Origin: a virus | Lineage: Duplodnaviria > Heunggongvirae > Uroviricota > Caudoviricetes | Reading direction: 5' to 3' (one strand) | IMG/VR virus record: IMGVR_UViG_2541047697_000006 | DNA: 38,591 bases | Shown: positions 1 through 38,591 of the stretch, one piece after another | How the letters are laid out: each line of letters starts with the position of its first letter | Position numbering within the stretch: the first letter of the stretch is position 1 | The notes under the pieces: model-generated | Told to the model about the DNA's origin: nothing | Databases searched by the model: none | Seen by the model: only the letters and a program-made list of their open reading frames with translations | Position numbers and translations under genes: made by a program

Positions 1-1743
1 ATGAAATACTCTAACAGCAATCTTATTATAAAAATAATACATCTACTTTCACAAAAAAGAGATGGTCTGATTTTGCTTGATGGGAACTGGGGTACAGGAA
101 AGACTCACTTTATCAGAAAAAAATTTCCCAAGTACTATGATAAAAACATTTTCTATTATATTTCCTTACTAGGTGTTAAATCCTTATCAGATTTCAAAGC
201 TAAAATTATAGATTGTTACTACCTGCAAGATATACAAACATTTAAATCCGGGCTCGAAAGTCTATCAGGGATAGGTAGCATTGCCAGCGGCTCACCTGCA
301 AGTGCCAATATTATTAACAGCATGTTTAATTCTATTGGTGCAAGTGTTAGAGAAAACATTTTATCAAAACTGGATGGTATTTTTATATTGGATGATATAG
401 AGAGAATATCCGAAACATCATTAGTTAGTGAAATTTTGACATATTGCCATTCTCTTTATATGTCCGAGATGAACTCAAATTTAGACTTTATTATTATTAC
501 CAATACATCAACTGAGTCTGGTTTAAAAATAGAACACAAGGAAAAACTCATTGCAGAAACACTTCATTATAATCCGCATCCAGAGGAAATATTGGATATA
601 GATATAATAAATGGAAAGCTTTCCCAATTCCCACAGGAAGATAAAATTCTCTTTGAGGATATAGTAAAAAATAACAACATAGTTAACATCCGTATTTTGA
701 TGCGTATTTTGGACACAGCTACGCCATTATATGAATACGTTAAATCATATCCTCATCTTTCTTGGAGAATACCATCAACAATTCTTTTAAACTCAATATG
801 CTCTTTCTTCATTTTATTATTTTTGCATAATCACTCTCTTGAGGAGCTTCTCAAGGACCAAGATCCAACATTTTTATTAAACACCGAGGAATCAAGTGAT
901 AGTGAGAGAGTGCTATGGTTAGCATTGAATAATTACAAAATAAAACCTGAGATTAAAAGGTATTATAGCGGACAAGCTTCATTAAATGACATATTGGATG
1001 TTTTGTTTTATGAAGCAAAACCGCTTACTATGAGAGAAATTGCAATATCAGTACGTCCAGAATTACATGAGATAAATGAAAAGGAACTTTCAAATACACT
1101 TGTCGACTTAATTTGCCGTAAGATTGATTGTAATTTCTATGAATGGATAAAAGCGTTTCAGAATTATGAGTATTTAACCACACATAAATACCTACCAAAA
1201 TCACCAATTATAACTCTAAAGTTTGTCACTTCGATTCTGAACGGATTCACTGACAATGAAGTTGCAGAATGCTTTGAGCTATACTCACTTGATAGAAAAA
1301 ATAGCTTAAATAGTGGTTTTGAAGATAGCAAATTGCTGTACTCAATTTCATTTTACCGTTATAAAAGCACAATCAAAATGCGTGAGCTCAACACTATTAG
1401 GTTGCAATTAGAATTGAATGGCTGGGCATCATTCAATGCTAACCAATTAACCACTTTAGATCCATTCGGAAATTATAAGCCGCTTGAAGTGCTTGGTGTA
1501 TCATTTGTAACAAAATGCGTTTTAAAGAATTGGGCAGTTAATGATATTGAGCAATTTAGTTCTTTCTTGCGTAGCAACTATCAAATCAGCAACATAAAAC
1601 AATTCGCCACTAATGAAAAAAACAAACTTATTTATCTTAGTCAAAAACTTGATATTTTTTGCCTTTCCTATAAAGAAAGCTTTAAATTTGGAGCCATATA
1701 CGATCTAAACAGAACAGTTAAAATTGCCATTAACAAATTATGA
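1..1743 (+). CDS. KAP-family P-loop NTPase (candidate abortive-infection/defence protein)
   Basis: Walker A GNWGTGKT at residues 28-35 and Walker B-like FILDDIER about 100 aa later, the N-terminal layout typical of KAP NTPases (PifA group). Very AT-rich compared with flanking phage genes. ORF starts exactly at window position 1. Confidence 0.6.
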   Translation: MKYSNSNLIIKIIHLLSQKRDGLILLDGNWGTGKTHFIRKKFPKYYDKNIFYYISLLGVKSLSDFKAKIIDCYYLQDIQTFKSGLESLSGIGSIASGSPASANIINSMFNSIGASVRENILSKLDGIFILDDIERISETSLVSEILTYCHSLYMSEMNSNLDFIIITNTSTESGLKIEHKEKLIAETLHYNPHPEEILDIDIINGKLSQFPQEDKILFEDIVKNNNIVNIRILMRILDTATPLYEYVKSYPHLSWRIPSTILLNSICSFFILLFLHNHSLEELLKDQDPTFLLNTEESSDSERVLWLALNNYKIKPEIKRYYSGQASLNDILDVLFYEAKPLTMREIAISVRPELHEINEKELSNTLVDLICRKIDCNFYEWIKAFQNYEYLTTHKYLPKSPIITLKFVTSILNGFTDNEVAECFELYSLDRKNSLNSGFEDSKLLYSISFYRYKSTIKMRELNTIRLQLELNGWASFNANQLTTLDPFGNYKPLEVLGVSFVTKCVLKNWAVNDIEQFSSFLRSNYQISNIKQFATNEKNKLIYLSQKLDIFCLSYKESFKFGAIYDLNRTVKIAINKL

Positions 1744-2223
1744 GAACATCCACTTTACCAAAAAATCATTTTTTGGTGGGGTAATACCTGGCGATTAACA
1801 AATCTGAAAACAAAGCTCTAATACAGCGGCGAAAGCACGATTTACTTGTGTATATTTAGTTCAAGACGTGCTTCGCCGTGCATCTCTCACCATTTCCCTC
1901 CAGAGCAACATTAAAATACTTCATATAATATAGATATAAGTATCATCTAGCCAAAAACCATTTGAATCCACATGCATTCCAGCTTTTATTGATACTCTAT
2001 CTGATATATCATCCCACCAATTCAGCCATTAATGCTATGACAGGAATTCTAGTTATTCATCATTTTGAGCTGATGATGTAATAACGCAACTCATTAATAT
2101 CTAATGTTTTTTCACTCACCCCTATTACTTCTGTGGCGCTTGCAAAAAATCATTCAATCTGAAGCAGGTAATTAATCTCGCCACTTACTATCAGTTTCGG
2201 GAAAGTACACTAAACATGCTTTT

Positions 2224-2517
2224 TCACCCAAGATTAACTAACCGCCAGACCAGCAGACACGCCACCACCGGCGCAGCAAAATCCATCAGGCTTGCCACAT
2301 CCCACGCGCGCGGATCAAAACCGCCCCACCACGGCATATTCATACGCTTGCCATGCCCGAACATTTCAATCCAGCGATATTCTGCCTGGGTGTGTTCCCG
2401 CGCAATGAAGAACGTACAACCGGCTATCGCACCGTAAGCCCAGTTTCCGGTAAAAAGACCACCCAGTACCTGTGCGACCACAGCGCAAAGTGCGTGATGA
2501 ATTGGGGTTTTATCCAT
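2224..2517 (-). CDS. Small two-TM membrane protein, translationally coupled to tailspike
   Basis: ATG immediately follows the tailspike TAG stop. Two hydrophobic stretches (ALCAVVAQVLGGLF..., FAAPVVACLLVWRLV). Overlapping + strand ORFs treated as antisense artefacts. Confidence 0.5.
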   Translation of the reverse strand: MDKTPIHHALCAVVAQVLGGLFTGNWAYGAIAGCTFFIAREHTQAEYRWIEMFGHGKRMNMPWWGGFDPRAWDVASLMDFAAPVVACLLVWRLVNLG

Positions 2518-5103
2518 CTACTCTATCTCTTTTGCTTTTTTAATTATCAATTCAAGCTCTGTTAAACGAGATTCAATACGTTCACACCTTCTTCGCTGGA
2601 ATGCAGCCTCCAACCACAAACATTCATCTGGACGCAATCCCCAACGCTCACCAGCATGTACAACCAGTTCCGTTTCACCAGTATCGTATTCTTCAAAGTA
2701 TTCGTGAACGATGTCTTCTCCTTCAGGGGATTTAGCTATAAATGACACCTTGCGCTGTGCCATTACAGGTTGGTACTCATCATCCCATTTATCATGACAT
2801 AGCAAGCCAAATCTTGTTCCATCTATCCCCTTTGCAAGAAACGCATCTCTTACCTGCTGTGCAATTGCTCCGAAATGCCAACGAGCAGTATCCGAACCTT
2901 TAGCCTTAATATCGGACAACCACTGGTAAACGATAATATTTACGTCACCCCATGCGTCAAGAATTGCATCCTGATCCACCTCCATGATTTCTGAAAGTTG
3001 CTCTACTGTCAGTGGCTTTGTTTTCAATGTCTGGTCTGAAGTATTTATTGCCCCATTAGTTGCATATACTTGCGTCCACCGTTTAGATGATGTCCCACAT
3101 GATGACGTATTATCTTTATTAGCACTTATATAGCCATTAACCTCCGCTGACTGACCGATATACGAATATGAAGATGTTGATAAGGGAGATTTAAATATCC
3201 ATTGAGCATTGGTAAAGTCATAAATACCGGTATCACCTTTTTCACTAACATGAAAAGTTACATTCCGTAACGTATTCTTTGCATCATAACGGGCGGCTTG
3301 TGTTGTTGCCCTCGAAACAGTGAATCCTTTGTCATCAAGGTTTGCCTGCTCTATGACTTCACCACCAGGCATAATTTTACCAAGGCTTAACAAACCAGAG
3401 TTAGTGACAATATCATGGGTTGAATCAATGATAATACCAGGCTGATTTCTTGATGTTGTTTTTACATGCATGACCTGTTGTGGCATTAATGTGTAAAATG
3501 TAGTTTCTCGCCCACTATCACCATCTGGTATGCCATTTGTATTCCCCATTACAAGGTCATACCCACCTGCAATCATACGGAAAAACATTGCTTCTGGTTC
3601 ATATGTAAGATTGCTAACATCTGGCGTTCCGGTATCATTTGGATCTGCTATTTCATAGGCTCTTCCTGCACCTGCCTGTATTTGCTGCACCCCAAGATAA
3701 ACACCATCAAGTGTGTACTGATGCAAATATTTTCTGGTTGAAGAATATGCAGATCCAGCCTGACAAAAATAAATAGCAGTACCGTCACACGCAACTGTTT
3801 GCATATCCCTCACAAAATCGGCAATTTCAAATTCAAAAGTTGCTTCATTACGATAATCGTAATTGTACGCCTGCGGGTTAATAAATTTGCTGGTATCAAA
3901 TACTTTTACATAATAGCGAATTTGATCTGGTGTTGATGGGCTCTCACCAGGGCCAACATAACGTTTTGCTGTAGTAATCAGCCATCGACTCATAGGGTCG
4001 GTGCATAAAACATTTACCTGATTCTCGTAACCATCTTCCCATATGAGAAAAAACTCTGGTTCAATTTCACCACCATCAGTAGGGGTGAATCTGGTGATAT
4101 ACTTTGCGCGATCCTCTCCTTTAGCTGTGCCAGCTAACCCCCATATCTGTAACTGGCCTCTTGTGTTACGAAAACCAACGCGCCCTATGGTTAAACCAAG
4201 ACATTGATGTCCTAATTCTCTACTACCTTTAGTCTCCCAAAGAGGAGTTAACTCTTCATTCCCAAACCAATTATAAGCAACAACTTTATTAACTTCGTCA
4301 CCAGAACTAACGCTGCCACTCACATTTACCAAGCAATAAAGAACACTGTCATAATAATCAAGAACAGCACCCTGTATGACAGTATTTTTAATTGTTGCCA
4401 GTCGCAACCCTGACTTAACATGATTAGGAGTAGAAGGTCTGAAACCTGTATACATCCCCTTTTTTATAGTTTGTATTCTTTTTTCAGTAAAATCAGCATC
4501 TGGCAGTAATCGATTCTCTGTGCGAAAATAGCCATTTATATACTTATTTCCATCAAAAACTTGATCTGTTATATATGTATTACCCCTTAGATCAACAATC
4601 CTTCCTGTGATTTGTTTTTCTAACTCTTGAAAAGATAATGTGTCATCGGTGATGCCATCACCTTTTGCTCCCCATCCGCGAGGGTCAGCGTCATCACGCC
4701 ACCGAGACATCTGCAATTCATGATATTTTTTAGCACCTTCCGGGTCTTCTAATTGTTGTCTTAATTGGTCAGGATCGTACTTAAGCACATTCGGAAAATA
4801 GAACTGCTGCGTACCATATGCATCGTAAACAGCCATAGAATGGCCTTGCACGGTAACGAATTTGGAAATCTGTCCGTTGTATACCGGGTATCCAGCAGCA
4901 TTGATAACGATTGGCTGTGGCACCTGAACATAAGTACCATCTTCTCGTTCCAGATATACTGGAATCTGGTTTTCTGGATTTACCGGATCTGTGTCAATCT
5001 TACCGATATAAATTTTTCCATTTGCTACGGTTTTAAAAGAACTAGCCATTGTGAAGAGTTGCGATGGCATACCTATCACAACATTTGGGGTTATATCAGG
5101 CAT
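2518..5103 (-). CDS. Tailspike protein: P22 gp9-type head-binding N-domain, beta-helix-like central domain, C-terminal intramolecular chaperone (peptidase S74-like) domain
   Basis: N-terminus MPDITPNVV...[21 protein letters not shown]...[13 protein letters not shown]...NVLKYDPDQ matches the P22 tailspike head-binding domain as recalled. [11 protein letters not shown] motif. C-terminus has NTSDQTLK followed by about 170 aa typical of auto-cleaving chaperone domains. Start chosen at internal ATG 5103 (AGGA upstream), not ORF-track start 5196. Confidence 0.85.
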
Positions 5104-5454
5104 ATTAGTCATCCTGTTTGAAGATTTAGATATTGAAGAAAACGGAATGACTGCAGACAACGATGCAATTGTTTTGAAAAATAACCTTCTATTCATTTAA
5201 AAACCATGCAACATGAACAAAACGATTATTTTACAATACTCAAGAATCTTGATCAACAGGCATATTATTTATGCGCTTAATGCGTCACTTACAAAAATAA
5301 AAACAAGTAATACCTTTATTCCTATCGTCCATGATTTTTATTTTCAAACATTATTAAATAACAATTCCTATTTATAATATCTGTCATTTAATTTTCTCCA
5401 AATACAAGGAATCGCCGCAGCATTGCCGCAGTGATGTATTATTAATCAAAAAGA

Positions 5455-5471
5455 TATGACCACCGTGGTCT
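5455..5471. promoter_or_regulatory. Candidate Mnt operator: 13-bp palindrome GACCAC-C-GTGGTC about 65 bp upstream of the mnt-like gene
   Basis: Perfect inverted repeat around a central base at 5457..5469, resembling the P22 O-mnt core (CCACGGTGG) as recalled. Confidence 0.4.
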
Positions 5472-5534
5472 TATTGAGGATGCAACCAACAGATAATAAG
5501 ATGCCGATCCACTCACAAAAGCGAGGCATCAAGA

Positions 5535-5693
5535 ATGGGAAGAGATGACCCGCAATTTAATCTGCGGATATCTTACGAATTAAAGGAAAAACTAAAACAG
5601 CGAGCCAAATCCAATGGCCGCTCTCTTAATTCAGAATTAGTTCAGATAGTGACTGATGCTGTATCAAAGCCATCCAAAATTTCAGGCTATTGA
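5535..5693 (+). CDS. mnt: Mnt-like ribbon-helix-helix repressor, interrupted by in-frame TGA at codon 53 (homology continues in frame to 5786)
   Basis: MGRDDPQFNLRISYELKEKLKQRAKSNGRSLNSELVQIVTDAVSKPSKISGY then TGA then DDAERIADEQSDLVKKMVFDTLKDLYKKPT; matches P22 Mnt (83 aa) as recalled, with Arg at the TGA position. Confidence 0.6.
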   Translation: MGRDDPQFNLRISYELKEKLKQRAKSNGRSLNSELVQIVTDAVSKPSKISGY

Positions 5694-5885
5694 GACGATG
5701 CGGAACGCATCGCTGATGAGCAGTCCGACCTTGTTAAGAAGATGGTGTTTGATACGCTGAAGGATTTGTACAAAAAACCCACCTGACGGTAGGTTAATTT
5801 TTGCATTTACCTGGGCCATATTGACTACTTATAAAATGAGATCAATATTTAATCGCCCAATAACGGGTGTATGTTGAGGTATATC

Positions 5886-6065
5886 ATGGCGAAAAAACCA
5901 GGTGAAAACACAGGAAAAAACGGCGGAATATACCAAGAAGTTGGCCCGCGCGGCGGTAAGAAAGACAATTTTGCCACCGTCAAGGACAACGAAAGGCTTC
6001 CACCAACAACAAAGCCAGGTCATGGCTGGGTATTAGATAAGCGAACTCCAGACAGCAAAAAGTAA
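5886..6065 (+). CDS. Small Gly/Lys-rich hydrophilic protein, unknown function
   Basis: ATG 5886 with GAGGT 6 nt upstream; 59 aa MAKKPGENTGKNGGIYQEVGPRGGKK...; followed by a hairpin terminator. Confidence 0.5.
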   Translation: MAKKPGENTGKNGGIYQEVGPRGGKKDNFATVKDNERLPPTTKPGHGWVLDKRTPDSKK

Positions 6066-6071
6066 TAATCA

Positions 6072-6094
6072 AGCCGGGTCACTCCGGCTTTTTG
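6072..6094 (+). terminator. Rho-independent terminator (stem AGCCGG/CCGGCT plus T-run)
   Basis: agccgg-gtcact-ccggct followed by ttttt, directly after the 5886..6065 stop. Confidence 0.6.
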
Positions 6095-6444
6095 ATATGT
6101 CGCTCGCAGAACTCAACAAGCCTGCTCATTAAGTAGCAGTAAGTCTCGTTGGCTCTTCCTGGTTCAACATCAACACCGACCCTTGAGCAGATATCGAATG
6201 CCATGTGAGCGCACTCATGGGCAATAGTAGATAGTTTGCCATTGAACACGCCTATCACATGCAAAACACCATTCTCGCTGCTCATTGTATGAGACGCTCC
6301 GTTGGCATCCGAGTCCTGCACGTCCACACCAAGTTTTTGATGCAGGCGTTGCCATTCTGGAAAGTCTCTACAAAACACAATTGTACCGCTCTCAAAGAGC
6401 GGAACGAGCATCTTTGGTACGTTTCCAATATTAACTTTTTTCAT
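6079..6444 (-). CDS. Small HEXXH-motif protein (putative Zn metallopeptidase, possibly ImmA/IrrE-like)
   Basis: 121 aa from ATG 6444 (AGGA upstream). Motif IAHECAHMAF with downstream E...ANETYCYLM. No confident family assignment. Confidence 0.45.
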   Translation of the reverse strand: MKKVNIGNVPKMLVPLFESGTIVFCRDFPEWQRLHQKLGVDVQDSDANGASHTMSSENGVLHVIGVFNGKLSTIAHECAHMAFDICSRVGVDVEPGRANETYCYLMSRLVEFCERHIKKPE

Positions 6445-6474
6445 GGTATCCTGCACAAAACTAAGGAGGTTGGT

Positions 6475-6864
6475 GTGAAGCAATTTCTTGCTGCTATGTT
6501 CTTATTCATATCTTTTGGGGCTACAGCAGAGTGCTGGGTCGTTGGAGATATGCGGGGAATAAGCTATTCAGAACGAAATAATTTCCATCCGGAAGAAGAT
6601 GGTTTTAGTGGAACATTCATCATTAAGACAAGCGGTGAAGATGCCAGCATCACATATTCTGGGACAGATGCGGGCGGCATGGCTTACAAAGCATTGTCTA
6701 AAAACTCCATCATAGGAATCGGCGCGAATGGCGAAACTCAACGCGTTATCGACTCATGGGTAATACATCCTACTGGAACAGTTTTAATGTCAAAAACCAT
6801 TTCCGGTTATGGAAATATGGATTCAACCAAAGCTTTTGTTGGAAAAGTAAAAAGAAAATGTTAG
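6475..6864 (+). CDS. Secreted/periplasmic protein, paralog of the cI-coupled gene at 30863..31267
   Basis: GTG start 5 nt after a strong AAGGAGG. Signal peptide MKQFLAAMFLFISFGATA, mature N-terminus ECWVV, C-terminal STKAFVGKV...C. Shares ECW / YSG / YKALS / SW.I / STK.FVG motifs with the 30863 protein. Confidence 0.55.
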   Translation: MKQFLAAMFLFISFGATAECWVVGDMRGISYSERNNFHPEEDGFSGTFIIKTSGEDASITYSGTDAGGMAYKALSKNSIIGIGANGETQRVIDSWVIHPTGTVLMSKTISGYGNMDSTKAFVGKVKRKC

Positions 6865-6888
6865 CGATTGAATCCAATTTCCCATACG

Positions 6889-8730
6889 TTACTGCTGTGT
6901 TGCCTCAGTAGCAAACAGCGGTCTGATGGCATTCGCAGCGTTATTTAGCGCTCTTTCATAGGCTGGTGTTCCTGCTTTGGTGTTTGCCAAACGAAGAAGC
7001 ATATTCCTTGCGGCTTTGGACTCATACAAACGCATCATTGCACCAAAGCCAGCCTCAAGCCCCATTGATACTCCAAGAGTCGCAGTTGCGCCAATCGTCC
7101 TTATCCTGTTGGCTTGTGATTGCCCCGTCTGAGTTACTACATTTGCGGTGTCTGACCTTGCTGTTTGCTGTAGAACTTCATGAAGAGCATCAAGCTCTTT
7201 CATGTGCTTTCCAGAAAAAATAGTGTTGTAAATTTCACCGCCTGACTGAGATTTAAGCTTATTAACTTCAGTGATGAACTTGGCTGGAGAGTCACCGGCC
7301 TTTTCCGCTATTTTGCTGACGTAAGCTGCACGCATAGCATCTTTCCCTTTATCATCCAATGCGCTCCAGATTCGTTTCACGTCAGATGGCTTTCTGCTTA
7401 ATACAACGGTATTTATAAGTTCAGGACTGGCTTCACTGCTTGCCTTGTTGAGCTTGTTAGCAATGTTTTTATTAAGCACCTTATTATAAACGTTTGCATA
7501 ATCGGAGTTTGCTTTAAGGTATTTTGCTGCGTCTGATGCACCGAGGTTTTTTGCAACTGCGTTACGAAGATCTTTTGACATTGCATTCTCTACCATATTG
7601 GTAGCTGCTTTTGCCTGGTTGGGGAAGACCATAGCATCTCCCTGAACATTGGATCTAAATGCTGTTCTGTGCTGACGCAAGAGATCAAACGTAACATCCA
7701 AATCAGTTGCAGGGTTTGCTAATTCTTCACGTAGGTTACGCAAGGATGTAAGCAGGCTTTGATTGGCAGACGTCCCAAGCCGTTCCTGTCTTGCGATCGC
7801 TGTATTCAGAGCATTCATGGTATTTGTGGTATCAACTGCGGCATTACCCATTTTATTGGTGACGTCATTGATAACAGCGCCAGCGGCATCCTTCCGTCCC
7901 CTTAACGTGGTGGTCAGAGATTTCACCACATCATCAGGGTTGTACTCACCAAAACGGTCAAAATAATTGCTTACCAGCTTACTACGCGTTGCATATTGCT
8001 CCGCTCGCTTTGAGCCTGTCCCGAGCAAAGCCCCCTCAGCATCCTGAGTAAGTCCGCGAGTGAAAGCATTTTTCGGCGGGATAACATCAGATGTCATTGG
8101 TGTCACGCCCATCGATTCTGATGTGGCAATTTTCTTCGCCACTTCTGGCGCAATATCACCTTTTATAGCCGTTATTCCACGCCCTATTCCCTTTGCTGCT
8201 GCGGAAAGAACACCCTGAGCGGCAAGGTTAACTCCGGCATTTTTAGCTGCATTTTGTGCGAAATCACCTTTCTGATTTGCGGCCTCTGCCAGTGATCCAA
8301 TAGCCATGCTTCCTGCCGTTCCAACTCCTGGAACTAAATACCCGCCAATTGTTTCTCCAGCTTGAGCGTAGGGGTCTGTCGGTCTGTCTACTGGACGATA
8401 GACATCATCCAATACTTTTGGCCCACCAAGCCCCTGACTGATTGCATTAATCAGACTTGCGCCACCCTGCAATACGTCAAATGGTATGTTTACCAGACCA
8501 CGACCAGCCTGTTCTGCAATTTGCCCTGCACTTTGACCACCAGTGAGCCAATCGCCAGCTTGTTGCATCAATGATGGTTCTTCCCGTGTTGGTGCATTAT
8601 TGTCCTGATTAACTGTTTTTTGCTGAACAGCCTGACCAGCAAAATACTCATCAATGGCGGTGCCAATATCTTCCGTGCTCGTACCATCAGGGAAGGTAAA
8701 TGTCTTACCGTTTGCAGTTACTTTCATCAT
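6889..8730 (-). CDS. Ejection (internal virion) protein, P22 gp16-like
   Basis: 613 aa; position and length match P22 gene 16; Ala/Gly-rich. Confidence 0.75.
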
Positions 8731-10142
8731 TCCACCGTAAATTGAATGCCTGATTTTGAGGTATATGATCCAACCTGATTCCGTGGTTCTCCTGAAGGCG
8801 TCGAATCTTGTGCTGGCGCTGCGTCAGTATTCATTGACATATACCGCTTAACGGCACTCCCCAATGATTCACCTTTTTTAACATCCAACCCCAATATCTG
8901 ACCGCCATTACGCGATTGTCCAGGGTTGCCATTCGCGCTCATCCACTCGGCTTTAAACTCATTAAACTGCGCGTTTCGTCGCTCAAGGTTTGCCATTGCA
9001 TCAAGCCATCTTGCGACCGTCTCAGGGTTATCCATGTCAGTTGGCGCACCCTGTCGAACGATCTCAACGTCTTTATCCGTTGCTGGGCCGGGAGGTAGGA
9101 ATTTAAGAACCTGACTGTTAACAAGGGCATTTTGGCGAATGCGCAAATCACGCAATGTCGTATCACTTCCGGTAAGTTTTGCGAACATGTTCTGTGCGTT
9201 ACCGAACAAACCTGTCGTTGGTTTTTCTGCTCTGAACTGTTGAGCAAGCGCACTCATAGAATTGGCTGAGTTTGATGATGCTGTGGCATTGTTTACAGCC
9301 GTCTCGATGCCTTTTTCCATGTTTACTGACAGCTTAGGTGCTTCGCTAATCAACTGCTGAGCCTTTTCCTGCGCTTGCTGCATCTTAAACCCGAACTCTT
9401 GCTGATCCAGAGCCAAGCGTTGTGCTGCGATATTGTGCCCAGTCATTGCTGACTGATAGGAAAGGTTTTGCCCTCTCGCCTGAAGTGCTTCACCAGCCTG
9501 ATTGCTGCGGATTGTTTCTGCCAGCCTGCCTCGGTCAATTTCACGACCAGCCATCTTATCCTGAACAGCAAACGCCTTTTCTGGCCCAAGTGCACCGAGA
9601 GACATAGTAGTCAGCATGTGTGATAGCTGCTCTGGATTCTGGATACCTGTCTGAATCATCCAGTCAGCATTAGCGCCAACGCGATTTAACCTGTCCTTGT
9701 TGTCAGTAATGAATTTACTGTAGGCTTCCGGTCCCTGAGAAAGAGCGACGTTAGCTCTCATGGCTAAATCGCCCATATCGTTGCGTTGCTGATCATTAAG
9801 ACCTGAAAACGCCTGTTGTGCCTGTGCAACAAACGCTGGATTTTCCTGGGCAAACTTAAATAGTCCCGATGGATCACCAGAAGCCCATGCATCAGCATGA
9901 ACCTTATTGAACGCACTAATCGCTTTCTGTTGCTGTTCCTGATTGTAAATATCAGCAACTCCAGCCAGACCACGTAACGCGGTCAGACCAACGTTATTTG
10001 CACCTGATCGAGCCAATTCATTGTTTTCGCGGATCAGACCAAGCGTTGCGTTAATGTCGCTTGCCTTTGGCGCATTCTCATTTTGCGTACCGATGCCAGC
10101 CAGAAAACCACCAGAATTAATACCCTGTTGCCACGTAGCCAT
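8727..10142 (-). CDS. Ejection protein, P22 gp20-like
   Basis: 471 aa, same as P22 gp20; synteny. Confidence 0.75.
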
Positions 10143-10151
10143 GATTACCCC

Positions 10152-10847
10152 TTAAAACAACGAGCCAAGCAGACCAAGACCGCCACCAACAGCGGCACCG
10201 ATACCAGTACCAATACCAGGAACAATGCTGCCAAGTTGTGCTCCAGCAATTGCTCCAGAGGCAGCCCCGCCTATTGCAGATTGAAGGCCGGAAGGTCTAT
10301 TAGCGTTTGCCGCCGCCAGTGCCGCGCTTTGCTGTGAAATCTGGCTCATGTTGTTGGCATATGTTTGCCCGGCGTTTGCCTGTCCCTGAAGAGCGCCAAG
10401 ACCAATATTTGCCAGATTCTGGTAGTTGTTCATTTGTCCAGATAGCCATTGCTGGCCAAGAGTTGGTGCGATTGTTGCTAACTGATTACTGGTTGCGGTG
10501 GAACCTAATCCACCTGTTGCTTCCGCTGCCGCCAGACTCTGATAGCGCGCCTGACCAGCAAGGTCTTTGTACTGCTGAGAGTTGTAATACTGGTTAAGCG
10601 CCTGACCTTGCCCCTCCAGAGACGATAAGTTCTCGAGGCTGCCGACATACTTCTCAGCCAGAGGAGTAAACGGTTTCAGGTTGTTCATGATGGTGTTGAA
10701 CTGCTGATTTTGCAGGTCTGCGGCATACTTCTGAGCTTCTGCTGCATACTTTGCGCTTTTATCAGAACTGCCACCTTTCCCGCCTTTTTCAGGGTAATAA
10801 GGTTCCTCGCCGCGCAGTTTTCTGCCCAGCGTAAATGCATATAACAT
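10152..10847 (-). CDS. Ejection protein, P22 gp7-like
   Basis: 231 aa, Gln/Gly/Ala-rich with Gly-rich hydrophobic C-terminus; synteny. Confidence 0.7.
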   Translation of the reverse strand: MLYAFTLGRKLRGEEPYYPEKGGKGGSSDKSAKYAAEAQKYAADLQNQQFNTIMNNLKPFTPLAEKYVGSLENLSSLEGQGQALNQYYNSQQYKDLAGQARYQSLAAAEATGGLGSTATSNQLATIAPTLGQQWLSGQMNNYQNLANIGLGALQGQANAGQTYANNMSQISQQSAALAAANANRPSGLQSAIGGAASGAIAGAQLGSIVPGIGTGIGAAVGGGLGLLGSLF

Positions 10848-10849
10848 GG

Positions 10850-11305
10850 CTATCTCCCGTGATTCAGGAAGTCGATTAGTTCTTCGCGTGTGGCGCTGTA
10901 AAACGTCACGTCATCCACGCCTTTGAAGTATTTCTTGATGGTTCCTACACGCTTAAGGCCAATCATTGCGCAGTACATCTGCCCGTGGCGGAATTTGCGT
11001 GCAGCAAATGATGTGACGCACTGAACGGTGGTGTTGGTCAGAATGTATCGCCAGAACGCCAGCCCTATTTCCTTGCTGAAGCCGCGAATCTCTGGCAGGT
11101 ACATGGCGTGGCAATCGAATGTAAGCGGCTGAATCTCCTGATAGTAAACAATGCCGCCAAACTGCCCGTGCACGTTAACTTCAAAGTAACGGCAATCAGG
11201 TTTGTAGCCGTATTCATCACCGTTATTGCTCCCGGCGATAATGTCAGGGTGATTTCCGACTGCTTCTATCAGGTCGATGTTTCGCGTTGGTTTGAATGTA
11301 ATCAT
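10850..11305 (-). CDS. Tail accessory/assembly protein, P22 gp14-like
   Basis: Position between the needle and gp7 homologs; TGATG coupling with the upstream gene. Confidence 0.55.
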   Translation of the reverse strand: MITFKPTRNIDLIEAVGNHPDIIAGSNNGDEYGYKPDCRYFEVNVHGQFGGIVYYQEIQPLTFDCHAMYLPEIRGFSKEIGLAFWRYILTNTTVQCVTSFAARKFRHGQMYCAMIGLKRVGTIKKYFKGVDDVTFYSATREELIDFLNHGR

Positions 11306-12006
11306 CAGTCAATCAGCCCATGTAATCTAAGTGCTGTTTCAAGCGCCAGAATACGCTGCCGCGCCTGCTGCAAACCTGTAGCGAGAGCTGCGACTTCGGA
11401 TTGTGTGTATGTAGTGCCGACAGTGTATGACTGGTTAGCGTTGAATGAGCCAAGAAGTGGCGTACCTGTGGCTGCAGTCCATCCGGTATTTCTTGCTCCA
11501 ACAACCTGAATTCCATCAACTGAATATGATGTTTTTACATCCAGCGGTGACGCAAGAGACTGCGATTTGGTTACAGTTTTCGATACGTAATCACTCTTAA
11601 TGTCAGATACATCGCTTTCTACGCCATCCAGTCTTTTGTCAACAGTGACCAGATGCGCCTGAATATCGATAACCTCATCCAGCAAGTAATCAACATCGCT
11701 ACGCAGTACGACTATCTTCCCTTCGGCGGTTGTTAACCTGACCTCAAGGAGATTTATCGCTTTTGTGTTTGCGGTGATTCTTGCATCGTGGTCAGCCAGT
11801 TCGACATCCTGTTCATCGTTTTTTACTTGGGCATCATAAGCGCCCTGACCAGCCTGATTTGCCTTTCCAGCAATTGCACCGACATCAGCCCCCTGATTAA
11901 TGACATACAGCAGGTAAGACTGGCTGAAGATATTGCGTGGAAGGATTGATGTATCGAGCCGCGTCGCCTGAACAATAACCGGTGTGTTGAGATTCGAATC
12001 AGCCAT
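11305..12006 (-). CDS. Tail needle protein, P22 gp26-like
   Basis: 233 aa; MAD...VIVQATRLD...[48 protein letters not shown] matches P22 gp26 as recalled. Confidence 0.85.
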
Positions 12007-13424
12007 TACTCAATCCTTATCTGAGCGCCAGACAGAGTGACAGGTGACTTCGTGATAATGCGCAATTTGAAGCCGACATTTTTCCTGATGCGCCCGACTC
12101 GCTTCCACAAAACGCGTTTGTCGTAAACGAACGGTTCATTCTGCTCAATCATCTGCTCACGACCGTAATTGATGCCGTCAGTGGTTGCAGAGAGGAACAG
12201 GCGGTCAGCGTACTGAGCGACACCCGTCGATGATTCAACTTCCAGATCGAAGCATCTGCCGTTATCCGCTTTGAACAACGGAGTAAACAACAGGTGTTCC
12301 TGTTGCTTGTCGTACTGGCTGCTGATATCGAACTGCAATTTGCCGATAACCGATTCCAGCTTATCTCCGCACGTTATCTGATTGCCTTCGTAAATGAAGT
12401 CGATAGCGCGGTACACATCGTCATACAGGCCTGTTTTCAGCACACACCATTGCGGACCATTGGCGCTTGAAGATGCGTCGTACACGAGAACATGGCGCGG
12501 AAGGTGGATAATCAGCAACTCATGCGCATCAAACCGCAACGATTCCATCACGCCATCAGCCAGTTCATCAGCGGTATAGGAACGGAGGATTTTCTCAATG
12601 CTCGCGCTGGCGATTGGTGATACCTGACCGGAGCCGATGATGTATACAGACGGCGCACCTGTTGCCGGATTGCTGATGAACGCATAAGAATCAGCGAATG
12701 GCGTTTTGCAGTAAGTCCCGGCAATACCTTTCTGCACCATCAATGATGGCTGTGCGACATACAAAGCGGCACCAACGGTGGTTGCCCCCGTCAGGGAGAA
12801 ATATTCAATCGTCGATGAACCAAAGCAGACGATGAAGTCTCGCCATGTTCCGATGCCGATGATGCCGTCAGGCTGAGACTCAGCACGATATTGTGCGCTG
12901 TAACGGTCAGGATGAGATTCGTCTTCAAGGTCAGTGATAAACCATGAATCAGTACCGTCTTTTGACCACGCATAACGCCCACGTAAGCGCGTAATGTCAC
13001 GAACCGAACCTAACTCATACTGCGTGAATCCGCTATCTGTAGGCCAGTTTGAGACGGTTTTAACCGTGCCATCATAACGATACTCTACCAGTTGCCCGTT
13101 AACGCCTACCGCCTGTGATGTTCGACCATGCGCCATTGATACGCGACCACTTCCGGCAACATCACCGACCTCACTTTCGCCCTTATACAGTTTGCCACCA
13201 CACACGCGATAAACAGCATTCTGCGCCATGTTGTACTCGACGCCTCGCGATACGCCGTTCACATCAGAACGTTTGGCAATGCCCGGGAATGAGCGAAGAT
13301 ATCCGCTGCTGTTCAGGATTTCTTTGGGTGTAGCCAACATATTCACTGGCAGATAGTCGATATAGTCGGCGTTTCGGAAGTCTTTGCCGACACCTTTCAT
13401 AAGCGGAAGTTGCTGAATCGGCAT
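12006..13424 (-). CDS. Tail accessory factor, P22 gp10-like
   Basis: 472 aa, same as P22 gp10; synteny. Confidence 0.8.
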
Positions 13425-13925
13425 TTATTCGCTCCCGTTATCGCAAGGTTCCTTTCGGTGGAAGTAATTCCAACCATTCCACTTCGCCAACTGGTTACCG
13501 CTACCAACAGGCATACGGTTTGGATAACCGGACTTACATTTAGCGGCTTTTGCTCTGTCCATTGCAGACAGTTTGACGAGTCGCTCTTTCCCGTATCTGG
13601 CAGTGGTTATAAGTTTTGCTGACGCTTCCAGCGCATAATCCGGAGCAATGCGGCAGGCAAGGTTGAAAATGACAGCATTGATAGCGTTATTTGATAAACC
13701 GTGCTCATCTCCCGGATTTGGAGCGACATCTGCATCAGCGAAAATGTAGCCAACATTGATACCTGGTGACGCATCACCGCCAAGCCATTCCGCCATCATC
13801 ATTTCAAGGTCGTTGACACCATCTTCCATGGACTGAGGTTCGACATCGGTTAACGTGGCATTTGATGCCACACCGAGCTTACGTAATGCCGCAAGAACTA
13901 AATCACCCTTCGTTGTCAGGTTCAT
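13425..13925 (-). CDS. Tail accessory factor, P22 gp4-like
   Basis: Start at internal ATG 13925 gives 166 aa ([33 protein letters not shown]...), matching P22 gp4 as recalled. The ORF-track N-terminal SQSQSQ extension is the hexamer repeat read in another frame. Confidence 0.8.
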
Positions 13926-14151
13926 CTGCTGCCGCCTTAGGTTTTCGACCAGGCTTTTTACGCTGTTTTTCTTCTGGCTCTGGCTCTGGCTCTGGCTCTG
14001 GCTCTGCAACATCCTTCAGAAGGTCATCCGGATGTGCAAACCAACCAGCATCCAGATATTCCTGAAGCTCTTCGGCTTTCACGATTTCAAAGTCGTAGCC
14101 AACGCCTTTCCACTTCTTCATGTCGCCATGACGAAAGATCATGTGTGTCAT
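13903..14151 (-). CDS. Small protein with (Glu-Pro)5 repeat and basic C-terminal tail, between coat and gp4
   Basis: ATG 14151 with GGAG 6 nt upstream; [25 protein letters not shown]...[24 protein letters not shown]...; overlaps the gp4 start. Confidence 0.45.
13975..14006. repeat. Perfect tandem hexanucleotide repeat (TGGCTC)x5
   Basis: Five exact copies at 13975..14004; encodes [10 protein letters not shown] on the - strand. Confidence 0.9.
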
Positions 14152-14165
14152 GCTTGTCTCCAGAT

Positions 14166-14190
14166 AAAAAAGGGAGCCGAAGCTCCCTCT
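14166..14190 (-). terminator. Hairpin plus T-run immediately downstream of the coat gene
   Basis: AGGGAGC-cgaa-GCTCCCT stem; on the - strand followed by TTTTTAT. Confidence 0.5.
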
Positions 14191-14195
14191 GGTTA

Positions 14196-15491
14196 TCACG
14201 CGGTCTGGTTAGGCAGACCAACACCAATTGCCTCTGGTCGTACAGCACATGCTGAATACCACACAGCAATACGGCACTTACCAGACAGAGTGTTGATATC
14301 ACCCTGCGTTGCGAAGATGCCGTTAACACCAATACCAGGAATGCTGAAGGAAGACGTTTTCATACCAGCAAACAGTTCATGGGTTACCGGGATCGGCTGA
14401 GACAGCAGGCGGATTGAGTCATCAGCCCAGAACACGTTAGCGGTGGTTGTTGCCACGTTCAGAACGTTCACCGGAGTGTTATCAGCAAGAGAGGTGTTTA
14501 CATTAGCGTAAGCCTTCTCTTCTTTTGTCAGTGACGCGTCATCCAGTGCAATCGGCTTCGGCGTGATTTCGATGTGAGTACTATCGATCACACGGGTGAT
14601 TGAGAAAGTCGCATCATCAGTCAGCACGTTCTTCGCCATCTGAGACAGGAATTTCACACCAGTGAAGCTGATTTTGTCGCCGCGCTTAAATCCGGCGGTG
14701 GAGGATACGGTCACCGTTGCAACACGATTGTCGACGTTCTCTTTGTTACCATCGGTATCAAGGGTGTATGCCTGCGGCTTAAACTTCTGCGCACCAGAAA
14801 CAGTTACACCAGTAGCGGTTGATTTGGTAACTGCCGGAAGTTTCGGTGAGCGAAGAATTTCATCAAAGCCAGCAATCTGACGCTGAATAGTACCGTTGCG
14901 ATACGCTTCTTCAGGAACTCGCCCGAAGATGTCGCCATCTACCAAGTTGCGGCCTGCTTTGCGGTAATCGTCAGGGTTCAGGAAGTAACTGATGCCCATG
15001 TCGCGGTTGAGTTCGCGGGAGAACATCAGGCGCTCTGCATCAGACACAAAATCCCAGCCAGACAGGCCTGTAGATGGACCAATTGCGCGGGTATCGTGAA
15101 CAACAAGCGAACCCATTTCAGTTGCCTGTTTGGCAATCGCTGACTCAATGTTATTCGCCAGTTTTTTGGCGGATGCCTGGATGCGGCGACGGTAAGAACG
15201 CTCATCACGCAGGTCATCTGCACGAAGCTCGAAGAAATCGTTATCCGGATCGCCCATGTTGCATTTCACGGAGAGTTCCAGAATCCCTGTTGCGTTGCCA
15301 GTTAAATCCCAGCCAGTCTGGGTTGGCGCTTCCTGCTCAACAGGCATCCACACGGTATTGCTTGAACGCTGCATGGATTTTGCCGGAGGGGTGTATTTTG
15401 TCACTTTGGACGCCATTGGCGTCAGGTTCTGGACGGTTTCGATGATTTCATCCAGAGCATACGTGACCAGTTGACCTTCATTTAATGCCAT
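14196..15491 (-). CDS. Major coat protein, P22 gp5-like
   Basis: 431 aa; MALNEGQ.VT...DEIIET...[34 protein letters not shown]... matches P22 coat as recalled. Confidence 0.9.
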
Positions 15492-16402
15492 TATCGAATT
15501 CCTTTATTCAGTTGCGCCTTAAGCTTGCGGTACGTCTCTACATCCCCTTTGTTTGCTGCCGCTTCCATCTGCTTTTCAATCGCAGAGATATTTGCAGCAA
15601 CAGCGTGTCCCTGAATTGGTTCATCAGGTAACGGGGCTTCTGAAACAGGCTTGGCTCGAGGCTTGAGAGTTAAACGTTCTGACAGTCGAGTGAGTTCAAT
15701 CAGCGCGGATTGCCCGTCCATCGCCAGCAACTGGCGTGTTTTCTCAGGATTAGCACCAAGGTGATACATGAGAGCGGCGGATTTCTCCGGGAAGAGGCGC
15801 ATGATGTCGGCACCGACTGCTGGCGGCACCAGTTGCATGAATGCATCCTCTTTCTCCTGATAGTCAGGGATATTGAGCTTTTCCGCTGCGTCGTAGTGCT
15901 TACGGGCTGCCTCGACGTATTGCGCTGATTGCTGGGTGAACTCCTGAGTTTTGCGCCCCTGCTCGGCGACAGCCTGGCTTCGTGCGTCCATAGCCTTGAT
16001 CTGCCATTCACTGTTTGCCTGCTGGAAGGCAGCCAGTGCGCGGCTCTGGTCATAGTCGTACTTAGCCAGTGCATCTTCGGAAAGATAATCGTTAGGGTCT
16101 GGTTGTTTTGGTAACTCAGGGTTCACCCGCAGGTGTTCCGGCAATTCTCCACGCTTAACCGCTTCCATCTGCTGCTCAAGCTCACGCTGGCGTTTGCGTT
16201 CGATGCGGCGACGGGCAAATTCAGCATTAGTTGCCGGGTCTTGTTTTGGTTTCTCATCGTCTTTCAGGACAATCTCGAAGCCTTCTTCCTGACCTGCGTT
16301 GTCGTTGGCATTATCGACAACTAAGCCATCAGCAGATGCCGCTGCATGATTGCCGGGCAGGGTTAATTCTTCAGAAGCCTGAATGTCGGTGGTTTGGTCC
16401 AT
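15491..16402 (-). CDS. Scaffolding protein, P22 gp8-like
   Basis: 303 aa, same length as P22 gp8; ...[30 protein letters not shown]...[31 protein letters not shown]... Confidence 0.9.
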
Positions 16403-16415
16403 GATTAACTCTCTC

Positions 16416-18581
16416 TTATTGAGGTGTCTCGGCTACTCCGCCGGAGGGGATTTGAACTTGACGCATAAGATTAGCGAAATCCATGCGTTGTGAATGAGTC
16501 TGGTCTGCATCTTTAAGAAGCAGCTCAGCGTTAGCACGAGCATCTTTGCTGCGCTGTTGCTGGAATTGACCTACGAGCTTGAGGTACTCACGCAGTTCTG
16601 CCTGCTTGTCGAGGTCCATATTGTTGAAGATTTCTGCAATCTTCGCGGCGTTGAGTTGGTTTTGGGCTTCAACCTTGGCGGCTTCAACCTGAATCTGCGC
16701 CTGTTGGTTCTCTGCCTTGAGCAATTCAGCCTGACCTTGCAGAAGGATACCCTGCGCCTGAATTTGCTCTGCTGATGGCTGCTGCGGCTGTTGTTGTGCC
16801 TGCTGTACCATCTCCATCTCTTCAGGTGTTTCTGGTTTCTTCAGCCCCATCATCACCAGTTGCTTGTTCGCGTACTCTCGCATCATCTCGACGCCTTTAC
16901 CGTCAAGCAGCGTGAAGTATTGCAGCATCAGCATCTGGAACTCTGGAGTACCTTGCGGAACCTTGGTTAGTAACTCCTGAATCTCTGCGCGGTTCTGTTC
17001 CTTCATGCTCTGGAAGGATGGCCCAACGTCCGTATAGCACTCATAGCGACCACGAATGTCGTTGAGTGTGACCACATTGCCGGACTGGTAATCGACAACT
17101 TGCGCATAGAGTTGAACGTCTTTCTCGCTTCCATCTTCAAGTGTCAGCGTTACATGACGAGGAACGTCATAAATATCGTTGACCATTGAGGCATAAATCT
17201 CGCCATCACGTCGCATTGCGGTAGCCAGGTTATCCTGGAACACGTATGTCTCAAGGTCTGCCCGCATGTTCAGTTGATTGACGGTATCGAAAGCGACCTG
17301 ACCATTTGCCGCCTGCGCATCCACACCAAGACTAGCCACCTCTTTCACTGCGTTGGTGGCAGCCTCAAGCATGTAAGCGTTGGCTTGCGGCACTTCAGGG
17401 TTTTCCATGTAGGAGATTGGACCAATCGGCAGGTCGTTACCGTTTTCATCGGTCTTGTTCTGCAGATAGTACGGATAGTCATCATTTCCACCGTACATGT
17501 ATTCGTAGCCTTCGATTTGCTCAGGGAAGAAGGTCGGTTTCTTCTTCGGTGAACGAGCAACAATATCGGCGTTGAATGACATGATCATGTTACGAAGGCG
17601 CTGACCGTCTTTCGTCAGCCTTACCACTCCTTCGTAGCACTCCTTGTCACCAGCGAATGACCATTCGCCATACACTGGAACGATTGGAATATGCTCTCCG
17701 GCTATCTTCTCGCGGTCTTTCAGTATCTGCGTGCAGGTGATGATCGACTTATACACACGCCGACGCTTCACCTTGCGCTCTGCTACCTTAATGAATCCAC
17801 GATTAGCCAGGTCGTCGATGACGTCTTTGATATCCTGCTGGTAATAGCTGACCGGCTCACCTGTCAGCGGGTCGCGGTAGATGAAGACCTTCTCTTTCTT
17901 CTCTTCGACCTCGTAATACTCAGCGACGTAGACGACATCATTCGATACCCAAGGGAACAGCCATGTATCGTTCGGATTCTGGAAAGATGGCAAGGTATCC
18001 GGATCAATACCGTAATCCTCTGCGAACTCTTTCCAGCCATTGCGTGACAAAGCGTTAATCACCGTGCAGTGCTTAGCGTCGCTCTTATCCATCTGCTTGC
18101 TATTGGCGTCCCATATGACGTGTGAGCAGGCTTCATGGATTGGAAGGCGTCGGATTACCTGATTGTTGCTTGTTGGATCGTTGTCTTCGTACTGCGTGAC
18201 CAGACGCCATGCACCAACGCCGGACTCTATCTGCTCACGAACGCCAACGTTAACGGCAATCTTTGCCGTGTTATGGCGCATATCAGTACGATACATCCCC
18301 ATCAACACATCGGCAGCATCAGGATTAGCGCCGTCTTTGGGTCGGAAGAGAACGTCGATAGGGTTCCGGCGCATCTCTGCGACCAGTTTCCTGACCACCG
18401 GGCGAACAACATCGAATTGTCCGCGATATTGCAGAGTCGTGTAGTTTGATAGCCAGTCATCCCATTGCGACACTCGGCTAAAATACAGGTCATTTGTCGC
18501 CTCGGTTCTGGCTTCATCGCTCGCCATCCAGTCTGCGTCAAACTTACACAGAATGGAATTGAGTCTGTTTTCGTCGGCCAT
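16416..18581 (-). CDS. Portal protein, P22 gp1-like
   Basis: 721 aa; ...[94 protein letters not shown]... near-colinear with the P22 portal as recalled. Confidence 0.92.
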
Positions 18582-18977
18582 TTAAGTTCTCCGTGCGATG
18601 GGCCTGATTGGGGCTGGTATCTTTTTCTCTTTTGGTTTTTTGATGTCGCGCATCATTTTTGCGAAGCGGCGCATCATGTATGCATAGCGAACGGCGGATA
18701 GCACGTCGTCGTTAAGCTTGACGATTTTCCCGTTTTCATCACGGTGATAGAGGCGGAACTCCTCAAAGAATGGCTCACAGGTGTTGAATACTTTGAAGCG
18801 ACCGTCGAGCATCATGTCTCGCAATTCAGTGATGCCAGGCTCAACAGCATTACCGCCATCAGGCCATGTCGCATGCTCCTGCAACATCATAAAACCAGCG
18901 TCCGCGTACTGCCCTTTAAGCTGCTCACCGCCGCCCTTCTCATGCTGGTTTCCGTCATGAGGCCATGCGGTTGGCAC
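18582..18977 (-). CDS. Terminase large subunit, C-terminal segment (after in-frame TGA)
   Basis: Same reading frame as 19002..20081. Segment lengths 359 + 1 + 8 + 131 = 499 codons, equal to P22 gp2 length as recalled. GTG at 18977 is only the ORF caller's alternative start. Confidence 0.7.
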   Translation of the reverse strand: MPTAWPHDGNQHEKGGGEQLKGQYADAGFMMLQEHATWPDGGNAVEPGITELRDMMLDGRFKVFNTCEPFFEEFRLYHRDENGKIVKLNDDVLSAVRYAYMMRRFAKMMRDIKKPKEKKIPAPIRPIARRT

Positions 18978-19001
18978 TTTATGCGCCCATGATTTAACAG
19001 C

Positions 19002-20081
19002 TCACCACGCCTGAACGGCTGTCTTTTCTTTCGCCTTCCACACGCGTGAAACGTAGATTGTGTCTGCGTCCTTATCCCACCAAAGCTGAACCTGCGCCTG
19101 AGGGTGATCCCATCCGAAATCCATCCCACCAATTACGTAGAAGTGATCAGGACACTCGAACGGCTGACACTTAATCGTCTCTTCCGGTATCTGGAAGATT
19201 CGACCGCTACCCATCGTAGGAATACCGCGAGCACGCGCCTCTCTCTCATGCTCTGGATAGGATGCGATGATTTGCTCTTTCTGCTCGTCGGTATAGTGCT
19301 CAGCGTCATAGATGGTCATGTTGACCACTTTCTGCGACTTGCTGGGGTTCTTCAGGAACTTGGTAACAACGTCAGACATCCCCATCAGCGGGGTAAACGT
19401 CAGAATTGAGAATTGCCCGTATTTGTTGGTACGGGTAAGCCCTTCGCCATAAATGCTGTATGGTGGTTCTTCGTCAAACCACACGCCGTGGATTGTGTCA
19501 CCCTGCCAGCGAGCACGGCCTTGCGAGTATGGTTTGAAGTAGCAGATTGAAATGCCATCTTCAACGCCATCAGCCGTGTGATGCTTAACCAGAAGATGAT
19601 CAACAAGGTTCGGAAAGAAAGGAGACTTCTTCCAGCTAATGATGTCTTCTTTCGGTATGGAACCGTAGCCAGGTTCACCATTCTCTTCGATACGACCGCA
19701 CAGGATGCGTTGAGTCGTTTTGGTTACAGTCTCGTTTGTCTCTCCACCAATCCAGAAGACAACAGGCTCATAGAAACGCTTACCTTTCCACTCACCGCCA
19801 TATTTACCATCAGCAGGATAGCCTTTTGTGCCCGGATAACGCCCGGTAAGGTGAAACGCGACTTCAGCAGCACCAGTAAATGACTTACCAAGCTGGTTAC
19901 CAGCCATAAAACATCGCTCTGGATAGTCATGCCCGGCGTCGATGAACTCACGCTGTTTGCTGTATGGCGTAAATTCATATAGCAGGTGTGTGTTACGGTA
20001 GTTCTCTTCTTCTTCGAGTAGCTCGAGCAATTCGATTTGCTCTTCGTCGCTCAGGTTATCAAGAATCGCGTCCAGTTCCAC
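19002..20081 (-). CDS. Terminase large subunit, N-terminal ATPase segment (ends at in-frame TGA 19002..19004)
   Basis: [83 protein letters not shown]... matches P22 gp2 as recalled. Walker A-like GNQLGKS. Confidence 0.85.
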
Positions 20082-20547
20082 GGTTGAATAGCTCCTTGAT
20101 ACGAGAGCGTCGCTTATCGCGATCTCCCTTATCAGGTGTCACGTCTTCAACTTGCGACTGCTCTTTGAGGCCCAAATCACGGGCGATGATGTTAGCGTTG
20201 AGAAGGTCAGCAGCAGCGCCAGAGAATTTCTGGTCGTAGATGACCTGTTCTGCTCGCGTAACGACTTCAGATAAATCTTCTCGCAGGCGATATGTGCGCC
20301 ATGTTTCAAGCGTCACATCAATGAACAGAGTGAGTCCGGTAATGGTCATCGCTCGCATCTTGGCGATAGGCTCTTGTATCACTTCACCCTGATACGAGAA
20401 CGCCTTCATCTCCCATAGCGGGTTAGCTTCCACCCACTCGAAGTATTCACAACAAGCAGCCCACAGCGCCTCAGGCGATTCGAATTTAGGGTTTCGCCCA
20501 TGACTACTGCGGGCCTCCCAAAATCGGTTGCCCTTTGGTGCTGCCAT
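20059..20547 (-). CDS. Terminase small subunit, P22 gp3-like
   Basis: 162 aa from the second Met; [46 protein letters not shown]... matches P22 gp3 as recalled; overlaps the large-subunit start. Confidence 0.85.
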
Positions 20548-20570
20548 ATTCATCTCACTTAGTTGTTATT

Positions 20571-20969
20571 TCAGGCTGATGACTCTTTCGCGCTTTCAAT
20601 CAGTGACTGCTTCAGCAAGTAACCTTCGAGCATCCAGATTTTGCTTACAGCATTCTGCCGGGCAATCTTCCGACCAATTTCTGCATCAAAGTTTTCCGGG
20701 CTTGCACAGGCACTCTCTCCGGTGACGGTGAAGCCATTCTTCAGCACCAGTACGCAGAAAGTGAGCAACTTCAATGGTGATAAATCACGATCGCCTTCTT
20801 CTGGTTTTTCCCTGCCACAATATTCGTTGCTGGAAATGGCACCATTACGTCCATCATAAGCAGTAAAGTAATGCTCGCTTTTAATCACGTCTTCGATGTG
20901 CTGAGGAGTGATTCGCGGGGCTGTTTTGCCTTTCTCAACGATTTCTTTTTCGATTTGCTGGTCGCTCAT
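20571..20969 (-). CDS. Phage gp49/gp66-family protein (moron between lysis and packaging modules)
   Basis: ...ITPQHIEDVIKSEHYFTAYDG...LLTFCVLVLKNGFTVTGESACASPENFDAEIGRKIARQNAVSKIWMLEGYLL; family assignment from memory. Confidence 0.5.
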   Translation of the reverse strand: MSDQQIEKEIVEKGKTAPRITPQHIEDVIKSEHYFTAYDGRNGAISSNEYCGREKPEEGDRDLSPLKLLTFCVLVLKNGFTVTGESACASPENFDAEIGRKIARQNAVSKIWMLEGYLLKQSLIESAKESSA

Positions 20970-21257
20970 AATTATGACCCTGTAGAGTGGTTGCTTGATT
21001 AGGATGTCTTTCCATCAGTCCGCCACCACAAAGAATCTTTTTTGCCATAAGGCAGGAGGTTCATCTTTCAGTGGCTGCCGGTGTTATTTCCCCACTTACT
21101 GGCTTGGGTTGCTTCGTGGTACTGCCGTAACTGGTTGCCAAGAATAAATTCCGGTTTCATTATCAAGCCCACCCGTAGATGGGCTTTGTAATGGATAGCC
21201 GTTGCTCAGTTCTCGTAATGCTTTGATTTTTCCGATAACGCAGTTTTGCGTTTGCCA

Positions 21258-21779
21258 TCAGCACGCGATATCGAGAGTCAACTGCAGTTGCTCGCGCCAG
21301 TACTCAACATTTGCTTCAATAACCGGCTTATCCCATCGCCAGCGAGCCATCTCTCTTGCCCCATTGCTGGCTTTTGATTTCCGGTCATCGCGAATGCGAC
21401 ATGCTTGCTCATATTTCTGCTGCTCAGTCAGTTCACCGCGAAGCAGACTATCAATGTGCAGGTCGCACCACACAGCAAAACGAGCATCACACCAACGGGC
21501 AAATGCAACTGAAAGTTTTGGATGTAGCCACGTACCACCACCCCTGTCCTTTCGTGCCTTGCTGGTTTTTACATACCTCGATTGTGAGGGATGTAAAATT
21601 TGAGATTCTTTCCCGGTCAACGCTTCGTCTAAAGCACGAACGTATTCAAGCGTTTCTGCCAAACGCATCCAGTTATCAATGCGTTTCCCAAATCTCTCAG
21701 CAACACCTGTGACGTTGATCCAACCATCAGTGTTGAAACTGACAATTTCACCTTTGTAATTAAGTGGCACGATATTCAT
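21258..21779 (-). CDS. KilA-N domain protein
   Basis: ...DRGGGTWLHPKLSVAFARWCDARFAVWCDLHIDSLL resembles the KilA-N core (GTWvHp.lA..fA.W.sp.F). Confidence 0.55.
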   Translation of the reverse strand: MNIVPLNYKGEIVSFNTDGWINVTGVAERFGKRIDNWMRLAETLEYVRALDEALTGKESQILHPSQSRYVKTSKARKDRGGGTWLHPKLSVAFARWCDARFAVWCDLHIDSLLRGELTEQQKYEQACRIRDDRKSKASNGAREMARWRWDKPVIEANVEYWREQLQLTLDIAC

Positions 21780-21892
21780 AACGTTTACCTACCATTTGAA
21801 ATGAACCTTTGCCGCATAGGAAACCAGCCCACCGAGGCTCGCCAGCACTAACTGGTATCCTCAAAGGCCCATTCCAAAGGGGCAGGTTCGGT

Positions 21893-21918
21893 GTAAAAAA
21901 CATGCGTTGCGGTACGCA
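21893..21918 (-). terminator. Hairpin plus T-run downstream of Rz
   Basis: ATGCGT/ACGCAT stem; - strand reads hairpin then GTTTTTTAC. Confidence 0.4.
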
Positions 21919-21980
21919 TTTATTGCAAAAAGCCCCGCATCGCGAGGCTCATTAAATTGACTTTGTGATTTGCAAAAAAA

Positions 21981-22418
21981 TTATTTCAGGCATTGCGTCC
22001 TGATGTATTCTTGCAGGTAGTTAACCTGCGCGGTTATCTTGTCGATTCCACTTCGGAGACGGTAATAATTGAGTTCAGCATCTGCTGTAAGTCTTGGGCT
22101 TTCTCCATCGCCCATGCCGCTGGCTCCGGTCTTTGACTTTGCACAGGAGGCGGCGACTTGCAGCCGCTTACGCCCAGCAGAAACATCATCACGGAGACTT
22201 TCGATAGTCGCGTTAGCATCAGCAAGCTCCTTTGTATATCTGGCATCGAGTTCTGCTACATCACGTTGACGCTTCTGCATATCAGCGATGATGGATGTGG
22301 CTTTATCGCGCTGGTCTTTGTAGGCGATGGCGTTATCACGGTAATGATTAACAGCCCATGACAGGCAGACGATGATGCAGATAACCAGAGCGGAGATAAT
22401 CGCGGTGACTCTGCTCAT
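21981..22418 (-). CDS. Rz: Spanin inner-membrane subunit (Rz-type i-spanin)
   Basis: N-terminal TM ([16 protein letters not shown]) then coiled-coil-like region; directly downstream of R with ATGA overlap. Confidence 0.8.
22034..22189 (-). CDS. Rz1: Spanin outer-membrane lipoprotein subunit (Rz1-type), embedded in the +1 frame of Rz
   Basis: Embedded ORF with lipoprotein signal and lipobox ([10 protein letters not shown]), Pro-rich mature region. Confidence 0.65.
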
Positions 22419-22891
22419 ACCTCAATCTCTCTGACCGTTCCGCCCGCTTCTTTGAATTTTGCAATCAGGCTGTCAGCCTTATGCTCGAACTGACCATAAC
22501 CAGCGCCCGGCAGTGAAGCCCAGATATTGCTGCAACGGTCGATTGCCTGACGGATATCACCGCGATCAATCATCGGTAAAGCGCCACGCTCCTTAATCTG
22601 CTGCAATGCCACAGCGTCCTGGCTTTTCGGAGAGAAGTCTTTCAGGCCAAGCTGCTTACGGTAGGCATCCCACCAACGGGAAAGAAGCTGGTAACGTCCG
22701 GCGGCTGTTGATTTGAGTTTGGGGTTTAGCGTGACAAGTTTGCGAGGGTGATCGGAGTAATCAGTGAATAGCTCTCCGCCAACAATGACGTCATAACCAT
22801 GATTTCTGGTTTTCTGTCGTCCGTTATCAGTTCCCTCTGACCACGCCAGCATATCGAGGAACGCCTTACGTTGATTATTGATTTCCACCAT
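22415..22891 (-). CDS. R: Endolysin (lambda R-type lytic transglycosylase)
   Basis: [53 protein letters not shown]... essentially lambda R as recalled. Confidence 0.95.
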
Positions 22892-23198
22892 CTTCTACTC
22901 CGGCTTTTTTAGCAGCGAAGCGTTTGATAAGCGAACCAATCGAGTCAGTACCGATGTAGCCGATGAACACGCTCGTTATATAAGCGAGATTGCTACTTAG
23001 TCCGGCGAAGTCGAGAAGGTCACGAATGAACCAGGCGATAATGGCGCACATCGTTGCGTCGATTACTGTTTTTGTAAACGCACCGCCATTATATCTGCCG
23101 CGAAGGTACGCCATTGCAAACGCAAGGATTGCCCCGATGCCTTGTTCCTTTGCCGCGAGAATGGCGGCTAACAGGTCATGTTTTTCTGGCATCTTCAT
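22875..23198 (-). CDS. S: Holin/antiholin (lambda S-type)
   Basis: [62 protein letters not shown]... essentially lambda S107 as recalled, with the dual-start MKM motif. Confidence 0.95.
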
Positions 23199-23440
23199 GT
23201 CTTACCCCCAATAAGGGGATTTGCTCTATTTAATTAGGAATAAGGTCGATTACTGATAGAACAAATCCAGGCTACTGTGTTTAGTAATCAGATTTGTTCG
23301 TGACCGATATGCACGGGCAAAACGGCATGAGGTTGTTAGCGCAGCCTCTTGCCACCCGCTTTCACGAAGGTCATGTGTAGAAGGCCGCAGCGTAACTATC
23401 ACTGATGAATTCAGGATAACCAGTGGCTACGGCTCAGTTA

Positions 23441-23516
23441 TGGTGCTGATTAACGGACTTGAACCGCCACCCATTCGCTTACAAGGCGACTGCTCTACCA
23501 TTGGAGCTAAACCAGC
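23441..23516 (-). tRNA. tRNA-Thr (anticodon UGU), phage-encoded
   Basis: Hand-folded cloverleaf: acceptor GCUGGUU/AAUCAGC, D-arm GCUC-CAAUGGUA-GAGC, anticodon loop CUUGUAA, T-loop UUCAAGU, 3' ACCA. Resembles E. coli tRNA-Thr. Confidence 0.6.
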
Positions 23517-23521
23517 ATGTT

Positions 23522-23596
23522 TGGCGGGACAGCGTGGACTCGAACCACGATAAGAAGGTTAACAGCCTTCCGTAATGACCTTTATACGACTGACCC
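23522..23596 (-). tRNA. tRNA-Asn (anticodon GUU), phage-encoded; stems slightly imperfect
   Basis: Acceptor GGGUCAG/CUGUCCC (one U-U), anticodon stem GAAGG/CCUUC, loop CUGUUAA, T-arm CGUGG-UUCGAGU-CCACG, 3' GCCA. Confidence 0.55.
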
Positions 23597-23659
23597 AAAT
23601 AAAAAAAGCCACCGTTGCAACTTAAGAGTCACTAACGGCAGCTTACCCTCTAATTATGG

Positions 23660-24178
23660 CTAAATGGCTAATTGCATGTCAAGACTTTTAACAGCAATAT
23701 GCTTAACTTTCTCTACACGTTTACGCATTTTGAAAGCATTTTGCATTGGCTGGTATAAAACAAATAATGACGCTTTCAGGATGTCGTCAATTTCGTTTCT
23801 ACAGGTTGCCAGTGAAGGTTTTCGCCATCCCTCGCCACCACGTCCACACATCTTGCGTGGCTTTGCAGTCGCGTGATAGTAGGATGCAATTGCTCGCTTA
23901 GATGAACCATGAGCGTAGTAGCTGAGGAGGATGCCAAAGGCTTTCTTGTCAATGCACATGACGGAATCGACGACCTGAGAAATCAACATTCCATCATCAT
24001 CATTACACATTGGCCTTGTCATAACTCTTCCCGGCTCTACGCTCTCCATGAACTTCGCTATTACGCTGCTCATGCGCTTTTCCAGACGACCTGAATAAAC
24101 CCATGCTCCCCACAGTTCAAGCCAGCCACTCAGCCACTCGTGCTGCTCTTTGGTGAGGTTTAGTTCTCTTATGCTCAT
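23660..24178 (-). CDS. Q: Late-gene antitermination protein Q (phage 82/21-type)
   Basis: Position upstream of tRNAs and lysis genes; WGAW and C.DDD.M motifs recalled from Q21/Q82-type antiterminators. Confidence 0.6.
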   Translation of the reverse strand: MSIRELNLTKEQHEWLSGWLELWGAWVYSGRLEKRMSSVIAKFMESVEPGRVMTRPMCNDDDGMLISQVVDSVMCIDKKAFGILLSYYAHGSSKRAIASYYHATAKPRKMCGRGGEGWRKPSLATCRNEIDDILKASLFVLYQPMQNAFKMRKRVEKVKHIAVKSLDMQLAI

Positions 24179-24363
24179 CGTCTTCCCCTCTTGCCCTGTT
24201 TGACCATCAGGACGCCGTTAACTATTACGTGACGCTCGCCTTTGCTGTCTCGGTTGTACTTGAGCACTGTTCCTCTTGCGCAGGAAAGCATCCTCGCCAC
24301 TTCGGTCTGATTGCCTCGTGTCTGGATAAGAAGCTCTGGTATCGTTTGAATTGTGGCGTTCAT
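24175..24363 (-). CDS. ninH: NinH-like protein
   Basis: ...TIPE.L....GNQTEVAR.L.C.RGTV.KY..D..G..H.IVN.VLMV matches lambda NinH as recalled. Confidence 0.75.
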   Translation of the reverse strand: MNATIQTIPELLIQTRGNQTEVARMLSCARGTVLKYNRDSKGERHVIVNGVLMVKQGKRGRR

Positions 24364-24722
24364 ACGTTCTCCAGTTCGGTGATTTTTATTCCAAGCCTTC
24401 CTCCTGGTACTTTCACACCACGAATTACACGAATGTCGTCGAATTGCTCGTCGTCTTCCGCAAATCCGGCATGGATAAGGGAGTCGAGTAAACCTTTAAG
24501 AATGTTGTCGAGGTCGCGGCGGCGGGAGTCTGGAACGTCTGCGATGACTTTGATGCGGAGTCGTGATTTGGTGAAAATGTCTAACTTGAGTTGGCGGATT
24601 ATTTGCTGTACATCTTTTCGGTATTTCTGGCCTTTATCGCTGATGTAGTATTGGCTTCCCCGTCTTCGCCAGTAGGTATTCACCGACGGCGGGTATGGAA
24701 GCACAAACTGATATTCGTTCAT
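24360..24722 (-). CDS. rusA: Holliday-junction resolvase RusA
   Basis: 120 aa; ...LPYPPSVN.YW...DRRRRDLDN..K...D....AGF..DD.Q....RV.K....GGRL...ITE matches the RusA family. Confidence 0.85.
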   Translation of the reverse strand: MNEYQFVLPYPPSVNTYWRRRGSQYYISDKGQKYRKDVQQIIRQLKLDIFTKSRLRIKVIADVPDSRRRDLDNILKGLLDSLIHAGFAEDDEQFDDIRVIRGVKVPGGRLGIKITELENV

Positions 24723-25009
24723 GACTTAATCTTCCCCTCCTTCAGCAGTATCGCCTGCGTCCTGATCACGCCTTCGAGGTGGTAAAGTCTGGCGTCTTTG
24801 TTGTCGAGGTTATGGGTGCGTCGGTCGATTTCATCGTGACACGCGCTACAAGCCCATGCGCCGATCAGGTCGTCAGGCTTCATTCCCGTTCCGCAAATTC
24901 CAGCCATCCGGTAATGTGCCAGAACTGTAGTTTCAGGATTGCCATTGCATACGCCGTAAATACGTACCTGGCATTCTCTGCCGCGTGCTTCTTTGCGTAG
25001 GTTAGCCAT
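24719..25009 (-). CDS. YbcO-like (DUF1364) nin-region protein
   Basis: MANLRKEARGRECQVRIYGVCNGNPETTVLAHYR...CSACHDEIDRRTH matches DLP12 YbcO as recalled. Confidence 0.7.
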   Translation of the reverse strand: MANLRKEARGRECQVRIYGVCNGNPETTVLAHYRMAGICGTGMKPDDLIGAWACSACHDEIDRRTHNLDNKDARLYHLEGVIRTQAILLKEGKIKS

Positions 25010-25278
25010 TATGGTTCACTCCAGTAATTCTCAATTGCAGCAGCCATTCTCTGCATCCACTCAGCCAGCTTTAACGCGGCTTCTCTTTCAGAACCACATT
25101 TAGGGAAATCCTTCATTTCCATGCTGGCCTTATATGTTCTGAATGCCAGGTCTCCGGTAATAATCAGATTCTGATCAAGCACCGAGCGTTTATTCCGGTG
25201 TTGAACGTAATAGACAGATTCAGTCCGCATTTCTTCTCTGTCTTTTTTGAAGGAAATAAGCTCAGAGAAATCACTCAT
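25009..25278 (-). CDS. Hypothetical nin-region protein
   Basis: 89-aa ORF in operon context; no family recognised. Confidence 0.4.
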   Translation of the reverse strand: MSDFSELISFKKDREEMRTESVYYVQHRNKRSVLDQNLIITGDLAFRTYKASMEMKDFPKCGSEREAALKLAEWMQRMAAAIENYWSEP

Positions 25279-25483
25279 CGTCTTCTTCCTCGTACATTGA
25301 GCTATTCGGATCGCTCATCAGTTCTGCGCAGCAGTGCTCACACACGTGAACTTCCAGCACATGCAGCTTCTGACCGCAGTTAGCGCACGTTAAAGCCCGC
25401 TCGACGCTTTCTTGTTCGTAACTTCGATTTGGGTCAATCACCTTGTTTTCCTCGCACGATGTCTTAGCCACCGGATATCCCAC
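25271..25483 (-). CDS. NinF-like zinc-ribbon protein
   Basis: ...[37 protein letters not shown]... matches lambda NinF as recalled. Confidence 0.55.
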
Positions 25484-25620
25484 AGGTGAGCCGTGTAATT
25501 GAAGGTTTTTACGTCAGATTCTTTTTGGATTGGCTTGCGTTTATTTCTGGAGCGTTTCGTTGGAAGGTATTTGCAGTTTTCGCAGATTATGTCGGTGATA
25601 CTTCGTCGCTGTCTCGCCAC
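25438..25620 (-). CDS. ninE: NinE-like protein
   Basis: [60 protein letters not shown] matches lambda NinE as recalled. Confidence 0.65.
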
Positions 25621-25756
25621 ACGTCCTCCTTTTCCTGCGGTAGTGGTAACACCCCTGTTGGTGTTCTTTCACACCGGAGACACCATCGATTCCAGTAAGG
25701 TTGATTTGGTCGGAAGCGGTTATCTTCTTTGCATTCACCGCACCGATAACATCGCA

Positions 25757-26629
25757 TCATGCAGCTTCCCTCCCGAAGTCGAAATAAAGCTGCCCTCCAA
25801 ATATTTCGCATGACTCAGAACAAGAGCCGGTATCGAATCTTTTAGCTCGTACCATGTCCTGATACAGGGCTTGATAATCATTTTCTGAATACATTTTCGC
25901 GATACCATCCAGCGACATTCTTCCTCGGTACATAATCTCCTTTGGTGTTTCCCGATGTCCGTCACGCACATGCGATCCCGTGATGACCTCATTAAAAACA
26001 CGCTGCAATCCCTCCTCATCTTTGCAGGCAAGTCCGATTTTTTGCGTTGATTTTTTAATGCAGAATATGCAGTTACCGAGATGTTCCGGTATTTGCAAAT
26101 CGAATGGTTGTTGCTTCCACCATGCGAGGATATCTTCCTTCTCAAAGTCTGACAGCTCAGCAAGATATCTGATTCCAGGCTTTGGCTTTAGCCGCTTCGG
26201 TTCATCAGCTCTGATGCCAATCCACGTGGTGTAATTCCCTCGCCCGAAATGGTCATCACAGTATTTGGTGAAGGGAACGAGTTTTAATCTGTCAGTGCAG
26301 AACGCGCCGCCGACGTATGGAGTGCCATATTTCTTTACCATATCGATAAATGGCTTCAGAACAGGCATTCGCGTCTGAATATCCTTTGGCTCCCATACCG
26401 TATAACCATTTGGCTGCCCAGGCTCTGGGTTGATATCAACCTGCAATACAGTGAGCGGTATATCCCAGAACTTCACAACTTCGCGGATAAACCGATATGT
26501 CATCGGGTGTTCACAACCTGTATCCATGAAAACGTAATGCACGTCTTCACCTGCCTGTCGCTTTTGCTCCATTAGCCAGAGCAAATATGCTGACGTCCTG
26601 CCACCGGAGAAACTAACGACATTTATCAT
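25757..26629 (-). CDS. PAPS-reductase-family PP-loop ATP pyrophosphatase-like protein
   Basis: Start at internal ATG 26629 ([20 protein letters not shown]...): SGG.TS PP-loop motif; ATG overlaps the ninB stop. Confidence 0.65.
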
Positions 26630-27066
26630 GCAGCCTTGTCTCCCCATCTTGCTTTCCACTCCAGAGCCAGTCGCGCTTCGTCTGACCACTTAACGCCACG
26701 TTCTGTACCGAATGCCTGTATAAGCTCTAATAGCTCCGCAAATTCGCCTACCCGCATCCTACTGGTTGACTGGCCTATTACCACAAAGCCAGTCCCGGCA
26801 AGGTTAGGAACAACGTCCTGCTGCTTTAAGGCTGCGGTAAACACACACTTCCAGCTTTCTGCATCCAGCCAGCGACCATGCCATTCAACCTGACGAGAGA
26901 CGTCACCAAGGCAAGCCCAAAGCTTTCGATTCTGGTCTAAGCTGCGGTTGCGTTCCTGAATGGTTACTACGATTGGTTTGGTTGGGTCTGGAAGGATTTG
27001 CTGTACTGCGTGAATAGCGTTTTGCTGATGTGCTGGAGATCGAATTTCAAAGGTTAGCTTTTTCAT
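26626..27066 (-). CDS. ninB: NinB (Orf-family recombination mediator)
   Basis: MKKLTFEIRSPAHQQNAIHAVQQILPDPTKPIVVTIQERNRSLDQNRKLWACLGDV... essentially lambda NinB as recalled. Confidence 0.9.
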   Translation of the reverse strand: MKKLTFEIRSPAHQQNAIHAVQQILPDPTKPIVVTIQERNRSLDQNRKLWACLGDVSRQVEWHGRWLDAESWKCVFTAALKQQDVVPNLAGTGFVVIGQSTSRMRVGEFAELLELIQAFGTERGVKWSDEARLALEWKARWGDKAA

Positions 27067-27083
27067 GACTTCCCTCTCCCCCA

Positions 27084-27113
27084 AATAAAAAGGCCTGCGA
27101 TTACCAGCAGGCC
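27084..27113 (-). terminator. tR2-like rho-independent terminator between helicase and ninB
   Basis: GGCCTGC-gattacca-GCAGGCC stem followed on the - strand by TTTTTATTTG. Confidence 0.55.
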
Positions 27114-27139
27114 TGTTATTAGCTCAGTGATGTAGATGG

Positions 27140-28516
27140 TCATACGTCAGCCCCTTGTGCATATCGTCTGCCACGCGCAGCAGGTGCATTTGATGCTGTA
27201 CAAATCTGTCTGGCTTCATCCTGGTCACATGCAACAAAGTGTCCGTTACAGAACCGCTGGTAAACCGTACCAAGTGAGCCAAAACGGTTTTTCGTCACGA
27301 TGATTTCAGCAAATGGCGCGGCGCTACTGTTCTCGTCATATACCGCTTCCCGATAGAGCATGATGATTGAGTCTGCGTCCTGCTCAATGCTTCCTGAATC
27401 ACGCAAATCTGCGTTTGTCGGGCGTTTGTTTGGTCGCTTCTCAACATCGCGTGAAAGCTGACTTAGGGAGATAACAGGCGTTTTCAGGTCTTTCGCCATC
27501 GCCTTAAGGCTTCCGGAGATGTGAGCAATTGCGAGGTCGTTGCGGTCTGCTTTCGGCTTCTCAATCAGGCCAAGATAATCCGCCATGATGAGTGACAGGT
27601 TTGGATTTTCCTGTTTGTGCCGTTCTGCGATTGAGCGAATTTCTTCGACAGATAACCGCGAGGCATCGACTACCCATACATCCAAATCTGCAAGCTGACT
27701 CATGCCGTTAGCAACGCGCGCCCAGCCTTCGTCATCCATCGATGCAGGATTTCGCAGCACGCTAACCGACATCCTCCCGGCGTTGGCAATGCTTCGCTCT
27801 GCAATCTGCAATGCGCTCATTTCCATCGAGAAAATCAATACTCCGCGCCGGACGTCAGAACCAGGAATAACGCGGCTTGCAACGCCTTCGGCAATCTTCA
27901 GCGCCAGTTCGGTTTTCCCCATACCAGGACGAGCGGCGATAATCACCAGGTCTTCCGCGTTCATCCCTCCGGTGATGGCGTCAAGTTCTTCGATTCCGGT
28001 CTTCAGGGTATCTGACTCTTCTCCGTTCCTCAGACGCCTGTCAAGCGTGTCAGTGTAGTCAGTGATGATTTCCCCTAACCGTACAGGTTTAACCTCGTCA
28101 CGGGGCTTTCTGATGGCTGAGAGCCGTTTTACAAGTTCATCCATCGCCTGACTCGATGCGTCGATGGTTCCGCTTTGGATTGGTTCACGCATTTCATCCA
28201 TGATTTCCAGCACCAGACGGCGGTGATAGTTATCCGCGACCATTCCGGCATATCCCTTCAGGTTTGCGGCACTCGGGCAGTTTTTGCTGGTCATCAGGAT
28301 TGACATGAAATGCTCCTCTCCGCATTCCTCAGCAACCATCAGCGCGTCGATTAGGTTTCTGTTTCGCGCCTGCTTGCGGATAACCTCGAAGGCTTTTCTG
28401 TAGAGCGGAATTGAAAACGCTTCCGGCTCCAGCGTTGCCAGAACGTCACTGGCGGTTGGAGTTAATCCACCAATCAGCAGGCCACCGATAACGCTCGCTT
28501 CGATATCCTGTCTCAT
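27140..28516 (-). CDS. Replicative DNA helicase (DnaB family, P22 gp12-like)
   Basis: 458 aa; Walker [13 protein letters not shown] and DnaB-like C-terminal motifs. Confidence 0.85.
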
Positions 28517-29334
28517 GCAATCCCCCTGTCTGCAAACTTCCCTTCCCGAACTCCCGTTAACGAGTCTTCTCTCAGCAGGTAATCAAAATCAGCCGTCCAG
28601 CCCGTGTCGTTGTCTCCGAAGTAAAACGGCTTGGCCTGATGTACAAACGCCCTGACATACACTCTGAAACCGTCCACGTTTGGCGTTTTCAGTTGCGGGA
28701 TGATTTTCTTCAGGCGGCGTTTGCGTTTCTCGTTGACCGCAACAGCATGTGGAAGTCTGTCACCGACTTCGGTGTTGTAGGCGTTCAGGAAGGATTCGTA
28801 GTCGATTCGTTCTGCCTTGCGACGTTCAGATTTAACCTGCCCATCGCCGCCCCCGTTAGGGGGTAAGGGGGTATTTGTATTTATTGTCTTTTGTATATTG
28901 TCTTTTGTGTTTAGCTGACTTGGCTTATACCCATTAGCTGACTTGGCTAATGTTTTATTAGCTGTTTTAGCTAATGTTAAGCTGTCCTGGCTAATCCACT
29001 GCGAAACCACCTTGTTCACTCCGATTTTCACGCCATCAGCAATGAGGAATTTACGCTCAATAAGCTGGCGCTTGGCAGCGCAAACATGAGTGTGATGAAT
29101 ACCTGTCATGGCTGCTATCTGCGTGTTTGTGAGTCGATCCATCGGCTTATTGAATCCGTATGTCTTGCGCATGATAGCGAGCATCACCTTCAACTGCCGG
29201 ACGGTTAAATCAGCCATCAGCAGACTGTCGGTAATCTCGTTAGCAACGCGCATGAAACCATCTTCGGTATCTGCCACGCGATGCTCCACGACCTCCAGTT
29301 GAGGCCTGTAATCAGCTAACTTAACGACGCCCAT
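28513..29334 (-). CDS. Replication initiator protein (lambda O-like N-domain), contains the origin iterons
   Basis: ...[38 protein letters not shown]... matches the lambda O N-terminal domain as recalled. Confidence 0.8.
28883..28995. repeat. Replication-origin iterons inside the initiator gene
   Basis: ATTGTCTTTTGT x2 (28883..28909), then TTAGCTGACTTGGCT x2 and two degenerate TTAGCTG...GGCTAAT copies (28911..28995). Confidence 0.6.
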
Positions 29335-29482
29335 GTTTCACTCCTGCTTTGGCTAGTCTGTAAACACCAACAAGGCGCTCTGCGAACGCCCTGTTATTTG
29401 CTGCGGCTACCACTAATCCCTCAGGTGAATCAGGGTGTCGAATCTCTTCTTTTTCCTGGTATTTCTTACGACGTTTTGTCAT
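29321..29482 (-). CDS. Small basic ORF upstream of and overlapping the initiator start
   Basis: 53 codons, stop overlaps the initiator ATG; no homolog recognised. Confidence 0.3.
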   Translation of the reverse strand: MTKRRKKYQEKEEIRHPDSPEGLVVAAANNRAFAERLVGVYRLAKAGVKHGRR

Positions 29483-29516
29483 AATTACTCCTGTAGATTG
29501 ATCCAGTCTTTCTACA

Positions 29517-29798
29517 TCAGGCCTCGAAGAATTCGCCGTTCTTCGGGGCTTTTTCTTTTGTCAGGTAATCGGCAAGCCGCTTAGTCAGTTCAGCCATTTC
29601 ATCGTCTTCGATTCCGTATTCCAGAACAGCCAGCATCATGCTTACCTGCGAGAAGAAACCATTCTTCCATCGGCTTACCTGGTATTCCGGAACCCCCATC
29701 GCGCGAGCGAATGTCTTCTGCCCCATCAGTGCCAGTTTGTTCAGCAAGGCTGACTCGATGCGAGCCGCTTTCTTGCTTTTAGTTGCAATAGTACCCAT
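29517..29798 (-). CDS. cII: Transcriptional activator CII
   Basis: ...ARIESALLNKLALMGQKTFA.A.GV...QVSRWK....FSMLLAVLE.G..DD.MA.L matches lambda CII as recalled. Confidence 0.85.
   Translation of the reverse strand: MGTIATKSKKAARIESALLNKLALMGQKTFARAMGVPEYQVSRWKNGFFSQVSMMLAVLEYGIEDDEMAELTKRLADYLTKEKAPKNGEFFEA
29522..29559 (+). terminator. Antisense terminator overlapping the cII 3' end (OOP-RNA-like arrangement)
   Basis: CCTCGAAGAA-ttcgccg-TTCTTCGGGG stem followed by CTTTTTCTTTT on the + strand, antisense to cII. Confidence 0.5.
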
Positions 29799-29874
29799 AC
29801 ATAATTTCCTTAATGATTAGATAGAGTTGGCTTCGCAAAGAAACGCAAAACCATAGAGATTTTTTTCTGGTAAT

Positions 29875-29906
29875 GCCCTTTTTCAGGGCGGGGATGTATA
29901 AGAGCG
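29875..29906 (-). promoter_or_regulatory. nutR (boxA CGCTCTTATAC, boxB GCCCTGAAAAAGGGC)
   Basis: Reverse complement of 29875..29906; boxB is a perfect hairpin; located between cro and cII. Confidence 0.8.
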
Positions 29907-29914
29907 GGAATGTC

Positions 29915-31267
<1,353 letters not shown>

Positions 31268-31348
31268 TCCCCACCTCAATCTCAGTAACCAAAAAACAAA
31301 CTATTTTCCGTTTAAAAACAATGGAGTTTGTTTTTTGTACCTCCATTT

Positions 31349-31385
31349 ACAGTATTTCTTGTTTACAACATACAATCTTTCTTGT
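31349..31385. promoter_or_regulatory. Left operator sites (434-type) with PL
   Basis: ACAGTATTTCTTGT (31349..31362) and ACAATCTTTCTTGT (31372..31385) fit ACAA-N6-TTGT. Confidence 0.7.
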
Positions 31386-31430
31386 AATTTTAAGCCATCA
31401 GCAGGACGCACTGACCACCATGAAGGTGAT

Positions 31431-31460
31431 GCTCTTAAAAATTAAGCCCTGAAGAAGGGC
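31431..31460 (+). promoter_or_regulatory. nutL (boxA GCTCTTAA, boxB GCCCTGAAGAAGGGC)
   Basis: Matches lambda nutL as recalled; boxB is a perfect hairpin. Confidence 0.85.
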
Positions 31461-31570
31461 AGCATTCAAAGCAGAAGGCTTTGAGTAGCGCGAAATGCAG
31501 CTGCAAGACAGCAACCGTGGGGATAAGCATCACGGCGCGTTACTCAAAGCTAACTGACAGGAGAATCCAG

Positions 31571-31897
31571 ATGGATGCACAAACACGCCGCCGCGAACGT
31601 CGCGCAGAGAAACAGGCTCAATGGAGAGCAGCAAATCCACTGTTGGTTGGGGTAAGCGCAAAACCAGTTAACCGCCCTATTCTCTCGCTGAATCGCAAAC
31701 CGAAATCACGAGTAGAAAGCGCACTGAATCCAATAGACCTTACAGTGCTGGCTGAATACCACGAACAGATTGAAAGCAACCTGCAACGTATTGAGCGAAA
31801 GAATCAGCGCACATGGTACAGCAAGCCACGCAGTGAAATGGGTGTGACTTGTGTCGGTCACCAGAAAATGAAATTAGGCAGCAAACCACTTATTTGA
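31571..31897 (+). CDS. N: Antitermination protein N (lambda-type)
   Basis: MDAQTRRRERRAEKQAQWRAANPLLVGVSAKPVNRPILSLNRKPKSRVESALNPIDLTVLAEYH... near-identical to lambda N as recalled. Start at internal ATG 31571, not 31481. Confidence 0.92.
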   Translation: MDAQTRRRERRAEKQAQWRAANPLLVGVSAKPVNRPILSLNRKPKSRVESALNPIDLTVLAEYHEQIESNLQRIERKNQRTWYSKPRSEMGVTCVGHQKMKLGSKPLI

Positions 31898-31975
31898 GGT
31901 GATATATGGAAGAAGAATTTGAAGAGTTCGAAGAGCATCCGCAGGATGTGATGGAACAATACCAGGACTATCCGT

Positions 31976-32176
31976 ATGACTACGACTATTGATAAAAATC
32001 AATGGTGTGGACAATTCAAACGATGCAATGGATGCAAGCTGCAATCGGAATGCATGGTTAAGCCTGAAGAAATGTTTCCTGTAATGGAAGATGGGAAATA
32101 TGTCGATAAATGGGCAATACGAACGACGGCAATGATTGCCAGAGAACTTGACAAACAGAAAAACAAGGCTGCCTGA
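31976..32176 (+). CDS. ral: Restriction-alleviation protein Ral
   Basis: MTTTIDKNQWCGQFKRCNGCKLQSECMVKPEEMFPVMEDGKYVDKWAIRTTAMIARE... near-identical to lambda Ral as recalled. Confidence 0.9.
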   Translation: MTTTIDKNQWCGQFKRCNGCKLQSECMVKPEEMFPVMEDGKYVDKWAIRTTAMIARELDKQKNKAA

Positions 32177-32312
32177 TGGTGGCCTTTATTTTTGGCATAA
32201 ACAACAGAATAAACACTGCACTGTGTATTCATTCCAACGAGTGAATACACGGAGCAATGTCGCTCGTAACTAAACAGGAGCCGACTTGTTCTGATTATTG
32301 GAAATCTTCTTT

Positions 32313-32339
32313 GCCCTCCAATGTGAGGGCGTTTTTTTT
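32313..32339 (+). terminator. Rho-independent terminator in the PL operon (tL-like)
   Basis: GCCCTC-caatgt-GAGGGC followed by GTTTTTTTT. Confidence 0.7.
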
Positions 32340-32352
32340 GACGGAGTAAACG

Positions 32353-32601
32353 ATGATAAAAACTGATTACCCTGCAGAGCTTAAACAAAAAGTAATAACA
32401 GCAATTAAATGCTCTTTTATCTCATGTCGTACAGATGAAGAACGATATGTCGTTGAGTGTGCAATTGTCGAGTTTCTCACAGCGATGGAATTTACCGCTG
32501 CAGAATCAATAGATGTATTAAAGCAATCAGACGGAAATGATATTGAAACGGATGATGTTATTGACCGACTAATAAAATCATTCGAAGAAGAAATAGAGTA
32601 G
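32353..32601 (+). CDS. Hypothetical acidic early protein
   Basis: 82-aa ORF after the terminator; no family recognised. Confidence 0.4.
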   Translation: MIKTDYPAELKQKVITAIKCSFISCRTDEERYVVECAIVEFLTAMEFTAAESIDVLKQSDGNDIETDDVIDRLIKSFEEEIE

Positions 32602-32684
32602 CCGCCTGAGCGCGGCTTTACCGCATACCAATAATGCTTCACGAGAGGCATTTTCGTTATGCAATCAAATATAAGGAGTTACCC

Positions 32685-32819
32685 ATGATGCACTTTCAGC
32701 TCGCGGGTAGCGGCGTCATGTCCGCTTTCTACCCGCACGAATCTGAATTATCACGCCGAGTTAAACAATTAATCAGAGCAGCAAAGAAACAACTGGAGGC
32801 GTTATGCGCAATGAAATAG
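32685..32819 (+). CDS. CIII-like protein (putative FtsH-inhibitory peptide)
   Basis: ATG 32685 with AAGGAG upstream; MMHFQLAGSGVMSAFYPHESELSRRVKQLIRAAKK fits the cIII pattern (A.AG...P.ES.L.R....L). Confidence 0.45.
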   Translation: MMHFQLAGSGVMSAFYPHESELSRRVKQLIRAAKKQLEALCAMK

Positions 32820-32956
32820 CCATTAATCACCAGATGCTTCGTGCTGCACAGAACAAAGCAGTAATAGCCCGATTTATTGGTGATTCAAAAATGTGGCTTG
32901 AAGCAAATAAAGCGATGAAATCAGCTATCAACCTTCCATGGTATCGCAGGAAATGA
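32804..32956 (+). CDS. Kil-like small protein
   Basis: 50 aa, GGAGG upstream; ...AVIARFIGDSKMW.EA... resembles lambda/P22 Kil (FIGD.KM). Not in the ORF track (below 60 aa). Confidence 0.4.
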   Translation: MRNEIAINHQMLRAAQNKAVIARFIGDSKMWLEANKAMKSAINLPWYRRK

Positions 32957-33111
32957 GTTTTACAGATAACTGGTCAGACGAAGAATTCATTCGTCAGATG
33001 AAAGAATTAATCGGTAACGAAGGAGATATGCATGCCACTTGCAACCACAGTGAAGGAGAGCAAGTTACAGAGACGCATGTACACGCAGAAAGCTCTCTGG
33101 TATCGCCATAA
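32953..33111 (+). CDS. Small hypothetical protein, translationally coupled to the kil-like gene
   Basis: ATGA overlap; 52 aa MSFTDNWSDEEFIRQMKELIGNEGDMHATCNHSEGEQVTE... Confidence 0.3.
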   Translation: MSFTDNWSDEEFIRQMKELIGNEGDMHATCNHSEGEQVTETHVHAESSLVSP

Positions 33112-33212
33112 TGGCGACCGCGAAGGAATGCGGGTATGTCTTAATTTGTCCCGAGTCGAAGTATTAAATCAGCGTTATTTCCTTGGGTCATGTCCATTCT
33201 GAGAACAATCAT

Positions 33213-33818
33213 ATGAGCAAAGAATTTTACGCAAGACTGGCAGCTATTCAGGAGAATCTGAACGCGCCAAAGAATCAGTACAACTCATTCGGTAAATATA
33301 AATACAGAAGCTGCGAAGATATTCTTGAAGGCGTTAAGCCGTTACTGAATGGCCTGTTTTTATCAATCAGCGATGAAGTTGTGTTGATTGGTGATCGGTA
33401 TTATGTGAAAGCCACGGCAACTATTACCGATGGCGAAAACAGTCATACGGCAACCGCTCTTGCACGAGAGGAAGAAAGCAAGAAAGGAATGGATTCTGCA
33501 CAAGTTACGGGAGCTACAAGCTCTTATGCACGCAAGTATTGCCTCAATGGTTTGTTCGGCATTGATGATGCGAAAGATGCAGATACCGACGAGCATAAAC
33601 ATCAGCAGAACGCAGCAGCAAAGCAATCAAAACCATCACCTACACCTGAACAGGTTCTAAAAGCATTCACTGACGCAGCAATGCAGAAAAACACCGTAGA
33701 AGAGCTTAAACAGGCGTTCGCCAAAGCGTGGAAGATGCTCGAAGGTACACCGGAGCAGCACAAAGCGCAGGACGTTTACAACATCAGACGAGACGAATTA
33801 GAAGGGGCAACTGCTTAA
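33213..33818 (+). CDS. erf: Erf single-strand annealing recombinase (P22 Erf-like)
   Basis: MSKEFYARLAAIQENLNAPKNQYNSFGKYKYRSCEDILEGVKPLLNGLFLSISDEVVLIGDRYYVKATATITDGENSH... matches P22 Erf as recalled. Confidence 0.88.
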   Translation: MSKEFYARLAAIQENLNAPKNQYNSFGKYKYRSCEDILEGVKPLLNGLFLSISDEVVLIGDRYYVKATATITDGENSHTATALAREEESKKGMDSAQVTGATSSYARKYCLNGLFGIDDAKDADTDEHKHQQNAAAKQSKPSPTPEQVLKAFTDAAMQKNTVEELKQAFAKAWKMLEGTPEQHKAQDVYNIRRDELEGATA

Positions 33819-34201
33819 TGGCACACTCGATTACTGTAAGACTAAACAAGCCAGCAAGAGAGTTTCAGGCCGGGGAAAATATCGGATTCAATATCCGTGC
33901 TGGCGTTCAGTATTACGATCGCCAGACAAAAAAGAAAGAATGGACAAACTACAGCGCCGTTGTATTTGCCAAGCCGGGAGCGCAAGCGGATTACTACCGT
34001 AGTATTCTTGTTGAAGGTGGCATTGTAGAAATTACCGGAGAAAACATCAGGGTTGATGTTTATCAGGGGCAAAATGGTCAATCAATCACTCTTGAATTAC
34101 TGAATGCAAAGATTGGATTTGCAACATCAGGAAACTGCCAACAGCAACAAAGTAGCAATCATCAAAATCATCCTGAATACGATGATTCAATTCCCTTCTA
34201 A
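33818..34201 (+). CDS. ssb: Short phage single-stranded DNA-binding protein
   Basis: 127 aa; ATG overlaps the erf stop; C-terminal acidic tail DDSIPF (compare E. coli SSB DDDIPF). Confidence 0.65.
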   Translation: MAHSITVRLNKPAREFQAGENIGFNIRAGVQYYDRQTKKKEWTNYSAVVFAKPGAQADYYRSILVEGGIVEITGENIRVDVYQGQNGQSITLELLNAKIGFATSGNCQQQQSSNHQNHPEYDDSIPF

Positions 34202-34224
34202 ATTAGCAATATAAGGATTCCATT

Positions 34225-34518
34225 ATGCCAGCGCCTATGTATGGTGCGGATGACCCGCGCCGCTGTTCCGGCAAATCAGTATCGGAGGTGCTGGATAAAT
34301 TCAGAAAAAACTACGACCTGATAATGTCGCTACCGCAGGAAACGAAAGAGGAAAAGGAATTTCGTCATTGTATATGGCTTGCAGAGAAAGAAGAACGCGA
34401 GCGAATTTACCAGACATCAATCCGACCATTCCGTAAAGCCACATATACCCACTTCCCTGAAATTGACCCACGCCTGCGTAATTACCGCTCACGCTATGGC
34501 GCTATCAGTAATGACTGA
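34225..34518 (+). CDS. Possible anti-RecBCD protein (P22 Abc2-like)
   Basis: 97 aa as in P22 Abc2, and positioned next to erf as in P22; assignment from memory only. Confidence 0.35.
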
Positions 34519-34693
34519 GGAATTTACCATGAGAGGACTTGCATACAATCCCGGCATTCTTCCGGCAGAAATGATTATTCGCCAACGCGTAAAGCCAATG
34601 CCATCGAGAGAGGAATTGCTTAAGAGAAATTCTTTTCCTTCAGTGAATCAAAACAAATATCTGAATGCGATGTGGCGGAGTGGGAAGAAATGA
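34511..34693 (+). CDS. Small hypothetical early protein
   Basis: 60-aa ORF with overlapping start/stop coupling to both neighbours. Confidence 0.3.
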
Positions 34694-35397
34694 AACAAAT
34701 GTCACTAATTGAGATGGATGGTTTTCTGAAAGGTAAATGCATCCCACGTGATTTAAAGGTTAACGAAACAAACGCTGAATATCTTGTCCGTAAGTTCGGT
34801 GAACTTGAATCAAAACTCAACGAGCAACGCGAGTATTACGAGGGAGTAATCGCGGATGGAAGTAAGCACATAGCAGAACTGGAAAAACAATGCGCCGAAT
34901 GGGAGCGAAAAGCATTAAGCAACTTTGAAGAGTGTGCTGCGATGGCTGAACGTATCGAAGAGTTGCAGACAAAATCTGCACCAGATTCGTTTGGCATCAT
35001 CGGTGAAAATATTCGAACACAGGATAATCGAATAACGTCAGACCCTATGTTTTGTGTGTATCAAAAGCGCGAAATCGTTGTTGATGCTGATTATGACTAT
35101 GACCGGATTGTCTGGGTTGATGAAGATGGCAATGAAGCAAATAAACGCCAAAGTCGTCGTCTCGAACTACTTCATGAAAACTTTCGAGAACCACCAGAAA
35201 AATGGCGGCGCGTTGCTGTGAAAGATATTGATGAGTTCGTTACTTGCTGTTTCACCGAACAGGGGTGTAAAGACTACCTGGCAGCCAATGGTCACAATCT
35301 TCGCTTGCCATTTATATATGTAAAAAGCGGTTTCAGAAACGCTGAATATATCGGCATCAGAAACTGGCTTGCTGGCATTCGCATCAAAGGAGAGTGA
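34690..35397 (+). CDS. Hypothetical early protein (possibly Ead/Ea22-like)
   Basis: ATGA coupling with the upstream ORF; coiled-coil-like N-half; low-confidence family recollection. Confidence 0.4.
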
Positions 35398-35398
35398 G

Positions 35399-35587
35399 GT
35401 GAACGGACAAATATCAATTATTCGCCCTGGCGCTTGTGACGAAGAGATAAGGCTGATTATCCGCCTTGCGATGGGTAGAACAATAGCTGCTCTCATTACT
35501 CCAGAAAATCTCGCATTAGCATTAACCGGAAAGTCAGACCTGCCAGTAGAGCTAAAGCTGCGAAATGTTGAGATTAAGGTGAAATAG
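35399..35587 (+). CDS. Small hypothetical protein
   Basis: GTG start after AAGGAG; 62 aa. Confidence 0.3.
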   Translation: MNGQISIIRPGACDEEIRLIIRLAMGRTIAALITPENLALALTGKSDLPVELKLRNVEIKVK

Positions 35588-35589
35588 CT

Positions 35590-36306
35590 ATGACCACTAT
35601 TACCAAAGAACGTGCGGAGATTAAATCATTCATCAATGGTTTCCTGAGCGACCGGGCGCACGATAACCAATCTTCAAACAGCCTGCTTGCCAATGTGTTT
35701 CGTATCGCGCTGGCATCGCTGGTAGCAGAACCGGTGGCATATCAGTATCGCCAGTGGGATGCAGAATATGATGAATGGGGAGAATGGGAAGATTGCGGGG
35801 AATATGCTTTCGAAAGATTTGTTGAGGAAGAGAAATGCCAGGGGGCAGGTGTTCAGACCCGTAAGCTATACGCCACGCCGCCAATGCTGGTAGTGCCGGA
35901 TGAACGGGCTGCCTATGAGTTATTTATGGAGAAGCATTTCGGGGATTCTGTAGATCGCCGCAGGGCAAAAAATGGCGATAGCGAATACATGGCATGGGAT
36001 ATGGCGATTGGCTGGATTATCTGGTGTCACCGCGCCGCTATGTTTCAGGCCGGAAACTTTCGGGAAAATAAGAATTCGTCAACCAGCTCCCCGGCAACTA
36101 AGGATGGTTGGATAAGCTGTAGTGAGCGAATGCCGGAAGAAACGGGTGACATTATTGTTGTTTCGGATGGCATTGTAATGTCCGGGATTTCTTATTCTCG
36201 TCGTGACGGGTTCTATATAGCCGCATTGGAGTACGACGACGATGAACCAATTGACGGAGTAACCCACTGGATGCCTCTACCAGAACCGCCGCAGGAGGTG
36301 AAATGA
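35590..36306 (+). CDS. DUF551-domain early protein
   Basis: C-terminal WISCSERMPEETGD...GVTHWMPLPEPP is characteristic of DUF551. Confidence 0.6.
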   Translation: MTTITKERAEIKSFINGFLSDRAHDNQSSNSLLANVFRIALASLVAEPVAYQYRQWDAEYDEWGEWEDCGEYAFERFVEEEKCQGAGVQTRKLYATPPMLVVPDERAAYELFMEKHFGDSVDRRRAKNGDSEYMAWDMAIGWIIWCHRAAMFQAGNFRENKNSSTSSPATKDGWISCSERMPEETGDIIVVSDGIVMSGISYSRRDGFYIAALEYDDDEPIDGVTHWMPLPEPPQEVK

Positions 36307-36367
36307 TGCTTGGCCTGAAGTATTTTATGTAATTGGTATTGCTATATTTTTATCTGGGGATAAACGA

Positions 36368-36610
36368 ATGTTCTCTCTGATTCAACGTGGTCAGATATAC
36401 ACCGATAGCGCCGGCTATCCAGTAAAAATCATTCGTAGTACTGATCACTCAGTATTCTTCAAGAGGATGGATGGCTATCCTGGAAGGGTGTGCATCAGAA
36501 AATTCAATAATTTATTCGAACACATTGATCACAGAGAATATCACCAGATCCTGGCTGAAACAGAGCAGGAGAACCATCTGAAAAAATTACGTGCCATGCA
36601 AAGGAGATAA
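36368..36610 (+). CDS. Hypothetical protein
   Basis: 80-aa ORF in the early-left operon. Confidence 0.35.
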   Translation: MFSLIQRGQIYTDSAGYPVKIIRSTDHSVFFKRMDGYPGRVCIRKFNNLFEHIDHREYHQILAETEQENHLKKLRAMQRR

Positions 36611-36728
36611 ACCGGTAAAGGTGTTTGAGATAAAGGTGAATATTGGCAATGAATAACAATCCTCGCACTCGCGGGGATTTCTTTTATCTGAACTCGTTAC
36701 GGCGGGTTTTGTTTTATGGAGACAAGAA

Positions 36729-37073
36729 ATGTCAGATTTGGCTATGAAGGTTTTGAAATGGCAATCGACTGGCGATGTTGGCATCAGTAGCGCAACTCTT
36801 GCCTCAATCGCATGTGGACTGAAAAAGAATATCTATGGTCATAGCTTCGGTGCTCCACATGACGCAGCCGATTTCCGGCGATGCGTTGCGCTTGTCGAGC
36901 AGATTCCAGAAATCAGAGATTCATTCGACAAGGTTGCAAAGCGCGTTCCGGCATTCAAAGGCATCCTCAACGAATGGGATTCCCTCGTTGCTCTGTTGAA
37001 GTCTGAAATGAAGATACACGGAAACAAAGCACCAGAGACTTACAGAAGAATTAGCGAACTACGCAAGGACTAA
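36729..37073 (+). CDS. Hypothetical protein
   Basis: 114-aa ORF in the early-left operon. Confidence 0.35.
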   Translation: MSDLAMKVLKWQSTGDVGISSATLASIACGLKKNIYGHSFGAPHDAADFRRCVALVEQIPEIRDSFDKVAKRVPAFKGILNEWDSLVALLKSEMKIHGNKAPETYRRISELRKD

Positions 37074-37194
37074 CTATGGAATCATACAGCCTCACACTCG
37101 ATGAGGCCTGACAGTTTCTCAAGATCGCCAGATCTACCGCAACCGACAATAACCGCCACTGAACGGTTTATTTCTTTATGGAGAAACCATACAA

Positions 37195-37425
37195 ATGACA
37201 ATCAATATTCAGCCGATTCTAATAAACCGCGAGCGTGTTCAGGAGATGCTTGGTGGTATCTCCAGAACTACTTTTTACCGGAAGCGTAAACAGTGGGAGC
37301 AATCAGGGACACCATTCCCTCGGGAAGTGGAAGAAATCCACCCACCGAAAGGCGGCGCCCTCTTTCGCTACAAGGAAGTTATTCAGTTTTGCAAAGATAA
37401 AGGATTGATTTCCGAACACTCTTGA
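37195..37425 (+). CDS. AlpA-family HTH protein (putative excisionase/directionality factor)
   Basis: ERVQEMLGGISRTTFYRKRK...FP pattern of AlpA/Xis-like proteins; GGAG upstream; adjacent to int. Confidence 0.6.
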   Translation: MTINIQPILINRERVQEMLGGISRTTFYRKRKQWEQSGTPFPREVEEIHPPKGGALFRYKEVIQFCKDKGLISEHS

Positions 37426-38591
37426 ATTTTCTTAGCCCATAATTCTGCTGCGTCCTGCTGCTCGGGGATGTAGTCATACTGGTCATAAACAGCCAGCATC
37501 CCCGTGAGCTTATGCCCGAGAATTTTCTCCGAAACATGAGGTGCTACTCCAAGTTCAGCCATTTTTGTTTTGCACGTTCTGCGCAGATCGTGCAATGACC
37601 AGTGCTCGCCCCCCATAACATCTTCTACCTGTTCTGCAATAGAAATTAGGGTGCTGGCAGACATTGGGCGATTTTCCTGTAACTTAGCCGGAGGAAATAC
37701 GATTGACAGATCAGGGTATAGATCAAATACCTGCTGCAAATAATCTGCTGCGAGTTTTGAAATACCGCGAACAAATCGCTTACGCGTTTTTGAGTTCTCT
37801 TTCGGTATAGTCCATTCTCTAGACTTCAGATCAAAATCAGTCTTCTTAGCCAACCGCAATTCAACACCACGACAACCAGTTAACGCAACAATTCGAATAA
37901 ACATTTTGTTTTGCCACGACATTTTCGTTTTGTCGATGGCATTCCAGAATGCGCCTATCTCAACATCGTTAAGAAAACGTTCGCCATTATTAGGTCTACT
38001 GCCGATATCATTAATCTCAAGAAGCATCAGTGCATTTGATGTTATGCGTTTTCTGCGTAACGCATAGCGGATCACTTGCTTCATCTTCACCAGTACATTT
38101 CCCGCCTGTACGGGTGACCCACCTTTTGTTATGCGAATGAATATTTGCTCCCACTCTACAGGACTCATTTCATCTGCAATCAGCTTACCGTAATTGTCGG
38201 TGATGTGAAGTTTCAGCATCCGCTTCCAGTATTCGTACTTCACCATCTCTTTTACTGAAGGAGTATCAAACCACTCGTCAACTAGGGTACTGATGCTTGG
38301 GGAACTTGATGCAATATCTTTGGCTTTCTTCCTTTGCATGGCTGGGTCTTTACCCTTCTCCAACCACCCTTTACACTCCTCCAATGCATCGCGAGCTTCC
38401 TTAAGCGACATCTTCCCGTACGTTCCGAGCTTTAACCTGGCGGGTTTTCCATTGAAACGATAGCGGTATTGAAAGGTGATAAGTCCCTTCGGGCTGATCC
38501 TGACAGAAAGTCCGCCTCCGTCAGCTATCTCCTCAGGTCCCTCATATGCTTTTCCGGATATACGTCGCAGCTTTGTATCGTTGAGTGCCAT
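37383..38591 (-). CDS. int: Tyrosine integrase, P4 family
   Basis: 402 aa; N-terminal arm-binding-like domain; C-terminal catalytic region with HxLRRT-like (HDLRRTCKT), HxxG-like (LGHKL) and tyrosine (AVYDQYDY) motifs. Start codon is the last 3 nt of the window. Confidence 0.88.
   Translation of the reverse strand: MALNDTKLRRISGKAYEGPEEIADGGGLSVRISPKGLITFQYRYRFNGKPARLKLGTYGKMSLKEARDALEECKGWLEKGKDPAMQRKKAKDIASSSPSISTLVDEWFDTPSVKEMVKYEYWKRMLKLHITDNYGKLIADEMSPVEWEQIFIRITKGGSPVQAGNVLVKMKQVIRYALRRKRITSNALMLLEINDIGSRPNNGERFLNDVEIGAFWNAIDKTKMSWQNKMFIRIVALTGCRGVELRLAKKTDFDLKSREWTIPKENSKTRKRFVRGISKLAADYLQQVFDLYPDLSIVFPPAKLQENRPMSASTLISIAEQVEDVMGGEHWSLHDLRRTCKTKMAELGVAPHVSEKILGHKLTGMLAVYDQYDYIPEQQDAAELWAKKIQECSEINPLSLQN

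What the first reader, a model, noticed from the sequence alone, without database searches (positions are those of the whole stretch)
1..1743. AT-rich KAP-family P-loop NTPase at the prophage edge
A 580-aa protein with an N-terminal Walker A (GNWGTGKT) and DDIER Walker B matches the KAP NTPase layout; that family includes PifA of the F plasmid (abortive infection of T7) as recalled. Its composition is markedly AT-rich relative to the phage genes, indicating separate acquisition. It occupies the slot beyond the tailspike where P22-like phages carry conversion cargo, and is convergent with a small two-TM protein. It is a candidate single-gene defence or abortive-infection module.
Basis: partly seen in the sequence, partly recalled or inferred. 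Interest (0 to 1): 0.7.

Follow-up and report, generated by a model that had tools for sequence, protein, structure and literature searches.

The report
Prophage-borne KAP-like NTPase, candidate phage defence
An intact, strongly AT-rich gene at the very end of an E. coli P22-like prophage encodes a soluble KAP-type P-loop NTPase fused to a fast-evolving helical domain. It is a divergent member of an untested candidate anti-phage family, so it is a reasonable but unproven single-gene defence candidate.

Summary
Window 1..1743 (+) is an intact 580-aa ORF with GC 31.7%, against 46% for the window. It carries GNWGTGKT, DDIER and an NxR motif. Pfam KAP_NTPase is its best family (30.2 bits, cut-off 20), but only model positions 6-72 of 293 align.

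An exhaustive profile search shows it is a divergent enterobacterial branch of a large family of about 580-620-aa proteins. That family includes PADLOC's PDC-S49, one of 145 untested defence candidates. Profile alignment to a bona fide PDC-S49 member runs end to end (hhalign 99.45%).

There are no conserved TM helices and no partner gene. The C-terminal 330 aa form an all-alpha domain with no known fold.

I mapped the att site outside the window. The gene lies about 690 bp inside the prophage, between att and the tail genes, and is read against the late operon. The same att-arm/gene block occurs in 71 of 5,426 complete E. coli genomes, in both lambda-like and P22-like prophages.

Relatives are cargo in lambda-like and Mu-like prophages or solitary islands. 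In three loci, SRAP and UmuDC flanks are 80-97% identical while the NTPase is only 35-50% identical.

The best reading is an NTP-switch sensor that blocks superinfecting phages, probably in a PifA-like abortive manner. Function is untested. This is a new member of a known kind, of moderate interest.

The parts
1..1743 (+). 580-aa KAP-like P-loop NTPase gene, stop codon included. It is intact here.
   Evidence: ORF. PF07693 30.2 bits against cut-off 20. PDC-S49 E=3e-16. phrog_4740. RefSeq WP_000877736.1, 'P-loop NTPase fold protein'. GC 31.7%.
82..105 (+). Walker A / P-loop, GNWGTGKT (aa 28-35), with the Trp typical of KAP proteins.
   Evidence: G28, W30, G31, G33, K34 and T35 are invariant in 28 subfamily members. 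W30, G31, G33 and K34 are invariant in 49 distant relatives. PifA has GAWGSGKT.
229..336 (+). Gly/Ser/Ala-rich insert (aa 77-112) between Walker A and Walker B. This is the position where many KAP NTPases carry TM helices. Here it is not hydrophobic enough for a TM segment.
   Evidence: pLDDT below 50 for aa 77-108. KD(11) is at most 1.06. The segment is conserved within the subfamily but variable in the wider family, with entropy 2.95.
379..405 (+). Walker B strand and motif, IFILDDIER (aa 127-135).
   Evidence: D131, D132 and R135 are invariant and E134 is at least 90% conserved across 49 relatives. PifA has VVMDDLDR.
685..705 (+). NIRILMR motif (aa 229-235). It corresponds to the NxRxxKR consensus of the wider family and to TPR in PifA. 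It is a probable sensor or arginine-finger helix at the start of the lid.
   Evidence: R231 is invariant and N229 nearly invariant. The broad-family consensus is NxRxxKR. The PifA sequence reads STPREI.
751..1740 (+). C-terminal all-alpha domain (aa 251-580) with no recognisable fold. It is the fastest-evolving part and the presumed specificity or sensor region.
117..123 (+). A7 homopolymer tract. Strains A3 and A26 have A6 here, which splits the gene into two CDS.
   Evidence: The first difference between the window and A3 is at position 123. A3 is annotated with two CDS.
1744..2223 (.). Convergent intergenic region, GC 35.8%. It has a 10-bp perfect inverted repeat at 1757-1777. A 53-bp stretch at about 1785-1837 is 79% identical to the sequence just downstream of the Citrobacter homologue, which lies at or near the 3' end of umuC.
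2224..2517 (-). 97-aa protein with two hydrophobic segments (phrog_1443, unknown function). It is the last gene of the tailspike/tail-fibre operon. It is a neighbour, not a partner.
   Evidence: It is present without the NTPase in 53 phage records and about 1,900 E. coli genomes.
2518..5196 (-). Tailspike gene with a P22 head-binding N-terminus and a Peptidase_S74 chaperone C-terminus. It marks the end of the late operon.

Best explanation
The gene is accessory cargo (a 'moron') of a temperate phage. It encodes a soluble, single-polypeptide KAP-type P-loop NTPase that most likely protects the lysogen, and so the prophage, against other phages.

Shown:
- The ORF is intact and compositionally foreign, and is transcribed against the late operon from the att side.
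- The NTPase core is ASCE/AAA+-like with invariant Walker A, Walker B and NxR residues.
- The C-terminal half is all-alpha, has no known fold and diverges faster than the N-terminal half.
- There is no partner gene.
- The protein is homologous end to end to the PADLOC candidate family PDC-S49.
- It recurs in lambda-like, P22-like and Mu-like prophages and in solitary islands.

Inferred:
- The C-terminal domain recognises a component of an infecting phage.
- Recognition is coupled to NTP binding and hydrolysis through K34, D131/D132/E134, R135 and R231, probably with oligomerisation as in related STAND/AAA+ switches.
- The activated protein then stops infection.

No nuclease, protease, TIR or pore domain is present. 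The most likely output is therefore a PifA-like abortive response, meaning loss of membrane integrity or energy and nucleotide collapse. The conserved Gly/Ser/Ala-rich insert or a host factor may be involved. Direct sequestration of an essential phage protein is the alternative output.
For: Family:
- PF07693 is the best Pfam hit and lies above its cut-off in this protein and in 28/28 subfamily members.
- The motif grammar G.WG.GKT / DD[LI][DE]R / [NT]xR is shared with PifA.

Link to defence candidates:
- 48/49 distant full-length relatives hit PDC-S49, best 4e-92.
- hhalign of the subfamily profile against bona fide PDC-S49 member P0174 gives probability 99.45% over 515 columns.
- PDC families were defined from genes embedded in BREX, DISARM and type I RM systems.

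Precedent:
- Single-gene KAP NTPases with about 320-aa unknown C-terminal regions confer Walker-B-dependent phage resistance in E. faecalis (PMC12632615).
- PifA is a KAP member without TM helices that aborts T7 infection (PMC13001434).

Context:
- The gene lies inside the prophage, about 690 bp from att, beyond the tail genes and in reverse orientation.
- The att arm and the gene are linked in 71/5,426 genomes, within different prophage types.
- Relatives were found on 37 IMG/VR contigs, including Mu-like phages.
- In Cronobacter the gene forms a solitary island.

Arms-race signature:
- SRAP, UmuC and UmuD flanks are 80-97% identical while the NTPase between them is 35-50% identical.
- The C-terminal domain diverges faster than the NTPase domain.
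- In E. coli the flanking SRAP gene has decayed while the NTPase stayed intact.
- Distribution is sporadic (1.3% of genomes), with occasional disruption by a frameshift or IS1.
Against: - No phenotype exists for this protein, its subfamily or PDC-S49.
- The Pfam KAP match covers only model positions 6-72 of 293. PADLOC models align only to the N-terminal half, at E=3e-16.
- Homology to PifA beyond the P-loop is not detectable.
- No effector domain, no conserved TM helix and no membrane signal were found, so the output step is pure inference.
- No homologue exists in 50,697 sequenced phage records by tblastn.
- Expression in the lysogen was not examined, and no strong promoter or SD sequence is evident.
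- At 32% GC the gene may well be H-NS-silenced (my inference).
- Repeated linkage to SRAP and UmuDC allows a DNA-damage-related reading.
Confidence: 0.55

Rival explanations
1. The gene is a DNA-damage/SOS-associated accessory NTPase that works with the neighbouring SRAP (YedK-like abasic-site protein) and UmuDC translesion polymerase. It would not be an anti-phage protein.
For: In four loci with 35-71% identical homologues, the gene sits between SRAP (same strand, 64-82 bp gap) and convergent umuCD. In the Citrobacter locus a DinI gene lies just beyond umuD. The E. coli copy still carries a SRAP remnant upstream, and a short match to the sequence downstream of the Citrobacter homologue near the umuC 3' end.
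Against: - The gene is a compositional alien between those neighbours (32-33% GC against 51-55%).
- It diverges far faster than they do.
- It remains intact where SRAP has decayed and umuDC is absent, as in E. coli.
- It stands alone in Cronobacter and other genera, and in Mu-like phages.
- No conserved operator or LexA box lies upstream.
Confidence: 0.1
2. The gene is lysogenic-conversion or selfish cargo with another role. It could be an addiction or stabilisation module for the prophage, a factor in competition with plasmids or other mobile elements rather than phages, or a host-fitness factor.
For: From my recollection of the original family description, KAP NTPases are mostly plasmid- or MGE-borne and sporadic. 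The gene lies in the slot where P22-like phages carry conversion genes (established knowledge). It is fixed with this att arm in all 71 carriers. PMC12632615 notes that phage exclusion may not be PifA's primary function.
Against: There is no antitoxin-like partner and no small ORF over 49 aa upstream. There is no secretion signal and no conserved TM helix. The family-level association is with defence loci. The fast-diverging sensor-like domain fits antagonistic coevolution.
Confidence: 0.2
3. The gene is an inert passenger. It would be horizontally acquired, probably silenced AT-rich DNA on its way to decay, with no current function in this lysogen.
For: The closest genomes, A3 and A26, carry a frameshifted copy (A7 to A6), and another strain has an IS1 insertion. 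Truncated forms exist in databases, for example P0016 and P0032. The translation-initiation context looks weak.
Against: The ORF is intact in the window and in most of the 71 genomes. Full length (about 580 aa) and all catalytic residues are preserved from 98% down to below 20% identity, which implies purifying selection. The neighbouring SRAP gene decayed while this gene did not.
Confidence: 0.1

Closest known systems
PADLOC PDC-S49, a single-gene 'phage defence candidate' (Payne et al., bioRxiv 10.1101/2024.01.29.577857)
   Same: The two are homologous end to end, with hhalign probability 99.45% over 515 columns to member P0174. They share the same size of about 580-620 aa and the same two-part architecture. 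The Walker A, Walker B and NxR residues are the same invariant set. Both are single-gene.
   Different: Identity is only about 18-25%. PADLOC HMMs align only to aa 24-291 at E=3e-16, so this branch is at the edge of the models. This gene is prophage cargo next to att rather than embedded in an RM, BREX or DISARM locus. PDC-S49 itself is untested.
PifA of the F plasmid (KAP NTPase, abortive infection of T7)
   Same: Both fall in the same Pfam family, and both have the motifs G.WG.GKT, DD[LI][DE]R and [NT]xR. Neither has TM helices (PMC13001434). Both are MGE-borne, with a long helical C-terminal region and no enzymatic effector domain.
   Different: hhalign aligns only 29 columns around the P-loop, at probability 53%. 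PifA matches PF07693 at full length with 148 bits, against a partial 30 bits here. PifA is 741 aa and lies directly downstream of its repressor gene pifC, on the same strand. No triggers or partners are known for the window protein.
Enterococcal and gut-metagenome KAP NTPase defence proteins such as EF_KAP (PMC12632615)
   Same: These are single genes with a KAP NTPase followed by a C-terminal region of about 320 aa with no known domain. Their defence depends on Walker B. The layout is the same as here.
   Different: EF_KAP has two N-terminal TM helices and is reported as non-abortive. The window protein starts directly with the NTPase and has no conserved TM helix.
Tmn (YobI-family transmembrane NTPase) and QatA (KAP NTPase of QatABCD)
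   Same: Both are P-loop NTPases of the same broad clade used in phage defence.
   Different: The window protein has no PADLOC hit to Tmn or QatA models. A YobI-ATPase Pfam hit appears in only 1 of 49 relatives. It has no TM hairpin and no QatBCD-like neighbours.
STAND/Avs antiviral NTPases
   Different: The window protein has no NACHT or NB-ARC profile match above threshold. It has no N- or C-terminal effector domain and is much smaller.

Membership tests
KAP NTPase (Pfam PF07693) | Profile HMM score above the curated gathering threshold | tested here: met
   30.2 bits against a cut-off of 20, E=3.5e-7. It is the best family in 28/28 subfamily members and matches 40/49 distant relatives.
KAP NTPase (Pfam PF07693) | Alignment over the whole 293-position domain model | tested here: not met
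   Only model positions 6-72 align, to aa 7-70. PifA aligns over positions 2-290 with 148.5 bits.
KAP NTPase (Pfam PF07693) | Signature motifs: Trp-containing Walker A G.WG.GK[ST], Walker B hhhhDD[LI][DE]R, and a downstream [NT]xR(xxKR) helix | tested here: met
   The protein has GNWGTGKT, FILDDIER and NIRILMR, and the motifs are invariant in the family. The same motif grammar occurs in PifA. Treating these motifs as the family signature rests on my knowledge of the family plus the PifA comparison.
KAP NTPase (Pfam PF07693) | Two or four TM helices inserted in the NTPase domain between Walker A and Walker B. This is typical but not universal, and PifA lacks them. | tested here: not met
   The insert at aa 77-112 has KD(11) of at most 1.06. 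The only strongly hydrophobic helix, aa 257-275, is not conserved as such, with median KD 0.98 in 49 relatives. No dedicated TM predictor was available.
KAP NTPase (Pfam PF07693) | ASCE-type P-loop fold related to AAA+ and STAND | tested here: met
PADLOC PDC-S49 | Match to the PDC-S49 HMMs over most of the protein | tested here: inconclusive
   E=3.2e-16, but only aa 24-249 (models are 619-629 long). Distant relatives of the window protein match at full length, with P0174 at 4e-92.
PADLOC PDC-S49 | End-to-end homology with a bona fide member | tested here: met
   hhalign of A2 against P0174 gives probability 99.45%, E=4.8e-22, over 515 aligned columns. hmmsearch with A2 finds P0174 over positions 7-580.
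PADLOC PDC-S49 | Demonstrated anti-phage activity | not testable with these tools
   The authors describe the 145 PDC systems as untested. No paper mentions PDC-S49 or WP_000877736.
PifA-type exclusion system (F plasmid pif locus) | Sequence homology to PifA beyond the P-loop | tested here: not met
   hhalign gives 29 columns at probability 52.6%.
PifA-type exclusion system (F plasmid pif locus) | Adjacent PifC-type repressor gene | tested here: not met
   No ORF longer than 49 aa lies in the 738 bp upstream. That stretch holds only a decayed SRAP remnant. The downstream neighbour is the tail operon.
Tmn / YobI-family NTPase | YobI-ATPase profile match and a two-TM hairpin inside the P-loop domain | tested here: not met
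   The window protein has no PF20693 hit, and only 1/49 relatives has a weak one. There is no PADLOC Tmn hit and no TM hairpin.
STAND (NACHT/NB-ARC, Avs-like) | NACHT or NB-ARC profile match plus a separate effector domain | tested here: not met
   NACHT appears only as a sub-threshold hit in 1/28 members. The protein starts at the NTPase, and the C-terminal domain has no enzyme-like fold.

The most novel reading that the evidence does not exclude
The protein could be an 'effector-less' immune NTPase. It would be a soluble KAP/PDC-S49-type switch whose helical C-terminal domain both senses and neutralises a phage component, or which acts through its conserved Gly/Ser/Ala-rich insert on the membrane. 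That would be a mechanism distinct from PifA, Tmn and the STAND systems. It would sit in an allele-swapping hotspot between conserved SRAP and umuDC genes, from which prophages capture new specificities.
Probability: 0.15. Interest if true: 0.7.

Novelty: new member of a known kind. Interest (0 to 1): 0.42.

Why it matters
If the gene is active, it would give the first phenotype for a very large family that so far has only been predicted. The profile search found 7,791 cluster representatives at E<=1e-3. That result would cover PADLOC's PDC-S49.

It would also add a soluble KAP-type NTPase from Gram-negative prophages to the few KAP defence proteins studied so far (PifA and the enterococcal KAPs). 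The naturally diverged alleles, 35-50% identical inside near-identical SRAP/umuDC flanks, offer a ready-made set for mapping specificity to the C-terminal domain.

In practical terms, the gene is present in about 1.3% of complete E. coli genomes, including clinical isolates. It could therefore affect phage-therapy host range.

Tried and rejected
- Partner gene left of the window. I read the 738 bp between thrS and the ATG in strain A3. It has no ORF over 49 aa and no Rfam match. It holds only a frameshifted SRAP/YedK remnant. I rejected a two-gene system.
- The 97-aa two-TM protein as a partner. It is the terminal gene of tail-fibre operons in many lambda-like phages and about 1,900 genomes that lack the NTPase. 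Rejected.
- TM helices. Kyte-Doolittle scans flag only aa 257-275 (KD 2.09), and the equivalent helix has median KD 0.98 in 49 relatives. I rejected it as a conserved TM segment, although no dedicated predictor was available.
- Direct relationship to PifA. hhalign aligns only the P-loop.
- Solved-structure relatives by sequence. None were found with the single sequence or the profile.
- Sequenced phages. tblastn against 50,697 phage records found nothing, and only two plasmids matched.
- Conserved operator or LexA box upstream. A CTG-N12-CAG palindrome in E. coli has the wrong spacing and is not conserved in homologous loci.
- Alternative cargo at the same att arm. None was found. All 71 genomes with the arm carry the gene.
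- Literature. No paper mentions PDC-S49 or the RefSeq accession. The DefensePredictor supplements list other KAP proteins but not this one. The original KAP family paper is not held.
- Other defence genes among ten accessory ORFs of the window. PADLOC gave only weak PAPS-reductase-domain similarity to SspD and BrxP.
Full report
**1. The observation**

Window 1..1743 (+) is a 580-aa ORF that starts at the first base of the window. The window runs from this ATG to the start of an integrase gene at 38591. It is therefore a predicted prophage cut at gene boundaries.

It is 99.9% identical to the chromosome of E. coli strain A3. That let me read what lies to the left of the window.

- An in-frame TAA lies 21 codons upstream.
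- RefSeq annotates the same 580-aa product, WP_000877736.1, in other strains.
- 27 of 28 homologues begin at the same Met.

So the ORF is complete. The gene has GC 31.7% and GC3 29.1%. The window is 46.4% and the portal gene 50.9%. GNWGTGKT (aa 28-35) and DDIER (aa 131-135) are present. With this base composition, 580 stop-free codons have a chance probability of about 1e-20 (my arithmetic).

**2. Where the gene sits**

The prophage lies between thrS and arpB. I aligned both junctions with the uninterrupted K-12 locus.

- A 23-bp direct repeat, ACACGAAAGATCACATACAAAGA, marks the crossover. It lies 29-51 nt upstream of the thrS start codon.
- Left of the left copy, and right of the right copy, the sequence is K-12-like.
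- The phage end next to thrS carries a copy of the distal thrS upstream region that is about 85% identical to the host's.
- A 28-bp motif, AAATTGGTACACAATTTGGTACACAAAT, occurs on both arms. These are probably integrase arm sites (inference).

The NTPase gene therefore starts about 690 bp inside the element. It lies between att and the tail genes and is read towards the late operon.

The late operon ends with the tailspike gene at 2518..5196 (-), which has a P22 head-binding domain. A 97-aa ORF at 2224..2517 (-) follows it. From established knowledge, this is the position where P22 carries gtrABC.

The 97-aa protein has two hydrophobic segments and belongs to phrog_1443. It is the terminal gene of tail-fibre operons in 53 phage records and about 1,900 E. 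coli genomes. Nearly all of these lack the NTPase. It is a neighbour, not a partner.

**3. What the protein is**

*Family searches on the single sequence*

- Pfam KAP_NTPase is the best family, at 30.2 bits against a gathering score of 20. Only model positions 6-72 of 293 align.
- PADLOC gives PDC-S49 at E=3e-16 over aa 24-249.
- PHROGs gives phrog_4740, of unknown function.
- NCBIfam gives nothing.

*Size of the family*

The word-indexed search found only 36 clusters. Most are enterobacterial and about 580 aa long. The exhaustive profile search found far more:

| E-value cut-off | Cluster representatives |
|---|---|
| <=1e-3 | 7,791 |
| <=1e-10 | 5,269 |
| <=1e-30 | 163 |

Most of these are 550-620 aa and align end to end.

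*Link to PDC-S49 and KAP*

- Of 49 sampled relatives, 48 hit PDC-S49 (best 4e-92, full length) and 40 hit PF07693.
- hhalign of the subfamily profile against bona fide PDC-S49 member P0174 gives probability 99.45% over 515 columns.

The window protein is therefore a divergent enterobacterial branch of the KAP-like family that PADLOC calls PDC-S49.

*Conserved residues*

Across these relatives the invariant residues are W30, G31, G33, K34, S55, D131, D132, R135, K182 and R231. All lie in the N-terminal half. The broad consensus NxRxxKR and the two Walker motifs follow the same pattern as PifA, which has GAWGSGKT, MDDLDR and TPR. Even so, hhalign aligns only 29 columns between this family and PifA. 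PifA itself matches PF07693 at full length.

**4. Structure**

AlphaFold2 with the family alignment gives mean pLDDT 84.8. Only aa 77-108 are disordered.

- The Gly/Ser/Ala-rich insert between the Walker motifs is not hydrophobic enough for a TM segment.
- The one strongly hydrophobic helix, aa 257-275 (KD 2.09), is not conserved as such. The median KD is 0.98 in 49 relatives.

The family is most likely soluble, like PifA (PMC13001434).

**5. Context elsewhere**

*In E. coli*

The 701-bp att arm, the NTPase gene and the 97-aa gene travel together in 71 of 5,426 complete genomes. They sit at the end of lambda-like prophages at thrS and of the P22-like prophage of the window. In one strain they lie in the Qin region. 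No other cargo was found with this arm.

*The upstream remnant*

The 'empty' upstream DNA contains a frameshifted remnant of a SRAP/YedK-like gene (tblastn E=1e-17, aa 80-206).

*In other genera*

- In Citrobacter and three other loci, an intact SRAP gene precedes the homologue and umuCD converges on it.
- In those loci the NTPase gene has 32-33% GC between neighbours of 51-55%.
- Its protein is only 35-50% identical between loci, while the flanks are far more conserved:

| Protein | Identity between loci |
|---|---|
| SRAP | 80-90% |
| UmuC | 95-96% |
| UmuD | 91-97% |
| NTPase | 35-50% |

- In Cronobacter the gene is a solitary island between housekeeping genes. More distant relatives are likewise solitary.
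- IMG/VR holds 37 viral contigs with relatives. In the close ones the gene is the terminal gene of the predicted prophage.
- Distant relatives sit in Mu-like prophages between the late activator and the endolysin.
- No homologue occurs in 50,697 deposited phage genomes.

**6. Mechanism**

*Shown*

- The NTPase core is invariant.
- The helical C-terminal half evolves faster (entropy 3.00 against 2.41; identity 17% against 29%).
- The protein is solitary and MGE-borne, and its orientation is independent of the late operon.

*Inferred*

The C-terminal domain senses a component of an incoming phage. NTP binding and hydrolysis switch the protein on, probably with oligomerisation. Infection is then blocked.

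No effector domain exists. I therefore favour a PifA-like abortive outcome, meaning membrane or energy collapse. Sequestration of a phage protein is the alternative.

*Precedents*

- PifA, described as a KAP member without TM helices that aborts T7 infection (PMC13001434).
- Single-gene KAP NTPases with unknown C-terminal regions of about 320 aa, whose defence depends on Walker B (PMC12632615).

*Confidence*

- About 0.55 that the gene is an anti-phage (or anti-MGE) module.
- About 0.2-0.25 for the specific abortive output.

**7. Rivals**

- *A DNA-damage role with SRAP and UmuDC.* The synteny is real. Composition, rate of divergence and the gene's independence from those neighbours argue against it.
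- *Another conversion or selfish role.* This cannot be excluded.
- *An inert passenger.* A3 and A26 have an A7-to-A6 frameshift and one strain has an IS1 insertion. But conservation of length and catalytic residues down to below 20% identity argues for function.

**8. Comparison with known systems, and novelty**

The protein passes the Pfam threshold for KAP and has the family's motifs. It fails full-length alignment to the model and lacks the TM insert.

It is homologous end to end to PDC-S49, a family predicted by 'guilt by embedding' and explicitly untested. It is not PifA, Tmn/YobI, QatA or a STAND protein by any test I could run.

No paper mentions this protein or PDC-S49.

I rate it a new member of a known kind, a good experimental candidate rather than a surprise. 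The conserved-flanks, diverged-centre pattern and the absence of any effector domain are its most interesting aspects.

Noticed in passing
Outside the window: L001 11291-11393 and L003 24643-24821 (about window -709 to -607, and beyond 38591): The prophage att core (23 bp, ACACGAAAGATCACATACAAAGA) lies 29-51 nt upstream of the thrS start codon, inside the thrS leader/operator region. The phage end supplies a replacement copy of the distal thrS upstream region, about 170 bp long and about 85% identical. Both arms carry the 28-bp motif AAATTGGTACACAATTTGGTACACAAAT.
   Followed up: partly
Outside the window: L001 about 11545-11918 (window about -455 to -82): There is a frameshifted remnant of a SRAP/YedK-like gene (aa 80-206, tblastn E=1e-17) directly upstream of the NTPase gene. 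Intact SRAP precedes the homologues in Citrobacter and other loci.
   Followed up: yes
L005, L010 and L032 (homologous loci): SRAP (80-90%), UmuC (95-96%) and UmuD (91-97%) are highly conserved between loci. The KAP-like gene between them is only 35-50% identical and has 32-33% GC against 51-55% for its neighbours. This looks like an allele-swapping or fast-evolving hotspot.
   Followed up: partly
window 117-123: The A7 tract is A6 in strains A3 and A26, which frameshifts the gene there. Another strain (NZ_OZ001728.1) has an IS1 insertion in the module. I cannot tell whether the A7/A6 difference is real variation or an assembly error.
   Followed up: partly
L037 6944-8599 and L044 6944-8572 (IMG/VR Mu-like prophage contigs): Distant relatives (25-29% identity, phrog_4740) sit between the late transcriptional activator and the endolysin of transposable Mu-like phages, downstream of the transposase genes.
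   Followed up: partly
window 2518-5196 (-): The tailspike is mosaic, with a P22 head-binding N-terminus, an endosialidase-type N-terminal extension and a Peptidase_S74 intramolecular chaperone C-terminus. Its GC3 is only 30.5% and there is a GC dip at 5001-5500.
   Followed up: no
window 23441-23516 and 23522-23596 (-): Two phage-borne tRNA genes, tRNA-Thr(tgt) and tRNA-Asn(gtt), lie between the Q antiterminator and the lysis genes.
   Followed up: no
window 25757-26689 (-): A PAPS-reductase-family ORF in the nin region hits the PADLOC SspD (E=1e-14) and BrxP models weakly. This is probably shared-domain similarity only.
   Followed up: no
window 1757-1777: A perfect 10-bp inverted repeat, ACCAAAAAAT/ATTTTTTGGT, lies 14 nt after the stop codon. 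It may be a weak AT-rich bidirectional terminator between the convergent genes. I did not fold it.
   Followed up: no
L012 (E. coli KK05-19, Qin prophage region): The same att-arm, NTPase and 97-aa block lies next to truncated Qin tail-fibre genes (tfaQ, pinQ) rather than thrS. This suggests inter-prophage recombination or a chromosomal inversion.
   Followed up: no

What the first reader, a model, noticed from the sequence alone, without database searches (positions are those of the whole stretch)
2224..2517. Two-TM membrane protein translationally coupled to the tailspike and convergent with the KAP NTPase
Its ATG directly follows the tailspike stop, so it is expressed with late genes, yet its composition (GC-rich) differs from the adjacent AT-rich spacer and KAP gene. 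Small membrane proteins at this position in P22-like phages are typically conversion or exclusion factors (the gtr and sie loci sit here in P22).
Basis: inference. Interest (0 to 1): 0.4.

Follow-up and report, generated by a model that had tools for sequence, protein, structure and literature searches.

The report
Conserved small phage membrane protein
A small, unusually well conserved membrane-protein gene of unknown function sits directly behind the tailspike gene of this E. coli prophage; its family occurs in over a third of E. coli genomes and is probably an accessory factor acting on the host cell membrane, not a part of the virus particle.

Summary
The ORF at 2224-2517 (-) is a real gene. 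It encodes 97 aa, matches PHROG 1443 (unknown function, E 1e-55) and has dN/dS about 0.2. Its GC is 55% against 32-40% around it. Its ATG abuts the tailspike TAG in the same frame, its SD is weak, and it is convergent with a KAP NTPase.

AlphaFold (pLDDT 95) gives three helices, not two. A near-invariant polar set (H8, R40-E41, Q44-A45-E46-Y47-R48, R58, W72, D79, P83) lies on the face predicted to be cytoplasmic. I found no Pfam, NCBIfam, PADLOC, PDB-sequence or fold relative.

The family is in 2068 of 5426 complete E. coli genomes, everywhere annotated 'hypothetical'. In E. coli it is the last gene behind tailspike or side-fibre genes of temperate phages. It is also chromosomal in some Alphaproteobacteria. 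It is a decayed pseudogene in a virulent phage and absent from many records carrying the same fibre type, so it is not an assembly factor.

Published RNA-seq of strain LF82 shows the Gally homologue silent in LB. In macrophages it rises about 20-fold together with the tailspike while late genes stay off.

Function is untested. My best guess is an accessory inner-membrane factor of the exclusion/conversion class that acts on a conserved host target. Interest is moderate.

The parts
2224..2517 (-). Gene for the 97-aa membrane protein (PHROG 1443 family), stop codon included
   Evidence: ORF; phrog_1443 E 1.3e-55 over residues 1-95; annotated CDS WP_021516143.1 in E. coli A3; dN/dS 0.17-0.27
2515..2520 (-). 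Junction TAG|ATG: tailspike stop directly followed, in the same frame, by the start codon. This is also the mosaic breakpoint in E. coli genomes
   Evidence: Sequence; weak SD, -2.9 kcal/mol; E. coli matches to window 1700-2900 end at query position 818, which is window 2517
2449..2508 (-). Helix 1 (residues 4-23), Gly/Ala-rich, with conserved H8 at its start
   Evidence: AlphaFold2 model, pLDDT 95; H8 present in 93% of 119 diverse members
2359..2442 (-). Helix 2 (residues 26-53): a membrane part (26-39) followed by a polar extension
   Evidence: hydropathy
2368..2400 (-). Core motif R40-E41-H-T-Q44-A45-E46-Y47-R48-W-I50
   Evidence: Invariant or >=90% conserved in alignments A1 and A4 and in 119 representatives
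2299..2358 (-). Loop residues 54-73 (G-x-G-K-R58-x-N-M-P-W-W-G-G-F-D-P-R-x-W72), Trp/Gly/Pro/Arg-rich, predicted cytoplasmic
   Evidence: K+R count 5.3 in residues 40-73 against 0.12 in the hairpin turn and 0.71 in the C-tail
2230..2298 (-). Helix 3 (residues 74-96), the most hydrophobic segment, with conserved D79 and P83
2518..5103 (-). Tailspike gene (P22-type head-binding domain, C-terminal Peptidase_S74 intramolecular chaperone domain). The ORF extends to 5196, but the RefSeq start corresponds to 5103
   Evidence: Pfam Head_binding 4.5e-61, Peptidase_S74 4.5e-10; PHROG tail spike families; A3 annotation
1744..2223 (.). AT-rich (GC 0.36) spacer between the two convergent genes; no terminator-like hairpin found
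1..1743 (+). Convergent KAP-family P-loop NTPase (candidate defence gene). It is a neighbour, not a fixed partner
   Evidence: PF07693 3.5e-7; PADLOC PDC-S49 3.2e-16; convergent downstream of the family gene in only 8 of 80 E. coli-like viral loci
5228..5256 (-). Promoter-like site (TTGATC-17-TAAAAT) upstream of the tailspike, facing the divergent Arc-like gene. It is a candidate for late-independent transcription of tailspike plus this gene, but only a consensus match
   Evidence: 1 site found against 3.6 expected in shuffles, so no statistical support; analogy with the Gally RNA-seq

Best explanation
Shown: the ORF is a genuine, purifying-selected gene for a 97-aa protein of the uncharacterised PHROG 1443 family. 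Predicted with high model confidence: the protein is a three-helix bundle made of a Gly-rich hairpin (4-23, 26-39), a polar continuation of helix 2, a Trp/Gly/Pro/Arg-rich loop, and a third hydrophobic helix (74-96). Shown: a near-invariant set of polar residues (H8; R40, E41, Q44, E46, Y47, R48; R58; W72; D79; P83) is kept from Alpha- to Gammaproteobacteria. In the model all of these lie at the membrane face that holds the N-terminus. Inferred from the positive-inside rule: that face is cytoplasmic (N-in, C-out). Shown: in E. coli the gene is the terminal cistron behind the receptor-binding-protein gene, and outside E. coli it follows tail or fibre genes in many loci. In this window it has no spacer, no promoter or terminator of its own and a weak SD. 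Inferred: it is transcribed with the tailspike and translated by termination-reinitiation. Shown by comparison: it is accessory cargo rather than a virion or assembly component. Its upstream partner keeps changing, it decays in a virulent phage, and it also lives on chromosomes without phage genes. Committed guess (inferred, about 40%): it works in the inner membrane of the cell that makes it. There, probably as an oligomer (GxxxG motifs), its conserved pocket binds or acts on a universal inner-membrane component rather than on a phage-specific receptor. The benefit to the phage would be of the exclusion/conversion class. That could mean making the membrane refractory to entry of further phage genomes (about 20%) or altering a lipid-linked envelope intermediate (about 20%).
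For: - Real gene and family.
- No other family matches: Pfam, NCBIfam and PADLOC give nothing.
- Structure: pLDDT 95.2, helices 4-23, 26-53 and 74-96.
- Motif conservation.
- Topology: K+R counts are 0.71 + 5.27 on the N-terminus/loop side against 0.12 + 0.71 on the other side.
- Position behind tail fibre or tailspike genes in unrelated phages: lambdoid 2G7b, KK05-19, Perceval and Tritos; P22-like Gally and the window; myovirus phiHAP-1, behind the fibre assembly gene with a 4-nt overlap; a Comamonas prophage, behind gpJ; jumbo Aeromonas phage ACP1, just upstream of a putative tail fibre gene.
- Upstream neighbours are dominated by PHROG tail and fibre families.
- The gap to the upstream same-strand gene is -4 to 64 nt in roughly half of the diverse loci.
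- Not an assembly factor: the gene is frameshifted, internally deleted and stop-containing in HC6, which has no annotated integrase or repressor. The PHROG 1419-type lateral fibre is found in 218 phage records of many size classes (about 50, 107 and 137 kb genomes), while only 68 records match the family at all.
- Cargo behaviour: the mosaic breakpoint falls exactly at the ATG; upstream gene types vary among 80 E. coli-like loci; GC differs from the neighbours.
- Experimental transcription (PMC9928086, S1 Table; gene identities checked). Gally GALLYPH_17 sits at prophage background in LB (18 normalised counts against a median of 15.6). It rises by about 4.4 log2 units in macrophages together with the tailspike, while terminase, portal and injection genes stay at 2.5-4.
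- In Gally the gene has its own unit: an intrinsic terminator after the tailspike, a 190-nt AT-rich gap and an AAGGAG SD.
- Conserved target rather than a specific receptor: the same motif accompanies podo-, sipho- and myovirus tails and occurs in Sphingomonadales-type genomes.
Against: - No functional test exists for any member, and I found no paper on the family.
- The three LF82 paralogues are at background in LB-grown lysogens. That is unlike classical prophage exclusion genes, which are expressed from the prophage; the P22 systems are an example (PMC10883804).
- Characterised entry blockers are specific to one phage type and diverge fast. SieA exists as three types that are <30% identical and act only on P22-like phages. 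This family is nearly invariant across phage types.
- Vertical-looking chromosomal copies exist: recN-ligA-gene synteny is kept at about 72% nt identity. These suggest a general cellular role that need not concern phages.
- In Aeromonas phage 62AhydR11PP and in Comamonas prophages the gene lies next to lysis genes.
- The topology rests on the positive-inside rule only.
- The Tritos copy is not induced although the fibre genes upstream of it are.
Confidence: 0.4

Rival explanations
1. General-purpose small membrane protein, such as a tiny enzyme, a metal or quinone binder, or an ion-conducting oligomer. Its role would be cellular physiology or stress tolerance. Phages would carry it as fitness cargo for the lysogen, with no effect on other phages.
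For: The invariant residues are of catalytic or ligand-binding type (His, Glu, Glu, Asp, Arg, Tyr) and are kept across phyla-level host diversity. Chromosomal copies without phage genes follow ligA or pnp in Alphaproteobacteria, and the ligA synteny is kept between genomes about 72% identical. Up to 8 copies per E. coli genome are tolerated. The Gally copy is induced in cell-culture medium and in macrophages, like the conditional cargo genes bor and emrE of Perceval.
Against: Outside the Alphaproteobacteria the gene sits behind tail or fibre genes in most loci I examined, which is not expected for a housekeeping-like function. It has no homology or fold match to any enzyme or transporter. It is only 97 aa long.
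Confidence: 0.25
2. Lysis-related membrane protein (holin, antiholin or lysis-timing modulator) made late together with the tail fibres.
For: It is about 100 aa with three helices, the size class of class I holins. In Aeromonas phage 62AhydR11PP it lies in one same-strand cluster with an endolysin-like protein and other membrane proteins. In Comamonas prophages it directly precedes two membrane proteins and a homologous endolysin-like protein.
Against: The window already has a complete cassette 20 kb away: holin phrog_126, endolysin and Rz-like spanin. It matches no holin family in Pfam or PHROGs. It has no charged C-terminal tail, since the protein ends right after helix 3. Its long, invariant polar loop is unlike the holins I know (my own knowledge). 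It is transcribed in macrophage-borne lysogens, where the paper reports no phage production.
Confidence: 0.1
3. Maturation or assembly helper for the upstream tailspike or fibre, for instance handling the released S74 chaperone fragment.
For: The stop and start codons abut here. In 45 of 80 E. coli-like loci the upstream gene appears to end in an S74-type chaperone domain: 16 are of a type with a Pfam S74 hit, 4 are window-like, and 25 are short fibres judged by C-terminal similarity. The decayed HC6 copy also follows an S74-type tailspike.
Against: It is a pseudogene in HC6, whose S74 tailspike ORF is intact and annotated. It follows quite different proteins elsewhere: a 92-aa soluble protein, a fibre assembly protein, gpJ and a DGR target protein. 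S74 was found in only one of 66 upstream neighbours outside the E. coli set. The mosaic breakpoint separates it from the tailspike. S74 domains are intramolecular chaperones that need no partner (established knowledge). It is a membrane protein with chromosomal homologues.
Confidence: 0.05
4. Membrane component of a two-gene defence system with the convergent KAP NTPase.
For: The two genes are neighbours here. The same pair, with the same spacer, recurs at about 96% identity in many E. coli prophages with different tail genes. The KAP protein matches PADLOC candidate PDC-S49.
Against: They are convergent and 480 bp apart, so they are not an operon. KAP is downstream in only 8 of 80 E. coli-like loci. 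In other phages the downstream gene is a methyltransferase, integrase, recombinase, sitD or tail sheath gene. The family protein itself has no PADLOC hit.
Confidence: 0.05

Closest known systems
PHROG 1443 (and fragment family PHROG 34165)
   Same: Full-length match at E 1.3e-55, with the same length of about 97 aa. This is the family the gene belongs to.
   Different: The family has no assigned function and no Pfam, NCBIfam or PADLOC counterpart. Membership therefore names the gene but explains nothing.
P22 SieA (inner-membrane superinfection exclusion protein)
   Same: Both are carried by P22-like prophages. SieA has three predicted TM segments, lies in the inner membrane and acts alone (PMC10883804). 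This is the working model I borrow for the entry-block variant.
   Different: SieA is 162-164 aa, is expressed from the prophage, and acts only on P22-like phages through ejection proteins gp16 and gp20. It exists as three types that are <30% identical. It lies upstream of mnt rather than after the tailspike (my own knowledge). I detected no sequence relation: the Pfam and PHROG scans return only families of unknown function. This family is far more conserved and is not restricted to podoviruses.
P22 gtrABC and Sf6 oac O-antigen conversion genes
   Same: They occupy the same genomic slot, between the tailspike gene and the prophage end (established knowledge), and encode membrane proteins.
   Different: There is no match to GtrA (PF04138) or any acyl- or glycosyltransferase family at E <= 1. 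Members occur in Sphingomonas and Sphingomicrobium genomes. Sphingomonads are described as having glycosphingolipids instead of LPS (my own knowledge), so an O-antigen-specific role is unlikely.
Cor (phi80/N15/HK022) and Llp (T5) receptor-blocking lipoproteins
   Same: These are small envelope proteins encoded next to tail-fibre or receptor-binding genes that protect the producing cell (established knowledge, recalled and not tested here).
   Different: They are outer-membrane lipoproteins specific for FhuA. This protein has no lipobox, since C11 is not conserved. It is predicted to sit in the inner membrane, and it does not co-vary with the receptor-binding protein.
HK97 gp15 (YebO-like moron, blocks DNA entry)
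   Same: It is a small inner-membrane protein encoded among late structural genes of a temperate phage (paper cited in PMC11364771; details from my own knowledge).
   Different: There is no hit to the YebO family in the Pfam scan. gp15 is single-pass and specific to HK97-type injection (my own knowledge).
Class I holins (lambda S, P22 gp13)
   Same: About 100 aa with three membrane helices.
   Different: There is no holin family hit. The window has its own phrog_126 holin. The protein lacks a charged C-terminal tail and has a 34-residue invariant polar loop.

Membership tests
PHROG 1443 | Significant full-length match to the family profile | tested here: met
   E 1.3e-55, 186.6 bits, residues 1-95 against profile positions 1-95 of 97
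Moron (autonomous prophage cargo gene) | Own promoter and terminator, separated from the flanking operon | tested here: not met
   In the window there is zero spacer to the tailspike stop. No terminator-like site was found in 1600-3200, and promoter-like sites are no more frequent than in shuffles (4 against 4.3). The Gally homologue does have a terminator, an AT-rich gap and a strong SD.
Moron (autonomous prophage cargo gene) | Transcribed in the lysogen independently of the lytic programme | tested here: inconclusive
   This is published RNA-seq on homologues, not on this prophage. Expression is at background in LB, below the authors' 5-fold cut-off. In DMEM and macrophages the Gally and Perceval copies are induced without late-gene expression, while the Tritos copy is not. 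The Tritos and Perceval copies are 96% identical in DNA, so read assignment between them is uncertain.
Moron (autonomous prophage cargo gene) | Composition or mosaic boundaries distinct from the neighbours | tested here: met
   GC 0.548 against 0.404 and 0.358; homology breakpoint exactly at the ATG
GtrA-like / O-antigen conversion | Match to GtrA (PF04138) or to a partner glycosyl- or acyltransferase | tested here: not met
   The Pfam scan at E <= 1 returns only PhoR at E 0.34. There is no transferase gene adjacent.
Superinfection exclusion membrane proteins (SieA, SieB, Imm, gp15/YebO) | Sequence membership in one of the described families | tested here: not met
   No Pfam, PHROG (only families of unknown function), NCBIfam or PADLOC hit
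Superinfection exclusion membrane proteins (SieA, SieB, Imm, gp15/YebO) | Sufficient on its own to block infection after adsorption | not testable with these tools
   This needs plating, potassium-efflux and DNA-entry assays.
Holins | Holin family match, charged cytoplasmic C-terminal tail, and adjacency to the endolysin of the same phage | tested here: not met
   There is no holin hit. The C-terminus ends 1-5 residues after helix 3. The window's holin, endolysin and spanin lie at 21981-23198.
Tail fibre assembly chaperones (Tfa-type) | Match to a fibre-assembly family, and required wherever the cognate fibre occurs | tested here: not met
   There is no such hit. In phiHAP-1 it follows a separate fibre assembly gene. 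The cognate fibre type occurs in 218 phage records against 68 with the gene. It is decayed in HC6.
KAP NTPase-associated defence candidate (PADLOC PDC-S49) | Conserved co-occurrence with the NTPase | tested here: not met
   KAP is convergent downstream in 8 of 80 loci. The small protein has no PADLOC hit.

The most novel reading that the evidence does not exclude
PHROG 1443 is a new kind of miniature inner-membrane machine. It would be a three-helix oligomer whose invariant H / R-E-x-x-Q-A-E-Y-R / R / W / D pocket on the cytoplasmic face catalyses or gates something at a universal membrane target, such as a polyprenyl-phosphate-linked intermediate, a proton path or a conserved translocon. Temperate phages of many tail types would have captured it from bacterial chromosomes and wired it to their receptor-binding-protein operon, so that the envelope changes whenever fibres are made.
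Probability: 0.2. Interest if true: 0.65.

Novelty: new member of a known kind. Interest (0 to 1): 0.4.

Why it matters
The gene is not exotic in kind. Small membrane cargo genes behind tail-fibre genes are a familiar feature of temperate phages.

This family is nevertheless among the commonest unannotated prophage genes in E. coli. It is in 38% of complete genomes, with a median of two and up to eight copies, and it is present in Nissle 1917, EC958, LF82 and a BL21-type laboratory derivative (T7Express_Crystal). It has a confident structure model and a sharply defined invariant motif. There is already RNA-seq evidence that it is switched on with the tailspike inside macrophages.

That makes it a cheap, well-defined target. 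One plasmid, a phage panel and six point mutants would show whether it is a broad exclusion factor, an envelope modifier or neither.

A broad, tail-type-independent entry block would matter for phage therapy host-range prediction in E. coli.

Tried and rejected
- Family libraries. Pfam, NCBIfam and PADLOC gave nothing for the protein. PHROGs gave only families of unknown function.
- PDB by sequence profile. The best hit was E 0.49.
- A second, wider profile search. It gave 928 relatives, and none of those listed carried a Pfam domain. All 150 listed representatives were stand-alone proteins of 63-146 aa, so no informative domain fusion emerged.
- Literature. Searches for phrog_1443, ybl63, protein accessions and locus tags found nothing. 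One badly chosen query ('moron') was wasted.
- A fixed partner gene. All-against-all BLAST of neighbours in 39 diverse loci found none. Downstream genes are heterogeneous.
- A general link to S74 chaperone domains. It holds only within E. coli.
- A link to the KAP NTPase. It is present in 8 of 80 loci.
- Tai/Ati tail-assembly interference systems. The paper never mentions transmembrane proteins, and its example phage phi80 is not among the listed or summarised hits to the family.
- A lipoprotein reading. There is no lipobox and C11 is not conserved.
Full report
**1. The observation**

The minus-strand ORF 2224..2517 encodes 97 aa. On the minus strand the junction reads GAGATAGAG-TAG-ATG. The tailspike stop at 2518-2520 is therefore followed by the ATG with no spacer and in the same reading frame.

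The ORF has GC 0.548. The tailspike has 0.404, the spacer at 1744-2223 has 0.358 and the convergent gene at 1-1743 has 0.317. Only 1.3% of equally long windows in the 38.6-kb sequence are as GC-rich.

The upstream gene is a P22-type tailspike (Head_binding E 4.5e-61) with a C-terminal Peptidase_S74 chaperone domain. The convergent gene is a KAP-family NTPase.

The window as a whole is a complete P22-like prophage. It has a portal gene, a DNA-transfer protein, its own holin, endolysin and spanin, a CI-like repressor, and an integrase at the far end. It is nearly identical to prophages next to thrS in E. coli strains A3 and A26.

The ORF is a real gene:
- It matches PHROG 1443 over its whole length at E 1.3e-55.
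- RefSeq annotates it as a CDS.
- dN/dS against five homologues is 0.17-0.27.

**2. The protein**

AlphaFold2 with a 47-sequence alignment gives a very confident model (mean pLDDT 95.2, pTM 0.81). It has three helices, at residues 4-23, 26-53 and 74-96. Hydropathy shows one strongly hydrophobic C-terminal segment and a 35-residue, moderately hydrophobic, Gly/Ala-rich N-terminal stretch. The model splits that stretch into a hairpin at G24-N25.

Across 99-119 representatives that share only 30-55% identity, the following residues stay invariant or nearly so: H8, R40, E41, Q44, A45, E46, Y47, R48, R58, W72, D79 and P83. In closer relatives the whole string AREHTQAEYRWI...GKRxNMPWWGGFDPRxW is fixed.

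In an up-down-up bundle all of these residues lie at the face that carries the N-terminus. Lys plus Arg counts are about 6 on that face against 0.8 on the other. By the positive-inside rule the conserved site faces the cytoplasm (N-in, C-out). This step is an inference.

GxxxG pairs in helices 1 and 2 suggest helix packing or oligomerisation, which is also an inference.

**3. No known relative**

- Pfam gives only PhoR at E 0.34. NCBIfam and PADLOC give nothing.
- The PDB sequence profile search gives nothing better than E 0.49.
- Three fold searches return only generic helical bundles or PsaL-like three-helix subunits, all below significance.
- None of the 120 relatives listed in each of two searches (560 and 928 found) carries a precomputed Pfam domain.
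- An exhaustive profile search of 1.84 billion representatives finds 466 clusters. All 150 listed are stand-alone proteins of 63-146 aa, so no fusion gives a hint.

**4. Distribution**

The gene is in 2068 of 5426 complete E. coli genomes, with a median of two places and up to eight. It is labelled 'hypothetical protein' in every row shown. IMG/VR holds 434 viral loci.

Species-representative genomes with the strict motif include Aeromonas, Comamonas, Acidovorax, Leclercia, Silvania, Pantoea, Halomonas, Pigmentiphaga, Chelativorans, Sphingomonas, Sphingomicrobium and Desulfovibrio.

In the phage collection 68 records match, 54 of them over at least 80% of the length. The ones I opened are lambdoid or P22-like temperate coliphages, plus Halomonas phiHAP-1 and some Aeromonas phages.

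**5. Genomic anatomy elsewhere**

The gene is typically the last gene of the tail-fibre cluster, on the same strand:
- In lambdoid phages the order is stf-like fibre, a 92-93-aa soluble protein, optionally a short fibre with an S74 domain, then this gene.
- In P22-like phages it follows the tailspike.
- In myovirus phiHAP-1 it overlaps the stop of the fibre-assembly gene by 4 nt and precedes the sheath gene.
- In a Comamonas prophage it follows a 2520-aa gpJ.
- In two Burkholderiales genomes it lies between an upstream ORF of 370-383 aa and a bAvd-like gene, an arrangement that suggests a diversity-generating retroelement.
- In jumbo Aeromonas phage ACP1 it lies just upstream of a putative tail fibre gene.

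Upstream neighbours in 39 diverse loci are dominated by PHROG tail and fibre families. The gap to the upstream gene is between -4 and 64 nt in roughly half of them.

No neighbour family is constant, and downstream genes are heterogeneous. Among 80 E. coli-like viral loci the upstream gene is:
- the 92-aa protein in 35;
- a short fibre in 41 (16 of a type with a Pfam S74 hit, 25 judged S74-like from their C-terminal sequence);
- a window-type tailspike in 4.

The KAP NTPase is convergent downstream in only 8 of these loci.

In E. coli genomes the homology to this window stops exactly at the ATG. The tailspike and the small gene are therefore separate mosaic pieces.

**6. Evidence against a virion or assembly role**

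- In phage HC6, which has no annotated integrase or repressor, an S74-type tailspike is followed by an unannotated remnant of the gene. The remnant has a frameshift at codon 2, has lost the central motif and carries an in-frame stop. That tailspike belongs to the same PHROG 1171 as the window's and is 68-76% identical in DNA over its C-terminal part. Five further phage records show the same truncated match.
- The lateral fibre type that precedes the gene in lambdoid prophages occurs in 218 phage records, including genomes of about 50, 107 and 137 kb. Only 68 records have any match to the small gene.

**7. Evidence outside phages**

In several alphaproteobacterial genomes the gene lies among housekeeping genes. 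It follows ligA in two genomes that keep recN-ligA-gene synteny at about 72% DNA identity. It follows pnp in another.

Two bins from one sample share only a 328-bp segment holding the gene (92% identity). In one bin it sits after pnp, in the other after ligA. In both it is bracketed by REP-like palindromes.

**8. Expression, from the literature**

E. coli LF82 carries three homologues. They are GALLYPH_17 (78% identical, behind the tailspike of the P22-like prophage Gally), PERCE_24 and TRITO_22.

In the RNA-seq of PMC9928086 all three are at prophage background in LB. The authors state that Gally has no moron.

In cell-culture medium and in macrophages GALLYPH_17 rises from log2 4.1 to 6.0, 7.0, 8.0 and 8.5. 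The tailspike rises from 3.9 to 7.8, and mnt rises as well. Terminase, portal and injection genes stay at 2.5-4.

PERCE_24 rises about five-fold together with its fibre genes, while J stays silent. TRITO_22 does not rise. These two copies are 96% identical in DNA, so read assignment between them is uncertain.

In Gally the tailspike is followed by a strong intrinsic terminator, a 190-nt AT-rich gap and an AAGGAG SD before the gene. This fits its consistently higher signal than the tailspike.

The window has none of these elements. There is zero spacing, no terminator-like site, and no excess of promoter-like sites. The anti-SD duplex is only -2.9 kcal/mol, against -2.4 to -9.7 for 17 other genes of the window. 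Here the gene must ride on the tailspike transcript and probably on its ribosomes.

**9. Interpretation**

The descriptive part is firm. This is an accessory, non-structural inner-membrane protein of an uncharacterised family, wired to the receptor-binding-protein gene. The function is not known.

The motif is nearly invariant across hosts and tail types, and the family has chromosomal members. The target must therefore be a universal inner-membrane component, not a receptor matched to the tailspike.

P22 SieA shows that a three-TM inner-membrane protein alone can block genome entry (PMC10883804). SieA, however, is specific to one phage type, diverges fast and is expressed from the prophage. 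This family differs on the first two counts, and its LF82 copies are silent in LB-grown lysogens.

The main rival (25%) is a general membrane-physiology protein carried as fitness cargo. Lysis modulation (10%), fibre maturation (5%) and partnership with the KAP NTPase (5%) are less likely, for the reasons listed under each rival.

**10. Verdict**

The gene is a new, unstudied member of a familiar class of phage cargo. It is of moderate interest mainly because it is so common, so conserved and so easy to test.

Noticed in passing
window 2515-2520: The small gene is in the same reading frame as the tailspike. Read-through of the TAG, for instance in amber-suppressor hosts, would append the membrane protein to the S74 chaperone fragment of the tailspike. 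In-frame fusions of the 92-aa upstream protein with this gene (190-194 aa) exist as predicted proteins on metagenome contigs.
   Followed up: partly
window 1-1743: The KAP-family NTPase matches PADLOC defence candidate PDC-S49 (E 3.2e-16). The ORF is intact here. In the near-identical E. coli A3 record the region is annotated as two CDS, and the first 9 kb differ from the window by 6 mismatches and 3 indels. The pair KAP plus spacer plus small gene recurs at about 96% identity in lambdoid prophages at other chromosomal sites.
   Followed up: partly
L007 4935-5190 (Escherichia phage HC6, OL362274.1 about 34170-34425): An unannotated, decayed copy of the gene lies between the tailspike-like gene and ssb of a phage with no annotated integrase or repressor. 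The same truncated match appears in phages 6947, ZCEC08, PBM-2, PBM-3 and HC8A.
   Followed up: yes
LF82 prophages Gally, Perceval, Tritos (PMC9928086 S1 Table): In macrophages the receptor-binding-protein clusters of all three prophages are transcribed 5- to 40-fold above LB levels, while the rest of each late operon stays silent. The clusters are the tailspike, the stf-like fibre with its small ORF, and the S74 fibre. I did not pursue why lysogens would make fibres without virions.
   Followed up: no
L126 7886-8276 and L128 7882-8354 (alphaproteobacterial MAGs): The gene is the only segment shared by two different chromosomal contexts, after pnp and after ligA (328 bp, 92% identity). It is flanked by REP-like palindromes TAATGTCCGC...GCGGACATTA that recur elsewhere in both contigs. 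This suggests movement as a one-gene cassette.
   Followed up: partly
L116 and L117 (Comamonas nitrativorans, Pigmentiphaga humi), about 6785-8690: The gene lies between an upstream ORF of 370-383 aa and a bAvd-like gene, with a 354-aa ORF further on. The arrangement looks like a diversity-generating retroelement, but only bAvd was identified by Pfam.
   Followed up: no
L137 2049-4655 (Aeromonas phage 62AhydR11PP) and L008 8001-9521 (Comamonas testosteroni prophage): In both loci the gene is adjacent to membrane proteins and to an endolysin-like protein of the same type (shared motif LQESR...FWQFE). This is the only hint of a link to lysis.
   Followed up: partly
protein collection, 90% cluster of the window protein: The cluster holding this exact 97-aa protein has 2928 members and a 234-aa S74 'tail fiber domain-containing protein' as its representative. 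That representative shares no sequence with the 97-aa protein. The clusters were presumably chained through fused ORF calls, so cluster-based counts for this protein are unreliable.
   Followed up: yes
window 5535-5693: An Arc/Mnt-like ORF of only 52 aa is divergent from the tailspike. The corresponding A3 feature is annotated as a pseudogene with an internal stop. The immI-type control of tailspike transcription may therefore be defective in this prophage.
   Followed up: no
window 2518-5196: The tailspike combines a P22 head-binding domain with weak matches to endosialidase N-terminal and catalytic-domain families and an S74 chaperone domain. It may be a capsule- or polysaccharide-degrading enzyme of unknown specificity.
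   Followed up: no

Follow-up and report, generated by a model that had tools for sequence, protein, structure and literature searches.

An opal codon at the domain boundary of an Mnt repressor homolog in a P22-like Escherichia coli prophage lineage

The mnt gene of a P22-like prophage of Escherichia coli has probably been inactivated or severely weakened by one C-to-T transition, which turned the CGA codon of Arg53 into TGA. The window, that is, the whole stretch of DNA that was analyzed (38,591 nt, IMG/VR record IMGVR_UViG_2541047697_000006), is a P22-like (Lederbergvirus-type) E. coli prophage with the relatives IME10, HZ41 and APC_JM3.2, and the prophage located beside thrS in E. coli A3 is 99.8% identical to it over the whole length. 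The stop allele is an ordinary pseudogene or hypomorph, and public databases already list it under two descriptions, a pseudogene and a 52-aa "regulatory protein Mnt". The features of the locus are listed in Table 1.

Table 1. Features of the mnt locus and of other regions of the window mentioned in the text.
Feature	Position	Strand	Remarks
KAP-family P-loop NTPase, 580 aa	1-1743	+	prophage end beyond the tailspike gene
Tailspike gene	2518-5103	-	Head_binding and Peptidase_S74 domains
AT-rich non-coding spacer, ~355 bp	5104-5455		
Relic of gene-9 ribosome-binding site and start, P22 type	5377-5423	-	ATG at 5387-5385
Putative mnt operator homolog, 17 bp, ATGACCAC-C-GTGGTCTT	5456-5472		aligned with the annotated P22 operator AGGTCCACCGTGGACCT
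Perfect palindrome core GACCAC-N-GTGGTC (here GACCAC-C-GTGGTC)	5458-5470		sole copy in the window
Pmnt counterpart, TTGAGG-17 nt-TAAGAT	5476-5504	+	aligned in every column with P22 Pmnt (annotated as TTGAGA-17-TATCAT)
Full mnt frame, 83 codons	5535-5786	+	homolog of P22 mnt, codon 53 is TGA
Truncated mnt ORF, 52 codons and TGA	5535-5693	+	RHH DNA-binding domain (Pfam and PDB matches)
Opal codon in place of Arg53, CGA>TGA, next base G	5691-5693	+	comparison with intact alleles
Remnant of the Mnt tetramerisation (coiled-coil) domain, 30 codons and stop	5694-5786	+	PF11423, 1qey; private E65D
orf59a homolog, 59 aa, Gly/Lys-rich	5886-6065	+	98% identity to P22 orf59a; phrog_3202
Bidirectional terminator-like hairpin	6071-6090	both	at the position of P22 t_mnt
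HEXXH ORF, 121 aa	6079-6444	-	phrog_1365
Small secreted-type protein	6496-6864	+	
gp16 homolog	6889-8730	-	
gp20 homolog	8727-10142	-	
terL	18582-20081	-	in-frame TGA at codon 360 (19002-19004)

The earlier note, made from the letters alone, had read a short ORF and its in-frame continuation as one 83-codon Mnt homolog, and both the coordinates and the content of this reconstruction were borne out. The first ORF encodes 52 residues (MGRDDPQFNLRISYELKEKLKQRAKSNGRSLNSELVQIVTDAVSKPSKISGY), and beyond its TGA the frame runs through 30 further sense codons (DDAERIADEQSDLVKKMVFDTLKDLYKKPT) to a second TGA at 5784-5786. Over all 83 codons, the identity to P22 Mnt is 72% (codon 53 corresponds to Arg52 in the mature P22 numbering). 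When Arg53 is restored, the 83-aa protein matches the structure of Mnt residues 1-76 (PDB 1mnt, E 1.3e-32), and its residues 53-83 match the Mnt tetramerisation domain (PDB 1qey, E 7e-12). Since the latter match begins at residue 53, the solved C-terminal domain of Mnt starts exactly at the residue that is replaced by the stop. The Pfam comparison shows the same division: residues 3-50 of the 52-aa product match the Arc family (PF03869, E 2e-20, profile positions 2-49 of 50), and the 30 codons after the TGA match Repressor_Mnt (PF11423, E 2e-17). The similarity to the domains of P22 Mnt, whose end at the TGA would have spoken against the reconstruction, thus persists beyond it. Consistent with what the earlier note had predicted, the 52-aa product keeps the complete Arc-type ribbon-helix-helix (RHH) domain of the Mnt family and loses exactly the tetramerisation domain. 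P22 Mnt and the full frame of the window have in common the Arc-type RHH domain and the Repressor_Mnt coiled coil, which belong to one polypeptide in the Mnt family, whereas in the window mnt is broken by the in-frame TGA at the boundary between them.

Contacts of the Mnt beta-strand with DNA are reportedly made by Arg2, His6, Asn8 and Arg10 (mature numbering). Arg2, Asn8 and Arg10 are retained in the window product, and His6 is replaced by Gln. As judged from the related loci described below, Gln6 is a class-wide difference accompanied by a matching change of the operator, and not a defect of the stop allele.

The order of genes in the window agrees with the annotated P22 map (9, ant, arc, mnt, orf59a, sieA, 16, 20; in the P22-pbi annotation t_mnt follows orf59a), and mnt, whose transcription runs against that of the late operon, has gene 16 on one side and the tailspike gene on the other, which is the position and orientation of P22 mnt and of the Mnt family. 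In contrast to P22, the window has no arc, ant, sar or conserved Pant and hence lacks what Mnt canonically represses. In particular, tblastn over the whole window yielded no remnants of arc or ant, the best match of Ant being no better than E 0.9 and the only match of Arc being mnt itself, and neither sar nor any other Rfam family matched the interval 5000-7000 at E<=1. The components of a full immI region, namely ant under Pant together with arc and sar, are therefore not found here. The absence of arc and ant had been stated by the earlier note, which had, however, placed the cluster of the HEXXH, Gly/Lys-rich and secreted-type proteins in the space of these genes. This cluster follows mnt and separates it from gene 16, at the site occupied in P22 by orf59a, hkcC and sieA, and shows 98-100% identity to its P22 counterpart. 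The arc/ant slot is the interval from the operator to the tailspike gene, represented here by the non-coding spacer with a relic of a tailspike start. The HEXXH ORF itself has no Pfam or PADLOC match. The stretch containing it shows 98-100% DNA identity to the region between orf59a and sieA in P22-pbi, where no gene is annotated, and it may be the "hkcC" of Villafane et al.

This layout, with mnt and small genes between genes 16 and 9 and with neither arc nor ant, corresponds to the mnt-only "ant moron" described in phages ST64T, ST104 and L (PMC2629481, PMC8022706), and the ST160 record has it too. As ant is absent from all 65 surveyed loci with the Gln6 type of Mnt, the lack of arc and ant cannot be put down to degeneration at this locus, and the description of the region as a degenerate immI, given in the earlier note, does not hold. 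In 63 of these 65 loci mnt is intact. In APC_JM3.2, nothing is found between gene 16 and the tailspike gene. The window shares with phages of the ST64T/ST104/L/SE1/ST160 type the lone mnt beside the tailspike gene, the absence of arc and ant, and the same orf64/HEXXH neighbour, and its DNA identity to ST160 and SE1 is about 95% over 5458-6477, from the operator through the HEXXH gene. Still, in mnt-only phages of the ST64T/L/SE1/ST160 type the 83 codons of mnt are uninterrupted, codon 53 being CGC, where the window has TGA; moreover, the window differs from them in its tailspike module and in an extra spacer of about 285 bp with the relic gene-9 start.

A search of the 5104-5458 spacer for remnants of arc or ant found none; instead, it contains a 47-nt leader and start relic of gene 9 (TGGAGAAAATTAAATGACAGATAT). 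Over its 47 nt, this relic has 89% identity to P22; it now starts a 21-codon ORF, and about 285 bp of AT-rich sequence lie between it and the start of the present tailspike gene (5103). A gene-9 start preserved ahead of the present one indicates a swap of the tailspike module, with the junction in codon 4. Another mosaic boundary is located inside mnt. The identity to P22 jumps from ~60-65% to 90-100% at approximately 5695-5700, just past the TGA, so that the operator and the RHH half of mnt are on the divergent side, and the C-terminal domain, orf59a and the HEXXH ORF (~5695-6480) on the conserved one. This boundary coincides with the junction of the Mnt domains, and it explains the frequent breaks of short-read assemblies at this place and the "partial" Mnt entries of 60-67 aa.

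The palindrome that the earlier note had proposed as a candidate operator aligns with the annotated P22 mnt operator (O_mnt), and its core is conserved in relatives. This 17-bp sequence (ATGACCACCGTGGTCTT in the window; the consensus operator is AAGACCACNGTGGTCTT) is a putative positional homolog of O_mnt, an assignment whose weight comes from positional homology and conservation and not from shuffle statistics. According to the sequence alignment, the window shares with P22, and with the Mnt family, a symmetric operator of 17 bp that immediately precedes the mnt promoter. The Pmnt-like hexamers have eight of 12 consensus matches, under the threshold of the promoter scan. The hexamers of the overlapping leftward promoter of P22, Pant, are not conserved, the alignment giving TCGGCA and TGCATC at that position, which are not promoter-like. 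The consensus scan also found no leftward promoter near the operator that would read toward the tailspike gene; the nearest hit, at 5256-5228, is about 200 bp away and is the only one on the leftward strand, and the total number of promoter-like hits is lower than the shuffle expectation.

The operator was compared in 80 IMG/VR loci (L015-L094), with its position being about 79 nt upstream of mnt. The Gln6 variant of Mnt (GRDDPQFNLR), found in 65 loci, is accompanied by the core GACCAC-N-GTGGTC in 61 of them, with the central base varying freely, while the other four have no match to the search pattern; none of the 65 has ant. The His6 variant (ARDDPHFNFR), found in 15 loci, is accompanied by GGTCCAC-N-GTGGACC in 11, again with four loci having no match to the search pattern, and ant is present in all 15. 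Residue 6, the operator type and the presence of ant covary without exception. P22 has His6 and the half-site GGTCCAC, whereas the window has Gln6 and the half-site AGACCAC. His6 is said to be the contact that determines specificity, and the correlation between this residue and the operator supports the palindrome as the candidate cognate operator of Mnt.

The nearest intact E. coli alleles (LD67-1, ZH063, EC24 and TUM10008) have CGA at codon 53, and CGC is found there in P22 and in the Salmonella phages ST160 and ST-35. As the nearest intact alleles have CGA, a single C-to-T transition suffices to produce TGA, which supports the origin suggested by the earlier note. The alleles of LD67-1 (WP_000532176.1) and ZH063 (WP_001576805.1) have the same operator core and promoter-like hexamers as the window and differ from it in five of 83 codons; in particular, they have Leu12, Pro13, CGA (Arg53) and Glu65, the window being different at each of these positions. 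Among the 80 related IMG/VR loci, codon 53 is CGA or CGC in 78 and TGA in two. The identical mnt TGA is present in the complete genome of E. coli A3, where RefSeq annotates a pseudogene with an "internal stop", and it was confirmed in four contigs (ENA, JGI assemblies) of about 20 carrying the 52-aa protein. The exact 52-aa product is found on 18 contigs, e.g. in E. coli HVH 24, and a variant differing in one residue (Leu12, the A3 type), which one source names "regulatory protein Mnt", on 33 contigs, that is, about 51 contigs together.

All carriers of the mnt stop that were examined have the tailspike and neighbouring genes in common. The stop belongs to one prophage lineage, where it is identical by descent, and the product is not an independent natural short form. 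Homologs with a natural stop at codon 53, which could have refuted the interpretation of the earlier note, were found only within the same lineage, having inherited the stop. No independent C-terminal truncations of Mnt were found among the inspected database entries (P0084, P0085 and P0112; P0140 of 64 aa and P0124 of 56 aa were left out), and a scan of genome contigs for relatives returned none. Recurrent truncation, which would have suggested selection for the dimeric form, was rejected, since the 60-67-aa "partial" entries P0084 and P0085 are contig-end assembly artefacts, their contigs breaking at the start of the conserved segment. P0112 (72 aa), encoded beside arc and ant, was rejected as a truncation too, being a naturally shorter variant.

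Four codon changes, L12I (in the window type only), P13S, R53stop and E65D, set the TGA lineage apart from the consensus of 65 E. coli-type alleles; they are private to it, and none is synonymous. Intact mnt alleles have 12 non-synonymous and 13 synonymous variants; with only four events, the excess of protein-altering changes in the TGA lineage (4/4 versus 12:13, one-tailed Fisher p ~0.08) is no more than suggestive of relaxed constraint on mnt. Pro13 is conserved in P22 Mnt, in Arc and in the intact alleles, the only other exception being the allele of TUM10008, whose prophage is degraded, with a truncated capsid gene.

The prophage carries another in-frame TGA, in terL, between the parts coding for the Terminase_6N (ATPase) and Terminase_6C (nuclease) domains; the corresponding codon in A3 is GGA. 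The truncated TerL of 359 aa is found on at least 24 contigs, including a scaffold with the mnt stop. Both stops, in mnt and in terL, are UGA followed by G and are situated at a domain boundary. The opal stop in terL indicates that the window prophage is defective, its lineage probably being unable to package DNA. The A3 copy has an intact terL and a frameshifted capsid gene. As A3 combines the mnt stop with an intact terL, the mnt stop is older than the terL stop, and different branches of the lineage gained further inactivating mutations later.

Several other features of the prophage and differences from A3 were observed. The KAP-family NTPase matches PF07693 and the PADLOC candidate defence family PDC-S49 (E 3e-16); this gene, possibly an anti-phage defence gene carried as prophage cargo, is intact in the window, and a 1-nt indel breaks its A3 copy in two. 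The window and the A3 prophage differ by 55 substitutions, of which about 40, mostly synonymous, are concentrated within 26700-28305 (the ninB-helicase region), which looks like a recombination patch in an otherwise near-identical prophage. An 18-bp insertion of three TCTGGC units at 13973-13990, present in the window and absent from A3, falls within a small ORF located between the gp4-like gene and the capsid gene and represents a difference in tandem-repeat copy number.

In the explanation that we prefer, the 52-residue RHH product would still dimerise; it lacks the coiled coil through which a pair of dimers is assembled into the tetramer that binds the operator. Its affinity for the operator would be expected to fall steeply, judging from the domain biochemistry of Mnt, and P13S, at a conserved proline, may weaken binding further. 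With no antirepressor gene to derepress, loss of Mnt would have no drastic effect and would be tolerated in a vertically inherited prophage, and the stop allele would have been passed on vertically in the E. coli lineage along with the decaying prophage. As a counterpoint, an intact mnt is usual in mnt-only phages, so the loss may not be fully neutral: the intact gene in 63 of 65 Gln6-type loci, together with the conserved operator, suggests that mnt normally has some function in the absence of ant. Moreover, since the mnt stop predates the terL defect, general decay of the prophage alone cannot explain the origin of the stop.

Because the product ends precisely where one domain gives way to the next, it may be a folded, dimeric and partly active protein. 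It corresponds to the engineered N-terminal domain of Mnt and is the exact complement of the 1QEY construct, but unlike the engineered domain, it is a natural allele, belongs to the Gln6 specificity class and has the additional P13S substitution (the work on the N-terminal domain and C-terminal deletions is cited here at second hand, through ref. 29 of PMC3325190).

Other explanations of the stop were considered as well. That the TGA is a sequencing or assembly error in a really intact gene has a negligible probability; nothing favors it except the prior that single-base errors happen, and it is refuted by the occurrence of the same base in independent assemblies from different sources and technologies (A3, ENA and JGI metagenome contigs, IMG/VR contigs, NCBI protein records). 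It is also unlikely that the 52-aa Mnt is a functional repressor of Arc size, acting only as a dimer, e.g. with two dimers bound cooperatively to the operator as in the case of Arc, and either maintaining autoregulation of the mnt-orf59a transcript or preventing transcription from entering the tailspike gene. The position of the stop exactly at the boundary, leaving the full Arc-type RHH domain, the length of Arc itself (53 aa), the operator and Pmnt-like hexamers kept intact in the lineage, and the persistence of the allele, long enough for it to diversify (L12I) and to occur on about 51 contigs, are consistent with such a repressor, but this persistence is accounted for by clonal inheritance of a defective prophage. 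Moreover, P13S affects a proline invariant in P22 Mnt, Arc and the intact alleles (except TUM10008), every private change is non-synonymous, and there is no independent short Mnt, the 60-67-aa entries being artefacts of contig ends. Mnt devoid of its C-terminal domain reportedly binds the operator much more weakly.

Readthrough of the UGA by near-cognate tRNA-Trp or a suppressor, in mnt and terL alike, would yield mostly the dimeric N-terminal domain and a little tetrameric full-length Mnt. UGA is the leakiest stop codon in E. coli, and both in-frame stops are UGA, share the following G and the location at domain boundaries, while the downstream frame of mnt is still open. However, the frame after the mnt stop is only 30 codons long and would be expected to stay open by chance over such a time, and the sole private change in it (E65D) is non-synonymous. 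The codons of relatives are sense ones in both genes (CGA in mnt, GGA in terL), UGA followed by G is not known to be particularly leaky, the sequence after the UGA shows neither a significant structure nor a SECIS-like element (fold z = -0.70), and the interval 5000-7000 has no Rfam match, which makes readthrough highly improbable. Selenocysteine insertion or programmed recoding was rejected on the same fold score, the absence of an Rfam family and the presence of CGA or CGC in 78 of the 80 loci. Very unlikely, too, is that the opal allele is a natural dimer-only Mnt, possibly with traces of full-length protein from readthrough, that still acts on the operator upstream of the tailspike gene.

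Taken as a pseudogene or hypomorph, the stop allele matters little in itself: it is one nonsense mutation, the gene affected is an accessory regulator, the prophage is defective, and RefSeq marks a pseudogene already. Still, the conservation of the Gln6-type Mnt and its operator in phages that never have ant (65 of the 80 loci) implies a role of Mnt beyond repression of the antirepressor, a possibility that has been raised for phage L by Zaworski et al. (PMC8022706). The lineage with the mnt stop is a natural knock-out or hypomorph for probing this ant-independent function. If the dimer-only allele were active, it would be a natural hypomorph exposing the ant-independent function of Mnt in the many mnt-only P22-like phages; as candidate functions, Mnt could regulate the mnt-orf59a transcript or transcription that extends into the tailspike gene.

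Follow-up and report, generated by a model that had tools for sequence, protein, structure and literature searches.

The gene examined here, a Hex-family paralog encoding 129 aa, lies in a P22-like (Lederbergvirus-type) E. coli prophage in the analysed stretch of 38,591 nucleotides, hereafter referred to as the window (Table 1). It is flanked by gene 16 and mnt and preceded by a region homologous to the P22 promoter PsieA, which is the location of SieA, and is therefore called the slot copy below. The GTG start codon at 6475 follows the AAGGAGG motif after a 5-nt spacer, the TAG stop codon occupies positions 6862-6864, and the encoded protein carries a Sec-signal-like N-terminus, VKQFLAAMFLFISFGATA, directly followed by ECWVV, and ends with a Cys residue. 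The open reading frame thus agreed in each of these features, ribosome-binding site, start codon, signal peptide, mature N-terminus and terminal Cys, with the original prediction made from the DNA sequence. The slot sequence is already present in databases, including many entries labelled 'hypothetical proteins'; Emek orf129, annotated in its record merely as 'similar to Sf6 gene 38', is 98.5% identical to the slot copy and the ST-35 copy 97.6%.

Table 1. Positions of the slot copy, its partner gene and neighbouring features in the window.
Feature	Position	Strand	Description
Mnt-like ribbon-helix-helix gene	5535..5693	+	52 aa
121-aa open reading frame with HECAH (HExxH) motif	6079..6444	-	phrog_1365 (function unknown); divergent from slot copy, in near-identical P22 segment
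Counterpart of P22-annotated promoter PsieA	6414..6444	+	P22 annotation and alignment; 1 mismatch, at 6430
Shine-Dalgarno AAGGAGG	6463..6469	+	common to P22 sieA and Emek orf129
Hex-family paralog (slot copy)	6475..6864	+	129 aa, GTG start, TAG stop; in place of the sieA reading frame in the P22-like prophage
Predicted Sec signal peptide of slot copy	6475..6528	+	18 aa, cleavage between ATA and ECW; from sequence
Mature domain of slot copy	6529..6861	+	111 aa, modelled up-and-down beta-barrel; Cys as second and as last mature residue
Ejection protein gp16	6889..8730	-	75% identical to P22 gp16; convergent with slot copy
Ejection protein gp20 homolog	8727..10142	-	phrog_917, 5e-207
Ejection protein gp7 homolog	10152..10847	-	phrog_598, 3e-98
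cI repressor	30234..30866	+	210 aa, 99% identical to 434 repressor; imm434-type immunity region
hex	30863..31267	+	134 aa, 96% identical to phage 434 Hex; ATG overlaps cI stop (ATGA)

Besides the ejection genes gp16/gp20/gp7, the P22-like remainder of the window contains tailspike, Mnt-like, orf59a-like, cII-like and N-like genes. The immI region (5196-6070) is reduced to the Mnt-like reading frame and an orf59a-like reading frame at 5871-6065, and no arc or ant reading frame is listed in this interval, unlike in P22 and Emek. The adjacent minus-strand frame at 6079-6444, which is probably the gene named hkcC in the literature, is unannotated in the P22 record AF527608, and its start region overlaps the PsieA-homologous region. 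The tailspike reading frame (2518-5196, minus strand) encodes 892 aa and begins with a 31-residue extension reminiscent of a twin-arginine signal; tailspike profiles start aligning at residue 32 and the upstream ATG is probably spurious, and residues ~618-882 match further families of tailspikes and tail fibres in their C-terminal region.

Comparison with P22 revealed that the sieA position, to which the gene had been assigned by the original prediction, is exact to the codon. The megablast homology between the window and P22 ends at position 6477, which corresponds to the sieA start codon in the P22 annotation, and a base-by-base comparison of the 300 bp upstream together with the GTG found 302 of 303 positions equal, with the sole mismatch at 6430. 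Past the GTG, only 18 of 60 coding bases equal P22 sieA, which is chance level, so that the sieA open reading frame is replaced codon for codon. The slot copy is convergent with gene 16, with the two stop codons 24 bp apart, as is sieA in P22. Leavitt et al. (2024, PMC10883804) reported that P22 sieA inserted in single copy with 85 bp of upstream sequence gave exclusion, and within those 85 bp the window differs from P22 at one base. A simple consensus promoter scan called no promoter upstream of the slot gene; the promoter was assigned from the published 85-bp fragment and from the annotation of P22. In Emek, as in the window, the slot copy is preceded by the sieA leader, of which Emek has just the last ~34 nt (TGGTATCCTG..CAAAACTAAGGAGGTTGGTGTG) in common with P22 and the window, so that the leader behaves as a cassette junction. 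The interval between gene 16 and gene 9 has been described as the hypervariable 'ant moron' of P22-like phages (PMC2629481).

The product encoded in this slot shows no resemblance to SieA itself. Identity after the shared GTG is at chance level, the FxRYPxEAxxFNK motif is absent from the slot-copy translation, and the 3-4 transmembrane helices of SieA were not seen, as the sole hydrophobic segment is the N-terminal signal peptide and the remainder is modelled as beta-strands. A SieA-like membrane protein was found neither in the gene tables of the 8 slot loci examined nor in the window. According to Leavitt et al. (2024, PMC10883804), whose text contains neither the word 'hex' nor '434', sieA is carried by only 22 of 66 P22-like phages.

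The second family member of the window, which is coupled to the repressor gene cI, is hex of phage 434, as judged from the 96% identity of the protein and the 99% identity of the adjacent cI, and thus an already named gene. It occupies the rex-equivalent position downstream of cI in the PRM operon, so that both of the exclusion loci to which the two genes had been assigned, the one beside cI and the one in the sieA reading frame, could be corroborated. The slot copy lacks this type of coupling and lies ~24 kb from cI. An in-frame upstream ATG at 30791 would give a 158-codon hex reading frame (30791-31267), which is probably not the real start, since homologs begin at the ATG overlapping the cI stop. 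The name stands for 'heterologous exclusion', and lambda-imm434 lysogens of Salmonella exclude P22 while hex- prophages do not, according to PMC3564112, which cites Susskind & Botstein (1980). As the cI-coupled copy is this named exclusion gene, the idea of a shared exclusion-type function can draw on earlier genetics for one of the pair.

Pairwise BLASTP aligned the slot copy and the window Hex over their full length at 29% identity (E=1e-12). Both proteins also matched PHROG 2651 ('unknown function') end to end, the slot copy with 9e-61 (residues 14-129) and Hex with 8e-59, and a family HMM built from 34 members recovered only these two reading frames from the six-frame translation of the window, scoring the slot copy at 2e-47. 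The proposed paralogy is therefore significant, with E-values of ~1e-60 for each protein against the same PHROG family and the same strand order in the structural models described below. The internal motifs that had been listed as common to both proteins held in part: Y.ALS, W.I and STK.FVG are shared, whereas YSG is not, with TYSG in one protein standing against VYES in the other. Over the 34 members, C20, W21, G28, D42, Y71, G81, W95, K107 and G123 are invariant, and C129 is nearly so. When 1.84 billion representative proteins were searched with a profile, 189 family clusters were retrieved, nearly all of them single-domain proteins of ~120-150 aa. Named members come from Escherichia, Salmonella, Citrobacter, Klebsiella, Enterobacter, Cronobacter, Serratia, Siccibacter, Yersinia and Aeromonas, all labelled hypothetical. 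In a separate record, Escherichia phage Huey (PQ850609.1), a Hex homolog downstream of the repressor is labelled 'lipid A acylation protein PagP', which is probably a mis-annotation. Scans of both window proteins against Pfam, NCBIfam and PADLOC gave no meaningful match, including none to an immunity or lysozyme-inhibitor family, and the best hit of a sequence profile search of the PDB had an E-value of 0.68.

Export features recur throughout the family. Scoring of 188 members at the X-Cys-(Trp/Tyr/Phe) cleavage point revealed Ala, Ser or Gly at position -1 in 88% and Ala, Ser, Val or Thr at position -3 in 85%, preceded by a strongly hydrophobic segment with a median 10-residue Kyte-Doolittle maximum of 2.67. 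The number of mature Cys residues is even, namely two in 108 members and four in 67, and the last Cys lies within three residues of the C-terminus in 156 of the 188. As the Cys is found at position +2, the family cleavage motif is not a lipobox, with one member (cleavage between …SIAS and CW) as a possible exception. This pattern is the signature of Sec export with periplasmic disulfide formation, and a periplasmic location is predicted accordingly for the family. The slot copy follows the same architecture, as its signal peptide is followed by a mature protein that starts with X-Cys-Trp and has a Cys close to the C-terminus, and Hex of the window has the mature N-terminus ECWIV after the predicted cleavage.

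AlphaFold models of the slot copy (pLDDT 89, pTM 0.78) and the window Hex (pLDDT 86, pTM 0.76) are both 8-9-strand up-and-down barrels with the same strand order. The exported architecture that the original prediction had proposed for both proteins is thereby substantiated by signal peptides, ECW N-termini and barrel models alike. A barrel of this kind could also be read as an outer-membrane protein similar to PagP, Ail or Lom, which would modify the cell surface for serum resistance, adhesion or receptor masking. However, the mature domain comprises only ~110 aa and the C-termini are charged or variable (…VKRKC, …GTCNH, …CNPAQTN) and end without the terminal aromatic residue of a beta-signal, which makes an outer-membrane location unlikely. 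A match to a Pfam outer-membrane protein family is absent as well, and the soluble barrels Cap15, NHBA, avidins and lipocalins score equally well. We thus consider a surface-modifying outer-membrane barrel very improbable.

The only biochemical evidence on Hex nevertheless counts against a periplasmic reading. Shkilnyj et al. (2013, PMC3564112), beyond which further work on hex was not found in the literature searched, gave the protein a cytoplasmic role in which it keeps the repressors of 434 and P22 from being cleaved under stimulation by RecA. Deletion of hex led to 30-fold more spontaneous induction, in recA+ cells only, and sHex, a 61-residue fragment (Glu43-Asn103) purified using guanidine, blocked this cleavage in vitro for both repressors (PMC3564112). 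Over-produced full-length Hex was lethal, which was left unexplained, and a signal sequence, the periplasm or a membrane are never mentioned in that article (PMC3564112). In the numbering of the 158-codon window reading frame, Glu43 falls exactly at the predicted signal-peptidase site between ANS and ECW, and by residue numbering sHex covers about half of the predicted barrel. Toxicity upon over-production is common among exported proteins. Taken together, the start of sHex at the signal-peptidase site, the lethality of the over-produced protein, the half-barrel nature of the fragment and its purification with guanidine make a cytoplasmic mechanism doubtful for native Hex.

Applied to the slot copy, the published mechanism would make it a cytoplasmic factor that binds the repressor, prevents its RecA-stimulated autocleavage and stabilises lysogeny. 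The deletion phenotype, the in vitro activity of sHex and the tight linkage of hex-type genes to 434-like cI across genera all speak for this mechanism. Against it, the family-wide signal peptide, the conserved Cys pair and the complete barrel predict export, the phenotype of the hex deletion could come from an effect in cis on the cI mRNA, and the slot copy itself is unlinked to cI, with no cI-coupled member detected in Emek and ST-35. On balance, we regard repressor protection as very improbable for the slot copy.

The linkage of hex to cI was found in different genomic settings. Klebsiella aerogenes prophages (L009-L011) carry a hex-type gene directly after a 210-aa 434-like cI, with a 4-nt overlap, and their Hex is ~50% identical to that of the window. 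The cI-hex pair recurs in Cronobacter (L020-L022) directly beside the integrase of a different kind of prophage; the 210-aa 434-like cI and hex are thus kept as a unit across genera and prophage backbones. Slot-type genes 87-88% identical to that of the window are located between mnt and gene 16 of P22-like prophages in 7 of 7 contigs, in two arrangements. The first consists of mnt, a gene for a Rap1a-family exported protein and the slot gene, with the mnt stop overlapping the next start; the Rap1a-family protein (L013-L016, 4650-4985) carries a signal peptide and matches PF18602 (T6SS amidase immunity, E=9.7e-15), and a limited literature search found no paper on a prophage-borne gene of this family. 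The second arrangement, from Salmonella P22-like prophages (L017-L019, 4482-5700), comprises genes for a lipoprotein, the slot protein and an exported protein of 99 aa, and its first gene is preceded by the sieA leader. The two flanking proteins, a 161-aa lipoprotein with an LLAGC lipobox and the 99-aa protein with a signal-peptide-like N-terminus, both lacked a Pfam match. The 161-aa gene upstream of the Salmonella slot copy had been considered as a candidate SieA and was rejected on account of its lipobox.

Among more distant members, one with 46% identity is encoded behind a resolvase gene, and Aeromonas members are found at the edge of integrase/resolvase/restriction islands, which are not recognisable prophage exclusion slots. 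All loci examined belong to, or adjoin, units that are lysogen-expressed or part of a mobile element, and the Hex family is therefore mobile-element cargo. The prophage members sit in units that are presumed to be lysogen-expressed, namely under PRM, behind the sieA leader or downstream of mnt, often together with other envelope proteins.

These neighbourhoods bear on the main rival explanation, according to which the slot protein is a periplasmic immunity protein or inhibitor directed against envelope toxins such as T6SS peptidoglycan hydrolases, lysozymes or bacteriocins, and hence a fitness factor of lysogenic conversion rather than of phage exclusion. The Rap1a-family neighbour present in some prophages points to toxin rather than phage defence, and the Aeromonas island settings count against an exclusion function. 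However, phage exclusion, reported for 434 hex (PMC3564112), is the sole phenotype known for the family, a cognate effector gene was not seen nearby, and the Pfam, NCBIfam and PADLOC scans returned no immunity or lysozyme-inhibitor family. The match to PhiA ranks 34th among generic barrels. An immunity function is, in our assessment, rather unlikely.

The co-occurrence of both genes on one prophage had been taken to suggest a shared, selected function. Among 5426 complete E. coli genomes, 115 contain the slot gene region at a coverage of at least 80% and 207 contain hex, which amounts to 2-4% for either gene; independent assortment then predicts ~4 genomes with both genes. A collinear 25-kb segment with both genes was found only in the near-identical strains A3 and A26, in which it is 99.7% identical to the window; in strain N-01 the match covers 82% of the segment and stops before hex. 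In the 16 phage records that contain a family member, two copies never occurred together, and the only one in Emek and ST-35 is the slot copy. The arrangement of two diverged paralogs is thus rare, but its interpretation as a selected pair was rejected: two collinear genomes in 5426 stand against ~4 expected to hold both genes, and Emek and ST-35 each have a single copy. The pairing looks like ordinary mosaic shuffling without a sign of selection on the pair, and selection acts on each gene singly.

Based on these findings, we propose that the slot copy encodes a periplasmic factor for superinfection exclusion, a Hex-family protein that is expressed from the prophage and hinders the entry of P22-like phages, a reading to which we assign a probability of about 0.5. 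The gene would have entered the P22-like prophage through a recombination that matches the sieA reading frame exactly and would thereby have inherited the PsieA-homologous region together with the sieA ribosome-binding site, from which expression by the prophage should follow. After removal of the Sec signal peptide, which would leave a Glu-Cys-Trp N-terminus, the protein is expected to fold in the periplasm as a small barrel of 8-9 beta-strands, with a disulfide between Cys20 and Cys129 probably tying the first and last strands together. From there it may, like 434 Hex, exclude superinfecting P22-like phages, most plausibly by acting on the gp7/gp20/gp16 conduit for DNA delivery or on the crossing of the cell wall. 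The inferred targets of SieA, gp20 and gp16, are periplasmic and membrane-bound (PMC10883804), so that a periplasmic slot protein could reach them; it would then represent a soluble periplasmic counterpart of the inner-membrane SieA.

A wider proposal, which we advance tentatively and at less than even odds, concerns the family as a whole. Hex proteins may form an unrecognised group of Sec-exported, disulfide-stapled periplasmic barrels that block the DNA delivery of P22-like phages and can be swapped with SieA as cassettes, in which case cytoplasmic repressor protection would be secondary or an artefact of the half-barrel fragment. In the literature searched, no description was found of a Hex paralog placed in the sieA slot by an exact exchange of reading frames, of the uniform export signals and barrel fold of the family, or of the coincidence between the N-terminus of sHex and the signal-peptidase site. 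hex is among the oldest genetically defined prophage exclusion genes, and its sole mechanistic account describes a cytoplasmic repressor partner; the predicted export would reframe how Hex should be studied. The paralog in the sieA reading frame (~2% of complete E. coli genomes; Emek, ST-35) offers a natural test of whether a soluble periplasmic protein can take over the role of SieA, and it suggests an occupant for some of the approximately two thirds of sequenced P22-like phages without sieA.

Among known systems, 434 Hex, whose homolog in Shigella phage Sf6 is gene 38, shares with the slot copy the PHROG 2651 assignment, the arrangement of signal peptide, X-C-W and C-terminal Cys, and the same predicted barrel. 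The two differ in sequence (29% identity) and in location, as the slot copy lies away from cI and PRM in the 'ant moron' region, and the exclusion phenotype comes from 434 hex only. With P22 SieA, the slot copy has the genomic slot, promoter region, ribosome-binding site and start codon in common, and both would be expressed from the prophage and directed to the envelope, which for the slot copy is a prediction from its sequence. In contrast, SieA (types A/B/C) spans the membrane with 3-4 transmembrane helices, lacks a signal peptide and bears its FxRYPxEAxxFNK motif on the cytoplasmic side (PMC10883804), while the slot protein is without sequence similarity to it and is predicted to be a cleaved, soluble-looking beta-barrel. 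The comparison with lambda RexAB applies to the partner copy rather than the slot copy: rexAB occupies the same position as hex, downstream of cI in the maintenance transcript, yet Rex is a two-component abortive-infection system without homology to Hex. T4 Spackle (Sp) is a small Sec-exported periplasmic superinfection-exclusion protein that inhibits the tail lysozyme of the incoming phage. Although it is unrelated in sequence, helical rather than a beta-barrel, and made by a lytic phage instead of a prophage, Spackle would be the nearest functional analogy to the mechanism proposed here for the slot copy.

Follow-up and report, generated by a model that had tools for sequence, protein, structure and literature searches.

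An in-frame TGA in the large terminase gene of a P22-like Escherichia coli prophage, probably an early step of prophage decay

Introduction

Can a P22-like prophage still package DNA once the gene of its large terminase (TerL) carries an in-frame stop codon, and is such a stop an artefact, a device of gene expression or a lesion? In headful packaging, the TerL nuclease performs both the initiating and the terminating cuts. The TerL of phage P22, gp2, comprises an ATPase domain (residues 38-284), a nuclease domain (residues 313-482, with the catalytic D321), a linker between both domains and a basic tail (residues 483-499) (PMC11728703).

The question arises in a 38,591-nt stretch of viral DNA (IMG/VR record IMGVR_UViG_2541047697_000006), hereafter the window, for which a preliminary description made from the sequence alone had proposed that DNA packaging is impossible unless a UGA codon in the TerL gene is read through. 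The window (38.6 kb) aligned end to end, with 99.8% identity, to a prophage located downstream of thrS in E. coli A3 (NZ_CP028771.1, 2514042-2552617), and its sequence marks it as a P22-like (Lederbergvirus-type) prophage of E. coli.

Results

A P22-type TerL gene interrupted at codon 360

The ORF list of the window contains a 359-aa ORF at 19002..20081 and a 131-aa ORF at 18582..18977, both on the minus strand. Read in one frame from 20081 to 18582, the sequence holds a single internal stop, followed by eight sense codons (AVKSWAHK, 18978..19001) and then by a GTG at 18975..18977, exactly the arrangement that the preliminary description had put forward. The same description had equated the summed length of 499 codons with that of P22 gp2, which agrees with the 1500 nt (499 codons) of P22 gene 2, and had claimed that similarity continues across the stop, which is borne out by intact homologs collinear with the whole gene, such as the A3 copy, one nucleotide apart over 1500.

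Once restored, the TerL matched the Pfam families Terminase_6N at residues 57-302 (E=1e-47) and Terminase_6C, an RNase H-like nuclease, at residues 318-470 (E=3e-28), and the P22 gp2 nuclease domain (PDB 4dkw) aligned to its residues 289-497 (E=8e-127). At the DNA level, identity amounts to 87.8% with P22 gene 2 and to 97-98% with coliphages including IME10 (97.9%) and APC_JM3.2. The gene lies in a TerS-TerL-portal order (Table 1); the small terminase (TerS) has a GP3_package Pfam match, obtained on a metagenome scaffold that carries the same allele (L008), and is annotated as a DNA-packaging protein in A3. By sequence, the Pfam domains, the identity with P22 and the TerS-TerL-portal synteny together identify the gene as a P22-type TerL. 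It thus resembles P22 gene 2, whose nuclease structure is 4DKW, in length, gene order, nucleotide identity and domains, although the window element is an E. coli prophage, closest to the prophages of A3, H22 and AHB29 and to coliphage IME10.

Table 1. Features of the window referred to in the text
Feature	Position	Strand	Remarks
TerL gene (large terminase, P22 gp2 homolog)	18582..20081	-	499 codons plus terminal TAA; GTG start; broken at codon 360
In-frame TGA, TerL codon 360	19002..19004	-	ancestral codon GGA (Gly); context UGG-UGA-G
Mutated base of TerL	19004 (gene nt 1078)	-	coding strand G to T, plus strand C to A
Truncated TerL, coding part, 359 aa	19005..20081	-	N-terminal hairpin, complete ATPase domain, linker, nuclease beta1-beta3 with D321
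Nuclease-domain remnant, residues 361-499 plus terminal stop	18582..19001	-	predicted untranslated; includes the basic C-terminal tail
Small terminase gene (gp3 type), intact	20059..20553	-	3' end shares 23 nt with the TerL start
Portal gene (gp1 type), intact, 721 aa	16416..18581	-	begins directly behind the TerL stop (TAAATG)
KAP-family P-loop NTPase gene, 580 aa, intact	1..1743	+	prophage end beyond the tailspike; Pfam PF07693, E=3.5e-7
mnt (Arc-family repressor) homolog	5535..5786	+	in-frame TGA at 5691..5693 for CGA (Arg), after residue 52

Codon 360 among relatives

Over its 1500 nt, the TerL gene differs from the A3 copy solely at nt 1078 (window 19004), which is G in A3 and T in the window. 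The copies of H22 and AHB29 are 3 and 6 nt apart from it, respectively, that of phage IME10 is 32 nt apart and that of P22 is 199 nt apart. Alignment to P22 and other homologs, the route to the ancestral codon that the preliminary description had suggested, returned glycine at position 360 in all five: the codon is GGA in A3, H22, AHB29 and IME10. In P22, where the sequence around the lesion is conserved and reads AVQAWGAVKSWA, codon 360 is GGT as against TGA in the window. A degenerate search of IMG/VR with the codon-360 context found a Gly codon in at least 120 contigs and TGA in one contig. As judged from this comparison, the TGA is a lesion that derives from a Gly codon by a single G-to-T change.

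In the second near-identical prophage, that of E. coli A26 (NZ_CP028749.1, 2203000-2211000), about 306 bp are missing across window positions 18703..19008, so codon 360 is unreadable there. That prophage shows many scattered small indels, and its TerS, TerL and portal genes are all annotated as frameshifted; these lesions point either to a separate decay of the packaging genes or to errors of long-read assembly.

Distribution of the TGA allele

The preliminary description had named a sense codon at 19002..19004 in read data as a refuting finding; independent assemblies instead carry the same TGA. In a collection of 15 billion proteins, the exact 359-aa product occurs on 34 contigs, the longest of 4.79 Mb (45 index blocks). 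It is deposited under EQN85273.1 (E. coli HVH 24) and STN00712.1, and is also encoded on two ENA infant-gut metagenome scaffolds (SAMN04436698 and SAMN04436697), while the TGA allele is present on IMG/VR contig UViG_3300045988_105086 as well. Carrier DNA from four contigs showed zero substitutions relative to the window over stretches of 7.7, 21.1, 12.7, 3.1 and 4.8 kb, the sole difference in the stretches read being one unit of a hexamer repeat, and 22 further places have identical neighbouring proteins around the truncated TerL. Because the same product and substitution-free DNA recur across independent carriers, the TGA stop is, on this sequence evidence, a genuine allele of a single recent origin, always found in the same prophage. 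The allele, probably clone-wide, is not a quirk of one assembly.

Consequences for the TerL protein

The 359-aa product matches Terminase_6N at residues 57-302 (E=6e-48) and has no Terminase_6C match in Pfam, whereas the remnant ORF at 18582..18977 covers positions 55-154 of the 155 positions of the Terminase_6C profile; a complete nuclease domain is present on one polypeptide only if the TGA is read through. The truncated TerL retains a P-loop (A60-x4-G65-K66-S67) and the acidic D203-E204-E205, and A60, G65, K66 and D203-E204-E205 are invariant in 48 homologs.

In the AlphaFold model of a homolog with 91% identity (mean pLDDT 88), strands 315-321, 328-336 and 341-350 are followed by a helix at 355-366, and codon 360 is placed by this model within that helix, the first of the RNase H-like nuclease domain. 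About two thirds of the nuclease domain are lost through the stop, and P370, W373, P374, D376, G377, D458, D459 and R465, all invariant in the 48 homologs (down to 49% identity), lie downstream of it. The preliminary description had the TerL deprived of its C-terminal nuclease domain: most of the domain is indeed lost, but the stop falls inside it and beta1-beta3 are kept together with D321. Since the nuclease makes the headful cuts and most of that domain is missing, a TerL of this kind would be unable to complete packaging.

Recoding signals, suppressor tRNAs and split homologs

Two tRNA genes, for Thr(TGT) and Asn(GTT), are all that was found in the window, and a phage-encoded suppressor tRNA is thereby ruled out. 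They lie at 23441..23596 on the minus strand, with the Q antiterminator gene on one side and the holin gene on the other. A search of 18400..20300 against Rfam gave no match at E<=1, and folding of the 81 nt at the stop did not surpass that of shuffled sequences (z = -0.86); a selenocysteine or readthrough element was rejected on these two results.

A naturally split TerL was likewise ruled out by the length distribution of homologs. Homologs that end at the stop and are followed by a separate downstream gene, the other refuting finding named beforehand, did not turn up: every intact homolog, down to 49% identity, is one polypeptide chain of 464-511 aa with both domains, and none is naturally split near residue 359. 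Shorter homolog entries in databases are scattered truncations or fusions with differing end points, one of them an independent frameshift near codon 353 in E. coli TA054. By eye, no ribosome-binding site was seen before the downstream GTG (18977) or the downstream ATG codons.

Among the 48 homologs, column 360 holds A (21), S (6), R (6), G (5), P (3), N (2), I (2), V (2) or M (1), and an aromatic residue in none. Of the stop codons, UGA is the leakiest in E. coli: in a K-12 reporter system, Trp-tRNA decodes it at rates of about 2% (37 C) and 4% (25 C) (PMC10570021). Because column 360 is variable and UGA is leaky, some full-length TerL with Trp360 is expected, in a small amount, and this protein might be active.

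Comparison with the A3 prophage

The two prophages, which share gene order and an internal stop in the mnt homolog, differ at 82 alignment columns. Of these differences, 37 are substitutions clustered at 26700..27956, all of them within ninB or the 3' part of the gene for the replicative helicase, a patch that resembles a short tract of recombination. Elsewhere in the 38.6 kb there are about 20 isolated substitutions and a few other single-base indels. Relative to A3, the TerL change is the only new stop or frameshift in the window, and the late genes of A3 are all intact according to PGAP apart from its own coat-gene frameshift. The coat protein gene, which has indels and is annotated as frameshifted in A3, is intact in the window, and on scaffold L008, which carries the TGA, the gene call gives a coat protein of 431 aa. 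To judge by the sequence, the TerL stop seems to be the first lethal damage to a prophage that is complete in other respects.

The KAP NTPase gene is intact in the window; in A3 it is broken by a 1-bp deletion, at window position 117. Its product matches the PADLOC candidate defence family PDC-S49 (E=3e-16).

The stop in the mnt homolog

The preliminary description had seen the same type of lesion in the mnt homolog, and an in-frame TGA is indeed present there (Table 1). The 52-aa product still covers the whole Arc-like ribbon-helix-helix domain (PF03869, profile positions 2-49 of 50), and only the C-terminal part is lost. In IMG/VR, the codon is CGA in 49 contigs and TGA in 2. None of the three ORFs neighbouring the mnt homolog matches an antirepressor family.

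This TGA is common to A3, where PGAP reports an internal stop, and to a divergent IMG/VR prophage (contig 2740892426_000004) that was not recovered by the scan for the TerL TGA. Because it is present in these two prophages, neither of which has the TerL stop, the mnt stop predates the latter. A shared cause of both UGA codons, such as UGA suppression by the host, was ruled out on this ground; moreover, the changes are different, namely a C-to-T transition (CGA to TGA) in mnt and a G-to-T transversion (GGA to TGA) in TerL.

Discussion

Most probably, the window carries a nonsense-inactivated TerL in a P22-like, packaging-defective prophage that is vertically inherited in one E. coli clone, as an early stage of prophage decay. 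A recent single-base substitution turned Gly360 (GGA) into an opal codon, and translation would stop in the first alpha-helix of the nuclease domain, leaving a 359-aa product that keeps the ATPase and is without D376, D458, D459 and the basic C-terminal tail. Such a truncated TerL would neither cut concatemeric DNA nor form a working headful-packaging motor. Upon induction, the prophage would be expected to replicate, to build procapsids and to lyse the cell, with few or no infectious particles released. The allele would have arisen once and been passed down with the chromosome of one clone, and the 99.8% identity of the whole prophage with that of A3 speaks for a recent origin. Lesions of this type are common, as TerL is independently frameshifted in E. 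coli TA054 and in 2 of 88 IMG/VR relatives. The loss of packaging that this scenario implies is likely, and vertical rather than horizontal spread is suggested by the identity of the prophage copies. Some room for residual particle production might be left by the leakiness of UGA and by the fact that the window shows no other disruptive difference from the PGAP-validated genes of A3, save for the older mnt stop.

Two readings would make the stop something other than a mutation of the gene, and we give neither of them any appreciable chance. A sequencing or assembly error hiding a true GGA would fit with a gene that is one base away from the nearest complete genome, and with an allele found in none of the 5,426 complete RefSeq E. 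coli genomes (no identical copy, best 99.9%) and, in a scan for the allele, in none of the GTDB species representative genomes. However, the identical product and DNA come from separate projects and sample types, namely isolate drafts, the 4.79-Mb contig, the two metagenome scaffolds and the IMG/VR contig, and the substitution is atypical for a long-read error; recurrence of the exact truncated protein with identical DNA in independent assemblies rules out sequencing error as the cause of the TGA. Just as implausible is a programmed recoding (selenocysteine or regulated readthrough), or the use of the two ORFs as separate ATPase and nuclease subunits. Both ORFs are in frame and the TerL and mnt lesions of the prophage are both UGA, yet the mnt stop is older and unrelated to that of TerL, and the TGA is no conserved feature of the relatives; a single mutation sets the gene apart from a GGA copy that matches it everywhere else. 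No dedicated downstream signal could therefore have evolved, since the flanks are identical to those of the GGA-bearing relatives, and neither an Rfam match nor an unusual structure was found. As for two subunits, no homolog is divided at codon 360, the break would fall inside the RNase H fold after beta3, and no Shine-Dalgarno sequence is evident at the downstream GTG and ATG codons.

The other two readings accept the mutation and differ on what it does or why it persists. In the one, which we find unlikely, tRNA-Trp readthrough would supply a few per cent or less of active Trp360 TerL, so that a lower burst of infectious particles would still allow horizontal spread. Position 360 takes nine residues in the family, including Arg, Ile and Met, and appears unconstrained; the remaining late genes appear intact; readthrough of UGA in K-12 reaches the per cent level, and terminase is catalytic and no stoichiometric component of the virion (PMC11728703). 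On the other hand, neither a readthrough-promoting structure nor a suppressor tRNA was found in the window, and none of the 48 sequences has an aromatic residue at column 360. The RF2 variant of K-12 is unusually weak, so UGA readthrough is probably lower in natural isolates. The allele moreover has no diversity and a constant neighbourhood, as for a chromosomal marker of one clone, and in IMG/VR one TGA stands against at least 120 relatives with Gly. That the opal codon throttles TerL production instead of abolishing it, with near-cognate Trp insertion at a structurally tolerant position yielding a little active TerL in amounts that vary with temperature and growth state, is quite improbable; if true, rare infectious particles would be formed, more of them at lower temperature, where UGA readthrough doubles, and the presence of an apparently dead element in samples of different projects and types would be explained. 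The remaining reading, an adaptive inactivation (domestication), also seems improbable to us. Host selection instead of drift would have favoured the knockout, stopping phage release while keeping the prophage-borne benefits of immunity and of the KAP NTPase gene as a candidate defence gene. The same gene has been disrupted independently, by a frameshift near codon 353 in E. coli TA054, by the deletion of about 306 bp with further indels in A26, and in 2 of 88 IMG/VR relatives; terminase genes are among those preferentially lost from degraded prophages (PMC7744054), and the KAP NTPase gene frameshifted in A3 is intact here. However, the lysis genes are intact, so an induced cell dies anyway and any host benefit is indirect at best, and the A26 lesions, with small indels scattered throughout, may be long-read assembly errors. 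The 88 IMG/VR relatives with the full TerL gene comprise 85 with an intact ORF of 490-505 aa, two with a frameshift and one without a stop in the stretch read; a background of 2-3% of broken TerL fits neutral decay. Diversity among the carriers is zero.

As a packaging-defective element in early decay, the window prophage is like other cryptic or defective prophages in that a point lesion strikes a lytic-cycle gene, terminase being among those lost preferentially, while the rest of the element is retained. It differs from them by its very early stage, with one nonsense codon in an otherwise complete prophage and with neither deletions nor insertion sequences. With UGA readthrough by near-cognate tRNA-Trp in E. 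coli and its phages, it shares the identity of the stop and its per-cent-level reading in K-12; unlike in such systems, the stop is not conserved among relatives, no stimulatory element accompanies it, and the extension is the essential rest of a catalytic fold rather than an optional add-on domain.

That a point mutation inactivates a lytic gene of a prophage is well known. Gene-content tools would score this prophage as intact, yet it is probably unable to package DNA, and within its host clone it ought to be left out of any tally of active phages or generalized transducers. As a single-base marker of the carrier clone, the TGA is also handy. Finally, the TGA prophage and its intact A3 sister, which has GGA at codon 360, form a natural isogenic pair in which the amount of terminase required by a P22-like phage could be studied.

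Additional observations

The tailspike ORF (2518..5196, minus strand) has 892 aa in the ORF list, compared with 861 codons for the annotated gene in A3, and differs from the latter at 3396..3544 by a compensated pair of 1-bp indels together with two substitutions.

A perfect tandem hexamer repeat (TCTGGC, 5.7 units) lies at 13973..14006 on the minus strand, where the first listed start of a gp4-like ORF (SQSQSQ...) overlaps a small ORF (EPEPEP...). Its copy number varies between otherwise identical prophages: relative to the window, A3 has three units fewer (18 bp) and scaffold L008 one fewer.

Follow-up and report, generated by a model that had tools for sequence, protein, structure and literature searches.

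The locus and the question

What does a lone PP-loop protein do in the nin region of a lambdoid phage? The 38,591-nucleotide viral sequence analysed here in full (the window) encodes, beside replication and recombination genes, a 290-residue protein that an initial annotation had placed in the PAPS reductase / ATP pyrophosphatase superfamily. The protein proves to be NinC, which is among the last phage lambda genes without an assigned function. A literature search for a function of lambda ninC found none assigned, the gene is non-essential for growth on K-12 (PMC10695390), and the lambda interactome contains no protein interactions for its product (PMC3224144). Annotations nevertheless routinely make NinC a sulfur-metabolism enzyme, and virome studies count its gene among the auxiliary metabolic genes. 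The analysis below indicates that this "PAPS reductase" or auxiliary-metabolic-gene label is misleading and that the NinC family behaves as a DNA-directed counter-defence module, travelling with, and often fused to, anti-restriction methyltransferases.

The window gene is lambda ninC

The reading frame and its surroundings are as follows.

29334-28513, minus strand: O-like initiator gene
28516-27140, minus strand: DnaB-like helicase gene
27091-27114, minus strand: terminator-like hairpin (tR2-like) between the DnaB-like helicase gene and ninB; a consensus match only
26626-27066, minus strand: ninB/orf, 146 aa (phrog_72, E 2e-58); its stop overlaps the ninC start (ATGA)
25757-26629, minus strand: ninC, open reading frame with translation, 290 aa plus stop
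25587-25760, minus strand: ninD, 57 aa, CxxC...CxxC (Pfam NinD, E 1.8e-41); its start overlaps the ninC stop (ATGA)
25620-25438, minus strand: ninE, downstream of ninD
between ninE and RusA, minus strand: three small or HNH-like reading frames
24722-24360, minus strand: RusA gene
24363-24175, minus strand: further small reading frame between RusA and Q
24178-23660, minus strand: Q gene

The ninC reading frame lies on the minus strand, which had previously been left unstated, with its ATG start codon at 26629-26627 and its TGA stop codon at 25759-25757. By sequence comparison it is phage lambda ninC (nin290, lambdap64) on a lambdoid E. coli prophage: nucleotide identity to lambda nin290/ninC (J02459 41081-41953) is 98.1%, amino acid identity is 98-99%, the ninB-ninC-ninD-ninE order is conserved, and the nucleotide identity is equally 98.1% where other lambda-type phages carry the gene. 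Lambda NinC likewise has 290 residues and occupies the same site between ninB and ninD, while in place of the lambda replication genes O/P/ren the window carries the O-like initiator and DnaB-like helicase genes (an HK97/P22-type mosaic); the window as a whole is a mosaic lambdoid prophage (HK97/HK446/P22-like). E. coli strains A3 and A26 have prophages with a 100% identical ninC, and a match to ninC is present in 320 of the 5426 complete E. coli genomes. A first search returned 2563 protein homologues of NinC and a second 1654 cluster representatives at E<=1e-3; the relatives found in the viral-contig scan were all at least 79% identical, and the divergent ones were found by scanning genomes and by tblastn against phage records. 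Judged from the lambda identity, the homologues and the Pfam score given below, the reading frame is a genuine gene and no chance ORF.

The overlap of the ninC start with the ninB stop, which had been proposed from the reading frames, is read in the sequence as an ATGA junction (GCTGCATGATAAATG). The position between ninB and ninE given in the initial annotation holds on the ninB side, whereas on the ninE side ninD intervenes. Expression of ninC alongside the early replication and recombination genes, also claimed there, is borne out by the gene order, which makes ninC delayed-early within the rightward (pR) operon. The strong tR2-like hairpin (arms AGGCCTGC...GCAGGCCT, 8-bp stem, 6 G-C pairs, then TTTTATTT) has the same position in the window as lambda tR2. 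Because it lies between the helicase gene and ninB, expression of ninB-ninC would need antitermination, and ninC, being downstream of it, would not be immediate-early.

ninD follows ninC in all lambda-type loci and is translationally coupled to it there and in the window. No ninD was found next to the ninC relatives in the Stx-phage, Xenorhabdus, Vibrio and Chi contexts, and NinD was ruled out as an obligatory partner of NinC, since it is missing wherever ninC occupies a non-lambda-type context. The spacing of the NinD CxxC...CxxC cysteines makes a zinc ribbon likely.

Conserved motifs and predicted fold

NinC scores 36.5 bits with Pfam PAPS_reduct (PF01507) against a gathering threshold of 22.5 (E 6.6e-9) and matches PHROG 33262 (E 2.7e-93) and PHROG 424 (E 5.3e-89); with the generic PP-loop models of Pfam it is sub-threshold. 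The superfamily originally proposed is thus confirmed by a Pfam threshold passed and by an SGGxxS loop on a Rossmann-like alpha/beta fold. Conservation was mapped over 150 cluster representatives, which except for a few near-identical fragments among them are 27-54% identical to NinC, and the percentages in the following list refer to that set.

26591-26614, minus strand: PP-loop SFSGGRTS, residues 6-13 (S8 97%, G9 94%, G10 98%, T12 90%, S13 98%)
26507-26524, minus strand: DTGCEH, residues 36-41 (T37 97%, G38 92%, E40 99%)
26282-26302, minus strand: FCTDRLK, residues 110-116 (C111 99%, K116 99%)
26192-26218, minus strand: acidic/arginine motif GIRADEPKR, residues 138-146 (G138 99%, R140 99%, D142 97%, E143 98%, R146 98%)
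26051-26077, minus strand: CxxC motif GNCIFCIKK, residues 185-193 (G185, N186, C187 and C190 each 99%, K193 98%)
25805-25828, minus strand: CxxxC motif GSCSESCE in the flexible tail, residues 268-275 (C270 and C274 each 98%)

K100 and R235 are likewise 90-99% conserved among the 150 representatives, and C124 is poorly conserved (42%). The N-terminal SGG.TS PP-loop noted in the initial annotation is the SFSGGRTS loop, which is predicted to bind the ATP alpha/beta-phosphate. A loss of PP-loop catalytic residues in the alignment, the outcome named at the outset as telling against the assignment, was not seen, the loop residues being kept in 90-98% of the 150 representatives. DTGCEH aligns with the LDTG of APS/PAPS reductases, the second nucleotide-binding motif of the PAPS-reductase fold. 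The five invariant cysteines appear compatible with an iron-sulfur cluster: C111 and the CxxC pair (C187/C190) may act as metal or Fe-S ligands, while the C-terminal CxxxC could act as a sulfur carrier in the manner of the mobile Cys tail of PAPS/APS reductases. As a whole, the pattern is what would be expected of an active ATP-using enzyme whose cysteines ligate a metal or Fe-S centre and whose tail carries sulfur, by analogy with APS reductase, DndC and TtuA-type enzymes.

The AlphaFold model of NinC, built with 150 divergent relatives, has a pLDDT of 92.4 and a pTM of 0.89, and pLDDT drops to 65/59/41 across residues 261-290, so that the chain after residue ~265 is a flexible tail. In fold searches the N-terminal ~160 residues match APS/PAPS reductases (best), LarE and tRNA thiolases with TM ~0.4, while the C-terminal 120-130 residues matched no solved structure, and a search of BFVD gave a full-length match to one viral family member only. 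Since the fold matches stop at the N-terminal domain, the C-terminal 120-130 residues are family-specific. HMMER alignments of NinC to APS/PAPS reductases end even earlier, at about residue 96.

A 294-aa variant present on 20 contigs (P0037) keeps the first ~230 NinC residues and has a DUF551 segment in place of the C-terminal part, including the CSESCE tail, and is perhaps an inactive product of recombination.

Fusions to DNA methyltransferases

Among the 150 best clusters of the representative library (50% identity), six carry a fused N6-adenine DNA methyltransferase. A Dam domain (PF05869) is N-terminal to the NinC module in P0123 and P0125 and C-terminal to it in P0121, P0126 and P0157, and a D12-class enzyme (PF02086) is C-terminal to it in P0131. 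Both matched PHROG families are long enough for such extensions, NinC corresponding to positions 161-432 of 460 in one and 1-273 of 495 in the other, and NinC-Dam fusions were also found in Providencia among the species-representative genomes. Two prophages carry triple fusions: an uninterrupted 1099-aa reading frame of a Mixta tenebrionis prophage (L120:1893-5192) has the order C5-cytosine methyltransferase–NinC–D12, and an uninterrupted 1031-aa frame of a Sodalis sp. prophage (L121:1938-5033) the order C5-cytosine methyltransferase–NinC–Dam. All 24 key NinC residues are retained in every fusion. The involvement of three methyltransferase families and the occurrence of both domain orders imply several independent fusion events.

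Methyltransferases also occur close by, a Dam or D12 gene being fused or within 3.5 kb in 15 of ~38 diverse gammaproteobacterial prophage loci with full flanks, a count uncalibrated against the frequency of dam in nin regions generally; in phage Oslo and some other lambda-type loci dam lies directly between ninB and ninC. Our argument for a DNA substrate is therefore built on the fusions and leaves adjacency aside. Multi-methyltransferase fusion proteins are a classic means by which phages and plasmids camouflage their DNA against several restriction systems at once, and a NinC module placed between two methyltransferases would most simply be one more DNA-protective activity.

In the window itself NinC stands alone: its chain ends 15 residues past the CSESCE motif with no fused Dam, and a tblastn search of the window for Dam, D12 and C5 methyltransferase domains gave nothing (E > 0.1). 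The search for partner genes in relatives that the initial annotation had advised was run and revealed no fixed genomic partner of any kind across the contexts inspected. These contexts comprise the nin region, the early-left operon of Stx phages, the gap between terminase and portal genes, and a setting among nucleotide-metabolism genes. Stx-converting phages (L001 VT2phi_272, L040-L082) carry a ~80% identical ninC allele in the early-left operon downstream of recT/exo, and its position outside the nin region indicates that ninC is mobile as a single-gene module. In Vibrio phage K70 a NinC relative (L085:1451-2302) separates the large terminase gene from the portal gene. In phage Chi a nucleoside 2-deoxyribosyltransferase gene directly follows the relative (L087:2477-3376), and a ThyX-like gene is found ~1.8 kb upstream of the relative.

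Sulfate reduction and 7-deazaguanine synthesis

The RefSeq and PHROGs product name "phosphoadenosine phosphosulfate reductase", together with top structural matches to APS/PAPS reductases, would suit a phage CysH, that is, an auxiliary metabolic gene boosting assimilatory sulfate reduction during infection. However, NinC scores 17.4 bits with NCBIfam PRK02090 against a cut-off of 154 and 13.4 with TIGR00434 against 165, identity to CysH structures is 19-20%, and only ~160 of the 290 residues superpose (TM 0.38-0.41). The C-terminal catalytic signature of CysH is ECG[LI]H, in place of which NinC has CSESCE, and NinC has a true SGGxxS PP-loop where the aligned 6vpu sequence has SSSFG. More generally, the assimilatory APS/PAPS reductases (2goy, 6vpu, 1sur) lack the intact PP-loop of NinC, differ in the C-terminal motif and have nothing that matches NinC residues ~150 to 265. 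Fusion to DNA methyltransferases, finally, would be metabolically senseless. The NCBIfam scores, the tail motif and the fusions rule out a CysH-type metabolic role, to which we assign a very small residual probability.

A QueC-like enzyme of 7-deazaguanine DNA modification, which had been suggested alongside DndC, fares no better. The Pfam score (11.7 against 22 bits) is below the cut-off, folE, queD, queE and dpdA are absent from the nin region, where all reading frames belong to nin, replication or Q families, and the fold is less similar than that of sulfur-handling enzymes. The suggestion is not supported, and we regard it as the least probable of the readings considered; both it and the CysH reading are effectively excluded.

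A close homologue with an anti-Dnd phenotype

Residues 1-280 of NinC are 59% identical (E 2e-116) to p0018 of Vibrio phage 44E38.1 (P0070, 479 aa). The PP-loop, every cysteine motif and the CSESCE tail are shared by the two proteins, while p0018 is a PAPS-Dam fusion with a C-terminal Dam domain and the window NinC is stand-alone. The neighbourhood of p0018 is nin-like, consisting of an O-like initiator, p0019 (DUF6475), NinC-Dam, NinB/Orf and NinG. In Vibrio phage 44E38, p0019 (L083:2414-3004) occupies the position expected of a helicase loader.

p0018 and p0019 alone separate the phages infecting a Vibrio crassostreae clade with Dnd and a retron, and their recombination into a sensitive phage allowed it to reach 1e11 PFU/ml on a retron-deleted, Dnd-carrying host (Piel et al., 10.1101/2021.05.05.442762). 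The phenotype was shown in V. crassostreae for p0018 plus p0019 jointly and for the Dam-fused form (10.1101/2021.05.05.442762), and later papers cite it as a phage PAPS reductase evading Dnd (PMC13551039, PMC10945359). Coral Vibrio phages with a PAPS-reductase gene infect Dnd+ and Dnd- strains alike (PMC10945359), so that presence of the gene is not diagnostic. Another anti-Dnd protein, JSS1_004, is a kinase/shut-off protein.

Because its closest studied relative helps a marine phage to escape a defence that marks DNA with sulfur, NinC is probably a counter-defence protein and not one of sulfur metabolism. The role in DNA modification or anti-restriction that the initial annotation had considered plausible thus gains support from the methyltransferase fusions and from the identity to p0018.

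Relationship to the phosphorothioation enzymes

Among 5027 defence-protein models (PADLOC, whose models were used without curated cut-offs), the best match of NinC is SspD (E 1e-14); divergent NinC relatives match it down to E 3e-17 over ~200 of the 277 profile positions, and the alignments of two of them reach through the CxxC region. SspD, the ATP pyrophosphatase of SspABCD phosphorothioation, is of similar size (a 277-position profile against the 290 residues of NinC) and belongs to the same PP-loop/PAPS-reductase family, whereas only profile positions 3-122 align with NinC itself, in its N-terminal half, and none of sspA, sspB and sspC lies near ninC. The canonical PP-loop is SGGKDS, and its K-D pair is R-T in NinC. 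DndC (Dnd) and BrxP (type 4 BREX), which insert sulfur into the DNA backbone, are of NinC's domain family, but their matches are very weak (DndC E 0.012; BrxP E 1.3e-5 over ~50 residues), and both are far larger (~470-780 profile positions) and work with dedicated ATPases. The kinship to DndC raised initially therefore stands at the level of the domain family, while the match is weak and SspD is closer. The C-terminal half of NinC (residues 148-290), searched alone against PADLOC, gave no match.

No P-loop ATPase (DndD/SspC/BrxC type), nickase or cysteine desulfurase lies beside ninC in the window or in any relative's locus examined. A DNA-binding/nicking partner (DndE/SspB) is likewise absent from ninC loci, the neighbours being NinB, NinD, NinE, the DnaB-like helicase and others. 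The characterised phosphorothioation systems all require both a P-loop ATPase and a DNA-binding/nicking partner (PMC12914056, PMC12707154). With neither present, NinC would have to borrow host Dnd/Ssp components and IscS, be self-sufficient, or interfere with the host machinery.

A model for NinC action

Our proposal, to which we would give an even chance, is that NinC acts on DNA as a counter-defence enzyme akin to DndC, SspD and BrxP. In this model NinC would be a stand-alone PP-loop ATP pyrophosphatase with a cysteine-ligated, probably iron-sulfur, metal centre and a mobile CxxxC tail, expressed along with the replication and recombination genes of the delayed-early pR operon, and phage DNA would be its target. 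It would carry out ATP-dependent sulfur transfer, with sulfur drawn from a host cysteine desulfurase (IscS or DndA), and phosphorothioate-type marks would be placed on replicating phage DNA either by NinC alone or by way of host Dnd/Ssp components. DndFGH and related restriction modules, which sense phosphorothioate status, might then take the marked phage DNA for self. Phosphorothioate-type marking of phage DNA is the leading guess as to the chemistry, and a tentative one that may well be wrong. It is improbable, in turn, that NinC transfers sulfur to DNA as a single polypeptide and with no help but the general cysteine desulfurase of the host, which would make it an "orphan phosphorothioate writer" comparable to the orphan methyltransferases.

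Several observations count against the proposal. The SspD and DndC models cover the N-terminal half of NinC only and its C-terminal half is without a structural match, there is neither an ATPase, nickase or desulfurase companion nor, in the window, a methyltransferase of the fused families, and expression that is not immediate-early would be late for shielding incoming DNA. The PAPS module alone is not proven sufficient for the anti-Dnd effect, since two genes were moved and the form moved was Dam-fused. Few DNA standards are used as heavily as lambda DNA, and we know of no report of a phosphorothioate or other sulfur modification in it.

Interference, in which NinC intercepts the IscS/DndA persulfide relay of the host or binds DndD/E, SspB/C or DndFGH and so disables the defence while the phage DNA stays unmarked, would accommodate the homology to SspD, DndC and BrxP as well as the lack of partner genes in the phage, which means that host proteins must take part. 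The listing of "Anti-Dnd", the phenotype of the Vibrio homologue, with systems of unknown mechanism (PMC12881386) would fit as well. Yet a decoy needs neither an ATP loop nor five cysteines, and both are kept at 94-99% in clusters down to 27% identity; the repeated covalent fusion to active-looking DNA methyltransferases would go unexplained, and blocking host modification would still leave unmodified phage DNA open to DndFGH. We consider interference unlikely.

There is a similarly small chance that NinC modifies something else, adenylating an oxo or carboxyl group for replacement by sulfur or nitrogen on a DNA base or on tRNA, as TtuA, NcsA, TtcA and TilS do. In the base-modification version the fused methyltransferase domains would supply site recognition and base flipping. 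The tRNA version is opposed by profile searches of NinC, in which THUMP, PUA and TilS C-terminal-type domains were not detected, and by the methyltransferase fusions, which indicate DNA and not RNA. Against both versions, the one known phenotype of a close homologue concerns a phosphorothioate-based defence, and the top defence-model match is SspD.

Implications for lambda biology

The ninC gene itself and the anti-Dnd link of its close homologue were previously known, and our literature search found no paper that ties lambda NinC to Dnd by name. The present analysis explicitly identifies lambda NinC as an orthologue of the vibriophage anti-Dnd module, shows that the methyltransferase fusions, triple ones among them, are broad in range and independent of one another, maps the conserved residues, and demonstrates that the "PAPS reductase" or auxiliary-metabolic-gene label is wrong. 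With lambda genetics available and Dnd and Ssp systems cloned in E. coli, the mechanism of NinC is directly testable in the best-understood phage. The questions at stake are how a lone DndC/SspD-like protein acts against a phosphorothioate-based defence and whether phosphorothioation can proceed without a dedicated ATPase. If NinC were an orphan writer, the lambda DNA standard would carry an unnoticed low-level sulfur mark on backbone or base, and the C5-methyltransferase–NinC–Dam/D12 fusions would be three-in-one DNA-camouflage enzymes.

Lambda-type loci in unrelated assemblies

Lambda-type ninB-ninC-ninD-ninE loci with 98% identity to the window (L088, L090, L093-L095, L097 and others) were also found where the assembled organism is unrelated (Pseudomonas, Shewanella, Oceanobacillus, Neobacillus, Kitasatospora, Bradyrhizobium, Enterococcus and a Segatella MAG). 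The contigs that carry them have low coverage; some are ~48.4-48.5 kb and thus lambda-sized, and others are fragments. In these species-representative genomes they look like contamination with lambda control DNA. Similarly, the ninC of MW057783.1 (Campylobacter phage CJLB-4, 48,361 bp) has the same identity to the window as that of lambda and the record has a lambda-like annotation; it is probably a lambda sequence and not a Campylobacter phage.
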